Below are positions 1 to 64,000 of a stretch of DNA of 64,000 nt, one piece after another. The DNA lies in NCBI GenBank assembly GCA_964508305.1, contig CAZDSX010000002.1:5905-69904 (forward strand). Reading direction: 5' to 3'. The position numbers and the translations under genes are program-made. The stretch comes from an uncultured Bacteriovorax sp. GTDB lineage: Bacteria; Bdellovibrionota; UBA1018. The notes beneath the pieces are model-generated. The model searched no databases. It had not been told where the DNA came from and saw only the letters and a program-made list of their open reading frames with translations. Each line of letters begins with the position of its first letter. The stretch's first letter is position 1.

Positions 1-7925: not shown

Positions 7926-8983
7926 CTGGAGCCTCCACCAAAATCAATGCGGGGATCGATCGCAACATACAAGAAGTCGCTGATGATGTTGCCCAGCAGG
8001 TAGAGGAAGCTCTGGATCACCAGAAGTCCCATGATCACATTGTAATCGCGCGAGAGGATCGAGCTGTAGCCCAGCCATCCCATGCCATCGAGCCCGAAGA
8101 TCGTTTCGATGAGCAGGCTCCCGGCAAAGAATACGGACAAGAAGTGACCCAGCCCGGTTGCGACCGGGATGAGCGCGTTTCGGAGCGCGTGCTTGAAGAG
8201 CACGATGTTCTCGGCAAGGCCCTTGCTGCGGGCGGTGCGCACGTAGTCGCGCTTCACTTCCTCGAGCATGGAGTTTTTCATGAGCACGGTGAGCGTCGTG
8301 AAGCTCCCCACCATGTAGCAGGTGAGCGGCATGAGGAAGTGGCTCACTCGGTCCCAGATCCTGGCAAAAAAGCCGAGGTTCTCGTAGCCATCCGAAACCA
8401 CGCCCTGAATTGGGAGCCAATCAAAGAAGCTCCCCCCGCCAAAAAGCACGATCATGAGGATCGCCAGCATGAACGAGGGCGTGGAGTAGGCCATGAACAG
8501 GACAACAGAGGTCCAGGTGTCGAATGCCTGCCCGTGCCGGACGGCCTTGAAAACTCCCATAGGGATGCACACGAGGTAGCTCAGGATGAAACTCACCACC
8601 CCGAATTGGATCGAAACCGGGAGCTTGCGCACGATCACATCGATCACCGGCTCCTCGTGGGTGAAGCTCCGGCCAAAATCGAGCGTCGCGAGGTTCTTGA
8701 TCCAGATCGCGTAGCGGACAAGAACGGGCTTATCAAAGCCGTACTGCTTTTTGAGTGCGTCGACGACTTCCTGGTTCACTTCCTGCGCACCACGCGACGA
8801 AACACCGGCAGCGGCAGCCCCGCCCCCTCCGCCTTCGGCCTGGAGGGCACTAAAGCGGATCTGCTGGAGCTTTTGCTCGATGGGTGAGCCGGGCGCCAGG
8901 TTGATGATCACAAACGCAACGAGCGTGATCCCGAACAGAGTCGGGATGATCGCGCCGAGGCGTCTGACGAGGTAAATCCACAT
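7922..8983 (-). CDS. ABC peptide transporter permease, OppB/YejB-like
   Basis: 353 aa with six TM helices and the ABC permease signature region. Start overlaps the upstream gene's stop (operon). Confidence 0.8.
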   Translation of the reverse strand: MWIYLVRRLGAIIPTLFGITLVAFVIINLAPGSPIEQKLQQIRFSALQAEGGGGGAAAAGVSSRGAQEVNQEVVDALKKQYGFDKPVLVRYAIWIKNLATLDFGRSFTHEEPVIDVIVRKLPVSIQFGVVSFILSYLVCIPMGVFKAVRHGQAFDTWTSVVLFMAYSTPSFMLAILMIVLFGGGSFFDWLPIQGVVSDGYENLGFFARIWDRVSHFLMPLTCYMVGSFTTLTVLMKNSMLEEVKRDYVRTARSKGLAENIVLFKHALRNALIPVATGLGHFLSVFFAGSLLIETIFGLDGMGWLGYSSILSRDYNVIMGLLVIQSFLYLLGNIISDFLYVAIDPRIDFGGGSR

Positions 8984-8989
8984 GGGTTT

Positions 8990-10603
8990 TTACTGCTCGA
9001 TCTTCCACGTGTTCACGCCGACGGCGTACTTGAGGGTGTCCTTGCCCTTCTTGAGTCGCTTGGTATTGGCGTAGAGCGTGTACTTGCGGTTGAACATGAA
9101 GCTGTAGGGAGCGTCCTCTGCGATCAGCTCATGGATCTGGTTGAGCATCTTCTGGCGCTTCTTGGCGTCCATGGTGGCGCGCATCTCATCAATGAGCTTG
9201 TCGACCTTGGGGTTGGAGTAACCCACGAAGTTGCTGCCGGGACTTGGGATCGAAGCCGAGTGCCAGATCTGCTTGGGATCGGGCTCAAGGTCACCCACGC
9301 TCCAGCCGAGCGTCACGGCGTCGAACTTGCGCTCATCCAAAAGCTTTACAAAGCTGTTCCATTCGATGGTCTTGATGTTCATCGTGATGCCGAGCTTCTT
9401 CATGTCCTCCTTGACGACCGTCCAGTACTTCTCCCCGTCCTTGTTGGCGTTGAGGAGCGTGAACTCAAAGACGGTTTCCTTGCCGTCGATCACCTTGGTC
9501 ATGCCCTTGGAGCCCATCTTCCAGCCGGCCTTTTCGAGGAGTGTGAGCGCCTTCTTGGAGTCAAACTCCACTGCCTTGACCTTGGGGGAAGTGGCCGAGC
9601 TCTTGTTTCCGAACGGGCCCTTGGCGGCTTCGCTCAGGTCAAAGAGGAACTTCTTGATCATGAACTCGCGATTGACGAGGTGGCTCATGGCCATGCGCAC
9701 ATCACGGTCCTTGAAGAAGGGGTGCCTGAAGTTCCAGCCGATGAAGCCGTAGTTGAAGTTGCTCGGTGCCGAGTTCTCGGCCTTCACGGCTTCGACCTTG
9801 GTGCCCCATTCCGAGCCCTTGGTCTTTTGCATGAACTGCTCGGGCGTAAGCCCGATCATGTCGAGATCACCCTTCTTGAGCATCTCGAGAGCGACGGCCT
9901 CTTCCTTGACGGGGCGGAAGAGGATGCGGTCATAGGAGTAGTAGTTCTTGTAGGCGGGGAGATCCTTTCCGAAGAACTCAGGATTCCTGGCGAGCACGAT
10001 CTTCTGGCCCTTTTCCCAGGTTTCGAGCTTGTAGGGACCACAGCCCACGAGCTGCTTGTTGAACTTGGGGTCCTTGGGGTCGCCCACGCCGTAGAAGTGC
10101 TTGGGGATGATCGTGAGGCCTGCGATCGTGTTGAAGTTCTTGAAGTAAACCTGCTTGGTCTTAAATTCGATCGTGTTTTCGTTCACGATCTTCGCGCCTT
10201 CGATCCCTTCGAGGTAGACGCGGGTCTGCGGCGAATCAAAGCGGCCTTCAAAGTAGACATCAAAGCTGTACTTCACATCTTCTGCGGTGACGGGCTTTCC
10301 GTCATGCCACTTCACGCCCTTGCGGAGCGTAAAGGTGAAGGTCTTGCCGTCCTTGGAGACGGAGTATTTTTCGGCCAGTGCCGGGGTCCACTCGTAGGTC
10401 TCTTCGCTGCGGTCCATGAGCGAGCTGAAGACGTAGGCTTGGACCTGGCTTGCATAGGCGTCGCTCGAGGTGATGGGGTTGAGCGTCGAAGGGTCGGCAC
10501 CGAACTCGAGGTAGAGCGTGCCCTTGTCCGGGGCGGCGAGGGCCGAGACGGTTGCAAGGGTTGAAACGGCAAGACAGAGCACTGCAGCAAGGCGCTTAAG
10601 CAT
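8990..10603 (-). CDS. ABC transporter periplasmic substrate-binding protein, family 5 (OppA/YejA-like)
   Basis: 537 aa with a signal peptide (MLKRLAAVLCLAVSTLATVSALA) and the SBP_bac_5 fold. Confidence 0.8.
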   Translation of the reverse strand: MLKRLAAVLCLAVSTLATVSALAAPDKGTLYLEFGADPSTLNPITSSDAYASQVQAYVFSSLMDRSEETYEWTPALAEKYSVSKDGKTFTFTLRKGVKWHDGKPVTAEDVKYSFDVYFEGRFDSPQTRVYLEGIEGAKIVNENTIEFKTKQVYFKNFNTIAGLTIIPKHFYGVGDPKDPKFNKQLVGCGPYKLETWEKGQKIVLARNPEFFGKDLPAYKNYYSYDRILFRPVKEEAVALEMLKKGDLDMIGLTPEQFMQKTKGSEWGTKVEAVKAENSAPSNFNYGFIGWNFRHPFFKDRDVRMAMSHLVNREFMIKKFLFDLSEAAKGPFGNKSSATSPKVKAVEFDSKKALTLLEKAGWKMGSKGMTKVIDGKETVFEFTLLNANKDGEKYWTVVKEDMKKLGITMNIKTIEWNSFVKLLDERKFDAVTLGWSVGDLEPDPKQIWHSASIPSPGSNFVGYSNPKVDKLIDEMRATMDAKKRQKMLNQIHELIAEDAPYSFMFNRKYTLYANTKRLKKGKDTLKYAVGVNTWKIEQ

Positions 10604-10656
10604 GGGTCCAATCTCCTGAATTTAATCTCGCGGCACTTTAGGTTAAGGAGGGGGGC

Positions 10657-12282
10657 ATGTCCACCATCAAGCACGCCGTAAACGAGCCGGTCCGAGCCTA
10701 CGATCCCAATGATTCCGTGGGTCAAGCCCAGAGGGCGAGCCTCAAGGCGAGGCTCGATTCGATGTCCCGCGAGCGGGTCGAAATCCCGCTCATGATCGGG
10801 GGCAAGGCCGTGCGTACAGGCAAGACCCGCAAGGTCGTCATGCCTCACTCCCACGGCGAAGTGGTGGCCGAGTTCCATCTGGCTGGAGAGGCGGAGCTCG
10901 AGCTCGCCGCCCACGCAGCATTGAAGGCCAAAGCCGAGTGGGAAGCCCTCACTCCTGCCGAGCGCTCAGCAGTTTTTTTGAAGGCGGCTGACCTTCTGGC
11001 CGGACCCTGGCGCGATCGACTCAATGCCGCAACGATGCTGGGTCAGTCCAAGAACGTCTTCCAGGCCGAAATCGACGCGGCCTGCGAACTAATTGATTTT
11101 CTTAGGTTTAATGTCCAGTTCTACCAGGAGATTCTGGAGGTTCAGCCCGTCTCGGGTCCCGGCATGTGGAACCAGACAGACTACCGCCCGCTCGAGGGCT
11201 TTGTGCTCGCGATCACGCCGTTTAACTTTACGGCCATCGCGGGAAACCTCCCAGCTACGCCGGCCCTTGTGGGTAACACCTGCGTTTGGAAGCCCTCCGA
11301 CACCCAGATGCTTTCGGCCTGGTACACCTACCAGCTCTTTGAAGCGGCAGGCCTGCCTCCTGGGGTCATCAACATGGTCGCAGCCGACGGGCCGCTGACC
11401 TCGCAGGTGCTGGTGCGCCACAAGGATCTTGCCGGGGTTCACTTCACGGGCTCGACAGCCACTTTCCAAAGCATCTGGAAGACCGTGGGCGAGGGGATTG
11501 CCTCCTACCGCTCCTATCCTAGACTCGTGGGAGAAACCGGGGGCAAAGACTTTGTCTTTGCTCATCCAAGCGCTGACGCCGACGCATTGGTCGCGGCTCT
11601 CGTTCGGGGTGCGTTTGAGTACCAGGGTCAAAAGTGCTCGGCCGCCTCGCGCGCCTATCTGCCCAAGCCTCTTTGGGAAAAAATCCGTCCTCGCCTGATC
11701 GAGGAGACTTCGGGTCTCAAGATGGGAGATGTGCGGGATTTCTCGAACTTCGTGAACGCGGTGATCGATGAGCGCTCGTTCGACAAGATTTCGGGCTATC
11801 AAAAGTTTGCCCGTGAAGCGAAGGACGCCAAGGTCCTGGTTGGCGGCAACTCGGACAAAAAAGCAGGCTACTTTGTAGAACCCACGATCATCGAGACTTC
11901 GGATCCACGCTTCAAGACGATGGTTGAAGAGATCTTTGGTCCCGTGCTCACGGTCTGGACTTATGATGAAGCGCGGATCGATGAAGCGCTTGCGACGTGC
12001 GATTCAACGAGTCCCTATGCACTGACCGGCGCAATCTTCGCGCAGGATCGTCGCGTGGTGGCTGAGCTCTCTTCGCGCCTCCGGCACGCAGCCGGGAACT
12101 TCTATATCAACGACAAGCCCACGGGCGCCGTTGTCGGGCAGCAGCCTTTTGGTGGCGCTCGTGCTTCGGGTACCAACGACAAGGCGGGCTCGGCACTCAA
12201 CCTCTATCGCTGGCTCTCCCCACGTACGGTGAAGGAGACTTTCGCTCCGCCGCGCAACTACCGCTATCCGTTTCATTCGTAA
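10657..12282 (+). CDS. pruA: L-glutamate gamma-semialdehyde (1-pyrroline-5-carboxylate) dehydrogenase
   Basis: 541 aa of the aldehyde dehydrogenase superfamily with the P5CDH-type sequence (catalytic Cys in EYQGQKCSAAS, Glu in VGETGGKD). Strong SD AAGGAGGGGGG upstream. Confidence 0.85.
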   Translation: MSTIKHAVNEPVRAYDPNDSVGQAQRASLKARLDSMSRERVEIPLMIGGKAVRTGKTRKVVMPHSHGEVVAEFHLAGEAELELAAHAALKAKAEWEALTPAERSAVFLKAADLLAGPWRDRLNAATMLGQSKNVFQAEIDAACELIDFLRFNVQFYQEILEVQPVSGPGMWNQTDYRPLEGFVLAITPFNFTAIAGNLPATPALVGNTCVWKPSDTQMLSAWYTYQLFEAAGLPPGVINMVAADGPLTSQVLVRHKDLAGVHFTGSTATFQSIWKTVGEGIASYRSYPRLVGETGGKDFVFAHPSADADALVAALVRGAFEYQGQKCSAASRAYLPKPLWEKIRPRLIEETSGLKMGDVRDFSNFVNAVIDERSFDKISGYQKFAREAKDAKVLVGGNSDKKAGYFVEPTIIETSDPRFKTMVEEIFGPVLTVWTYDEARIDEALATCDSTSPYALTGAIFAQDRRVVAELSSRLRHAAGNFYINDKPTGAVVGQQPFGGARASGTNDKAGSALNLYRWLSPRTVKETFAPPRNYRYPFHS

Positions 12283-12308
12283 GTGGCGTCAGTGGCTCGA
12301 TGGCCAAA

Positions 12309-12330
12309 GCGCAAAATTTGCGCAAGTTTT
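12309..12330. terminator. Candidate intrinsic terminator between convergent pruA and the XRE-like gene (GCGCA-AAATT-TGCGC followed by AAGTTTT)
   Basis: 5-bp GC stem with a 5-nt loop followed by a T-rich run. Short stem, so weak. Confidence 0.3.
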
Positions 12331-12381
12331 GAAACCATAAACGGGCTCATCGCAGATTCGTGTGCGGCGGGACGGATCGCG

Positions 12382-12936
12382 TTAGATCACGGTTCGGTAG
12401 ACCACGGCTCGTGGGGTACGCCTGGGCCATGAGGCTTGATTCTTCGAGTGCGTGGCTCGAGGATTTACGGTGCAGTTTTTGCGCAGAGTTTGCGGATTGG
12501 CTCTCCCTCTCCATTCGAGCTCAACATTCAAGGCGGCGGAGATCTTTTTCCATGTGCTGGGGCGCCCTTTGGAGTGCCCTTGCTCGATCCTGGAGATTTG
12601 GCTTGCGGTGAGCCCTGCGCGACTGGCGAGTTCTTGCTGGTTCCAGCCCAGGCGGGTTCGGATTGCTTCCAGCTCGTGCGATTTTCCGACTGAGCCGAGC
12701 GTCGCTATGCGTATGGCGGAGCGGGGGTCGAGCAGGGGATCGAACTTGGGGTGTGCATAGTAGCTCCCGATCTCCCGCAGTACGGGTTTGAGCTGCCTAA
12801 ATATGCGTCTCAGCAGGGACTTTCTCTGCGCCTGTGAGAGGTCATTGTGGATCGAGATCAGGAATGACACGCCGCCCGGGAGCGTGATGAAGGTCTCGGA
12901 TCGGCATCGGGTGGTGGAAAATCGGAAGGTGTCCAT
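12382..12936 (-). CDS. XRE-family helix-turn-helix protein with an N-terminal domain of unknown function (HTH located C-terminally)
   Basis: HTH_XRE motif LEAIRTRLGWNQQELASRAGLTASQISRIEQG. Start chosen at MDTFRF (12936) because the longer in-frame extension overlaps the antisense small gene 13003..13257. GC3 is noticeably lower than in neighbouring genes. Confidence 0.5.
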   Translation of the reverse strand: MDTFRFSTTRCRSETFITLPGGVSFLISIHNDLSQAQRKSLLRRIFRQLKPVLREIGSYYAHPKFDPLLDPRSAIRIATLGSVGKSHELEAIRTRLGWNQQELASRAGLTASQISRIEQGHSKGRPSTWKKISAALNVELEWRGRANPQTLRKNCTVNPRATHSKNQASWPRRTPRAVVYRTVI

Positions 12937-13002
12937 GGTGGGCCAACTAGCGAATATCAGGCCCAAAAATTTCCACTTAAGGGCGGTCAAAAACCTGCCG
13001 AA

Positions 13003-13257
13003 ATGAACTCCATGGATAAAGAGACCTTCTTTGAACAGGTGAAGCAGCAATACATGGAGCAGATCACGGCCATCTACATGAAGGCCGAGCACTCCGGAAA
13101 AGTGGACTTCAAGCAGCTCACCACGCAGCTCCAGCAGCTCAAGAAGCTGGCTGCGGGCGAGGGCCTTCGCGGCCCTGAGTTCGATGAAATGGTCTACTCG
13201 CTCCTGCCCGGTGTTGAGGGCAAGGTCGAGCTCACGATCACCAAGAAAGCAGCCTGA
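13003..13257 (+). CDS. Small hypothetical protein (84 aa, helical, acidic/Lys-rich)
   Basis: High-GC3 ORF. No recognisable domain. Confidence 0.45.
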   Translation: MNSMDKETFFEQVKQQYMEQITAIYMKAEHSGKVDFKQLTTQLQQLKKLAAGEGLRGPEFDEMVYSLLPGVEGKVELTITKKAA

Positions 13258-13263
13258 CCCGCG

Positions 13264-13542
13264 TTAGTAGAGCGTGGGGCGCTTGCGGGGCTCCGAGCCC
13301 CCTTTGGCCTCGCTCACCGTCAGGGCGCGCCCTTCGAACTCGGCACCGTTGAAGCGGTCGATGGCCTTGGGCACGTCGGCTTCGCTGGCCATCTCGATAA
13401 AGCCAAACCCCTTGGATCTGCCTGATCCCGAGTCCGTGATGATGCGCACGGACTGGACCTGACCAATCTGCTCGAAGATCTCGATCAGTTGGGGTTCGGT
13501 CGTGGTGTAGGGCAGGTTGCCAACGTAGAGTTTGCGACTCAT
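13264..13542 (-). CDS. RNA-binding protein with a single RRM domain
   Basis: RNP-2 (LYVGNL) and RNP-1 (KGFGFIEM) motifs in a 92-aa product. Confidence 0.8.
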   Translation of the reverse strand: MSRKLYVGNLPYTTTEPQLIEIFEQIGQVQSVRIITDSGSGRSKGFGFIEMASEADVPKAIDRFNGAEFEGRALTVSEAKGGSEPRKRPTLY

Positions 13543-13597
13543 GCCCCAAGGCTAACATCCCGTGGATTTTTTAGCGACCTTCGGATAGGCCGGTTGC

Positions 13598-14257
13598 ATG
13601 AGCACGTTCGGCGGAAATCTGTTTGTCGGCATCTTCAAGCTTCTCGCCCTGGTGGCAGGGCTGGGGGAGTCATCCCTGCCGGTCAGCGGCCTGGAGCTCA
13701 GCACCTGCGACACCCCGGTCTGGGAGGCGGAACCCGCCAAGCTTTCCGGAGGAAACTACGGGGCCGAAATCAGTGCGATCTGCACGATCCGTCCCAGCAT
13801 GGGTGGGGACTTTGCCAAACTGGAGGCTTACGCTCTCTCCCAGTTCCGGCAGCGTGGGGCCATCACGGTAGGACCCGTCGACGAATCCTTCGAGGCCCTG
13901 CCTTCGAAGTACCTCGAGATCGAAGTCCAGCAGGCGGGCAAGGATTTTTCGGCCAGGATCATCAACGATGTTCATCTCGCCACCGACCTGACGGAACGCC
14001 TGACGATGGTGTCCCGATCCAAGAAGATCGTCGCCACGGGTTATGCCGAATACGTCAAGCGCATCGATACGCGCATGAGCTTCGTCGCGACGACGGTTTT
14101 GGGTGAGCATCGCGCCAAGATCACCGTGCTGGGTGAAGTGAGCAAGCCATGGTTCGTACCCGAAGGGACTCTCCTTTCGGAGGCACGCAAGCGCGGCCCG
14201 GCCGAGTACGCCAAAGTCGTCCTGAAGCTCGCGCGGGATCTCGAAAAGAACTACTAA
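13598..14257 (+). CDS. Hypothetical secreted protein
   Basis: 219 aa with an N-terminal hydrophobic signal-like segment (LFVGIFKLLALVAGLG). High GC3. Confidence 0.5.
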   Translation: MSTFGGNLFVGIFKLLALVAGLGESSLPVSGLELSTCDTPVWEAEPAKLSGGNYGAEISAICTIRPSMGGDFAKLEAYALSQFRQRGAITVGPVDESFEALPSKYLEIEVQQAGKDFSARIINDVHLATDLTERLTMVSRSKKIVATGYAEYVKRIDTRMSFVATTVLGEHRAKITVLGEVSKPWFVPEGTLLSEARKRGPAEYAKVVLKLARDLEKNY

Positions 14258-14261
14258 GACA

Positions 14262-15032
14262 CTACTCGGGAAGCTTGGGGGGCTTGCTGACTCCCCATTC
14301 GGCCCAGATCTGGGTTGCCTCGGATACGGTCATCGCCTTCTTGAACTTGGCGCCGGGCCTTCCCTTGACGCGAGCCTCACAGCTCTTCCAATCTGCATGG
14401 GTTTCGGCAACCCCGTTGACGAAGCTTAGGTACGCCACGGGCTTCTCTGCGGGCTTCTTGTTCTTCCACTTCTCAGGATCGTTCTCCGGAATGTCGCGTG
14501 ACTCCGGCAGGTCGTGGATGGCGACAAAGTAGCGGAGCAGCGGTCCGTGGTAGAGTCCGTGGGGCACGGATTTTCCCTGCGAGAAGGCGACGGCAATCTC
14601 ATCGACGCGCTCGTTGCCGGGGATTCCTGAGTGACCCTTGACGTAGGACCAGCGGATCTTGGGGTCGCCGTGTTTGATCCTGTGTCCGACTTCCTGCTGC
14701 AGGACCTGCCAGAGGTCGGCGTTCAGGACGTCTTTTCCTTCGGCGGTTTTCCAGTCACGATTGCGCCAGGCAAAAATCCATTGGGTGATCCCGCGCAGGA
14801 CATAGAGTGAGTCGGTGATGACTTCCACGGGACCGCGGATCTCGCGGATATTTTCGAGGGCGCGGAGGATCGCGACCATTTCCATGCGGTTGTTGGTCGT
14901 TGATGGATTTCGGCCGCCCATCTCCTCGATGGTTCCATCCGGGAGGCAGACAATCGAGCCCCAGCCACCGGGCCCCGGGTTTCCGGAGCAGGCGCCGTCA
15001 CCGATGATGAGGATTGCGGGCTGTTCGGCCAT
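14262..15032 (-). CDS. rnhA: Ribonuclease HI with a C-terminal hybrid-binding (Cauli_VI-like) domain
   Basis: N-terminal ~150 aa is RNase H (DEDD residues in GDGACSGN, MEM, ITDS, ERVDE). The C-terminus contains YLSFVNGVAETHADWKSCEARVKGRPGAKFKKAMTVSEATQIWAEW, matching the RNase H1 hybrid-binding domain. Confidence 0.8.
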   Translation of the reverse strand: MAEQPAILIIGDGACSGNPGPGGWGSIVCLPDGTIEEMGGRNPSTTNNRMEMVAILRALENIREIRGPVEVITDSLYVLRGITQWIFAWRNRDWKTAEGKDVLNADLWQVLQQEVGHRIKHGDPKIRWSYVKGHSGIPGNERVDEIAVAFSQGKSVPHGLYHGPLLRYFVAIHDLPESRDIPENDPEKWKNKKPAEKPVAYLSFVNGVAETHADWKSCEARVKGRPGAKFKKAMTVSEATQIWAEWGVSKPPKLPE

Positions 15033-15059
15033 GCCTTAGGGCTAGCGCGAAAGTAGCCG

Positions 15060-16217
15060 TCATGCCGCAACTTTTTCGATGCTCTTGAGCTGCAGGACTT
15101 CGCTCAGGTCTGAATGCTTGAGGATTCCGATGATCCTTCCATTGCGGCTCACGGGAAGGATTCCGTGGCGGGCGCTGCCCAGCTCCTGGAGGGCCGTGGC
15201 AAGAGGAGTGTCCCAGTCCAGGAATTCGACGCCCTCGGCCTCATCCGCAACGCGATCCACCACATCTCTCAGCAGTGTGGTGTCCCTGAAGTGGAAGGGG
15301 ACCGCACGGACTTGCTGGAGGGTGACGATCGAGTAGCGACCCTTGGGGTGCTCCACGGGAAGCGCGGTGACACGGGAGTGGAGCATCTGGTTGATCGCCG
15401 CAGAAAGGCTCTGGCCGTCAGGGAGGGAGGGGACGAGGGTGGCAACTTCGCCCGCACGAAGTCCTTCGAGCAGTCCCCGGCTCATCAATGCGGACCACTC
15501 GGCCTGCGCGCTGGCATAAAGGAAGAATGCGATCAATACGAGGAACAGGTTGAATCCCACGAGTCCCATCGCTCCCAGGAGCCAGGCCATGGCGTGGCTC
15601 ACTCGAACGGCGATCCGAGTTGCTCGAACGGCTCCGATTCGTGCCGAGAGGGAAGCCCTGAGCGCCCTTCCGCCATCGAGAGGGAAGGCGGGAAGCAGGT
15701 TGAAGACGGCCAGCACGAGGTTGGATTTGAAGATCCAGTGTCCATAAAAGGCGATCCAAGGATGTGCAAAGGGCTCGGGAAAGTGTTTCCAGGCGAGCCA
15801 TCCAGCCATGGCAATGGCGACACTCAGGGCCGGTCCGGCAAGTGCCATGATGGCTTCCTTGCGGGGCGATTGGGATTCGTTATCGATCCCTGGGTCGATC
15901 TCTGAAACCCCACCCAGCATCATGAGCATGATGCTGCGCACGCGCGCACCCTGGCGGACGGCCACGGCAACATGGGCCATCTCATGCAGGAGGACGGAGC
16001 CAAAGAGCGAGATGGCAAAGAGGGCGCCCCAGGCCAAAGGGCCGGCTCGGCCCTCGAAAAGCGTGAGCGAGCCCACAGGAAGCCCTGCCTCGGTGGCAAG
16101 CTGTCCGAAGCGCGAAGCCGTGACGTAGGTCAGGTAGGGAAGGATCAGAAGAAGCGTGAGGTGAAGGCGGATCTTGACCCCTTTGAACCTAGCGACCGTC
16201 CAGCTCTGACCCGGCAT
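15060..16217 (-). CDS. Site-2 protease family (M50) zinc metalloprotease with CBS domains
   Basis: HEMAHV zinc motif, multiple TM helices, and a C-terminal CBS pair. Confidence 0.8.
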   Translation of the reverse strand: MPGQSWTVARFKGVKIRLHLTLLLILPYLTYVTASRFGQLATEAGLPVGSLTLFEGRAGPLAWGALFAISLFGSVLLHEMAHVAVAVRQGARVRSIMLMMLGGVSEIDPGIDNESQSPRKEAIMALAGPALSVAIAMAGWLAWKHFPEPFAHPWIAFYGHWIFKSNLVLAVFNLLPAFPLDGGRALRASLSARIGAVRATRIAVRVSHAMAWLLGAMGLVGFNLFLVLIAFFLYASAQAEWSALMSRGLLEGLRAGEVATLVPSLPDGQSLSAAINQMLHSRVTALPVEHPKGRYSIVTLQQVRAVPFHFRDTTLLRDVVDRVADEAEGVEFLDWDTPLATALQELGSARHGILPVSRNGRIIGILKHSDLSEVLQLKSIEKVAA

Positions 16218-16232
16218 CCTCCACCCCCGAGT

Positions 16233-16799
16233 TCACTTGCATTGCGAAATTGATGCTCGCGCCTCAAGCCGGCAGCCGGGCGGAAGCCGGCAGGTCCCAC
16301 CCTCTGCTCCGGAGAGTTCGGCGTCGAAACGCTCCATGTGGATCTCCATCCGGTCGCGGTCTTCACAGTGCAGCCGGCCTTGTGCCCGGAGGAGGGAGGG
16401 GCTCCAGCAGGCGCCTTGTCCCGGGATCTCGAGCTGGATCCATGCGGGGCCGGCCTCGATGTCAAAGTGGTCGTCCGGATAGACTTGCCAAAGCGAATCG
16501 AGGCGCTGGTCCTGCGTGCGGATGGCCAGGGTCTTTTTGCTGCAGTCGCCTGAAAAGTAGATCGCACTGGTCTCCAGCAGTCGAATGGCCCGGACCTCCA
16601 TCGGACACCCGCGCAAGGACGGAAGCACGAGCTGGGTTGGAGAGATCATCCCGTAGGGACACTGCGTTCCTATGGTGAGGCCGCCACTCAGGGGCGGGGA
16701 TCCATCGCGCGCTGACTGGGTCCCGCCGTGCATGCCGCAGGAGCTGGCAAGCAAGGTCAGGATCAGGAGCGCCAGGCAAACCGCTGATTTCAGGGCCAT
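16233..16799 (-). CDS. Putative lipoprotein/secreted protein (MALKSAVCLALLILTLLASSC...)
   Basis: Lipobox-like LLASSC after a signal peptide. Start is internal to ORF 16233..16856. AAGG SD 8 nt upstream. Confidence 0.5.
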   Translation of the reverse strand: MALKSAVCLALLILTLLASSCGMHGGTQSARDGSPPLSGGLTIGTQCPYGMISPTQLVLPSLRGCPMEVRAIRLLETSAIYFSGDCSKKTLAIRTQDQRLDSLWQVYPDDHFDIEAGPAWIQLEIPGQGACWSPSLLRAQGRLHCEDRDRMEIHMERFDAELSGAEGGTCRLPPGCRLEARASISQCK

Positions 16800-16858
16800 C
16801 CTTCCGGCCTTTGCAACCGGAGTTCCATACCCCGCCCCGCCATGGTAGCCGGGCACTC

Positions 16859-17371
16859 ATGAAAAGCGCGATTTTTGCCCTCGTGATGATGCTCGCCCCG
16901 CCCGCACTGGCTGCCCCGCCCGAATGGGCACTCAGGATGGAGGGCAAGTGGACAGGACAGGGAGAAAGGATCGATGCGCAGGGTAATCGCACGGTGATCG
17001 AGGCCGCGGCCGAGAGCCACTGGTCGGGCGCATTGATCTCGAAGAACCACTTTGATGAGACCGTTTACTCTGCCGGCGGAACGCCCCTGCGCAAGCGCTC
17101 TTATGACCGGGTTTACTGGATTTCGGAGCAGGCGGACGGAACGCTGATGCTGGGCTACGGTGAAACTCCGGGAGAAAAGGCTTCTTCGAGAGGTGCCTAT
17201 GATCCATCCACCGGGATCATGCGCTCGGAGCAGGTGATCGGCGGTGCGATGCGCGTGAGCGTCACCACGGATCTTTCCGTGGACGGCCGTTCCGAGTATT
17301 TTGAGCAGATTTACATGGGCGATTCGCTCCATTCCGAAGCCCGCATCAGCTACTCCCGCCACTCCGAGTGA
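16859..17371 (+). CDS. Hypothetical secreted protein
   Basis: Signal peptide MKSAIFALVMMLAPPALAAPPEW. Start is the internal Met of ORF 16811..17371. Divergent from the lipoprotein gene. Confidence 0.5.
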   Translation: MKSAIFALVMMLAPPALAAPPEWALRMEGKWTGQGERIDAQGNRTVIEAAAESHWSGALISKNHFDETVYSAGGTPLRKRSYDRVYWISEQADGTLMLGYGETPGEKASSRGAYDPSTGIMRSEQVIGGAMRVSVTTDLSVDGRSEYFEQIYMGDSLHSEARISYSRHSE

Positions 17372-17523
17372 CGGTTTTTTGGCGGATCTGCGACCTCGCA
17401 CCGGCCAACAAGTTGCGTTAGAATCAAGCGGTGCGTTCCACCTCGAAATCAAAAGCAAAAGCGGCGATTCCGCTTTCGCCAGTTTGGTACCAGCCCGAAG
17501 CCGTTGCGGGTTCGGCCGTCCGC

Positions 17524-17790
17524 CATGTGGCGGCGCTCTGTTCCGGTGTGCGGGGCGTGGAGCTGAGGTGCGTCCGACTCAAGGGTTTTAAGGAAAAGAC
17601 GCTTGCCCTGGGGAGCTGCGGGACGCGATCCGCGAAGTCGGCGGTGAAGATCCCCGTGTTCGAGGCGGGCGGCATCAGGGTCGCCGAGTTCAGGCTGTAT
17701 TTTTGGCCGGGCCGCAAGCTCGAGACCGAACAGGAAGTTCAAGTGCGCCGCGTGGCGCAGGAGCTGGGGGAACGATGGCCTCGCGTGTGA
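17524..17790 (+). CDS. Possible small hypothetical protein (~88 aa, GTG start)
   Basis: Within ORF 17431..17790 only the portion from ~17520 onward has the high GC3 typical of coding sequence here. Overlaps the next gene's start by 16 nt. Confidence 0.25.
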   Translation, partial: HVAALCSGVRGVELRCVRLKGFKEKTLALGSCGTRSAKSAVKIPVFEAGGIRVAEFRLYFWPGRKLETEQEVQVRRVAQELGERWPRV

Positions 17791-18332
17791 AGAAGCCCGA
17801 GAGCACGACGCTCGATGATCTTGTTTTTTCGACTCCGGAGCAGAAGCTCATGAAGCTCCTCCTGGTCGAGTCCACCACCGTGTTTCCGCTCAGGCAGCTT
17901 GCCAATCGACTCAAGGGAGTGCGCGGCGTGGGCGGGCCCGAGGGCCTCAAGCAGATGCTGCAAAAGCTGACGGCTGCCGGGCTGGTGGATTGGGTCGACC
18001 ATGATCGCGCCATTCGCCTCCGCGATGACGAAGGCCGTGTCGAGATGCTCAAGGTGGTCGCCACCGTATGCGAGCTTGAGACGCTCCGGCTTTCGCTTGA
18101 GCCGATCTGTTCGAGGGGTTTCCTCATCGGTGCGCGCGCCGAGGGTCGCGGATCAACCGACTCCGACTACGAAGTCGCGATCGTCACCGACCAGCAGGAC
18201 GAAGCCGTCCGGATCGCCCGCGGCCATCCGCTGGGCAAGAAAATCAAAGTGAGCGTCCTGGATTCGGATGAATACCGCGATGAAATCCAGAAGCACTCGC
18301 GCTATGTGATCCTCTGGGGTTCATCGCTATGA
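17775..18332 (+). CDS. Hypothetical protein, possible winged-helix plus minimal nucleotidyltransferase-like fold (GS..DSDYEV)
   Basis: Start at MASRVKK inside ORF 17703..18332. Weak NTase-like G[SG]x9-13DxE pattern. Otherwise unrecognised. Confidence 0.45.
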   Translation: MASRVKKPESTTLDDLVFSTPEQKLMKLLLVESTTVFPLRQLANRLKGVRGVGGPEGLKQMLQKLTAAGLVDWVDHDRAIRLRDDEGRVEMLKVVATVCELETLRLSLEPICSRGFLIGARAEGRGSTDSDYEVAIVTDQQDEAVRIARGHPLGKKIKVSVLDSDEYRDEIQKHSRYVILWGSSL

Positions 18333-18835
18333 AGAAGAAGTACCAGATACTCGCGGCCTTTCCGGCAATCGTGCTCGTGCTCGACCAGATCACCAAGCAG
18401 CTGATCATTGACCGGTTCCACCTCGGGGAGTCCATCCCCGTCCTTCATGGATACTTCAGCATCACCTATGTCCGGAACACCGGCGCCGCGTTCGGATTCC
18501 TGGCCGCCTCCGATCCGTCGTTCCGGGTCCCTTTCTTCCTGCTGGTTCCCTCGATTGCCCTGGCCGTGATCGGCTACCTGTTTCGCAAGCTGCCGGATTC
18601 GGATCTCCGGACCGCCAGCGCGCTTGCGCTGGTCATGGGGGGGGCGCTCGGAAACCTGATCGACAGGATGCGTTTTGGTTACGTCGTGGACTTCCTGGAT
18701 TTCCACTGGCGCTACCAGGCGCACTTTCCGGCATTCAACGTGGCCGACTCGGCGATCTGCGTGGGCGTCGGTCTCCTGATGCTGGATCTGTTCAAGAAGG
18801 AAGAGGCTGACACCGATGTACCCGCTTCTGCTTAA
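18329..18835 (+). CDS. lspA: Lipoprotein signal peptidase (signal peptidase II)
   Basis: Conserved NTGAAFG and FNVADSAI motifs with four TM helices. Confidence 0.85.
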   Translation: MKKKYQILAAFPAIVLVLDQITKQLIIDRFHLGESIPVLHGYFSITYVRNTGAAFGFLAASDPSFRVPFFLLVPSIALAVIGYLFRKLPDSDLRTASALALVMGGALGNLIDRMRFGYVVDFLDFHWRYQAHFPAFNVADSAICVGVGLLMLDLFKKEEADTDVPASA

Positions 18836-19574
18836 GTTCGGCCCGATCTCGATCCATACCTACGGCCTCATGGTGGCCCTCGGTTTTTTTGCCGCCCTCT
18901 CGGTGGTGAGGAAGCTTGCGCCCGCCTCGGGCCTCGATCCCGAGCAGTCGGCTGACTCCGCATTCTGGCTCCTGGTGGTTGGCTTCATCGGGGCGCGCGC
19001 GCTGTTTGTCGCCACGCAGTTCGAGGACTTTGCCTCGGATCCTCTCTCGGTCTTCAAGATCTGGGAGGGGGGGCTCGTGTTCTTTGGGGGGCCGCTCGTG
19101 GCGATCCCCTGGAGCATCTGGTGGTTCCGCCGCAACAAGGTGTCCTTTTGGAAGTCGATCGACATTTACCTTCCCGCCCTCACGATCGCGCATGCGCTGG
19201 GGAGGCTGGGTTGCCTTGCTGCCGGCTGTTGCTATGGCAGGCCAACGGAGCTTCCCTGGGGAATCCACCTGCACTCTGATCTTGTCGAGCCCGCCCTGCG
19301 TGGGGTTTCACTCCATCCGGTCCAGCTTTATGAGTCGACCGCGCTGATCGTCTTTTTTGCGGGACTGGTGATGCTCCACAAGCGCCGCAAGTTCGATGGA
19401 CAGGTTGGCATCACTTATCTGCTCACCTACCCCTTCATCCGGAGCTTTATCGAGACCTTCCGAGGCGACAGTGTCCGTGGATTCGTGATCGACGGCGTGC
19501 TCTCGACCAGCCAGTTCATCTCGATCCTGTTTTTTGCCGCGGGCCTCTGGGCGCTCAAGGTGGTGAAGAAGTGA
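18816..19574 (+). CDS. lgt: Prolipoprotein diacylglyceryl transferase
   Basis: 252 aa with the Lgt signature region (..GRLGCLAAGCCYGRPT..). Confidence 0.85.
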   Translation: MYPLLLKFGPISIHTYGLMVALGFFAALSVVRKLAPASGLDPEQSADSAFWLLVVGFIGARALFVATQFEDFASDPLSVFKIWEGGLVFFGGPLVAIPWSIWWFRRNKVSFWKSIDIYLPALTIAHALGRLGCLAAGCCYGRPTELPWGIHLHSDLVEPALRGVSLHPVQLYESTALIVFFAGLVMLHKRRKFDGQVGITYLLTYPFIRSFIETFRGDSVRGFVIDGVLSTSQFISILFFAAGLWALKVVKK

Positions 19575-20212
19575 ACGGCTCGCTCGTCATCCTGCTCCTT
19601 GCGCTCCTGGGCGGGTCGATTCCGTTCGGGCTCCTGATGGCGAGGCTGTTTGGTGGTGCCGACGTCCGCAATTCCGGCAGCGGCAATATCGGGGCGACCA
19701 ATGTCTCGAGGGTGGTCGGATTTTGGCCGGCCGGTTTCCTGACCCTGCTCCTGGACGCCCTCAAGGGCACCCTTGCCGTGGTGATGGCTTCGTCGTGGTT
19801 CGAGGGCCTGTGGTCGGGCTGGCTCGAGTTCCCCGCTTCGGGATGGGGAATCGATGATGAGCTCCTGCGGTGGACCGCGGGGCTCTTTGCAGTGCTGGGA
19901 CACTGCTACTCTCCATGGCTCAAGTTCAAGGGAGGCAAGGGCGTCGCAACCGGCCTTGGCGTACTGGCCGTTCTGTCACCCTGGTCCGCCCTGGTGGGAG
20001 CCGCAGGCTTCGTGCTCACCTTCCTTGCAACCAAGACGGGTTCGCTTTCGAGCCTCGCGGGCCTGCTCATTGCCTGCGTGACCCACGGGGTGCTTCCGAC
20101 TTCGGATGCAGGTGCACACCTCTGGTCGGGCGGACTCCTGATCTTTGTGATCCTCGCGCGCCACGAGAAGAACCTCGATGCCCTGCTTGAAGGCCGCGAA
20201 AACCGCTTCTAG
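19571..20212 (+). CDS. plsY: Glycerol-3-phosphate acyltransferase PlsY
   Basis: GSGNIGATN motif and ~200-aa membrane protein. Confidence 0.85.
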   Translation: MNGSLVILLLALLGGSIPFGLLMARLFGGADVRNSGSGNIGATNVSRVVGFWPAGFLTLLLDALKGTLAVVMASSWFEGLWSGWLEFPASGWGIDDELLRWTAGLFAVLGHCYSPWLKFKGGKGVATGLGVLAVLSPWSALVGAAGFVLTFLATKTGSLSSLAGLLIACVTHGVLPTSDAGAHLWSGGLLIFVILARHEKNLDALLEGRENRF

Positions 20213-21062
20213 CCTGATCCTCGCCTGCCTGCTGTTGGGGCTCGGCATGCCCGTGGCCTCCAGTGCATCCGAACGCCTGGTCCCGCTGACGCCCGCCCTG
20301 ACCGACATCCTCCTCGAACTCCTCCCTCAGTCGAGGCGAAGGGAGATCGTGGGTACGAGTGATTTTGCGAGGCTTCCACCCGGCCTGAAGCTTCCACGGG
20401 TGGCTTCAGCGAGCTCAGTGGATCTCGAAGGGCTGGCCAGGCTCTCGCCCACGCTCATATTGGATTCGCCGGGTGCCGTACATGCTTCCAAGCTCTCGGC
20501 GATGGGCCCGGTGCTCAAGCGTCGTGGGGCCCGGCTGGAGGTGATCCCGATCCAAAGCCTTCGGGACATCGCACAAGCGTACCGAAGGATGGGGGCGCTC
20601 GTGGGCGAGCCTTCGCGAGGCGAACAGCTTGCGGCCGAGTTTGAGTCCGGACTGGCCGCGCTTTCGGGTGCCCTATCCGGAATGGGGCGAGCTTTTTTCC
20701 AGATTGATGGCGAACCGCTGATGGCGGTTGGAGGCGGAAGCGACTTCCTGGTTGAGCTTCTGGAGAGGGTCGGGGTTTTGAATGTTTTTTCAAGGCTCGC
20801 CCAGCCTTATTCGGTCGTTTCAGAGGAGTCCGTCATGGCGGAGAATCCGGAGTGGATCGTGATCCTCGGGCTGTCATCGGAGCATCCGAAGTTTGCACGG
20901 ATGGCTCGACGATGGCGGGAGCGTCACCCCAGGATGAGGGCCGTCGCCTTAAAACGCGTCTGCGTGCTCGATGCAGATCGCCTGACTCGTCCCAGCCGAG
21001 TGATGCTTGAGGGCGCCCGGGATCTGATCAGGCTGTATCAGGGAAAATCTTGCCAGGATTGA
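20178..21062 (+). CDS. ABC transporter periplasmic binding protein, class III (BtuF/FecB-like)
   Basis: Signal peptide followed by a Peripla_BP_2-like sequence. Confidence 0.65.
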   Translation: MPCLKAAKTASSLILACLLLGLGMPVASSASERLVPLTPALTDILLELLPQSRRREIVGTSDFARLPPGLKLPRVASASSVDLEGLARLSPTLILDSPGAVHASKLSAMGPVLKRRGARLEVIPIQSLRDIAQAYRRMGALVGEPSRGEQLAAEFESGLAALSGALSGMGRAFFQIDGEPLMAVGGGSDFLVELLERVGVLNVFSRLAQPYSVVSEESVMAENPEWIVILGLSSEHPKFARMARRWRERHPRMRAVALKRVCVLDADRLTRPSRVMLEGARDLIRLYQGKSCQD

Positions 21063-22431
21063 GGAGTCCCTTCGGGTCAAAAGCCTGCTTGAGGCGCTTC
21101 ATCAGCGCGAGTTCCTCGGGCTTGAACGCGATCGGCATGTAGCGCTTTTGCGAAAAACCGATTCCGTGCTCGCCCGAGAGCGTTCCTCCGAGGCCGACCG
21201 TGTACTTGAAGATCTCCTCGATCGCGCCGTGGAGCTTGGAGTTCCAGGTCTCGTCATCGAGATCCATCTTGAGGATGTTGACGTGCAGGTTTCCGTCGCC
21301 TGCGTGCCCGTAGCAGATCGTGGTGAGGCCATGGCGACCGGCAATCTCCTTAACACCTTTGACGAGAGCCGGGAGCTGGTAGCGCGGGACCACGGTGTCC
21401 TCTTCCTTGTAGACGGAGAGCTTCTTGACCGCTTCTCCGGTGGCGCGCCGGATGCGCCAGACTTCCTTTTGTTTTTCGTCCGTGTCTGCAAGCACCACGT
21501 CGCGGGCTCCGTGCTCGAGCGCCACCTCGCAGATCTGGTCGCGCGCCTCCTCGAGTACGTCCACGCGGTTTCCGTCGACTTCAAGCAGCAGCAGTGCCTC
21601 GGCATCGCCGTAGGGAAGCTTCACTCCGAGTTGGTTCTCGCTGGCGCGGATGGCATCGCGCTCCATGAACTCGCAGGCCGAGGGGATGATGCCCCTCTGG
21701 AAAATGGCAGCCACCGTGCGAGCCGCCGCCTCCATGTCATCAAACGGCGCAAGCAGGGTCTGCCTGTGCTTGGGAAGGGGGATCAGCCGAAAAGTGATCT
21801 CCGTCACGACAGCAAGTGTCCCTTCGCTGCCGACCAGGAGCTGGGTCAGGTTGTATCCCGTGACATTCTTGAGGAGCTTGCCTCCGTGGCGGATGATCTC
21901 GCCATTGGGAAGCACGGCCTCGACTCCCATGACATAGTCCTTGGTCACGCCATATTTTACGGCCCTGGGCCCGCCCGAACACTCGGCGATGTTTCCACCC
22001 AGAAGCGAGCTTCCGCGTGAGGCGGGGTCGGGAGGATAGAACAGGCCCTTGGACTCAACTGCGTTTTGCATCACTTCGGTGATGACTCCCGGCTGGACGA
22101 CGACGCAGAGGTTCTGCTCGTCAATTTCGATGATCTTGTTCATGCGCTCAACCGAGAGCACGATCCCGCCGTGGACGGGGAGCGCGCCTCCCGAGAGTCC
22201 CGTTCCCGCGCCCCGTGGAGTGATGGGCACGCCATGTTCATCCGAAAGCCTGAGGATCGCGGAGACCTCGGCAGTGGTTTCAGGGAGCACGGCCACCTGG
22301 GGTTCGAAATACAGATCCTCCGTGTAATCCGAACCAAAGCGCCGGAGGGACTCACCGGGAAGGATCACGCGGTTCGGACCCAGGAGCGAGACGAGCGACT
22401 CGATCAACGACGCAGGAAGTGGCTTGGGCAT
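21028..22431 (-). CDS. FAD-linked oxidase, GlcD/D-lactate dehydrogenase family
   Basis: N-terminal FAD_binding_4 (PCMH) region and C-terminal FAD-oxidase_C region. 467 aa. Confidence 0.8.
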   Translation of the reverse strand: MPKPLPASLIESLVSLLGPNRVILPGESLRRFGSDYTEDLYFEPQVAVLPETTAEVSAILRLSDEHGVPITPRGAGTGLSGGALPVHGGIVLSVERMNKIIEIDEQNLCVVVQPGVITEVMQNAVESKGLFYPPDPASRGSSLLGGNIAECSGGPRAVKYGVTKDYVMGVEAVLPNGEIIRHGGKLLKNVTGYNLTQLLVGSEGTLAVVTEITFRLIPLPKHRQTLLAPFDDMEAAARTVAAIFQRGIIPSACEFMERDAIRASENQLGVKLPYGDAEALLLLEVDGNRVDVLEEARDQICEVALEHGARDVVLADTDEKQKEVWRIRRATGEAVKKLSVYKEEDTVVPRYQLPALVKGVKEIAGRHGLTTICYGHAGDGNLHVNILKMDLDDETWNSKLHGAIEEIFKYTVGLGGTLSGEHGIGFSQKRYMPIAFKPEELALMKRLKQAFDPKGLLNPGKIFPDTA

Positions 22432-22484
22432 GCAGCCACTTTACTGCTTGCCCAAAAGGAGGGTCCAATCCATTTTGTGGATGA

Positions 22485-23420
22485 ATGAAGGCCGTCCTCA
22501 CCCTCATGCTGCTCATCGTCGTGGCGCTCCTGGCTTCGCTCCTCCTGGGCGACCTCAGGCCTGGTGAGGTCGATCTGGAAACGCTCTGGCTGCTTCGTGG
22601 CCCGAGGGCCCTGCTGGCGCTGGGCGTGGGGGGAATCCTTGCCGTTTCTGGAGTGCTGCTCCAGGCGCTTTTTTCAAACCCGATTTGTGAGCCCTACACG
22701 CTGGGCATCTCCTCCGGAGCTGCATTGGGAGGGGTCCTGCTTGCCGCTCTTGGAATCCACGGGGTGGTCGAGGGGATCGCCCTGGGTCCGTTGGCAGGGG
22801 CGCTGGGCTTTTCGCTTCCCCTCTGGCTGCTCTCGCGGCGGGCGATCATGGGTTCATCCTCCCTGCTCCTTGCGGGGGTGCTGCTCGGTTTTTTTGGATC
22901 CAGTCTCGTCGCGCTGGTCATGGCCTTGAGTCCCTCAGGGGGAGTCACGCAGGCACTGGTCTGGCTGCTGGGTGACCTGACCCGGGCCTCGTCGACGGGA
23001 GCCCTCGCTTCGCTGGGAGTGGGAGTGGTGCTGACGGCGTGGATCTGGCGCCGACATCCCGAACTCGACACCCTCCTGCTTGGGGAGCGCTCAGCCCGCT
23101 CGGTGGGCGTGTCAGTCGACGCGCTCCGGGGTGAGTTGCTGGTGGTGTCGGCTCTTTTGGTGGCCTGGGCGGTTTCGCTCTCCGGGATGATTGGTTTTGT
23201 GGGTCTCATGGTTCCTCACGCCGTGAGGAGCTGGCAGGGAGCATCGCATCGCAAGGTGCTCCCGCTGTCCTTCCTGATGGGAGGATTGGCGCTCATTCTC
23301 GCGGACCTTGCCGGGAGGCTTTTATTTTCACCCCGTGAAGTTCCGGTCGGAGTGCTGACGGCGCTGGTGGGCGTGCCCGCTTACGGGGCCTGGGCACTGA
23401 GAGGGCTTCGCCGTGCTTGA
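22485..23420 (+). CDS. FecCD/BtuC-family ABC transporter permease
   Basis: 311 aa, about nine TM helices, FecCD family pattern. Confidence 0.8.
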   Translation: MKAVLTLMLLIVVALLASLLLGDLRPGEVDLETLWLLRGPRALLALGVGGILAVSGVLLQALFSNPICEPYTLGISSGAALGGVLLAALGIHGVVEGIALGPLAGALGFSLPLWLLSRRAIMGSSSLLLAGVLLGFFGSSLVALVMALSPSGGVTQALVWLLGDLTRASSTGALASLGVGVVLTAWIWRRHPELDTLLLGERSARSVGVSVDALRGELLVVSALLVAWAVSLSGMIGFVGLMVPHAVRSWQGASHRKVLPLSFLMGGLALILADLAGRLLFSPREVPVGVLTALVGVPAYGAWALRGLRRA

Positions 23421-24135
23421 ACTCAAGAAGGTATCCTGGTGCCAGGATCGCGGCCCACTGGTTTCCGGCGTGGATCTCGTGATTCGGCCGGGGGAGTGGG
23501 TGACGCTCATGGGTCCCAACGGAGCAGGGAAGTCCACTCTGTTGCAGATCGCCTCGGGCGTCCTGGGCTTTGATCGGCGCTCATTTGCGGGAACGATCCT
23601 GTGGAACGGGCAGGACTGGAGGCAGTTCACTCCTGCCCGTCGTGCCTCACAGGTAGCCTACCTGGGCTCGGATCTGGATTCTGTTTTTCCGGTGACCGTT
23701 GCGGAGGTCCTCGGGTCGGGTGTGATCGCTTCGGGTGATTGCACGAGGATCGATGGTGCCTCCAGGTTCTTTGATCTTTCTCAGCTCATGGACCGGGAGC
23801 TCAACACATTGAGCGGAGGCGAAAGGCAGCGCGTCCTGCTCGCAAGGGCCTGGGTGCAGGGGGCAAGGGTCCTGTTCCTTGACGAGACGCTCTCCAAGAT
23901 GGACCTCGACTACCAGGTCACGCTCGGGGATCGCCTCAAGGCGCTGACGGCAGAGGGCTACTCAGTGGTCCTGGTCTCGCACGACTCCCAGCTCTCGGTC
24001 AGGCACGCTGACAGGATCCTGCTCATGCAGTCGGGGCGAGTGCTTGCCGACGGAAAGCCCGGCGATGTGCTCACCGAATCGCTGCTCTCTCAAGTGTATC
24101 CGCGGGCCAGCCTCGGCGGATTCTTCAGCAGGTGA
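23413..24135 (+). CDS. ABC transporter ATP-binding protein (FecE/BtuD-like)
   Basis: Walker A GPNGAGKS, signature LSGGERQRV, Walker B LFLDE. Confidence 0.85.
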   Translation: MLELKKVSWCQDRGPLVSGVDLVIRPGEWVTLMGPNGAGKSTLLQIASGVLGFDRRSFAGTILWNGQDWRQFTPARRASQVAYLGSDLDSVFPVTVAEVLGSGVIASGDCTRIDGASRFFDLSQLMDRELNTLSGGERQRVLLARAWVQGARVLFLDETLSKMDLDYQVTLGDRLKALTAEGYSVVLVSHDSQLSVRHADRILLMQSGRVLADGKPGDVLTESLLSQVYPRASLGGFFSR

Positions 24136-25023
24136 TCAGAAGTAGAAGGTCGCGCCGCTCGTGTGGGTGACCTGGTCGACGGGCAGGAGTATGTGCTCGA
24201 CTGCAAAATCGAACGACAGTTTTGGCCCGACCCATCCCATTCCGTAGGCCACGCCATTGGCCTTTGAGCGGATCTCGCTCAGGGTGGAGTTCTTGAACAT
24301 TCCTGCACGGAAATAGACGTCCTTGAAAACCTCGAACTCGCCGCCGACTTCATAGCCCGACATCACGCGGCCTGCGCCTCCGGTGATCGCGGTCGCCGAA
24401 GCGCGGAGCGAGTCGCCGAGCTTGAAATGAGGGTCGGCGTACACGAAGACTTTTTCGGCAAGCTTGAAGCGCGAGCCGAGGATCAGTTCGCGCTCCATTC
24501 CGAGCGCAGCCATCTCCGGAGTCCGATCGAGATTTTCCGCCACTGCAGCAATCTGGAGCCAGGGAAGCGGGACATAAGTGGCAGAGACCGTGAAGTCGCG
24601 GAAGTTTTGGAGTTTGGATTTGTCCTTGGAAAAGTAAAGCTTGGCTCCGGCGCCAACCGTGAGCTTGGAGTCGATCTTGCGCGAGGCCACCAGGTGGGCC
24701 GCAGTGAAGGGGTCTCGGATCTGGTAGGCAAGCCCCGCCTGGAAGAGCTCGGAGCGTCCATCCAGCACTGAAACGTTGTAGGCGCGCCCACGGCCTTCGC
24801 CCAGGGCTTTGAAGTTTGCCGACCAGCTGTAGACCGGCAGGAAGGAGGCAAACGATGGGTTCAGGTAGATCGCGTCGTTGAGAATGGGGTTCGCCCGGCC
24901 GGCTCCACCCAGTGCCGAGGTCCTCGGAGTCCTGAAATCCGCCCCGGCCAGGGGGCCAGCCAGAAGGAGTCCGGCGACAAGTAAGGCGCTGTATTTATTG
25001 GGCTTAATGGATTTTAGCTGCAC
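24136..25023 (-). CDS. Outer-membrane beta-barrel protein (hypothetical)
   Basis: Signal peptide (KYSALLVAGLLLAGPLAGA), alternating amphipathic strands, C-terminal ...GATFYF. Probable GTG start at 25023, internal to ORF 24136..25098. Confidence 0.55.
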   Translation of the reverse strand: MQLKSIKPNKYSALLVAGLLLAGPLAGADFRTPRTSALGGAGRANPILNDAIYLNPSFASFLPVYSWSANFKALGEGRGRAYNVSVLDGRSELFQAGLAYQIRDPFTAAHLVASRKIDSKLTVGAGAKLYFSKDKSKLQNFRDFTVSATYVPLPWLQIAAVAENLDRTPEMAALGMERELILGSRFKLAEKVFVYADPHFKLGDSLRASATAITGGAGRVMSGYEVGGEFEVFKDVYFRAGMFKNSTLSEIRSKANGVAYGMGWVGPKLSFDFAVEHILLPVDQVTHTSGATFYF

Positions 25024-25091
25024 TGTGTTTACCTGCTGCGTCACAAAGGTCTTTACATCCGTAATGCGGTGTTCTAACTCTCCCGCCCCGT

Positions 25092-25466
25092 ATGGCATTA
25101 CGCAAGGAAAAGCTGGCTCGTCTGAAAAAGGAACTCTCTCATCGCCGCGAAACGCTGGCTGTGGGACTTCGCCGCTCCACCGAAGAGTGGATCGACAGCG
25201 AAGACCTCATCCAGGCTGACTCGGTCGACCAGGCTTCGGCCGACACGGACCGCGGAATCGCAGTCCAGATGCGCAACCGTGACCGCTCGGTACTCCGGCA
25301 GATCGATGAGGCGCTTCGTCGGATCGAGAGCGGGCAGTTTGGCGAGTGCGTCGACTGCGGCGACGAGATCCAGGAAGCACGCCTGGTCGCGAATCCCAGC
25401 TCCACGCTTTGCATCATCTGCCAGTCGGAGCTCGAATCCGAAAATCAGCGCTTCACCGCACGCTGA
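25092..25466 (+). CDS. DksA/TraR-family C4-type zinc-finger protein
   Basis: CVDCGDEI...CIICQ four-Cys zinc finger at the C-terminus and an N-terminal coiled-coil region. Confidence 0.75.
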   Translation: MALRKEKLARLKKELSHRRETLAVGLRRSTEEWIDSEDLIQADSVDQASADTDRGIAVQMRNRDRSVLRQIDEALRRIESGQFGECVDCGDEIQEARLVANPSSTLCIICQSELESENQRFTAR

Positions 25467-25487
25467 TTGCCCGTTAGGTTGGGCTCC

Positions 25488-26363
25488 GTGAAAACGAAGG
25501 CCAAAGTGCGTACCGCCGTGATCCCTGCCGCAGGGCTCGGGACTCGTTTTCTTCCGGCCACCAAGGCGGTCCCCAAGGAGATGCTTCCGATCATCGACGT
25601 CCCGATGATCCAGCATATCGTTGAAGAGGCCGTAAACAGCGGCGTGGAGCGCGTGGTGCTGGTCACCGCCCGCCACAAGGAAGCGATCGAAAACCACTTC
25701 GACCACAACTACGAACTCGAGCACACGCTCCTGGAAAAACAGAAGCAGGCCCTTGCCGATGTCTCCAGGCGGATTGCCTCGCTTTGCGAGGTGATCTCCA
25801 TCCGCCAAAAAAATCCGCGCGGACTGGGGCATGCCGTGCTTTGTGCCGAGCCGGTCGTTGGCCGTGAGCCATTTGCCGTCCTTCTGGGCGACGACCTGAT
25901 CGACTCAGAAGTGCCCTGCACCCGACAGCTGATCGAGATCGCCGAGCAGGAGTCCGCCTCCTGTGTCGCCGTGATGGAAGTGCCGCGCTCCGAGGTCCAC
26001 AAGTATGGCATCGTCGCGGGCAGGCCGCTCCGCGACAGGCTCTGGGAGGTCAGTGAGCTGGTTGAAAAACCCTCCGTGGAGAAGGCCCCCTCCCAGCTGG
26101 CCATTCCCGGCCGCTATGTGCTCTCTCCTGCCATTTTTGACTGCATCCGGGAGACCCGTCCCGGGGCCGGGGGTGAGATCCAGTTGACCGATGCACTCCA
26201 GATTCTGGCCCGGAAGGAAAAGCTCCTGGCCCATGCCTACTCCGGGACCCGCTATGACACGGGAGACCGCCTGGGCTACATCGACGCCACGATCGCATTT
26301 GCGCTCAAGCGCCCGGAACTTCGTTCCGGAGTGATGGAGCTCCTTCAAAAACACCTCAAATAA
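25488..26363 (+). CDS. galU: UTP--glucose-1-phosphate uridylyltransferase
   Basis: VIPAAGLGTRFLPATKAVPKEMLP N-terminal motif. Probable GTG start at 25488 within ORF 25467..26363. Confidence 0.85.
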   Translation: MKTKAKVRTAVIPAAGLGTRFLPATKAVPKEMLPIIDVPMIQHIVEEAVNSGVERVVLVTARHKEAIENHFDHNYELEHTLLEKQKQALADVSRRIASLCEVISIRQKNPRGLGHAVLCAEPVVGREPFAVLLGDDLIDSEVPCTRQLIEIAEQESASCVAVMEVPRSEVHKYGIVAGRPLRDRLWEVSELVEKPSVEKAPSQLAIPGRYVLSPAIFDCIRETRPGAGGEIQLTDALQILARKEKLLAHAYSGTRYDTGDRLGYIDATIAFALKRPELRSGVMELLQKHLK

Positions 26364-26378
26364 GGCGACACTGGGAGC

Positions 26379-27188
26379 ATGAAAAAGCTCGCCCTGCTTG
26401 CACTGCTACCGGCAGTCGCCCACGCCTACATTCCACCCTCGGAGTACATCTCGCGCACGATGGCGCAGAAGCGCCAGTCCCTCAAGTCGGCCAAGATCCG
26501 CGGCGTGGTACTCGGACTGAACAACGAAGGCGCACTCACCGGGGCCCGCTTCATCGAGGAGACCGTCTATGACGGATTGACCGGCACGGTGAGGAGCTTT
26601 GCACTCGACGAGCAGAACACCGAACTCTACCGAATGGAGCGCTCGATCCACAAGGAGGGTGCGACCAAGGATAGTGCCACCCTCGTTTCCTCCGTGCTCT
26701 TCGAGACCAAGCCCATGCTGCTGCTGACGGAGTTCAAGCGCTGGGACATTCCCGTCAAGACCGAGGATGACTTCGCAAAGATCCAGGATGAGGCCGAGCG
26801 CCGAAATGCCGAGAAGACTTTCTTCGGCAGGCAGAAGCTACCAGGCGGACTCCAAGTTTCATGGGTGATCGGTGATCCCAAGGGCAACCAGCTCTGGATC
26901 GAAAAGGATACCTTCCTTCCGGTCAAGATCCTGCTCACCGGGAGCGAGAAGACCGAAGTCAATTTCGACAATTTCCGTGTCACGCGCGAAGTCCCGTTTC
27001 CCAGGGTCCTGTCGGTGACCTCCGAGAAGGAGCTCGTCTTTCGCGAGGAGATCCAGGACGTGACGATCAACCCCACGGATCTTTCGGATTCACGAAAGGC
27101 AGCGGGCCTTGGGTTTACCGAAGCCGGAAACGCCGTGGACTCTGAAGTCCGCGACCTCATCCGCAAGTACTACAAGCTCGTCAGATGA
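26379..27188 (+). CDS. Hypothetical secreted protein
   Basis: Signal peptide MKKLALLALLPAVAHA with GGGAG SD upstream. 269 aa. Confidence 0.55.
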   Translation: MKKLALLALLPAVAHAYIPPSEYISRTMAQKRQSLKSAKIRGVVLGLNNEGALTGARFIEETVYDGLTGTVRSFALDEQNTELYRMERSIHKEGATKDSATLVSSVLFETKPMLLLTEFKRWDIPVKTEDDFAKIQDEAERRNAEKTFFGRQKLPGGLQVSWVIGDPKGNQLWIEKDTFLPVKILLTGSEKTEVNFDNFRVTREVPFPRVLSVTSEKELVFREEIQDVTINPTDLSDSRKAAGLGFTEAGNAVDSEVRDLIRKYYKLVR

Positions 27189-29197
27189 GTCGCCTGATCC
27201 AGGTCGCCGTTCCACGGCCGCTGGACCTGGCCTTCACCTACCTGGTGGAGGATGAAGCTTCGAGCCGTGTCGGCCCGGGCTCCTGGGTGATCGTCCCGTT
27301 TGGCAGGGGCAGGACCCATGCGTTCGTGACCACGAACCCTGTCCCGATCTCCGAGATCCCGGCGGGACTCGAACTCGACAAGATCAAGTCCGTGATCGAG
27401 ATCGGGGACCCCGCCTCTGCAATGCCCGCGGATGTCTTTGAGCTCTGCCGATGGGCGCACGAATATTATCATGCTCCCTTGGGAGAAGTTCTCAATGCCG
27501 CCATGCCCGCTTCGGCGCTGGGCCTGCGAAGTGCTCGCCGTGAGGCCAGGGCGATCAAGCCCGCCGAAAAAGGCGAGCCAAGCCTGAATTCACTCACGCC
27601 GCTCCAGCAGTCCGTGCTGGCGGAGATCCAGTCCGCCGATCCGGCGCGCCCGATGCTGCTCCATGGAGTCACGGGAAGCGGAAAGACCGAAGTCTACCTC
27701 CACCTCGCTCGCGAGGCGCTCGATGCCGGGAAGTCCGTGTTGATCCTCGCTCCCGAAATCGCGCTCACTCCCCAGCTCCATGATCGCTTTGAAAAGGCCC
27801 TCGGCGTGAAGGTGGGGCTCTGGCACTCGGCCCTTGCCGATGGACAGAGGCGCGACCAGACGGCGGCGCTCCTCTCGGGTGAGCTTCGGGTCGTGGTGGG
27901 TGCGCGCTCTGCGGTGTTCTGTCCGCTTCGGGACCTGGGCCTGATCGTGGTGGATGAAGAGCATGACCCGACCTACAAGCAGGAGGATCGTGTCCGTTAC
28001 CACGCCCGGGATCTTGCCGTGGTGCGCGCACGGAATACGCGTGCCAGGATCGTGCTGGGTTCGGCGACCCCCAGCCTCGACACGCTCGAGAGGGTTCGCG
28101 AAGGAAAATACTCGATCACCCGGCTTCCCGAACGGATTCGCGAGCGCCCCCTTCCCGAAATCCGGATCGTGGACCTGGCCGAGGAGCCTCGCATTGAGGG
28201 CATCCAGGCACCCCTTGCCGAAAGCACGCTTGGGGCAATCCGTGAGACGCTCGCTGCTGGCCACCAGGTCATGGTGTTCCTCAACCGCCGAGGGTTTGCG
28301 GCGTTCCTGCTTTGCCAGGAGTGTTCCGAAGTCTCGGGCTGTCCTCACTGCTCGATTTCGCTCACGGTGCATCGGAGGCCGGCGGAGCTCAGGTGCCATG
28401 TCTGCGGCCACAAGGAGCGGATTCCAGATGCCTGTCCCAAGTGCCAGGGTATCGAACTGGTTTCGATTGGTGCCGGGACGGAGAGCCTCGAGGAAGAGCT
28501 TCCCGTGCTCCTTCCCGAAGCAAGGATCCTCCGCCTGGATCGGGACCAGATCACCAGCGCGACGCGACTCTCGGAGGCACTCGAAACTTTCAGGCGCGGT
28601 GAGGCGAACCTCATGCTCGGGACCCAGATGCTGGTCAAGGGCCATGACTTTCCCAATGTCACGCTCGTGGTGGTGGTGCTTGCCGATGCGCTTTTTCGCT
28701 TTCCCGATTTCAGGGCTTCCGAGCGCGCACTCCAGATCCTGACCCAGGTGTCCGGACGCGCAGGCCGTGGAGAGTTTCCCGGAAGGGTCCTTGTCCAGAC
28801 CTACTCACCGGAACACCCCGTCCTGGATGTGCTCCAGGGCAGGCGGACCACCGAGGACTTCCTTGAAGAGGAACGGGCGCTTCGCGAAACGCTTCGATAT
28901 CCCCCGGCCGGGCGCATTGCACGCATCCGGATCGAGAGCACGGATGCATCCGAGGCCCGAATCCGTTCCCAGGAGCTTGCGCGCGAAATCCAGAGACTCT
29001 GCCCCGGTCCCGAGCTCGAGCTCCTGGGTCCCAGCGAGGCATTTCTGGAAAAGGCCAAGGGGATCTTTCGCTGGGACATGCTCCTTCGCTCGAAGAGCCT
29101 GAGGCCCCTGCACCAGGCCCTGCTCCATGCCCGCGCCCATGCCCGCCCACGCAAGTGGCAGCTGCTTGTGGACGTGGATCCATCGGGAGTAGGATAG
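27185..29197 (+). CDS. priA: Primosomal protein N' (replication restart helicase PriA)
   Basis: Walker A GVTGSGKT, DEAH-box-like DEEH, Cys-rich zinc-binding region (CQECSEV..CPHC..CHVCG..CPKC). Confidence 0.9.
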   Translation: MSRLIQVAVPRPLDLAFTYLVEDEASSRVGPGSWVIVPFGRGRTHAFVTTNPVPISEIPAGLELDKIKSVIEIGDPASAMPADVFELCRWAHEYYHAPLGEVLNAAMPASALGLRSARREARAIKPAEKGEPSLNSLTPLQQSVLAEIQSADPARPMLLHGVTGSGKTEVYLHLAREALDAGKSVLILAPEIALTPQLHDRFEKALGVKVGLWHSALADGQRRDQTAALLSGELRVVVGARSAVFCPLRDLGLIVVDEEHDPTYKQEDRVRYHARDLAVVRARNTRARIVLGSATPSLDTLERVREGKYSITRLPERIRERPLPEIRIVDLAEEPRIEGIQAPLAESTLGAIRETLAAGHQVMVFLNRRGFAAFLLCQECSEVSGCPHCSISLTVHRRPAELRCHVCGHKERIPDACPKCQGIELVSIGAGTESLEEELPVLLPEARILRLDRDQITSATRLSEALETFRRGEANLMLGTQMLVKGHDFPNVTLVVVVLADALFRFPDFRASERALQILTQVSGRAGRGEFPGRVLVQTYSPEHPVLDVLQGRRTTEDFLEEERALRETLRYPPAGRIARIRIESTDASEARIRSQELAREIQRLCPGPELELLGPSEAFLEKAKGIFRWDMLLRSKSLRPLHQALLHARAHARPRKWQLLVDVDPSGVG

Positions 29198-29204
29198 GAC
29201 TGGG

Positions 29205-29954
29205 ATGTCAGACAAAAAGAACACTGGAGAGCCCGGGCAAAGCAAACGCGAAGTCGTCAGCTCCCGCATGCGCGCCAAGATCGAGAAGGAACTCGCCCAG
29301 AAGGAGGCCGAGCGCAAGCGTGAGAACCTGCGAAAGCGCCTCGAGGTGGTCCGCGGTGGAGTCGACAACCTGACTGCCGAGTCTTATGGAGAAGCGACCA
29401 AGTCATTCCTGACCTATTTGCGCCTGCTCGAGATGTCCAAGGGAGTGTCTCCCAAGGGGCTCCATCCGTCACAGTTCGATGCCAAGCAGGAGCTGCCGGA
29501 GCTCGTGCTGGTGACGGGGATCTATTGGGATCTTGCGCGCACTTTTGATCGCCTCAAGTCCAACAAGCGCCAGCGCGAGCATGCGCATTATCTTGAACAG
29601 TTTGTCGTCTTTGCGCGCAATGCCCAGCACAAGCCGCTTTGTGCCGAGACGCTGCGAAAGTACCTGGCTGCCGACAAGGCCGTGCACCGCGCGGACTTCA
29701 AGGCGGCCTACAAGCAGCTGGGCGGCAACACCTGCTTTGTCGCAAGCTCGCTCCTCGATCTCTCGGATCCGGAGACGCTTCCGCGGTTGACCCGCTTCAG
29801 GGACGAGAGACTCGTGCTGACGGGCCCGGGTCGCTGGTTCATCCGCAAGTATGAGTGGATGGCGCCGGTGGTGTCGGGTTGGCTCGATCGCTCACCGCGA
29901 GTGCTGCGCCGGATGGCAGCCTTTGTGGTCGATTTTGTTGCGCGCCTTACTTGA
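29205..29954 (+). CDS. Hypothetical protein (charged N-terminal coiled-coil region)
   Basis: 249 aa, AGGA SD 8 nt upstream. No recognised domain. Confidence 0.5.
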   Translation: MSDKKNTGEPGQSKREVVSSRMRAKIEKELAQKEAERKRENLRKRLEVVRGGVDNLTAESYGEATKSFLTYLRLLEMSKGVSPKGLHPSQFDAKQELPELVLVTGIYWDLARTFDRLKSNKRQREHAHYLEQFVVFARNAQHKPLCAETLRKYLAADKAVHRADFKAAYKQLGGNTCFVASSLLDLSDPETLPRLTRFRDERLVLTGPGRWFIRKYEWMAPVVSGWLDRSPRVLRRMAAFVVDFVARLT

Positions 29955-30705
29955 ACAGCGTGCCGATGCGATTGGGGCGGAAGGTGAATTCCTTGTCCTG
30001 GAGGTCGAACCAGATCGAGAGCCAGATCACCATGGCCTTGCCCTTGACGTTCTTGAGGGGAACCGTGCCCCAGAAGCGCGAGTCATTGGAGAAGTCCCGG
30101 TTGTCGCCCATCACAAAGACATGGCCTTCGGGGACCGTCTCAGGGGCGTGGTTTTCGGTCGTGTAGTTGTTCCTGTCCGTCAGGACGATCGGATTGCCCG
30201 CATCCATGCGTTCCTGCCACGCCTCAAGCGAGCTCAGCGTGTACTTGTTGGGGTCCAGGACCGAGAGCACCTTGTCGGCCTGGGTCGGGTCGACAGGCTC
30301 ATGCGGGATCGGCTTGCCGTTGAGGTAGACGACCTTGTTGCGGACTTCGACCGTGTCACCGGCCACGGCAACCACGCGCTTGATGTAGTGGAGGCTTTCG
30401 TCCTTCGGGTAGAGGAATACGATGATGTCGCCGCGGTGCGGGGCCTCGCGCTTGATCAATGTCACCGGACCGCTGGGCAGCCACTCCGAAAAAGGCAGGC
30501 GGAATCCGTAGGCGAACTTGTTGACGAAGATGTGGTCACCCACGAGGAGGGTGGGAATCATGGATCCGGAAGGGATCTTGAATGCCTCGACCACGCTTGA
30601 GCGGATCATGAACACAAGGAACAGCGCCGTTCCGAGCGAGATGAGGTTCTCGATCAGCCATTGCTTGCGGCTGGTTGCTGGCGTGGCCTGGGAAGTCTCT
30701 GACAT
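29947..30705 (-). CDS. lepB: Signal peptidase I
   Basis: S26 motifs SGSMIPTL, GDHIFVNKF, GDNRDFSNDSRFWG. Confidence 0.85.
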   Translation of the reverse strand: MSETSQATPATSRKQWLIENLISLGTALFLVFMIRSSVVEAFKIPSGSMIPTLLVGDHIFVNKFAYGFRLPFSEWLPSGPVTLIKREAPHRGDIIVFLYPKDESLHYIKRVVAVAGDTVEVRNKVVYLNGKPIPHEPVDPTQADKVLSVLDPNKYTLSSLEAWQERMDAGNPIVLTDRNNYTTENHAPETVPEGHVFVMGDNRDFSNDSRFWGTVPLKNVKGKAMVIWLSIWFDLQDKEFTFRPNRIGTLFK

Positions 30706-30766
30706 CGTGGACTTGGACTTAACCCAAGCTCGCCGGGAATGTCCATTTAATGGTAGTCTGGGGGGC

Positions 30767-31843
30767 GTGAGGACGCTCGAGCGTTACCTGTCAGCTGCGT
30801 TTCTGCGCAACTTCCTGCCCGCGTGGCTCGGGCTGGTCGTGCTTTTTTACACGCAGGCGATGATTGCCGAGCTGCTGGAGCAGCCCTACCCGGCGTCCCA
30901 GATCCTGTTCAGGGGGCTGCTGGGACTTCCCCAGATTTTCCTTCAGATGGCGCCGCCGGCCGTGCTGGCGGGCACGGTCATGACGCTGGCGGGGCTGGGT
31001 CGTACCGGCGAGCTCACGGGCCTGCTTTCGGTTGGCTTCGGACGGCCACGAATGGTCATGACGCTTTCCGGCGTGGTGCTGCTCATCAGCCTGCTGCTGC
31101 TTGGCTTTCAGGATCGTCTCGCACCGCTTTTTGTCCGCAAGCGCACGGCCTACACCTGGCAGGTCATGAAGAAGCGCCCCGATTTCTTCCTCGACTTCAA
31201 GAAGGACAAGATCTGGTATCGCTCGCGCAACCTGATCTTCAACCTTCGGTCATTTGATGCCGCCAAGAACACCATTTACGGAATGTCGGTTTACACGCTG
31301 GATGAACAGTTTCGGCTGGTGCAGCTGCTCGATGCGGCGCGCGGGGTTTTTACGCGCGATGGCTGGAAGCTGATCGATGGGACTGTGACCGTCTTTGATT
31401 CGGAGCGGACCTTTCCATTTTCCCAGAAGTTCGACACCAAGGACCTCTCCATCTCCGAGACGCCCATGGACTTCCAGGAGATCGAGCGTGAGGTGGATAC
31501 GCTCAGGCTCGTGGATCACTGGCGTTACATCCAGCGATCATCTTCCGCCGGAGTCAACACCAAGGCCTTCGAAGTTGCCTTCCATGCCCGGATCGCCAAC
31601 TGCTTCATCCCGATTGTCATGTGCCTTTTGGGCGTGCCGTTTGCCCTCCGCGGACAGCGCTCCGGAGGGGTGGGCAGGGACCTGGGGGTCGCGCTTGGGG
31701 TGACCTTTTTCTACTGGCTCTTCTATTCCGTGGGTCTCTCGCTCGGAAAGAACGGGACCGTGGTCCCGTGGCTTGCCGCCTGGTTTCCCAGCATGGTGTT
31801 TCTCGCATTGGCAGTGGTCCTGATTCGTCGTAAGCCTGCCTGA
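30767..31843 (+). CDS. LptF/LptG-family (YjgP/YjgQ) lipopolysaccharide export permease
   Basis: Starts VRTLERYLSAAFLRNF, typical of LptF/G. GTG start at 30767 preceded by GGGGGG, which avoids the overlap with lepB implied by the longer ORF 30518..31843. Confidence 0.7.
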   Translation: MRTLERYLSAAFLRNFLPAWLGLVVLFYTQAMIAELLEQPYPASQILFRGLLGLPQIFLQMAPPAVLAGTVMTLAGLGRTGELTGLLSVGFGRPRMVMTLSGVVLLISLLLLGFQDRLAPLFVRKRTAYTWQVMKKRPDFFLDFKKDKIWYRSRNLIFNLRSFDAAKNTIYGMSVYTLDEQFRLVQLLDAARGVFTRDGWKLIDGTVTVFDSERTFPFSQKFDTKDLSISETPMDFQEIEREVDTLRLVDHWRYIQRSSSAGVNTKAFEVAFHARIANCFIPIVMCLLGVPFALRGQRSGGVGRDLGVALGVTFFYWLFYSVGLSLGKNGTVVPWLAAWFPSMVFLALAVVLIRRKPA

Positions 31844-31845
31844 GC

Positions 31846-32484
31846 ATGGCCAAGCTCAAGATCTATACCTTCCCGGACCAGGTCCTTTCGCAAAAGGCGC
31901 TCCCCATTGCCCGGGTTGAAAAGCACTACCGGAAGCTTGCCGATGACATGCTCGAGACCATGTACGACGCGCCCGGAATCGGACTCGCTGCCAACCAGAT
32001 CGGACTGCTGGAGCGCATCGTGGTCGTTGATACCGATTATGAGTTTCATGAGCTGGAAGAAGGCCAGACTCCGCCCGAGGGGGCAGAGGTGGTGGCCGAT
32101 GGCTTTGTCACCGGAAAAAAGCCCATCGTCCTGATCAATCCCGAGATCGTGAAGCGCGAGGGCAAGATCCTCTTCAAGGAGGGGTGCCTTTCCGTTCCCG
32201 AGTACACGGCCGAAGTCGAGCGCGCGCAGAAAATCCAGGTTCGCTACCAGGATCTCGATGGCCTTTCGCGCACGCTGGATGCCGAAGAGCTTTTTTCAGT
32301 CTGCATCCAGCACGAGATGGATCACCTCGATGGAAAGCTCTTTATCGACCGCTTGAGCCCGATCAAGAAGCAGCTCGCCAAGAAGCGACTCCTCGCCGAG
32401 CGCGCGGAGCGCGAAGCTCGGGGCGATACGGGCCCGGGTTCGGATCTCTTTGACATGGGTTCCAAAGAGGCTTCGAAGAAGTGA
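31846..32484 (+). CDS. def: Peptide deformylase
   Basis: GIGLAANQIG, EGCLSVP and HEMDHLDG motifs, with an internal insertion and a charged C-terminal tail. Confidence 0.9.
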   Translation: MAKLKIYTFPDQVLSQKALPIARVEKHYRKLADDMLETMYDAPGIGLAANQIGLLERIVVVDTDYEFHELEEGQTPPEGAEVVADGFVTGKKPIVLINPEIVKREGKILFKEGCLSVPEYTAEVERAQKIQVRYQDLDGLSRTLDAEELFSVCIQHEMDHLDGKLFIDRLSPIKKQLAKKRLLAERAEREARGDTGPGSDLFDMGSKEASKK

Positions 32485-33437
32485 TGAAACTCCGTGCCGT
32501 GTTCATGGGCACGCCGGACTTTGCCGTTCCGGCGCTCGAGGCCCTCGAAAAAACCTGCGAGGTCGCAGCGGTGTATTGCCAGCCCGACCGGCCGGTGGGG
32601 CGTGGAATGGAACTCAAGCTGCCTCCCGTGAAGGTGCGCGCCCTCGAGCTCGGGCTTCCCGTCTTCCAGCCCGAGAAGCTCTCGCTTCCTGGCGAGTTCG
32701 AGAGGCTTGCAGCACTCAAGCCGGATGTCATTGCGGTCGTCGCCTTTGGCCAGATCCTCAGGCAAAATGTGCTGGATCTTCCGAGGCTCGGCTGCGTGAA
32801 CGTGCACTCCTCGCTGCTTCCCCGTTGGCGGGGGGCTGCCCCCATCCAGTGGGCGATCCTGGCCGGCGATCACGAGACCGGGGTCTGCACGCAGAAGATG
32901 GTCTTCAAGCTCGACGCGGGGGATGTGCTGATGTGCGATCGTACGACGATCTCGGACCACGAGACCGGTCAGTCCCTCCATGACCGCCTGTCGCAGATGG
33001 GCGCGGGCTTGCTCGTTCGGACCATTGAGGGTCTTGCCTCGGGTGCTCTCAGGGGCGAGCCACAGGATGAATCCAGGGTGACGCTGGCCTCCAAGCTCAC
33101 CAAGGAAATGGAAAAGCTTGATCCTGCCAAGTCTGTCCGGGAGCTTGACTGCCAGGTGAGGGCGCTCACGCCCTGGCCGGGCACCAGCGTGTGGCTTTCG
33201 CCCTCCCGTGAGCGACTCAAGATCAAGCGGGTCCAGCCCCGCCCCGAGGTGACTTCCCGCCCCGGAAAGTTGTTTGAGGCGGCGGGCCGGCTGTTTTTGG
33301 GGGCTAGCGACGGTTGCCTGGAAGTCCTGGAGGTCCAGCCCGACGGGAAGCGCGCGCTTTCGGCCGCCGAGTATCTGAACGGGGTTCGCGGAAAGCTGGG
33401 GGCGGCTCCGTCTGCGCTGACCTGGGATCTTATTTAA
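32481..33437 (+). CDS. fmt: Methionyl-tRNA formyltransferase
   Basis: Formyl_trans_N and C domains (HSSLLPRWRGAAPIQWAI). Start overlaps the def stop. Confidence 0.9.
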   Translation: MMKLRAVFMGTPDFAVPALEALEKTCEVAAVYCQPDRPVGRGMELKLPPVKVRALELGLPVFQPEKLSLPGEFERLAALKPDVIAVVAFGQILRQNVLDLPRLGCVNVHSSLLPRWRGAAPIQWAILAGDHETGVCTQKMVFKLDAGDVLMCDRTTISDHETGQSLHDRLSQMGAGLLVRTIEGLASGALRGEPQDESRVTLASKLTKEMEKLDPAKSVRELDCQVRALTPWPGTSVWLSPSRERLKIKRVQPRPEVTSRPGKLFEAAGRLFLGASDGCLEVLEVQPDGKRALSAAEYLNGVRGKLGAAPSALTWDLI

Positions 33438-33467
33438 ACCAATAAAATCAATTATCTAGACTATATT

Positions 33468-33496
33468 TTGACTAATTTGGTCGGGCTTAATATAAC
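33468..33496 (+). promoter_or_regulatory. Sigma70-like promoter TTGACT-N17-TATAAC within an AT-rich island, positioned so the transcript starts at or near the ATG at 33504 (leaderless)
   Basis: The AT-rich 33438-33500 segment stands out in GC-rich DNA. -10 ends 8 nt before the ATG, with no SD. Confidence 0.35.
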
Positions 33497-33503
33497 GCGC
33501 CGC

Positions 33504-33983
33504 ATGAATAAAACCTTGTTGGCCCTCGCTGCGTGTCTGTTCTCCCTTTCGGCTTCCGCCGGATCCCCGCCCCCCCCCTTCCATGTGGACTTGGGTGAGT
33601 ACCTCCAGTCCGGCAACCGGGCGGGTTCGGACAAGTACTGGGCGTTTGTGAGCCAGGTTCGAAAGGACTTCGACAATATCTGCGGAGACACCTTCTGCGA
33701 AGGCGACATCCATAACTGGCAGGTCCTGAGCACGGACTGCTCCATCCAGGTGGGCACGGAGCGCGTTCGCGAGTGCCACATCGTGATGGCAGGCAGCGAG
33801 CAGGAGCTCAACCCGACCACCGGGTCCTACAGGCTGACGCGCAAGGAGCTCCTGGACTGCAAAATGGAAATGAACATGAGCCTCAAGGACTTCCTCAAAA
33901 TCGAGGGTCTTGAGACCGAGTACAAGAACGGGAAAGGCGAAACCACGACGCTCTACAATGGCCTTGTGGACTGCATTCCGTAA
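33504..33983 (+). CDS. Hypothetical secreted Cys-containing protein
   Basis: Signal peptide MNKTLLALAACLFSLSASAG. 8 Cys. Start is internal to ORF 33468..33983. Confidence 0.55.
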   Translation: MNKTLLALAACLFSLSASAGSPPPPFHVDLGEYLQSGNRAGSDKYWAFVSQVRKDFDNICGDTFCEGDIHNWQVLSTDCSIQVGTERVRECHIVMAGSEQELNPTTGSYRLTRKELLDCKMEMNMSLKDFLKIEGLETEYKNGKGETTTLYNGLVDCIP

Positions 33984-34027
33984 GCTTGCGGCCTGAATAC
34001 GGGTCGAGGTAGGGTGGGCGGCATCGC

Positions 34028-34717
34028 ATGATGTCCGCCCATTCTCATTTGACGCAGCACGCTTTGATCGCGCCGAGCCTCCTTTCGGCGGACTTTTCCC
34101 GCCTGCGCGAGGAGGTCGCCACGGTCGAAAAAGGCGGCGCCGACTGGCTGCATGTCGACGTGATGGACGGCCACTTTGTCCCCAATCTCACGGTAGGTCC
34201 GCTCGTCGTGGAGGCGATCAAACCCCACACGAAGCTCCCTCTCGATTGCCACCTCATGGTGAGCCGCCCCGAGGAATGGGTTGAGGGCTTTGCCAAGGCC
34301 GGTGCGTCGGTCATCACGGTCCATGCCGAGGCCACGAACCATCTGGATCGCCTTGTGGCCCGCGTGCGTGAACTGGGATGCAAGGCGGGAGTTTCGATCA
34401 ATCCAGCCACTCCGCTCTCGGTCATCGAAGAGATCCTTCCGGAGCTCGACCTTGTGCTCATCATGAGCGTGAATCCCGGTTTTGGCGGGCAGAAATTCAT
34501 CCAAAGCGCGATCTCCAAGGTCGAGCGGCTGAGCGAGATCCGCAGGCTGGGTGAGCTCGCATTCCTGATTGAGGTCGATGGCGGGGTCTCGGCAGCCAAT
34601 GCTTCCGAGCTCGTCCATGCAGGTTGCGATGTGCTGGTTGCAGGCTCGGCCGTTTTTGGAGCCAGGGATCGCGCCCAGGCAATCGCCGAACTCAAGAAGG
34701 CAGCATCGCGCAGCTAG
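34028..34717 (+). CDS. rpe: Ribulose-phosphate 3-epimerase
   Basis: IAPSLLSADFSRL, HVDVMDGHFVPNLT, and the C-terminal VDGGV motif. Confidence 0.9.
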   Translation: MMSAHSHLTQHALIAPSLLSADFSRLREEVATVEKGGADWLHVDVMDGHFVPNLTVGPLVVEAIKPHTKLPLDCHLMVSRPEEWVEGFAKAGASVITVHAEATNHLDRLVARVRELGCKAGVSINPATPLSVIEEILPELDLVLIMSVNPGFGGQKFIQSAISKVERLSEIRRLGELAFLIEVDGGVSAANASELVHAGCDVLVAGSAVFGARDRAQAIAELKKAASRS

Positions 34718-34741
34718 TTTTTGGTATTCGAGGTAACTCCC

Positions 34742-36304
34742 ATGGCAGGCAAGTCATCTTCGTCCACGCTCACGCTCGGCAGCAAGCCCCTGACACTCGA
34801 ACAGCTCCGTGAAGTGGCGGCCCATGGTCAAAGGGTCGCGCTGGGTCCGGATTCCAAGAAGCGCATCGAAAAAGCCCATCGATTCCTCCAAAAAAAGCTC
34901 GCCACCGGCCAGACTTTTTACGGGATCAATACGGGCTTTGGTCTCCTCTCCAATGTGAGGATTGATGGTGCTGATCTCGCGCAGCTCCAGGTGAACCTCA
35001 TCCGCTCGCATGCCGTCGGAGTTGGCAGTTACCTCCCTGATACGGCGGTTCGCGCGATGCTGCTCCTCCGTGCCTGGAATCTTTGCCAGGGTCACTCGGG
35101 GGTTGCCGTCGCCACCGTCGAGCAACTGATCGAATTTCTGAACCATGGAATCCACCCGCTCGTTCCCTCGCAGGGCTCGGTCGGAGCGAGTGGGGATCTT
35201 GCGCCCCTTTCGCACCTCGCGCTTCCGCTGATTGGCGAGGGCGCCGTGCGCATGCAGGGTAAAGTGATGGCGGCATCTCAGGCACTCTCTCTTGCCGGTC
35301 TCAAGCCGCTCGTGCTGGGACCCAAGGAAGGTTTGGCACTGATCAATGGAACGCAGTTCATGACGGCACTCGGTGCACTTGCGCTGCTCGAAGCCGAGCA
35401 TCTGGCTCGCGTGGCGGATGTGCTGGGTGCGATGACCGTTGAGGCGATCCGCGGGACCGAGACGGCCTTTGAGCCCGAGATCCATGCCGTGCGCCCGCAT
35501 CCGGGCCAGGTGCTGGTGGCTGCCAATATCCGCAAGGTGCTGCTCTCGAGCGGAGGCAAGCCCAAGAAGTCTGGCATTGCGCTCAGCCATGAAAACTGCG
35601 GCAAGGTGCAGGATCCGTATTCGCTCCGTTGCATGCCGCAGGTCCACGGCGCATCACGCGACACGCTCTCGTTTGTGAGGGGTGTGCTTGAGCGCGAGAT
35701 CAATGCCGTGACTGACAATCCCCTCTTGTTTCCAGATCAAGACAAGATCCTGAGCGGTGGGAACTTCCACGGCCAGATCGTCGCTATTGCGATGGATGCC
35801 CTGTCGATTGCGATGGCGGAGATTGCTTCGATCTCCGAGCAGCGCATGGAGAAACTCATCAATCCGGCACTTTCTGACCTGCCTGCCTTCCTGATCAAGA
35901 AGGGGGGGCTCAACTCGGGCTTCATGATCATCCAGGTCGCAGCCGCAAGCATCGTCTCGGAGAACAAGACGCTCTGCCATCCGGCATCTGTCGATTCGAT
36001 CCCGACTTCGGCAGACAAGGAAGACCACGTCAGCATGGGTGCCTGGGCCGCGCGCAAGGCCACGCAGGTGGTCGAGAATACTCGCAGGGTACTGGCCATG
36101 GAGGCCCTGAGTGCTGCGCAAGGCATTGATCTGCTTCGGCCGCTCAAGAGCTCGCGCGCACTGGAGTCCATGCACGCGCTCATCCGGCGTGAGGCGGCTT
36201 ACGCCGAAGTCGATCGATCGTACCACGAGGATCTCAAGCGGCTTGAGTGCATGCTGATCTCGCAGGATCTGGTTGAACTTTTGGAAAAGGAAGGTGTGGC
36301 ATGA
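34742..36304 (+). CDS. hutH: Histidine ammonia-lyase
   Basis: ASG MIO-forming triad ([14 protein letters not shown]), length ~520 aa. ATG at 34742 with GAGG SD, rather than the TTG at 34721. Confidence 0.9.
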
Positions 36305-37962
36305 GCCGCGTAGTCCACGTCCCCAGGGGAAACACCCTCAGCTGCAAGGGCTGGCAGCAGGAAGCGGCCCTCCGCATGTTGATGAATAATCTCGATCCCG
36401 AGGTCGCAGAGCGTCCCGAGGACCTCGTGGTTTATGGCGGGATTGGCAAGGCTGCCCGCAACTGGGAGTCTTATGATGCGATCGTGAGCGCGCTCCGTGA
36501 GCTGACCGACGAGCAGACGCTGCTCGTTCAGAGTGGAAAGCCCGTGGCAGTCATGCCCTCGCACAAGCTTGCCCCACGCGTGATCCTTGTTAACAGCGTG
36601 CTCGTCCCCAAGTGGGCGACTTGGGAGCACTTCAGGGAGCTCGAGGACCGCGGCCTCATGATGTACGGCCAGATGACGGCAGGTTCCTGGATCTACATTG
36701 GCACGCAAGGCATCGTGCAGGGGACTTATGAGACTTTTGCCGAAGCAGGTCGCCAGCACTTTGGAGGGGACCTCACCGGCAAGGTGATCCTGACGGCAGG
36801 CCTCGGCGGCATGGGAGGCGCGCAGCCACTGGCTGCCTCCATGGCAGGGGCGATCTCCCTCAATATCGAAGTCGATCCCACGCGCGCCCAGCGCAGGCTC
36901 GAGACGCGCTACCTGGATGAAGTGGCAACCGATCTCGAGGATGCGCTCAAGCGCGTCGAAAAGTATCGGAAGTCAGGCGAGGCCAAGTCCATCGGCCTCA
37001 TTGGCAATGCTGCCGAAGTGCTCTGGCAGCTTTTGGACCGAGGCTTCAAGCCCGAGATGGTGACCGACCAGACGAGCGCGCATGACGAACTCAATGGCTA
37101 CATCCCGCACGGGATGCCACTTGGGGCTGCACTTGAGCTTCGAAAGAAAGACCCAAAAAAATACATCGAAGCCTCGATGAAGAGCATGGGCCGCCATGTT
37201 GAGGCGATGCTTGAGTTCCAAAAGCGCGGCTCCCATGTCTTTGACTACGGAAACAATATCCGCGGCCAGGCCATCAAGGTGGGCGTCAAAAACGCATTCG
37301 GCTTCAAGGGCTTCGTTCCGCTCTACATTCGCCCGCAGTTTTGCGAGGGCCGCGGGCCGTTCCGGTGGGCCGTGCTCTCGGGAGATCCCGAGGATATCCA
37401 GGTCACGGACCGGGCCATTGCCGAGCTTTTTCCGGAGGACAAGGGGCTCCACCGCTGGCTCGCGATGGCCGAAGAGCGCATTGCCTTCCAGGGATTGCCT
37501 GCCCGCATCTGCTGGCTGGGCTATGGACAGCGCGAGAAGGCAGGGCTCATGTTCAATGAACTGGTCCGCACCGGCAAGGTCAAGGCCCCGATCGTGATCG
37601 GTCGCGACCACCTGGATTGCGGCTCGGTTGCTTCACCCAACCGGGAGACCGAGGGCATGAAGGATGGCTCGGATGCCGTGGGCGACTGGCCGATCCTCAA
37701 TGCGCTCATCAACGCCGTGAACGGAGCCTCTTGGGTGAGCCTCCATCACGGCGGCGGAGTGGGCATGGGTTACTCGCTCCATTCAGGCATGGTGGTGGTG
37801 GCCGACGGGACGGAGGACGCCAAGTGGCGACTCACCCGGGTGCTCAATTCCGATTGTGGGATGGGTGTGGTCCGTCATGCGGATGCTGGCTACGAGTCAT
37901 CGATTGAGATTGGAAAGTCGCGCTTTGCCGAGCGCGGCGGAAAGACGCCACTTGTAAAATGA
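36301..37962 (+). CDS. hutU: Urocanate hydratase
   Basis: 553 aa with urocanase family motifs ([13 protein letters not shown]-binding loop). Confidence 0.9.
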
Positions 37963-38423
37963 GAACGCTCGAATCCTGGTTCGCCGAGTACGGCGAGAGC
38001 CACCGCCATCCCCTGAACAAGAAGATCCACAAGGTCTGCGTACCCCTGATCTTCTTTTCCATCCTGGCCATGCTCCGGGCAATCCCGCGCCCTGAGCTCA
38101 TGTCCGTGGCGCCGGATTGGGCGTTGAACTGGGCGACCCTGAACCTCGTTGGGCCGGTGGTGTTTTATCTCCTCCTTGATCGGGTGCTTTTTGGACTGAT
38201 GCTGGTGCAGATCGCCCTGATGCTGGGTGCCTCCGAACTGTTGTTCCAGGCCTCATGCGGCTTTTCTGTCGGGCTGGCGCTTTTCGTGCTGGCCTGGGCA
38301 GGGCAGTTTTACGGGCATAAGGTCGAGGGCAAAAAGCCCTCCTTCCTCAAGGATCTGGCGTTCCTGCTGATTGGCCCCCTTTGGGTCACGCGCGCGATCC
38401 TTCCGGGCAAAAAAACGACATAA
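37959..38423 (+). CDS. DUF962/Mpo1-like membrane protein
   Basis: 154 aa with four TM segments and an HxxxH-like N-terminal motif ([12 protein letters not shown]). Confidence 0.55.
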
Positions 38424-38472
38424 AATCCGCGCGGTTCAAGTTTTTGGCACCCCCTGCCGATACGTCTTAGGC

Positions 38473-39600
38473 ATGGGTGTGTCCTTGATCCAGCTTTTGC
38501 AGACCATGGTCCAGAACAAGGGTTCTGACCTCCATGTTGCCGTGAACTCGCCTCCGATGATCCGTATCCGAGGCGATATCGTGAAGCTCGGAGTGCCTCC
38601 GCTCACCCAGGCTGACCTCGAGGCCATGCTCAAGCAGTGCGCCCCGGCCGAGCAGATCTCCGTATTCTCCAAGGAAAAGAGCGCGGACTTCGCCTTCAAG
38701 GCTCCCGGAGTCGGCATCTTCCGCGTCAATGCGTTCATGCAGCGACATGGCATTTCACTCGTCATGCGAGTGCTGGCAGAGAATCCACCGACCCTGAAGG
38801 AACTCAACCTCCCTTCGATCTGCCAGACGGCCTGCTCGTACGCCAACGGGCTCGTGCTGGTCACCGGACCCACGGGTTCGGGCAAGTCCACGACGCTGGC
38901 TGCGATGATCAATCACATCAACATGACGACACCCGGGCACATCCTCACGCTCGAGGATCCGATCGAATTCCAGCATGACAGCAAGATGGGGATGGTCAGC
39001 CAGCGTGCCCTGGGCTCACACTTTCCAAACTTTGCATCTGCAATGAAGGCTGCCCTTCGCGAGGACCCGGATGTGATCCTCGTAGGCGAAATGCGTGATG
39101 CCGAGACGGTCGCCCTTGCGCTCAAGGCTGCCGAGACCGGGCACCTCGTGTTCTCCACGCTCCATACCAACTCGGCACCGAAAACCATTGACCGCATCAT
39201 CAATACTTTTCCGGCCGAAGAGCAGAACCAGATCCGCACGGTGCTTGCCGAGACCCTCAAGGTCGTCATTTCGCAGAAGCTCGTGCCGTCTGCGGACAAA
39301 AAACGCCGCATCTGCTTCCAGGACATCTTCGTGAACAATGCCGCCGGGTCCAACCTCATTCGCGAGGGCAAGACCTTCCAACTCACCACCGTGATGCAGA
39401 CGGGCCGCAAGGAAGGGATGGTCATGCTGGATCAGGCCCTGCTCGAGGCGGTTCGCTCCGGCGAGGTGGCAGGCGAGGATGGCTGGGAGTACGCCAACGA
39501 CAAGAACATGTTCGCCCAGTGGGCTCCCAAGGCCGGTGCCGACGCGACTGCTGCGGCGGCCGCCTCTGCTTCCTCGAGCCCGCTCAAAAAGGCCGGCTGA
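38473..39600 (+). CDS. pilT: Type IV pilus retraction ATPase PilT
   Basis: N-terminus GSDLHVAVNSPPMIRIRGD, Walker A GPTGSGKST, Asp box, Walker B, and His box AHLVFSTLHTNSA. Start is the internal ATG of ORF 38371..39600. Confidence 0.85.
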   Translation: MGVSLIQLLQTMVQNKGSDLHVAVNSPPMIRIRGDIVKLGVPPLTQADLEAMLKQCAPAEQISVFSKEKSADFAFKAPGVGIFRVNAFMQRHGISLVMRVLAENPPTLKELNLPSICQTACSYANGLVLVTGPTGSGKSTTLAAMINHINMTTPGHILTLEDPIEFQHDSKMGMVSQRALGSHFPNFASAMKAALREDPDVILVGEMRDAETVALALKAAETGHLVFSTLHTNSAPKTIDRIINTFPAEEQNQIRTVLAETLKVVISQKLVPSADKKRRICFQDIFVNNAAGSNLIREGKTFQLTTVMQTGRKEGMVMLDQALLEAVRSGEVAGEDGWEYANDKNMFAQWAPKAGADATAAAAASASSSPLKKAG

Positions 39601-39643
39601 CCCCTTCTCCCCTGACTCGCATCTGAATTGCACCGTGTCGGGC

Positions 39644-40576
39644 ATGCTCAAGACTGCAATCGCCTGCTCGCTGTGCTGCATGGTCATGCCTGGTCTCGGC
39701 CGCGCCGCCCCGGTTTATGCGATGGGCGTCCTGGGAGATTCGATTTCGGCAGCCACGCTGGCCGATGTTCCCTTGCCGAGCCAGTGCAGGACGGGAGCCT
39801 TCTCGGACCAGTGCGTTCAGGACTGGGTGGGTTCGCAGGACCGCTTGATCTACACCAACAAGCGCAACCTCTCCTGGGCCTCGGGGAGGCGGATCCACTC
39901 CCACTTCAGGATGCTCCAGGAGTTCATGGTGGGCGCAAACCCGGGTGCTTCGCTTGAGGTCCTTAACCACGCCCGCCCCGGAGCTACTGCGGAGGAGCTT
40001 CCGGCGCAGGCCAGGGCGCTGGTCGAGGAGGTGGCCCGTAGAGGCCTTCGCGGGCCCATTTATGTGGCGCTCACCATTGGCTCCAATGATGCTTGTGCGG
40101 CAGCGGAGTCCGGGAGCGCAGGCGATGTGGAGCTGGGGATCATCCGCATGCAGGCCGGGTTGCTCGGGCTATTTGACGAGCTCAGCCGATCGGCGCCCGC
40201 TGCCAGGGTCCTGGTGGTATCTCCACCATCGATCCCTGTGCTTGGGCAGGAACGATTCATCCATGCGACGACGGTCTTTGGTTTAAGCTGCGGGCGTGTT
40301 CGAAACGGCATCCTGCGGTTTTGCAACGGCTTGACCGCGTGGAGCACTCGCGCGGAGGAGTCCAGGGCGCTTGCAGTGATGGCGCGGTTCCATCGTGCAC
40401 TCGCAGAGTCGGTGCGTTCTCCGGGGCATCGGCAGATTGAGGTCGTCCTTTCCACGCGACTGTTGGAGATCGCCCCCGCATTCCAGGACCTGGCCGGGGA
40501 CTGTTTCCATCCCTCCGCCCTCGGGCAGGAGCGCATTGCCGAGTCGACATGGAATGACCAGCCCTGGTTTCACTGA
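39644..40576 (+). CDS. SGNH/GDSL-family hydrolase (secreted)
   Basis: Signal peptide MLKTAIACSLCCMVMPGLGRA and GDSIS block I. Start is internal to ORF 39479..40576. Confidence 0.6.
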   Translation: MLKTAIACSLCCMVMPGLGRAAPVYAMGVLGDSISAATLADVPLPSQCRTGAFSDQCVQDWVGSQDRLIYTNKRNLSWASGRRIHSHFRMLQEFMVGANPGASLEVLNHARPGATAEELPAQARALVEEVARRGLRGPIYVALTIGSNDACAAAESGSAGDVELGIIRMQAGLLGLFDELSRSAPAARVLVVSPPSIPVLGQERFIHATTVFGLSCGRVRNGILRFCNGLTAWSTRAEESRALAVMARFHRALAESVRSPGHRQIEVVLSTRLLEIAPAFQDLAGDCFHPSALGQERIAESTWNDQPWFH

Positions 40577-40613
40577 GGTTGGCTGCGTGGCTGGAGTGGG
40601 CTAAGCTGCAACC

Positions 40614-41849
40614 GTGAAGCAAATCCGTTGGCGCGTGATCACCCACGCATCTGAACTCATCACGGCGGCAGGTATCGCCCGGAAGTCGGGCCGTCGCCCA
40701 TTGGATGAGGACATGGGTCGGGTTGCAGATGGCGCGATGGTCTATAGCCTCAAGAAGGTCGGCAAGCAGGACGTGCCGGACCGTATCCTCTGGATCGGGA
40801 CATCGAGCGATCTTCCAAAGAAGTTCAAGGATCCGAGGCGAACCCAGGACCTGCGTGGAAAGAAGGCGCTGATCCCGGGACTTGTGGACTGCCACACCCA
40901 TCTCGTTTTTGCAGGCGACCGAGCCGAAGAGTTTGCGCGTCGTTGCGGAGGGGTGAGCTACCAGCAGATCGCCACCGAGGGTGGGGGGATACTCACCACC
41001 GTCAAGGCCACGCGCAAGGCCGGTCCTGCCGAGCTCCTGAGGCTTGCGAAGGCTCGCGTGAAGGAATCCATGTCCTTCGGCGTGCGGACCATCGAGCTCA
41101 AGAGCGGCTATGGGTTGGATGAGGCCACCGAGCTCAAGCAGCTGCAGGTGGCAAGGCAGCTGCAAAAGTTCTTCCCCGAGGTCACCTTCCAATCCACTTA
41201 CCTGGGCGCCCATGCCGTGCCGCAGGGGAGGGGTCGCGACGATTATGTGCGCGAGATCGTGCAGCAGACCCTCCCAAAGGTTGCGCAGCAGGGGCTTGCC
41301 GATGCGGTCGATGTCTTTGTGGACGAGGGATATTTCGAGCCCTCCGACGCGAGGATGATCCTGGCCGAAGCTCGCAAGCTTGGCCTTGGGATCAAGCTCC
41401 ATGCCGATGAGCTGGGCAATACCGAGTCGGCCGCACTGGCCTGTGAGCTGGGGGCACTTTCGGCGGATCACCTCCTGCGAGTATCGGAGGCGGGAATTCG
41501 GGCACTGGCTCGCTCCAAGACCACTGCAGTGCTGCTCCCGGGGACGGCCTACTACCTGCGTGCCGAGCACGCACCGGCGCGCAAGCTCATCGATGCCGGG
41601 GTCCGTGTTGCCATCTCGACTGACTTCAATCCGGGTACGTGCATGACCCTGAACCTGCCGCTGGTGCTCAATATCGCGGCACTCTACCTTGGGATGACCC
41701 GTGCGGAACTTCTTGCATCGGTCACGTACAATGCGGCTTGCGCGCTGGGGATGGAGGACAGGCGTGGAAGCCTTGAGGTCGGAAAAGACGCGGCCTTTGC
41801 GGTACTTCCATACGCGAGATTCGAGGAGATGTATTACCGGCTGGGCTGA
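40614..41849 (+). CDS. hutI: Imidazolonepropionase
   Basis: Amidohydrolase with metal-binding HTH (LVDCHTHLVF) and HutI-type sequence. GTG start. Confidence 0.85.
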   Translation: MKQIRWRVITHASELITAAGIARKSGRRPLDEDMGRVADGAMVYSLKKVGKQDVPDRILWIGTSSDLPKKFKDPRRTQDLRGKKALIPGLVDCHTHLVFAGDRAEEFARRCGGVSYQQIATEGGGILTTVKATRKAGPAELLRLAKARVKESMSFGVRTIELKSGYGLDEATELKQLQVARQLQKFFPEVTFQSTYLGAHAVPQGRGRDDYVREIVQQTLPKVAQQGLADAVDVFVDEGYFEPSDARMILAEARKLGLGIKLHADELGNTESAALACELGALSADHLLRVSEAGIRALARSKTTAVLLPGTAYYLRAEHAPARKLIDAGVRVAISTDFNPGTCMTLNLPLVLNIAALYLGMTRAELLASVTYNAACALGMEDRRGSLEVGKDAAFAVLPYARFEEMYYRLG

Positions 41850-42484
41850 CCGGCCTGCTCGAGCCAGGCCTTTGCCTTGGTCGTGAAGGCCGGGTGCATC
41901 CAGTCTCGATCTCCGGCGACCTTCTCGAGGATTTTTCGAGATCCATCCACGATCACGGTGAGCGGGATCGCATGGACATCGAAGGCATCCCCGAGCTTTC
42001 CGTCGGCGTCGGTGAAGTTCTGGAATTTCATTCCAAATTCGGCTGCCGTGGATGCAATCGCCTGGGAGGGTTTTTCATCCAGGTTGATCCCGATCACTTC
42101 GAGCCCGTGCTGTTTGTACTCTTCATGGAGCTTCACCAGCGAGGGCATCTCTTCCATGCAGGCCTCACACCAGGTGGCCCAAAAATTGATCAACATCACT
42201 TTGGCCGGGATGCTCGAAAGCAGTGCCTTGGTCCCATCGGTCCGCGTGAGTTCAAGGTCAGGAAGCGTGTTGCCCGCCTTGAGCTCGATGATCGACCGGC
42301 CTGCCGGTTTGTTTTGCGCCACCTGTGATTTGAGGAAGCTCAAGGCTCCCCAGGTCACGCCCAGGATGAGCAGGATGGGGACCAGGATCGTCTTGAGGCT
42401 GGTCTTGGGATTCGTCTTGGAGTTTGCCTGGGAATTCGTCAGGGGTGTCGGACTGTTGGGCTCGGTCGGCACTTGGCTTGTCAT
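41834..42484 (-). CDS. TlpA/ResA-like thiol-disulfide oxidoreductase (thioredoxin fold, membrane-anchored)
   Basis: WCEAC active site, N-terminal TM anchor, Pro/Thr/Asn-rich leader. Confidence 0.75.
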   Translation of the reverse strand: MTSQVPTEPNSPTPLTNSQANSKTNPKTSLKTILVPILLILGVTWGALSFLKSQVAQNKPAGRSIIELKAGNTLPDLELTRTDGTKALLSSIPAKVMLINFWATWCEACMEEMPSLVKLHEEYKQHGLEVIGINLDEKPSQAIASTAAEFGMKFQNFTDADGKLGDAFDVHAIPLTVIVDGSRKILEKVAGDRDWMHPAFTTKAKAWLEQAGQPSR

Positions 42485-42513
42485 GTCTCCTGAGAATACC
42501 CTAAAATGAAGGG

Positions 42514-42693
42514 ATGAAACAGTCGTCCGGCCAGGCAGTCGTTGAGTATGTGCTCATGCTGGTGCTGGCCATCGCACTGGTCGCAGTGATCAATGGATCA
42601 TTGAGCGGATCGGTGCGAAACCTCTGGCGGGCGCTCGTGAGCGACGTGGCCGCGCCCTGCCCCCGATGCCCCGTGGTCAACCCGATTCGCTGA
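42514..42693 (+). CDS. Flp/Fap-family type IVb pilin-like small protein (59 aa; absent from the supplied ORF track because <60 aa)
   Basis: MKQSSGQAVVEYVLMLVLAIALVAVINGSLSGSVRNLW matches the Flp prepilin pattern G|xxxxEY followed by a hydrophobic helix. AAGGGA SD 5 nt upstream. Confidence 0.55.
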   Translation: MKQSSGQAVVEYVLMLVLAIALVAVINGSLSGSVRNLWRALVSDVAAPCPRCPVVNPIR

Positions 42694-43282
42694 CCTTGTA
42701 GTTCATCCCCACCAGGAAGATTTCCTTGCTCTCGGTCCTGGTGCTCTTGGGGCGGAGGATCTCCACCTTGTCGAAGTGCATGCGCATCTGTGCGCGGAAT
42801 CCCTCGAACTCATCGCTATGGAAGAACTTGGCGATGAAAGTCCCCTTGGGTTTGAGGAATCGGTGGGCCGTTTCCAGCGCAAGCTCGCAGAGCTCCAGTG
42901 ATCGCATCTGGTCCTGCAGCTTGATTCCGGTGGTCCTCGGCGCCATGTCCGACATCACGATGTCAAACGGAGGCGTGAAACCGTGTTTCTGGATGATCTC
43001 TCCGAGGTTCACGTCGCGCAGATCCGCCTGGATGAACACGGCATTGAAGAGGCTGATCTTGATCTCCTGGAGGTCGATCCCGAGCACGCGCCCCTGCTTG
43101 CCGAGCTTTTTTGATGCATACTGTGACCAGGAGCCCGGCGCGGCGCCAAGGTCAAGGACCTGCATTCCAGGGCGGAAAATCTTGTAGCGCTTGTCCATTT
43201 CCTCGAGCTTGAACGCGGACCGAGCAGCGTAGTTCTCGGATTTTGCCTTGTGGAAATAGTAGTCCTTGAGGTTGTAGGCCAT
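42677..43282 (-). CDS. rlmE: 23S rRNA (uridine2552-2'-O)-methyltransferase RlmE/FtsJ
   Basis: SAM-binding LDLGAAPGSWSQ motif and K-D-K-E catalytic residues in context. Confidence 0.85.
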   Translation of the reverse strand: MAYNLKDYYFHKAKSENYAARSAFKLEEMDKRYKIFRPGMQVLDLGAAPGSWSQYASKKLGKQGRVLGIDLQEIKISLFNAVFIQADLRDVNLGEIIQKHGFTPPFDIVMSDMAPRTTGIKLQDQMRSLELCELALETAHRFLKPKGTFIAKFFHSDEFEGFRAQMRMHFDKVEILRPKSTRTESKEIFLVGMNYKVSESG

Positions 43283-43285
43283 GGC

Positions 43286-45927
<2,642 letters not shown>

Positions 45928-45976
45928 GCGTCGAGTCTACAATTTGGCACATATCGAAACAAGCGGAGTTTTGTCC

Positions 45977-46858
45977 TTGTCCCGCCTCATTCGCACCCAA
46001 AAACTGGCAAAGAAATCCCGGAGTCAAGCAGGCTTGCGCGGCCTGTTCAGGCCGACTCTCCTGCTGGTGCTTTTGTTGAGTTTCTCCCTCCTGGGTGCGG
46101 CCTACTTCGTCCTGACGCGCGAGTTTCCCGCCGTCTCGATCTTGCGGACCCAGTACCCCAGGGTCACCTACCTGGGGGCCAAGAAGCCGCCCCGTGTCGA
46201 GCTGGAGCGGCAAAGGCCGTCGGGATGGGTTCCTCTTTCCCAGATCTCGCAGCTTGCAGTCGGAGCGGTCGTGGTCAGCGAGGATTGGGCCTACTTCAAC
46301 CACCGGGGTTATGACCTGGGACAGATCCGGGAAGCGGTTGAGCATGACCTCAGCAAGGGCAAGTTCGCGCGCGGCGCGAGCACGATCACCCAGCAGGTGG
46401 TCAGGAATGTATTCCTCACCAAGGAAAAGTCGCTCTGGAGAAAATTCAAGGAGCTGATCCTGGCCACGCGGCTCGATCGCTCGGTTGGAAAGCGCCGAGT
46501 CCTCGAGGTTTACCTGAATATCGCCGAGTGGGGTCCGGGGATCTTTGGAATCGGCGCAGCCTCCCAGTACTACTTTGGCAAGCATCCCTCCCAGCTCGGG
46601 GCCCGCGAGGGAGCGTTCCTCGCGATGCTCCTGCCCAGTCCGGTCCGCTACTCGCAATCCTTCAGGCAAAAGCAGCTCACTCGTTATGCAGGTCGCACGG
46701 TCGAGTCCATCCTGTCCAAGATGGTCCAGGCCTCGATGATCACGGAGGAGCAGGAGTTGGCAGCCCGACGTGAGCGCATGCAGTTCGAGCTCCAGGGTGT
46801 CTCCGAGTCGGGATCCGATGAGCCGGATGGCGGAGACGAAGATCCGCCAGAGGATTGA
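45977..46858 (+). CDS. mtgA: Monofunctional biosynthetic peptidoglycan transglycosylase (GT51)
   Basis: EDWAYFNHRGYD, GASTITQQ, and an N-terminal TM anchor. Start is probably TTG ~45977 (GGAG SD), since the ATG at 45917 would overlap the divergent upstream gene. Confidence 0.75.
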   Translation: MSRLIRTQKLAKKSRSQAGLRGLFRPTLLLVLLLSFSLLGAAYFVLTREFPAVSILRTQYPRVTYLGAKKPPRVELERQRPSGWVPLSQISQLAVGAVVVSEDWAYFNHRGYDLGQIREAVEHDLSKGKFARGASTITQQVVRNVFLTKEKSLWRKFKELILATRLDRSVGKRRVLEVYLNIAEWGPGIFGIGAASQYYFGKHPSQLGAREGAFLAMLLPSPVRYSQSFRQKQLTRYAGRTVESILSKMVQASMITEEQELAARRERMQFELQGVSESGSDEPDGGDEDPPED

Positions 46859-46934
46859 CATCATTGAAGAAAATGCCGAGTGGTGAGCCCGAGAAGATTG
46901 ACCACTCCGGTCCGGCAAGCGACACTGTGCCCTC

Positions 46935-48236
46935 ATGATTCGTGCAACCCAGACTTGGAACCAGGATACCCGCACGCAGGCCCCGCGCTGGCCCTGGATT
47001 GCGATCGTCCTGTTTGCTCTTGCGCTCGCGCTTGTGAGTCGGGTGACGGGTTGGAATCGTTTCACTGAGGCCCAGCAGAATCTTTTCACCCGCTCCGAGC
47101 TCGCGCGAGCCATCTCGGCATCCCCGGGGAACCTTGTGGACCAGGAGGCTCGGCAGCTCGCCGGACTTCCATCGAAGATCGATCTTCCGCCCGGAGGTCC
47201 CGCCTCCGAGGCGCTCGTACAATACAGCCTTGATGCGGGTCTCCAGGTCTCGGTGGAAGCCATCTTCCAGCAGTATCGGCCCGATCATGGAGCCTTTGCC
47301 GCGGTGGATCCGTCGACGGGACGCGTCCTTGCGCTGGTCAGCTACGAGCGTGATGCGCGCAAGGATGGCGCGCCCACCGAACTCGGAAGGAACCTTGCGC
47401 TGCGGGCCACCTTCCCCTCGGCATCGGTATTCAAAGTGGTGACTGCTTCCGCCGCGATTGCCGAGCAGAAGTTCACGGCCGACACCCGCATTGCCTTCAA
47501 TGGTTCGAATCACACCCTCTATCGGAGCAATGTCCTCAAGACTTCCAATAATCGCTGGACCCGCTCCCTCTCGCTTAGGGAGGCTTTTGCGCATTCGGTG
47601 AACACGGTTTTTGGAAGGATCGGTGCTTTCAATCTCGGCGCAGCAAAGCTTCGAGACTATGCGGATCGATTTGGCTTCAACCGCCAGATTGCTTCCGACC
47701 TGCCCGTCCAGCCCGGGCGCGTGATGCTGCAATCGGATGCAGATCCATGGTCCCTCGCCGAGACTGCTTCAGGATTCACGCGCGAAACCACCATGAGCCC
47801 GCTCCAGGGAGCCCTCATCGCGGCTGCGCTGGTCAATGGCGGGAAGATGATGACTCCCTATGCTGTCGAGTCGATCCACCTCCAGGACGGCGACAAGATC
47901 TACCAGGCCAGGCCCGAGATTGCGGCCGAAGTGGTCAGTCATGGGGTCGCATCGGAGGTGATGGAACTCATGCGCCAGACCGTGGTCTCGGGCACCTCCC
48001 GCAAGAGCTTCCGCGGATTTTCCCGCGGGCCCACTTCGATCATCGATGTGGGCGGCAAAACCGGATCGCTGACCGGCATGGACCCGATTGGAAAATACGA
48101 CTGGTTCGTTGGTTTCGGGAAAATCGGTGACAAGGCGATCGCACTGGCGGCCCTCACCATCCATCGCGAGCAATGGCGGGTGAAGTCCTCATATGTTGCG
48201 AGGAAGGCCATCGAGCGCTACCTGCTCGGGGACTGA
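46935..48236 (+). CDS. Penicillin-binding protein, monofunctional transpeptidase (serine-type D,D-transpeptidase)
   Basis: SxxK (SVFK), SxN (SVN) and KTG (KTGS) motifs, an N-terminal TM anchor, and a short pre-transpeptidase region. Confidence 0.75.
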   Translation: MIRATQTWNQDTRTQAPRWPWIAIVLFALALALVSRVTGWNRFTEAQQNLFTRSELARAISASPGNLVDQEARQLAGLPSKIDLPPGGPASEALVQYSLDAGLQVSVEAIFQQYRPDHGAFAAVDPSTGRVLALVSYERDARKDGAPTELGRNLALRATFPSASVFKVVTASAAIAEQKFTADTRIAFNGSNHTLYRSNVLKTSNNRWTRSLSLREAFAHSVNTVFGRIGAFNLGAAKLRDYADRFGFNRQIASDLPVQPGRVMLQSDADPWSLAETASGFTRETTMSPLQGALIAAALVNGGKMMTPYAVESIHLQDGDKIYQARPEIAAEVVSHGVASEVMELMRQTVVSGTSRKSFRGFSRGPTSIIDVGGKTGSLTGMDPIGKYDWFVGFGKIGDKAIALAALTIHREQWRVKSSYVARKAIERYLLGD

Positions 48237-48245
48237 CCCACGAAT

Positions 48246-48695
48246 ATGAAGGCTGTCATCCAGAGAGTGCTTCGCGCCAGTGTCACCGTGGATGGCAAAG
48301 TGGTCGGAAAAATCGATCGCGGTATCCTGACGCTCCTGGGTGTGCAGTCGGGCGACACTGCAGAGATGGCCCATAAAATGATCGACCGAATCCTCAAGCT
48401 CAGGATTTTCGAAGATCCTGCCGGAAAAATGAATCTTTCCATCCGGGATGTCTCGGGCTCCCATCTCGTCGTTTCGCAGTTCACTCTGTTGGGAGATCTT
48501 TCCAAGGGGAATCGTCCGAGCTTCATGGGAGCCGGATCGGCGGAGCTGGCACGCAGCCTGTTCGAAGAGGCTGTCGACCGGAGCAGGAACTCCGGAGTGC
48601 CCACCGAGTCCGGCGTCTTCCAGGCCGACATGAAGGTCGAGCTGGTCAATGACGGACCGGCCACCTTCCTCCTCGAGGAGGAGGCAGCACGGTGA
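48246..48695 (+). CDS. dtd: D-aminoacyl-tRNA deacylase
   Basis: SQFTLLGD and NDGPATF motifs in a 149-aa product. Confidence 0.9.
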
Positions 48696-49606
48696 CTCGG
48701 CACATCTCCATCCTCCTGCGCGAGATCGTCGACGCGTTGATCATCCCGTTTGCCGAGGCCTCCGAGCCTGCGACGTTCGTGGATTGCACGCTGGGTGGAG
48801 GCGGACATACGGCAGCCATGCTGGAGCGCCTTGGCTCGACCCTGCTGGGGCGACGCCACCGGGTCATTTCCATCGACCAGGATTCTGCTGCGATCGAAGC
48901 GGCCAGGATTCGCTTCAAGCCGGAGATCGAGCAGGGACGCCTGCTTCTCAGGCATTCCCGCTTTTCGGAGTTCAGGCTTGGGCCGGGAGAGGGGCCTGTA
49001 TTGGGAGTGCTTGCCGATCTTGGATTTTCGAGTGACCAGATCGATTCGGCGGAGCGTGGCCTGAGCTTCAGGCTCGAGGGTCCGCTCGACATGCGACTCG
49101 ATCCGTCGCGCGGACGGACGGCCCACCAGGTGCTCAAGACCTCGACCGAGCGCGAGATCGCCGACCTGATCTATGAATTCGGAGAAGAGCGCCTTTCCAG
49201 GCGGATCGCACACCGGATCGTCGAAGCGCGATCGCAGGGTCAACTTCCTGACAGCACCACGGCGTTTGCGGAGATCGTCGCACGTGCATTTCCCCCTGCA
49301 GAACGACACGGGAGGATCCATCCAGCGACTCGCACCTTCCAGGCCCTCAGGATCTTCGTCAATGATGAGCTCGGTGAACTCGATGCATTGCTGCAGGGTG
49401 TGATACCCTCCATACTATCCCCGGGTGGAAGAGCTGCGATCCTCAGTTTTCATTCTCTCGAGGACCGCAGGGTGAAGCAGTGCTTCGCTTCGGGATCATG
49501 GAAGGCAGTGTTCAAAAAGCCGCTTGAAGCCGGCGAGGCGGAGGTCGCGGACAATCCGCGAGCCCGCAGTGCGAGGCTCAGGGTGGCTGAACGGATGGAG
49601 GGCTGA
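48692..49606 (+). CDS. rsmH: 16S rRNA (cytosine1402-N4)-methyltransferase RsmH/MraW
   Basis: [13 protein letters not shown] motif. First gene of the dcw cluster. Confidence 0.9.
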
Positions 49607-49911
49607 TGGGAACCCAGAAGGGACATAAAACATCGCTTTTTCCGGCCTGGATCTGGCCGGTCATCCTGGGCATGACGATCCTCACCGTCTGGGTCCGCCT
49701 CGGGATCGTCCGCACGACCTATGAAGTCACCCAGACCGAAAAAGCCATTCGCAACCTCCAGCAGGATCGCGAGCAAATCGAGCTTCGAGTGGCGGGCCTC
49801 AAGTCCCCTCGAAGACTGGAGGCCCTTGCGCACGGACAGTTCGGCCTTGGCCAGCCGCGTGCTGACCAGGTCATCTACATGGACCTGAAGGGTGGTCGAG
49901 CCCGTCCATGA
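49606..49911 (+). CDS. ftsL: Cell division protein FtsL
   Basis: Small bitopic protein with one TM helix and a coiled coil. Position between rsmH and ftsI. Confidence 0.7.
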   Translation: MGTQKGHKTSLFPAWIWPVILGMTILTVWVRLGIVRTTYEVTQTEKAIRNLQQDREQIELRVAGLKSPRRLEALAHGQFGLGQPRADQVIYMDLKGGRARP

Positions 49912-51968
49912 CGAACGTAGCCGGCCGCGATCAGGGAGACCTCTTTCAAAGGCGCCTGCAGTGGGTCGCCCGCGGAGTGCTCTTGGCTTCACTCGCCCTC
50001 ACGGGCCGGGCTTTCATGATCCAGATTCTCAAGGATGACCGGCTCGAGAAGATGGCCCGCAAGCAATTCCAGAGCAAGGTGCTGCTGAGGCCTCGTCGCG
50101 GCTCGATCGTTGATCGGAACGGCGAAGCCCTGGCCGTGAATGTGGAGACGCAGAGCCTTGCAGCAAATCCATCAAAGCTCCGTCGTCGCAAGGATGTGCT
50201 GAGGCTGGTCGCCCGCTCCCTCGACATGCCTTACGAAAAGCTCCAGGCCAGGTTCCGCGACAAGCGCGAGTTCCTGTGGATCAAGCGGCACTTGTCCGAA
50301 AATGAGGTCAATCTCCTCAAGAAATGGCAAATCATCGCGGCGGATGGAGACCTCGTCGAAGGACTCTGGCTCGTGCGTGAGAGCAAGCGTGTGTATCCCC
50401 ACCACGATCTGGCTTCACATGTGATCGGCGATACGAACGTGGACTCCGAAGGTGTCGAAGGCATCGAACTTTGGAAGAATGGATCCCTCAAGGGCAGCGT
50501 GGTCTCGGTCGAGACGACCAAGGATGCGATGGGAAGACCCACTTTCCTTGATGCCTCCGAAGCCGGGGCCGTCAAGGACGGGCAGGCGATCGGCCTGACG
50601 CTGGATGCCTCGCTTCAATATTCCGTAGAACAGGAACTCAAGTTTGCCGTCGCTCGCACCGGTTCACGCGGCGGCGGCGTGGTTGTGATGAATGCCACCA
50701 ATGGAGAGATCCTGGCCATGGCCAACGAGCCGGGTTTCGATCCCAACTTCAAGGGTGCTCCGTTGGATCACCGTCGCAACCGCGTGGTCACCGACGGTTA
50801 CGAGCCTGGGTCGACACTCAAGCCGGTGCTGCTCGCTTCGGCACTGGCAAGCGGAATGAAGCTCACCGACCAGGTGTGGGGTAACCACGGAAGCTTTGTA
50901 GTGCAGGGAAAGAAGATCTCCGAGGCCGAGGCCCACGAAAAGTTCGAGTGGATCACCCTCAAGAAGATGATCCAGGTTTCGAGCAACGTGGGTTCGGCGA
51001 AGCTTGCCCTCAAGATCGGTGCGGATGCCTATTCGAAGACGCTCGAGCAGATGGGTTTCGGCTCACGGACCGGCATCGGATTTCCCGGCGAAATCTCCGG
51101 AAGGGTCCCGCCCCGGAAGTCGTGGCAGCCCCTGACCCTTGCGAACATCGGATTCGGCCAGGGTATCCTCGTGACACCGTTGCAGATGCTTCGGGCATAT
51201 GCGGCTTTCCTGAATGGTGGGTGGCTGGTTCAGCCGTCGATCATCAGGGACCAGCCCGGCTCCGATTCCAAGCGCGAAGCGCCACGCAGGATCTTTTCTC
51301 AGGCGGTGGCCGAGCAGGTCCAGGAGGCGCTCAGTGCCGTGACGGCTGATGGTGGAACCGGCCTGAAAGCCCGTCTCGAAGGCTATGATGTTGCAGGCAA
51401 GACCGGAACCGCACAAACCGTGGATTCGGCGACCGGCAAGTACTCCCGCTCCAGGTTCATCGCAAGCTTCATCGGATTTGCTCGCGGCGTGGAGCCGCGC
51501 CTCGTGATCTACGCAGCTCTCGATGGGCCGAAAGGGGTCTACTATGCCTCCGAGACGGCCGCACCGCTCTTCCAAAAAGTGCTCCAGGCGGTCACCAATC
51601 GCTTCAGTATTCCTGCTGATCCTTCGCGGATGAAGCCCGCTGTAGCGGCCCCCTCGCAGGTGGTCGCCCAGTCGGACCAGACCACCACGGGCCAGGCGCA
51701 CGCCGAGCCCGCTCCGGGGCCGGCGATCATCGAGACCGGCGCACGTCGGGATCCCCTTCGCTGGGAGGGGAATGCCGCTGACGGATCGCATCTCTGGCGC
51801 ATGCCCTCGCTCGTGGGTTTGACCGGCCGTGAGGCATTGCGAGCCATGCAGGGGCAGCCGTTTGAAATTGAAATTACCGGACAAGGTGTGGTTCGTTCGC
51901 AGCATCCCGAAGCGGGTGCTTCGGTCGCGGAACGATCCCAGATCCGCCTGAGCCTCGGCTCTCCCTAA
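49908..51968 (+). CDS. ftsI: Peptidoglycan D,D-transpeptidase FtsI (PBP3) with a C-terminal PASTA domain
   Basis: STLKP, SSN and KTGT motifs, an N-terminal TM and dimerisation region, and a C-terminal ~65-aa PASTA-like segment. Confidence 0.85.
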   Translation: MTNVAGRDQGDLFQRRLQWVARGVLLASLALTGRAFMIQILKDDRLEKMARKQFQSKVLLRPRRGSIVDRNGEALAVNVETQSLAANPSKLRRRKDVLRLVARSLDMPYEKLQARFRDKREFLWIKRHLSENEVNLLKKWQIIAADGDLVEGLWLVRESKRVYPHHDLASHVIGDTNVDSEGVEGIELWKNGSLKGSVVSVETTKDAMGRPTFLDASEAGAVKDGQAIGLTLDASLQYSVEQELKFAVARTGSRGGGVVVMNATNGEILAMANEPGFDPNFKGAPLDHRRNRVVTDGYEPGSTLKPVLLASALASGMKLTDQVWGNHGSFVVQGKKISEAEAHEKFEWITLKKMIQVSSNVGSAKLALKIGADAYSKTLEQMGFGSRTGIGFPGEISGRVPPRKSWQPLTLANIGFGQGILVTPLQMLRAYAAFLNGGWLVQPSIIRDQPGSDSKREAPRRIFSQAVAEQVQEALSAVTADGGTGLKARLEGYDVAGKTGTAQTVDSATGKYSRSRFIASFIGFARGVEPRLVIYAALDGPKGVYYASETAAPLFQKVLQAVTNRFSIPADPSRMKPAVAAPSQVVAQSDQTTTGQAHAEPAPGPAIIETGARRDPLRWEGNAADGSHLWRMPSLVGLTGREALRAMQGQPFEIEITGQGVVRSQHPEAGASVAERSQIRLSLGSP

Positions 51969-51990
51969 AGCTTCGACCGGAGGAATTCCG

Positions 51991-53532
51991 ATGATTCGCC
52001 TTTCCCAGCTCTTCGGGCCTGTGTCCGCCCAAATCTCCTCGGGGCTCCGCGGGCAGGAAGTGTCGCTTGGCCAGTTGACCTCGGACTCGCGCAACGCGCG
52101 TCCGGATTCGGTCTTTTTTGCGATCCGCGGAACTGCACACGACGGCCATTCGCATGTCGATGGGCTGCTCCGGTCCGGCATCCTTGCCTGTGTGGTTGAA
52201 AGGGGGTTCGAGGGCTCGGATCCGCGCCTCATCCGGGTGCAGGACACCCGCGAGGCCCTGGGTTGGGCCATGTCCAGGCTGAATGGGGATCCTTCCCGCT
52301 CCATGAAGATGGTGGGAATCACCGGAACAAGCGGCAAGACCACGACCTCCTACCTCGTGGAGAGCATCCTCCAGGCGGCCGGTCATCGAGTCGGGGTGAT
52401 CGGGACCGTCAATTTCAGGATCGGCTCCGAGATCATCCCTTCCACTCATACGACGCCGGGAAGCCCGGAACTCCAGGCGCTCCTCGCGCGCATGAAGTCT
52501 TCGGGCTGCACTGCGGTCGTGATGGAAGTCTCCTCACACGCCCTCAAGCAGCATCGCACTTCAGGAATTGCGTTTGATGGCGTGGTCTTCAACAACCTCT
52601 CGCCCGAGCACCTGGATTTTCATCCGGACATGGAAGACTACTTCCAGTCCAAGAAGCTGCTCTTCACGCTCTACCCAAGGCAGGCCGAGCACGCACAAAA
52701 GAAGTGTTTCTCGGTCGTGAATGCCGATGACGAATACGGGGCAAGGCTCATCACGGAGCTTGCCGGGACATCGGTGGCGGGATTTGGCATGGGTGGAGAT
52801 GCCGATACCTCGGGCTCATCTCTCCGTCTCGGGATGGATGGAATCCGTGGCCGGCTCCAGTGGAAGGACGGGGTCGGAATCGACGTGAAGTCCACCCTCA
52901 TTGCGCGATTCAACGCCTATAACATCCTGGCTGCGGCAGCCGTATGCCGTGCCATCGGAGTTGAGCCGGCGGCGATCGCCGAAGGGGTCGCGCGACTTCC
53001 CGGTGTCCCCGGACGTCTTGAGCAGGTTGCCAACTCCCTGGGGGCAACCCTGCTGGTCGATTATGCCCACAAGCCCGATGCGCTCGAGAAGGTGCTCAAG
53101 ACCCTGATTGAGCTCAGAAGCCCCGGGCAGAGGATCATCAGCGTCGTGGGGTGCGGCGGGGATCGTGATCGCACCAAGCGCCCCGTAATGGGCCGGCTGG
53201 CCGAGCAGTTTTCCGACCTGGCCATCATTACATCGGATAATCCCAGGACCGAAGACCCCGCGGCAATCATCCAGGAAGTCCTCTCGGGTGTCTCGCCTGC
53301 CTCCATTGGCCGCCGGGTCCTTGTAGAGCCCGACCGAGCCCGGGCGATCGAGCTTGCCGTCAATGAAGCGGCGCCCGGGGACATGGTCCTGATCGCAGGC
53401 AAGGGGCACGAAGACTACCAGATCATTGCCGACAAAAACTCTCCGGGCGGAACCCGCAAGATCCACTTCGATGATCGCGAGGAAGCGGCCCGTGCAGCGC
53501 GTAAGCGAGCCCAACCCGGTGCGGGGGGCTAA
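51991..53532 (+). CDS. murE: UDP-N-acetylmuramoyl-L-alanyl-D-glutamate--2,6-diaminopimelate ligase
   Basis: Mur ligase domains, the DNPR motif (SDNPRTEDP) indicating meso-DAP specificity, and GTSGKTT. Confidence 0.9.
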   Translation: MIRLSQLFGPVSAQISSGLRGQEVSLGQLTSDSRNARPDSVFFAIRGTAHDGHSHVDGLLRSGILACVVERGFEGSDPRLIRVQDTREALGWAMSRLNGDPSRSMKMVGITGTSGKTTTSYLVESILQAAGHRVGVIGTVNFRIGSEIIPSTHTTPGSPELQALLARMKSSGCTAVVMEVSSHALKQHRTSGIAFDGVVFNNLSPEHLDFHPDMEDYFQSKKLLFTLYPRQAEHAQKKCFSVVNADDEYGARLITELAGTSVAGFGMGGDADTSGSSLRLGMDGIRGRLQWKDGVGIDVKSTLIARFNAYNILAAAAVCRAIGVEPAAIAEGVARLPGVPGRLEQVANSLGATLLVDYAHKPDALEKVLKTLIELRSPGQRIISVVGCGGDRDRTKRPVMGRLAEQFSDLAIITSDNPRTEDPAAIIQEVLSGVSPASIGRRVLVEPDRARAIELAVNEAAPGDMVLIAGKGHEDYQIIADKNSPGGTRKIHFDDREEAARAARKRAQPGAGG

Positions 53533-53575
53533 AGTCTTGACTTCAGTTTTTGAAAATCTGTAACCTCCCCAGACA

Positions 53576-54652
53576 ATGCTTTTTCATCTTTTGTATCCGC
53601 TGCATGCGCAGTTTTCGGCGCTGAACGTTTTCAAATACATCACGTTCCGCACCTTCGGAGCATCGATCACCGCGGTGCTCTTTTGCATGCTCCTCGGTCC
53701 GTCCTACATCCAGTTCCTCAAGCGCAAGCAGATGGGCCAGGCGATTCGCGACGATGGACCGCAGTCCCACCTTTCCAAGAAGGGTACTCCCACGATGGGG
53801 GGCGGACTCATCCTCATGGGGATCACCTTCTCGACGCTCATGTGGTCGGATCTCTCCAATCCCTTTGTCTGGCTTGCGCTGGGGACGACCATCGCCTTTG
53901 GATGCATTGGTTTCGTGGACGACTACCGCAAAGTGATCCAGAAAAACCCCAAGGGCCTCAGCAGCAGGGAAAAGCTTTTCTTCCAGACGCTCATCGCCCT
54001 GGCAGTGGGTCTGGTCCTCTACAGGGTCGAGGCCGTGCCCACGGATCTCAAGTTCCCGATCTTCAAGGACTGGGCCCTGCAGCTGGGTGTGCTCTTTGTT
54101 CCTTTCGTGGTGCTGGTGATCGTCGGAAGCTCCAACGCAGTAAACCTGACGGACGGATTGGATGGCCTGGCCGTTGGTCCGACCATCACGACATCGGTCA
54201 CCTTCCTGATCCTGGCCTACTGTGCAGGAAACGTCCGGATCGCGGAGTACCTCCAGATTCCACATATCCCGGGCTCGGGTGAACTCGCGATCTTCTGCGG
54301 CACGGTGGCCATGTCCTGCCTGGGTTTCCTTTGGTTCAATACCTACCCTGCCCAGGTGTTCATGGGAGATGTGGGATCACTCTCGCTTGGTGCCGCCCTC
54401 GGGGTCGTCTCCGTCATCACCAAGAATGAACTCCTTCTAGTGATCTGCGGGGGCATCTTCGTGGTCGAGGCCCTCTCGGTGATGGCACAGGTGACCTCCT
54501 TCAAGATGACGGGCAAGCGTGTCTTCAAGATGGCGCCCATCCACCATCATTTCGAGCTCAAGGGCTGGGCCGAGCCCAAGGTGATTGTACGTTTCTGGAT
54601 CATCTCGATCCTCCTGGCATTGGTAACGCTTTCGACTCTCAAACTGCGCTGA
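53576..54652 (+). CDS. mraY: Phospho-N-acetylmuramoyl-pentapeptide-transferase
   Basis: [10 protein letters not shown]-terminus, the DD motif, and [13 protein letters not shown]. Confidence 0.9.
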
Positions 54653-54669
54653 TTGTTCCGGAGTTTTTT

Positions 54670-56052
54670 ATGAGTAAGTTCAAGGGAAAGAGAATCTTGG
54701 TGGTGGGCTTCGGCAAGACCGGCGTCGCCGTGGCCCGATACATGTGCAAGCAGGGTGCGAAGGTCATCGTGACCGACGTGAAGCAGAAGACCGAGCTCGC
54801 CGACAGCGTGAACGCCTGCGCAGAGCTCAAGATCGAGTACGAGCTCGGCCGCCACAACAGCAAATCCTTCACGACCGTGGACATGATTGTCGTGAGTCCC
54901 GGGGTGCCGCTCAACCTCAAGCCGCTTGAGGAGGCCCGTGCTGCAAATATCCCGATCACGAGTGAAATCGAGATTGCGGCATCCGCATGCAAGGAGCCGC
55001 TCCTCTGCGTGACTGGAACGAACGGCAAGACGACGACGACGACCCTGATTGGCGAAATGTTCAAGGCCGATAACCGCCCTGTTTTCGTCGGAGGCAACAT
55101 CGGCACTCCTCTGCTGGATCATCACATCGATGGTGGGAAGGCTGATGCCGTCGTGGCTGAGCTCTCGAGCTTCCAGCTCGAGCTGACCGACAAGCTCACT
55201 CCTGCCGTGGCCGTGTTCACCAATATCGAGGAAGACCACCTGGATCGCTATGGGACGCTCGATGTCTACATCCAGGCCAAGCGCCGGCTCCTGACCCTCT
55301 GCGACCGCAACAGCTTCGTGGTCCTCAATTATGACAACCCCAATGTGGCCCGTTTCGCTGCAGAGGCCCAGGGCAAGCTCATGTGGTTCACCAAGCAGAA
55401 CCCAATGAAGATCGGCGGAGAGTTCGCCGAGAATTTCCGTGGCTGCTATTACGATGCGTCCTCGAGGAGGATCGTCGCCAAGATCACCGGCAAGGAGGAG
55501 TCCTACGATGTGGCTCCCCTCAAGCTCTTTGGCGAACACAACAAGGAAAACCTCATGGCAGCGATCTGTGCTGCCCGTGCGCAGGGGGTGTCCCCGGCAG
55601 CCATCCAGTCGGTGATCCAGAACTTCAAGGGCGTCCCGCACCGACTCGAATTCGTCCGCAAGAAGGATGGAGTTTACTTCATCAATGACTCCAAGGGCAC
55701 GAATGTCATGAGCGTCCAGCGCAGCCTGAGCGCCTTTGGCAAGAATCCGATCATCCTGATTGCCGGCGGCAAGGACAAGAACATGGAGTTCACTCCACTT
55801 GCTCCGCTGGTCCAGGAGCGTTGCAAGATCCTCATCCTGCTTGGCGAAGCCAAGGAGAAGATCAATCGTGCTCTGGGAGATCATGCGGAGACCTACCTCG
55901 TGGGAACTTTTGAAGAGGCCGTGCTCCTTGCATTCCAGAAGTCCCGCAGTGGTGACATCATCCTGCTTTCGCCCGGATGCGCGAGCTTTGATATGTTCCG
56001 CAACTACGAGGAGCGCGGTGACTATTTCAAGAAGCTGGTCTCCCAGCTCTAG
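54670..56052 (+). CDS. murD: UDP-N-acetylmuramoylalanine--D-glutamate ligase
   Basis: VVGFGKTG N-terminal Rossmann fold, GTNGKTTT, Mur ligase family. Confidence 0.9.
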   Translation: MSKFKGKRILVVGFGKTGVAVARYMCKQGAKVIVTDVKQKTELADSVNACAELKIEYELGRHNSKSFTTVDMIVVSPGVPLNLKPLEEARAANIPITSEIEIAASACKEPLLCVTGTNGKTTTTTLIGEMFKADNRPVFVGGNIGTPLLDHHIDGGKADAVVAELSSFQLELTDKLTPAVAVFTNIEEDHLDRYGTLDVYIQAKRRLLTLCDRNSFVVLNYDNPNVARFAAEAQGKLMWFTKQNPMKIGGEFAENFRGCYYDASSRRIVAKITGKEESYDVAPLKLFGEHNKENLMAAICAARAQGVSPAAIQSVIQNFKGVPHRLEFVRKKDGVYFINDSKGTNVMSVQRSLSAFGKNPIILIAGGKDKNMEFTPLAPLVQERCKILILLGEAKEKINRALGDHAETYLVGTFEEAVLLAFQKSRSGDIILLSPGCASFDMFRNYEERGDYFKKLVSQL

Positions 56053-56061
56053 GCCGAAGGC

Positions 56062-57213
56062 GTGGGCAAGGGCGTCTCGATGAAAATCCGCAGCCTCAGC
56101 CTGCGCGGTGTCGACCCGGTGCTGTTGGTGCTCACGAGCGGGCTGGTGCTCTTCGGCCTGGTCATGGTCTATAGCTCGTCCTTCATCTTTGCGCAGGAGC
56201 GCACGGGCGACGGTTTTGCCTTCATCAAAAAGCAGCTGCTCTTTGCCGCTCTCGGTGGGCTTGCCATGGCCTTTGCGGCCCAGATCCCCTACCAGAACTG
56301 GAAGAAGTGGGCCTATCCCGTGCTGGGGTCGGCTGCGCTGGCGCTGCTGCTGGTCCTCATCCCCGGGATTGGTGCGAAGAGCGGGGGTGCGCAGCGCTGG
56401 ATCCGGCTTCCGTTTTTCCAGTTCCAGCCCAGCGAGTGGGCCAAGTTCGCCGCCGTGGTTTTTGTCTGCCGCCAGCTGGCGAGCAAGCAGGAGATCCTGG
56501 GTCGGTTCGTTCCGGCAGTCCTTTCCGTTTTCGTGCTGCTGGTTCCCGTGTTCGGCTTCCTGCTCCTCCAGCCTGACTTTGGCTCCACTGCAGTCATCAC
56601 GATGGTCGCCTTCCTCCTGATGTTCCTTGCCGGCGTGCCCATGCGCTACCTGGGCGGGGTGCTGGTCTCCGGCGTGGGGATCGGCGCGGCCCTGGTGCTT
56701 GGATCGAGCTACCGTCGCGCACGCCTGATGACTTTCCTGGATCCCTGGACCGATCCCTCTGGAAAGGGATTCCAGATCCTCCAGTCCTTTGTCGGCCTGC
56801 ACTCCGGAGGTGTTTCCGGCGTAGGACTTGGCAACGGAAAGGAAAAGCTGTTTTTCCTTCCCGAGGCACACAATGACTTCATTTTTTCAGTCGTTGGCGA
56901 GGAGTTGGGCTTTATCGGGGTTTCGCTCGTCGTGGCAGGCTTCGTGGTCCTGGTCTACCGAGGCTTCCAGGTTGCCTGGCGCTGTCGCCAGCGGAGCGGG
57001 GATCTGTTCGGGATGCTCCTCGGAAGCGGCATTACGCTGCTCCTGGGTCTGCAGGCCTTCCTGAACATGGCCGTCGTGCTGGGACTGATTCCCACCAAGG
57101 GCCTTGCGCTTCCATTCATCAGCTACGGCGGATCGGCTCTGGTGATCGATCTGTTTGCCATGGGAGTGCTCCTCAGTATTTCACGCGAGAATGAGCAGGG
57201 GGCAGCGACATGA
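56062..57213 (+). CDS. ftsW: Peptidoglycan glycosyltransferase/lipid II flippase FtsW (SEDS family)
   Basis: Ten TM helices with SEDS conserved blocks. Alternative start at 56080. Confidence 0.85.
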   Translation: MGKGVSMKIRSLSLRGVDPVLLVLTSGLVLFGLVMVYSSSFIFAQERTGDGFAFIKKQLLFAALGGLAMAFAAQIPYQNWKKWAYPVLGSAALALLLVLIPGIGAKSGGAQRWIRLPFFQFQPSEWAKFAAVVFVCRQLASKQEILGRFVPAVLSVFVLLVPVFGFLLLQPDFGSTAVITMVAFLLMFLAGVPMRYLGGVLVSGVGIGAALVLGSSYRRARLMTFLDPWTDPSGKGFQILQSFVGLHSGGVSGVGLGNGKEKLFFLPEAHNDFIFSVVGEELGFIGVSLVVAGFVVLVYRGFQVAWRCRQRSGDLFGMLLGSGITLLLGLQAFLNMAVVLGLIPTKGLALPFISYGGSALVIDLFAMGVLLSISRENEQGAAT

Positions 57214-58307
57214 GCCTGCTCCGGGGCCGTGACGTGCTCTTCGTGACCGGCGGTGGAACTGCAGGCCACATCTATGCGGGTCTTGCCGTCGCGGACCACT
57301 GGCGCGAGAGGCATCCCGGGACTGAGATCCATTTCGTGGGTGCGCGCGGAGGGATGGAGGAGCGTCTCGTCCCGAGGTCACCTTATCCGCTGCACCTGGT
57401 GTCGATCGGATCCTGGAATGGAGCTTCCGCCTCAAAAAAGATCAGGACCTTCCTCCAGATCCCCCTCTCCTTCGTTGTCGCAGCCAGGTGGCTGTTTGAG
57501 TTTCGCCCGCAGGTGGTCCTGGGAGTGGGTGGGTATGCCTCGTTTCCCCTTGTTCTTGCTGCCTCAGCACTGGGATGGATCTGGGGCTGCCGTGTCGCGG
57601 TGCTGGAGCAGAACGTGCTTCCGGGCCTCACCAACCGGATCCTGGGGCGTGTGGCCAGCAGGGTGTTTGCTGCATTTCCTGGTGCCGAAAAGGTCTTTGG
57701 GGCCTCAAAAGTCCTCCTGACCGGCAATCCCATTCGTTCAACCATGAAGCCGCTTCCCCCCGCATCGAGGAAGCCTTTTACCGTCTTTGTATTCGGTGGA
57801 AGTCAGGGGGCCATGGGGATCAATACGCTCGTCATTGAATCGCTGCCGGAGCTCAAGGCCCTTGGGACTGAGGTCCGTTGGATCCACCAGACCGGAGAGC
57901 GGGACTTTGATCGCGTCCAGGCCGCCCATCTCGCCGCGGGCACCCAGTCCAGGGTGGAAAAGTTCATCTATGAGATGCTGGAAGCCTATGCACAGGCAGA
58001 TCTCCTGATTTGTCGTGCGGGATCGTCCACCCTTGCTGAAGTCGCTGCAGTTGGTCGTGCGGCGGTGCTGGTGCCGCTGGTTTCCAGGGATCGACACCAG
58101 GTCTACAATGCAGAGCTCTTTGCGCATTCCGGGGCTGCGGAGATGAAGATCCAGAACAAGACCTCGGGCAAGGAACTTGCCGTGCTCATCGACTCGCTTT
58201 CCAAGTCTCCTTCGAGGCTCAACCAGATGGAATCAGCCGTGAAGCAATTCTACCGTCCCGATGCAGTGAGCCGGGTGGTGGGCGATCTGGAGGTTTCAAA
58301 TGCGTGA
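57210..58307 (+). CDS. murG: UDP-GlcNAc--undecaprenyl-PP-MurNAc-pentapeptide GlcNAc transferase
   Basis: GGGTAGH motif, GT28 N and C domains. Confidence 0.9.
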   Translation: MSLLRGRDVLFVTGGGTAGHIYAGLAVADHWRERHPGTEIHFVGARGGMEERLVPRSPYPLHLVSIGSWNGASASKKIRTFLQIPLSFVVAARWLFEFRPQVVLGVGGYASFPLVLAASALGWIWGCRVAVLEQNVLPGLTNRILGRVASRVFAAFPGAEKVFGASKVLLTGNPIRSTMKPLPPASRKPFTVFVFGGSQGAMGINTLVIESLPELKALGTEVRWIHQTGERDFDRVQAAHLAAGTQSRVEKFIYEMLEAYAQADLLICRAGSSTLAEVAAVGRAAVLVPLVSRDRHQVYNAELFAHSGAAEMKIQNKTSGKELAVLIDSLSKSPSRLNQMESAVKQFYRPDAVSRVVGDLEVSNA

Positions 58308-59709
58308 CCGCAAGGACCAGCGAAACCTCCAGCTTCATTTCGTGGGCATCGGCGGGATCGGGATGAGTGGAATCGCCGAGGTTTTCCTGAACCAGGGCTT
58401 CCGCGTCAGCGGATCGGATCTTGCCGATTCGGAAACGACACGCCGGCTTGCCGAGCTCGGGGTTCGGTTCCATGTGGGCCACGCAGGAGCGAATATCTCC
58501 GGAGCAGATGTCGTGGTCGTCTCTTCGGCGGTCAAGTCTGACAATCCGGAAGTGCTCGAGGCCCGGCTCCGCCGGGTTCCCGTCATTCGTCGAGCCGAGA
58601 TGCTTGCCGAGCTCATGCGCGGCAAGGTGGGGGTGGCGGTGGCCGGGACACACGGCAAGACCACGACCACTTCCATGCTCTCCGTGGTCCTGAGTTCTGC
58701 AGGCTGGGATCCTACGCTCGTGATCGGTGGCAAGGTGGATTCTCTGGGCGGCAACGCAAAGCTTGGCCAGGGCCAGTTTGTCGTGGCCGAGGCCGACGAA
58801 AGCGACGGCTCATTCCTCCAGTTGCCCGCGACCTACGGGATCATCACCAACATCGACAATGACCACCTGGATTATTACGGGACGGTTTCTGCGATCGACG
58901 ACGCTTTCTCATCCTTCGTCTCCAATCTGCCCTTCTACGGTCTTGCAGCCGTGTGCCTCGATGATCCGGGAGTGGCAAGATGCCTGGAGCGATTCAACAA
59001 GCCGTTCGTGACCTATGGCGTGGATTCCGACGCCGACTACCTGGCCCGGAATATCCGGATGGAAGGCCTCGTGTCGCGTTTCGAAGTGCATCTCTCCGGC
59101 AAGGGCCGGCTGGGTGAGATCGAACTCCATATTCCCGGACGCCACAACGTCCTCAATGCGCTTGCGGTGGTGGCCCTTTCGCTGGGAATGGGTCTCACGT
59201 TCGAGGAGGTTGCAAGGGGACTGCGCCAGTTCAAGGGCGTCAAGCGGAGGTTCGAAATCCGCTGGCAGGACCAGGCTCGAACCCAGGCCATCATTGATGA
59301 CTATGGCCACCATCCCACCGAGATTGCCGCCACTCTCGAGGCTGCGCGCCAGTTCTGGAAGGGAAGGATCATCGTGGCCTTCCAGCCCCATCGCTACACG
59401 CGCACGCTCCATTGCAAGGAGGGGTTCCTCACGGCATTTGCTGCTGCCGACGTGGTCCTGCTCACCGACATCTACGCCGCGGGCGAGGCTCCCATTGAGG
59501 GACTGACCTCGGCCAGCCTCGCAGCCGAAATCCTCGAGGCCTCCCGTGAAGGCGGGGCACGCCACCAGCAGGTGGAACATGCCGGAGACCTGCCTGCAAC
59601 CGAACGCAGGATCCTCGCCCTGATGCAGCCCGGGGATCTCATCCTTTGCATGGGAGCCGGCTCGATCACGAAGCTTCCGGCGCAGCTCGAAAAGGGGCTG
59701 GGCGGGTGA
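58300..59709 (+). CDS. murC: UDP-N-acetylmuramate--L-alanine ligase
   Basis: FVGIGGIGMSG N-terminus, GTHGKTTTT, Mur ligase domains. Confidence 0.9.
   Translation: MRDRKDQRNLQLHFVGIGGIGMSGIAEVFLNQGFRVSGSDLADSETTRRLAELGVRFHVGHAGANISGADVVVVSSAVKSDNPEVLEARLRRVPVIRRAEMLAELMRGKVGVAVAGTHGKTTTTSMLSVVLSSAGWDPTLVIGGKVDSLGGNAKLGQGQFVVAEADESDGSFLQLPATYGIITNIDNDHLDYYGTVSAIDDAFSSFVSNLPFYGLAAVCLDDPGVARCLERFNKPFVTYGVDSDADYLARNIRMEGLVSRFEVHLSGKGRLGEIELHIPGRHNVLNALAVVALSLGMGLTFEEVARGLRQFKGVKRRFEIRWQDQARTQAIIDDYGHHPTEIAATLEAARQFWKGRIIVAFQPHRYTRTLHCKEGFLTAFAAADVVLLTDIYAAGEAPIEGLTSASLAAEILEASREGGARHQQVEHAGDLPATERRILALMQPGDLILCMGAGSITKLPAQLEKGLGG

Positions 59710-64000: not shown

Follow-up and report, generated by a model that had tools for sequence, protein, structure and literature searches.

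A Flp1-like small protein family with a cysteine-bearing tail, mostly encoded beside a TlpA-like oxidoreductase gene in Bdellovibrionota

The small gene, its locus and its promoter

The window, a 64-kb stretch of DNA, contains a 59-aa coding sequence on the plus strand (42514..42693, from the ATG start to the stop codon inclusive) between a gene for a TlpA-like oxidoreductase (41834..42484, minus strand) and rlmE/FtsJ (42677..43282, minus strand). The translation is identical to the sequence given in a preliminary description of this DNA, and the placement of the gene was also correctly stated there. The feature which that description called the Flp/Fap hallmark, G-x4-E-Y followed by a hydrophobic helix, is present, and in a six-frame scan of the window for G-x4-E-[YF] plus a hydrophobic stretch this ORF was the only one retrieved. 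The high-GC3 coding claimed for the gene is borne out as well (GC3 0.77 vs. GC2 0.47), as is the convergent overlap of its end with the 3' end of rlmE, which measures 17 nt (42677..42693). The same overlap is 4–11 nt long or absent in orthologs, and rlmE is the downstream neighbour in only about half of the loci, its position being taken in the others by RibD_C, DAGAT or an unknown gene. We therefore consider the overlap to be incidental and rejected a functional role for it. Elsewhere the window holds hut genes and the dcw cluster.

A search of 5.8 billion proteins returned eight proteins of 51–61 aa with 64–100% identity to the small protein. The orthologs with 64–90% identity occupy the equivalent slot in related Oligoflexia/Bdellovibrionota genomes, where the gene order is TlpA-like (minus strand), small gene (plus), rlmE (minus), PilZ-like (minus) and mreB (minus). 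When the orthologs were aligned by codon, synonymous sites were found to be saturated (pS 0.64–0.86, vs. pN 0.14–0.24), dN/dS was about 0.1–0.2 (0.10–0.17 where dS was estimable), and the differences were concentrated at position 3 (by codon position, 14/11/32 to 17/13/41). Judged by its homologs and by this pattern of purifying selection, the ORF at 42514..42693 is a genuine conserved gene. The remark in the preliminary description that small genes of this kind are routinely missed also applies to this family, as its members are left "hypothetical" or unnamed by NCBI. The exact protein of the window is found in a public collection, from an NCBI genome, where it has neither accession nor name, and annotated orthologs carry the NCBI name "hypothetical protein," although JGI names some of them "Flp pilus assembly pilin Flp."

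The start of the gene requires a different reading from the one first given. The sequence AAGGGA, which had been taken for a good Shine-Dalgarno sequence, abuts the ATG without a spacer, since the final A of the hexamer already belongs to the start codon, and orthologs carry unrelated bases at these positions; the Shine-Dalgarno reading was rejected on both grounds. A promoter scan identified a sigma-70-like promoter on the plus strand (42478..42507), consisting of a −35 element TTGTCA (42478..42483), an 18-nt spacer and a −10 element TAAAAT (42502..42507) that ends 6 nt before the ATG. The promoter is kept in exact register in the orthologs, ending 6–8 nt before the start codon, and conforms across loci to the pattern TTGTCA-18-TA[ACG]AAT. 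A −10-like hexamer 5–9 nt before an in-frame start was found in 22 of 24 TlpA-paired loci, against a background of 3%. Since the −10 element ends so close to the ATG, the mRNA of the small gene is probably leaderless, starting at or next to the start codon. The −35 element runs into the start codon of the TlpA-like gene, for which there is a candidate −10 element of its own, TATTCT (42493..42498, minus strand), 8 nt before its ATG; most loci have a corresponding TAnnnT 8 nt ahead of the presumed TlpA start, with the start codons assigned heuristically. This arrangement suggests that two back-to-back, nearly leaderless promoters share a gap of 29–30 bp.

Protein architecture and relation to Flp pilins

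The small protein begins MKQSSG|QAVVEY, the bar denoting the predicted cleavage site, and continues with VLMLVLAIALVAVI. Residues M1–G6 (42514..42531, plus strand) form a predicted class III (prepilin-type) leader, and cleavage after Gly6 would place Gln at +1 and give a mature protein of 53 aa, the G-x4-E-Y motif, the ensuing hydrophobic stretch of ~20 residues and the small mature size (about 40–60 aa) being those looked for in an Flp pilin. The processing motif aligns with G|ATAIEY of Caulobacter PilA and with G|QGATEY of Bd0119 (Flp1) of Bdellovibrio bacteriovorus. The leader is followed by a predicted long alpha-helix (42532..42648, plus strand), hydrophobic and alpha1N-like at first and then amphipathic, the amphipathic segment carrying the near-invariant Trp38 (42625..42627). 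Beyond the helix lies a C-P-R-C motif (42658..42669, plus strand; Cys49, Pro50 and Cys52), which corresponds to C-P-x-C in the family, followed by Pro and a short end (PVVNPIR). AF2, run with the family alignment, modeled a single helix from residue 5 to residue 45 with pLDDT >90 in the core and a mean pLDDT of 85.9, and a cysteine-bearing tail that was less ordered than the helix. A Foldseek search of the PDB with this model gave no matches and is uninformative, because the model is a single helix; comparison of the family profile with PDB sequences gave noise only, from designed helical repeats.

A search of 1.84 billion representative proteins with a profile built from the eight orthologs retrieved 202 representatives at E ≤ 1e-3, almost all of 56–100 aa. 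They share a common architecture consisting of a variable, net-basic leader, the motif G-Q-A-x-V-E-Y, a hydrophobic helix of ~20 residues, an amphipathic Trp segment and a C-terminal A-(A/P)-C-P-x-C that is usually followed by Pro and a short variable tail. In the family alignment (A2) Gly, Gln and the first Cys are invariant, and Glu, Leu, Trp, Pro and the second Cys are each conserved in at least 90% of sequences; in ortholog L015, Arg replaces the first Cys. Among 231 members, Glu is found at +5 in 229, with Tyr or Phe at +6, and the residues before the Gly favor D/N, E/Q and S, so that leaders end in D/N-E/Q-S-G, much like the D-E-S of Caulobacter PilA. The spacing is rigid, with the Gly to Trp distance being 32 residues in 227 of the 231 and the Gly to C-P-x-C distance 43 residues in 188; the members that depart from the 43-residue spacing are four-cysteine variants, where the match fell on an earlier Cys, and four Cys residues occur in 47 of the 231. 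The lengths of leader and tail vary freely and the core is without indels, as would be expected of a cleaved leader joined to a structurally constrained mature domain.

All sources identified belong to a single phylum. The Bdellovibrionota account for 55 of 55 reference-genome loci with the N-terminal motif, in a search with the narrow alignment A3 that takes the exact sequence GQA[VI]VEY[VI]L and leaves out other variants, possibly including those of cultured B. bacteriovorus, and they account for every source name seen (Oligoflexia, Bdellovibrionia, Bacteriovoracaceae and Pseudobdellovibrio). As far as these sequences extend, the family is restricted to the Bdellovibrionota.

The preliminary description had named the product an Flp-type pilin and had proposed PF04964 (Flp_Fap) as the check. 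The window protein has no match to PF04964 even at E ≤ 10 (cutoff 32.2 bits), and among 57 family members there were weak matches in two (best E 0.022). The model Flp1_like (PF16982) matches residues 2–41 of the window protein with 18.4 bits (E 0.0015), which is below its cutoff of 33.5; it also matches 25 of the 57 members, with a best E of 3.2e-6, all of them sub-cutoff in our scan, and a few family members carry a precomputed PF16982.11 label. Class_IIIsignal (PF04021) matches 18 of the 57 weakly (best E 7.7e-6), with a top score of 18.8 bits against a cutoff of 23.7, and there are further weak matches to TadE (seven members) and DUF4244 (four members). Across the 57 members, weak matches of this kind are confined to Tad and archaeal class III signal families. 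The type IVa prepilin N-methylation model (PF07963) has no match to the small protein, which has Gln at +1 rather than Phe or Met, and NCBIfam gave nothing meaningful for the protein or its family. Our literature search for "Flp1_like" or PF16982 returned nothing. Formal HMM membership was thus obtained for neither PF04964 nor PF16982.

Two proteins were used to calibrate these scores. Caulobacter PilA scored 78 bits on PF04964. The sequence of B. bacteriovorus Flp1 (Bd0119), which was taken from Table S3 of PMC5430801, scored 15.1 bits on PF04964 and fails, vs. 39.5 bits on PF16982, which it passes. As this experimentally studied pilin also fails PF04964, failure there is to be expected of Bdellovibrionota pilins. 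Profile alignment with hhalign placed family profile A2 against Bd0119 with 96.0% probability over 36 columns (E 3.9e-9), pairing G-Q with G-Q and E-Y with E-Y, and against a Caulobacter-type Flp profile with 73.7% (E 2.9e-5, 58 columns), also in register. Composition inflates hhalign scores where hydrophobic helices are compared, and the good Flp1 alignment is limited to the N-terminal 36 residues. We conclude from these alignments that the N-terminal half of the family is homologous to Flp1-type prepilins. The C-terminal half, with its Trp and C-P-x-C, is without a counterpart in these pilins, because Bd0119 and the canonical set have no Cys. The part of the original designation that stands is therefore the Flp-type N-terminus, on the strength of motif and hhalign; membership of the pilin family does not, there being no PF04964 match and a sub-threshold score on PF16982.

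The TlpA-like neighbor and the absence of tad genes

The divergent gene at 41834..42484 (minus strand), 29 bp away, encodes a membrane-anchored thiol-disulfide oxidoreductase of the TlpA/ResA/DsbE type, as assigned by Pfam (Redoxin 1.7e-21, 77 bits; AhpC-TSA 3e-21, 76 bits). Its translation has the properties by which a TlpA-type protein is recognized, a WCEAC active site and an N-terminal hydrophobic segment, ILVPILLILGVTWGALSFL. The NCBIfam scores were 92.8 bits for ResA (cutoff 170) and 68.7 bits for TlpA (cutoff 230), and because these are below the equivalog cutoffs we describe the protein as a generic ResA/TlpA/DsbE relative and not as an equivalog of either.

In 22 of 26 loci the gene next upstream of the small gene, in divergent orientation, is TlpA-like, with identities among the TlpA-like proteins of 32–62%. 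In about half of the TlpA-paired loci, the junctions on either side (hutI–tlpA and flp–rlmE) are broken by other genes, PAP2 being the gene that interrupts hutI–tlpA. The conserved partner of the small gene is the TlpA-like gene and not rlmE. The other four loci form subclade B, with the signature KGQAxxEY...IRN...PCPxC...AAP, and have the small gene on the same strand as, and 19–34 nt behind, a gene for an intramembrane glutamic endopeptidase of the CPBP family, which has weak similarity to proteases of the myxosortase type. Subclade B keeps C-P-x-C without an adjacent TlpA.

That the gene is orphaned from any tad/cpa locus, as first described, was upheld. Pfam scans of essentially all ORFs in the 64-kb window found no tadV/cpaA, rcpA or tadABC, and more broadly no peptidase A24, T2SSF (TadB/C), secretin, CpaB/RcpC, TadE or TadZ; nor was any Tad gene found within 6–10 kb of the 26 related loci with annotated neighbors. 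The small gene accordingly lacks the tad/cpa association that is one mark of an Flp pilin gene. Such linkage is no strict requirement, as flp genes without it are on record, and orphan status is not new in principle, Bdellovibrio and like organisms being known to have non-TAD flp genes (PMC5430801). The window does encode components of type IVa pili, namely a PilT/PilU ATPase (38371..39600; TIGR01420, 434 bits) and Cys-rich proteins with prepilin-type N_methyl N-termini (3482..6786; PF07963 match), which suggest that a PilD-type peptidase would be encoded somewhere in the genome.

Comparison with known systems and interpretation

Flp pilins, Flp1_like and the non-TAD flp genes of Bdellovibrio and like organisms were known before this analysis. 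New here are a rigid, phylum-wide subfamily with a C-terminal Trp/C-P-x-C module that curated models miss, the finding that its genes almost always stand beside a TlpA-like gene (a CPBP protease gene taking that place in a single lineage), and a conserved leaderless promoter. Among the closest known proteins is Flp1 (Bd0119) of B. bacteriovorus, a TAD-encoded type IVb pilin that was detected by mass spectrometry and is required for predation (PMC5430801). The family and Flp1 come from the same phylum, are ~60 aa long and share an I/V-L-L/M-L helix; in both, the leader ends in E-S-G and is followed by Gln at +1 and by Glu-Tyr at +5/+6. However, the Trp/C-P-x-C module is missing from Flp1, whose gene lies in a TAD operon under FliA control, whereas the small gene stands next to one for a TlpA-like protein and has a sigma-70-like promoter predicted to give a leaderless mRNA. 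The canonical Flp/Fap pilins of PF04964, such as Caulobacter vibrioides PilA and Aggregatibacter Flp1, are similar to the small protein in size, in the sequence ..DESG|xxxxEY and in having a hydrophobic alpha1N followed by an amphipathic segment; they differ in having Ala or Val rather than Gln at +1, in lacking the conserved Trp and C-P-x-C, and in belonging to a tad/cpa operon. Set against them, the small protein is predicted by AF2 to form one continuous helix.

Non-TAD flp genes have been characterized in Bdellovibrio, where flp3 (bd3297) is silent and flp4 ("bd4000") is essential for predation (PMC5430801). They resemble the window gene in being small G-x4-E-Y genes of the same phylum that are located away from TAD, are often unannotated and keep their synteny, and flp4 was itself formerly an unlisted ORF (PMC5430801). 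Compared with the family by locus context, flp4 does not fit the TlpA locus, because it adjoins bd2719, an RHS-element gene (PMC3818213), and not TlpA or rlmE. KilP of Myxococcus xanthus, the major Flp pilin of Kil, a Tad-like apparatus for predation, is encoded apart from its machinery; its polymerization has been shown experimentally and its processing by PilD has been proposed (PMC12075869). As far as the published description allows comparison, KilP is likewise the Flp-type pilin of a predator with a gene away from the machinery and a likely non-cognate peptidase, but it is longer than the small protein (it has a residue 96), and neither a Cys motif nor TlpA pairing is reported for it. TadV is reported to be absent from Bdellovibrio genomes, and a PilD-type promiscuity has been proposed for predators (PMC5430801, PMC12075869).

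On the side of the neighbor, the comparison is with TlpA/ResA/CcmG systems, which share the membrane-anchored thioredoxin fold with WCxxC and into which an adjacent client with a Cys pair would fit by analogy. Oxidoreductases of this type have dedicated substrates, as in TlpA with ScoI/CoxB and ResA with apocytochrome c. None of them is known to have a pilin-like client.

Taking these comparisons together, the family may best be read as a new cysteine-tailed subfamily of Flp1-like pilins, possibly under redox control by the neighboring gene product. We infer along the following lines how the small protein would be cleaved, oriented in the membrane, built into a filament and coupled to redox control. 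Transcription from the conserved sigma-70-type promoter would give an mRNA without a leader, beginning at the ATG. The product would be inserted into the inner membrane by means of its class III signal and hydrophobic helix, and a prepilin peptidase, either of the TadV type or the PilD that the type IVa pili of this genome need, would remove the basic leader after Gly6. The mature protein, 53 residues with Gln first, would be one long alpha-helix whose amphipathic Trp segment and C-P-x-C tail may face the periplasm or the filament surface. The redox state of the Cys pair would most likely be set by the divergently encoded, membrane-anchored TlpA/ResA-like thioredoxin, and the mature protein may then be built into, or may prime or cap, a Tad-type filament whose machinery is encoded elsewhere. 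We lean towards this account as a whole, a leaderless and cleaved Flp1-like, prepilin-like mini-protein redox-set by its TlpA-like neighbor for use in a Tad-type filament, with moderate confidence.

A different function for the small protein has to be weighed seriously, although we think it unlikely. It could be a bitopic inner-membrane factor and not a filament subunit, with the Flp-like region, cleaved or not, serving as its anchor. The periplasmic C-P-x-C could then make it a substrate of the TlpA/ResA-like thioredoxin, a redox relay, or a partner in Cu/Zn handling, in envelope biogenesis. In favor of this, the gene is always outside tad loci and nearly always paired with TlpA, in a neighborhood of housekeeping genes (hut, rlmE, mreB and dcw). 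Motifs of the DsbA/glutaredoxin type and zinc knuckles look similar to C-P-x-C, and the DUF2614 zinc ribbon gave weak matches; cysteines, of which a sizeable minority of members have four, are foreign to canonical Flp pilins and to Bd0119. Against this, an invariant G-Q...E-Y behind leaders of variable length points to a peptidase site and not to a plain anchor, and the N-terminus is homologous to that of a validated pilin. Furthermore, subclade B keeps the cysteine motif where no TlpA is adjacent, and we found no match to known redox or metal families.

It is also conceivable, with a lower probability still, that the protein is simply one more unlinked Flp pilin, of the major or the minor kind, in which the Cys pair forms a structural disulfide, and that the TlpA-like protein has an unrelated task in the maturation of cytochrome c or a Cu center. 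The adjacency would then derive from the 29-bp bidirectional promoter region and could be passive, because the 22 loci share one ancestral housekeeping block, all TlpA-paired loci being in the same conserved synteny block, and because a gap that holds two promoters, with a −35 element overlapping a start codon, leaves no room for insertions. The absence of the pairing from subclade B, and the fact that non-TAD flp genes are normal in Bdellovibrionota, are in keeping with this. An obligatory link is further disfavored by subclade B and by the Arg that stands for the first Cys in L015. Yet both flanking junctions broke repeatedly and the junction between TlpA and the small gene never did, across the whole range of TlpA identities, and the two proteins would, by prediction, present their CxxC motifs to the same face of the membrane. 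A chance ORF between or opposite real genes and without a product would account for the short length, the overlap with the rlmE 3' end, the lack of a curated family match and the lack of an NCBI accession for this genome. We give it virtually no credence: it is excluded by the saturation of synonymous sites in a conserved protein, and effectively refuted also by the hundreds of homologs with rigidly spaced motifs, to which the conserved promoter can be added.

The preferred reading, that of a redox-set, Flp1-like pilin, can be extended to the phylum. In this form C-P-x-C would be a dedicated client of the TlpA-like protein throughout, a thiol/disulfide switch would control the polymerizing, cross-linking or capping of a Tad filament during attack on prey, and the CPBP protease would replace the thioredoxin as processing partner in the second lineage. 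We consider this "redox-gated pilin" improbable as a general proposition and offer it as speculation.

Adhesion depends centrally on Flp/Tad pilins, as does the killing of prey by predatory bacteria. The family described here joins the N-terminus of an Flp1-type prepilin to a rigidly spaced Trp/C-P-x-C module, in proteins that fall below Pfam and NCBIfam thresholds. Even without the redox link, the family signature and the observation that PF04964 misses validated Flp pilins in Bdellovibrionota are useful for annotation. If the redox link is true, the small protein and its neighbor would be the first dedicated pair of a thiol-oxidoreductase and a Tad pilin, and would provide a handle on the regulation of predator pili.

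The interval between the small gene and its TlpA-like neighbor

The gene for the 59-aa Flp1-like protein (42514..42693) is separated from the divergent TlpA-like oxidoreductase gene by only 29-30 bp, both in the window (42478..42513) and at the equivalent positions of related loci in other genomes (L001, L015, L018, L021-L024, L026, L029-L031). A back-to-back promoter pair appears to lie within this gap, with both putative -35 elements overlapping the first codons of the opposite gene and a near-palindrome (CTTGTCAT ... ATGA[AG]ACAG) situated at these overlaps. As each putative -10 element is only 6-8 nt from the start codon of its own gene, both genes may be expressed from leaderless mRNAs.

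Variants of the family and of its neighborhood

In a second subclade of the family, which has the signature KGQAxxEYxLxVIMxAVTxAV.IRN...PCPxC..AAP, the place of the TlpA-like gene is taken by a gene for a CPBP (Rce1-like) intramembrane protease, 19-34 nt downstream of which the small gene is found (L012, 9299..10192; L014, 9256..10216; L025 and L027). The protease has weak similarity to myxosortase/MrtJ-type sorting proteases and, for the second-subclade protein, might act as an alternative partner in processing.

Two individual members are also variant. In the ortholog at L015 (1888..2070; Oligoflexia MAG ErkenSummer_bin-2104), the first Cys, which is otherwise invariant, is replaced by Arg (..VAPRPKCP..); either the Cys pair has been lost naturally or the assembly is in error here. 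The 121-aa family member P0219 (L013, 10001..10366) has a leader in which the region around the cleavage site recurs as three near-copies in tandem (GGQARSTE, GGQARSTE, and KAGQARFRE), all N-terminal to the genuine GQAIVEY, as if the processing site had been duplicated locally.

Type IVa pilus-related and PilZ-like genes in the window

Three consecutive plus-strand ORFs in the region 2283..6786 (2283..3506, 3482..4912, and 4741..6786, the last with its true start probably near 4900) encode large proteins that are very rich in Cys and are predicted to be secreted. Prepilin-type N-termini are present on two of the three (..RHGFSLIEIMIAL.. and ..SPGFSLIELLISA..; PF07963, E = 1.7e-8), and nothing else was matched in Pfam or NCBIfam. 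These proteins look like giant type IVa minor pilins or pseudopilins and imply that the source genome encodes a PilD-type peptidase. A lone gene 3 kb upstream of the 59-codon gene, flanked by Mpo1-like and GDSL lipase genes, encodes a type IVa retraction ATPase of the PilT/PilU family (38371..39600, plus strand; TIGR01420, 434 bits vs. a cutoff of 319). Its real start probably lies ~38 codons into the ORF that begins at the listed TTG. One related contig carries an ortholog of this gene, and others lack it. Between rlmE and mreB, in a position conserved in several related genomes, is the gene for a 246-aa PilZ-like protein (43286..44026, minus strand; weak PilZ domain, 19.3 bits, under cutoff), which may be a c-di-GMP-binding protein tied to the cell-shape locus.

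Other G-Q-type N-termini in the phylum

The prepilin-like N-terminus GQAVVEYIL also occurs on proteins of ~280-330 aa in Bdellovibrio and Pseudobdellovibrio genomes (L032-L036, L039-L043, L045, L048, L051, L053-L054, L056-L063, L065-L068), where it precedes, in order, the motif Y-x-G-x-Y-x-x-C-L-x-x-G-E-L-P, a long Ser/Gly/Asn stretch of low complexity and, at the C-terminus, a transmembrane helix (..IIFFGGQ..NYSNS); these proteins constitute a separate, apparently uncharacterized family. The same N-terminus is shared by two further small families, one of ~90-100 aa ending in ..FRIFINPPIN (L038, L047, L064, L069) and the other of 74 aa, containing four or five Cys in the pattern ..CxLHxMW...CDII.PYP...CxPxKxCF (L044, L049, L050, L052). 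Taken together, these families reveal that Bdellovibrionota have a large and varied set of predicted class III signal proteins of the G-Q type.
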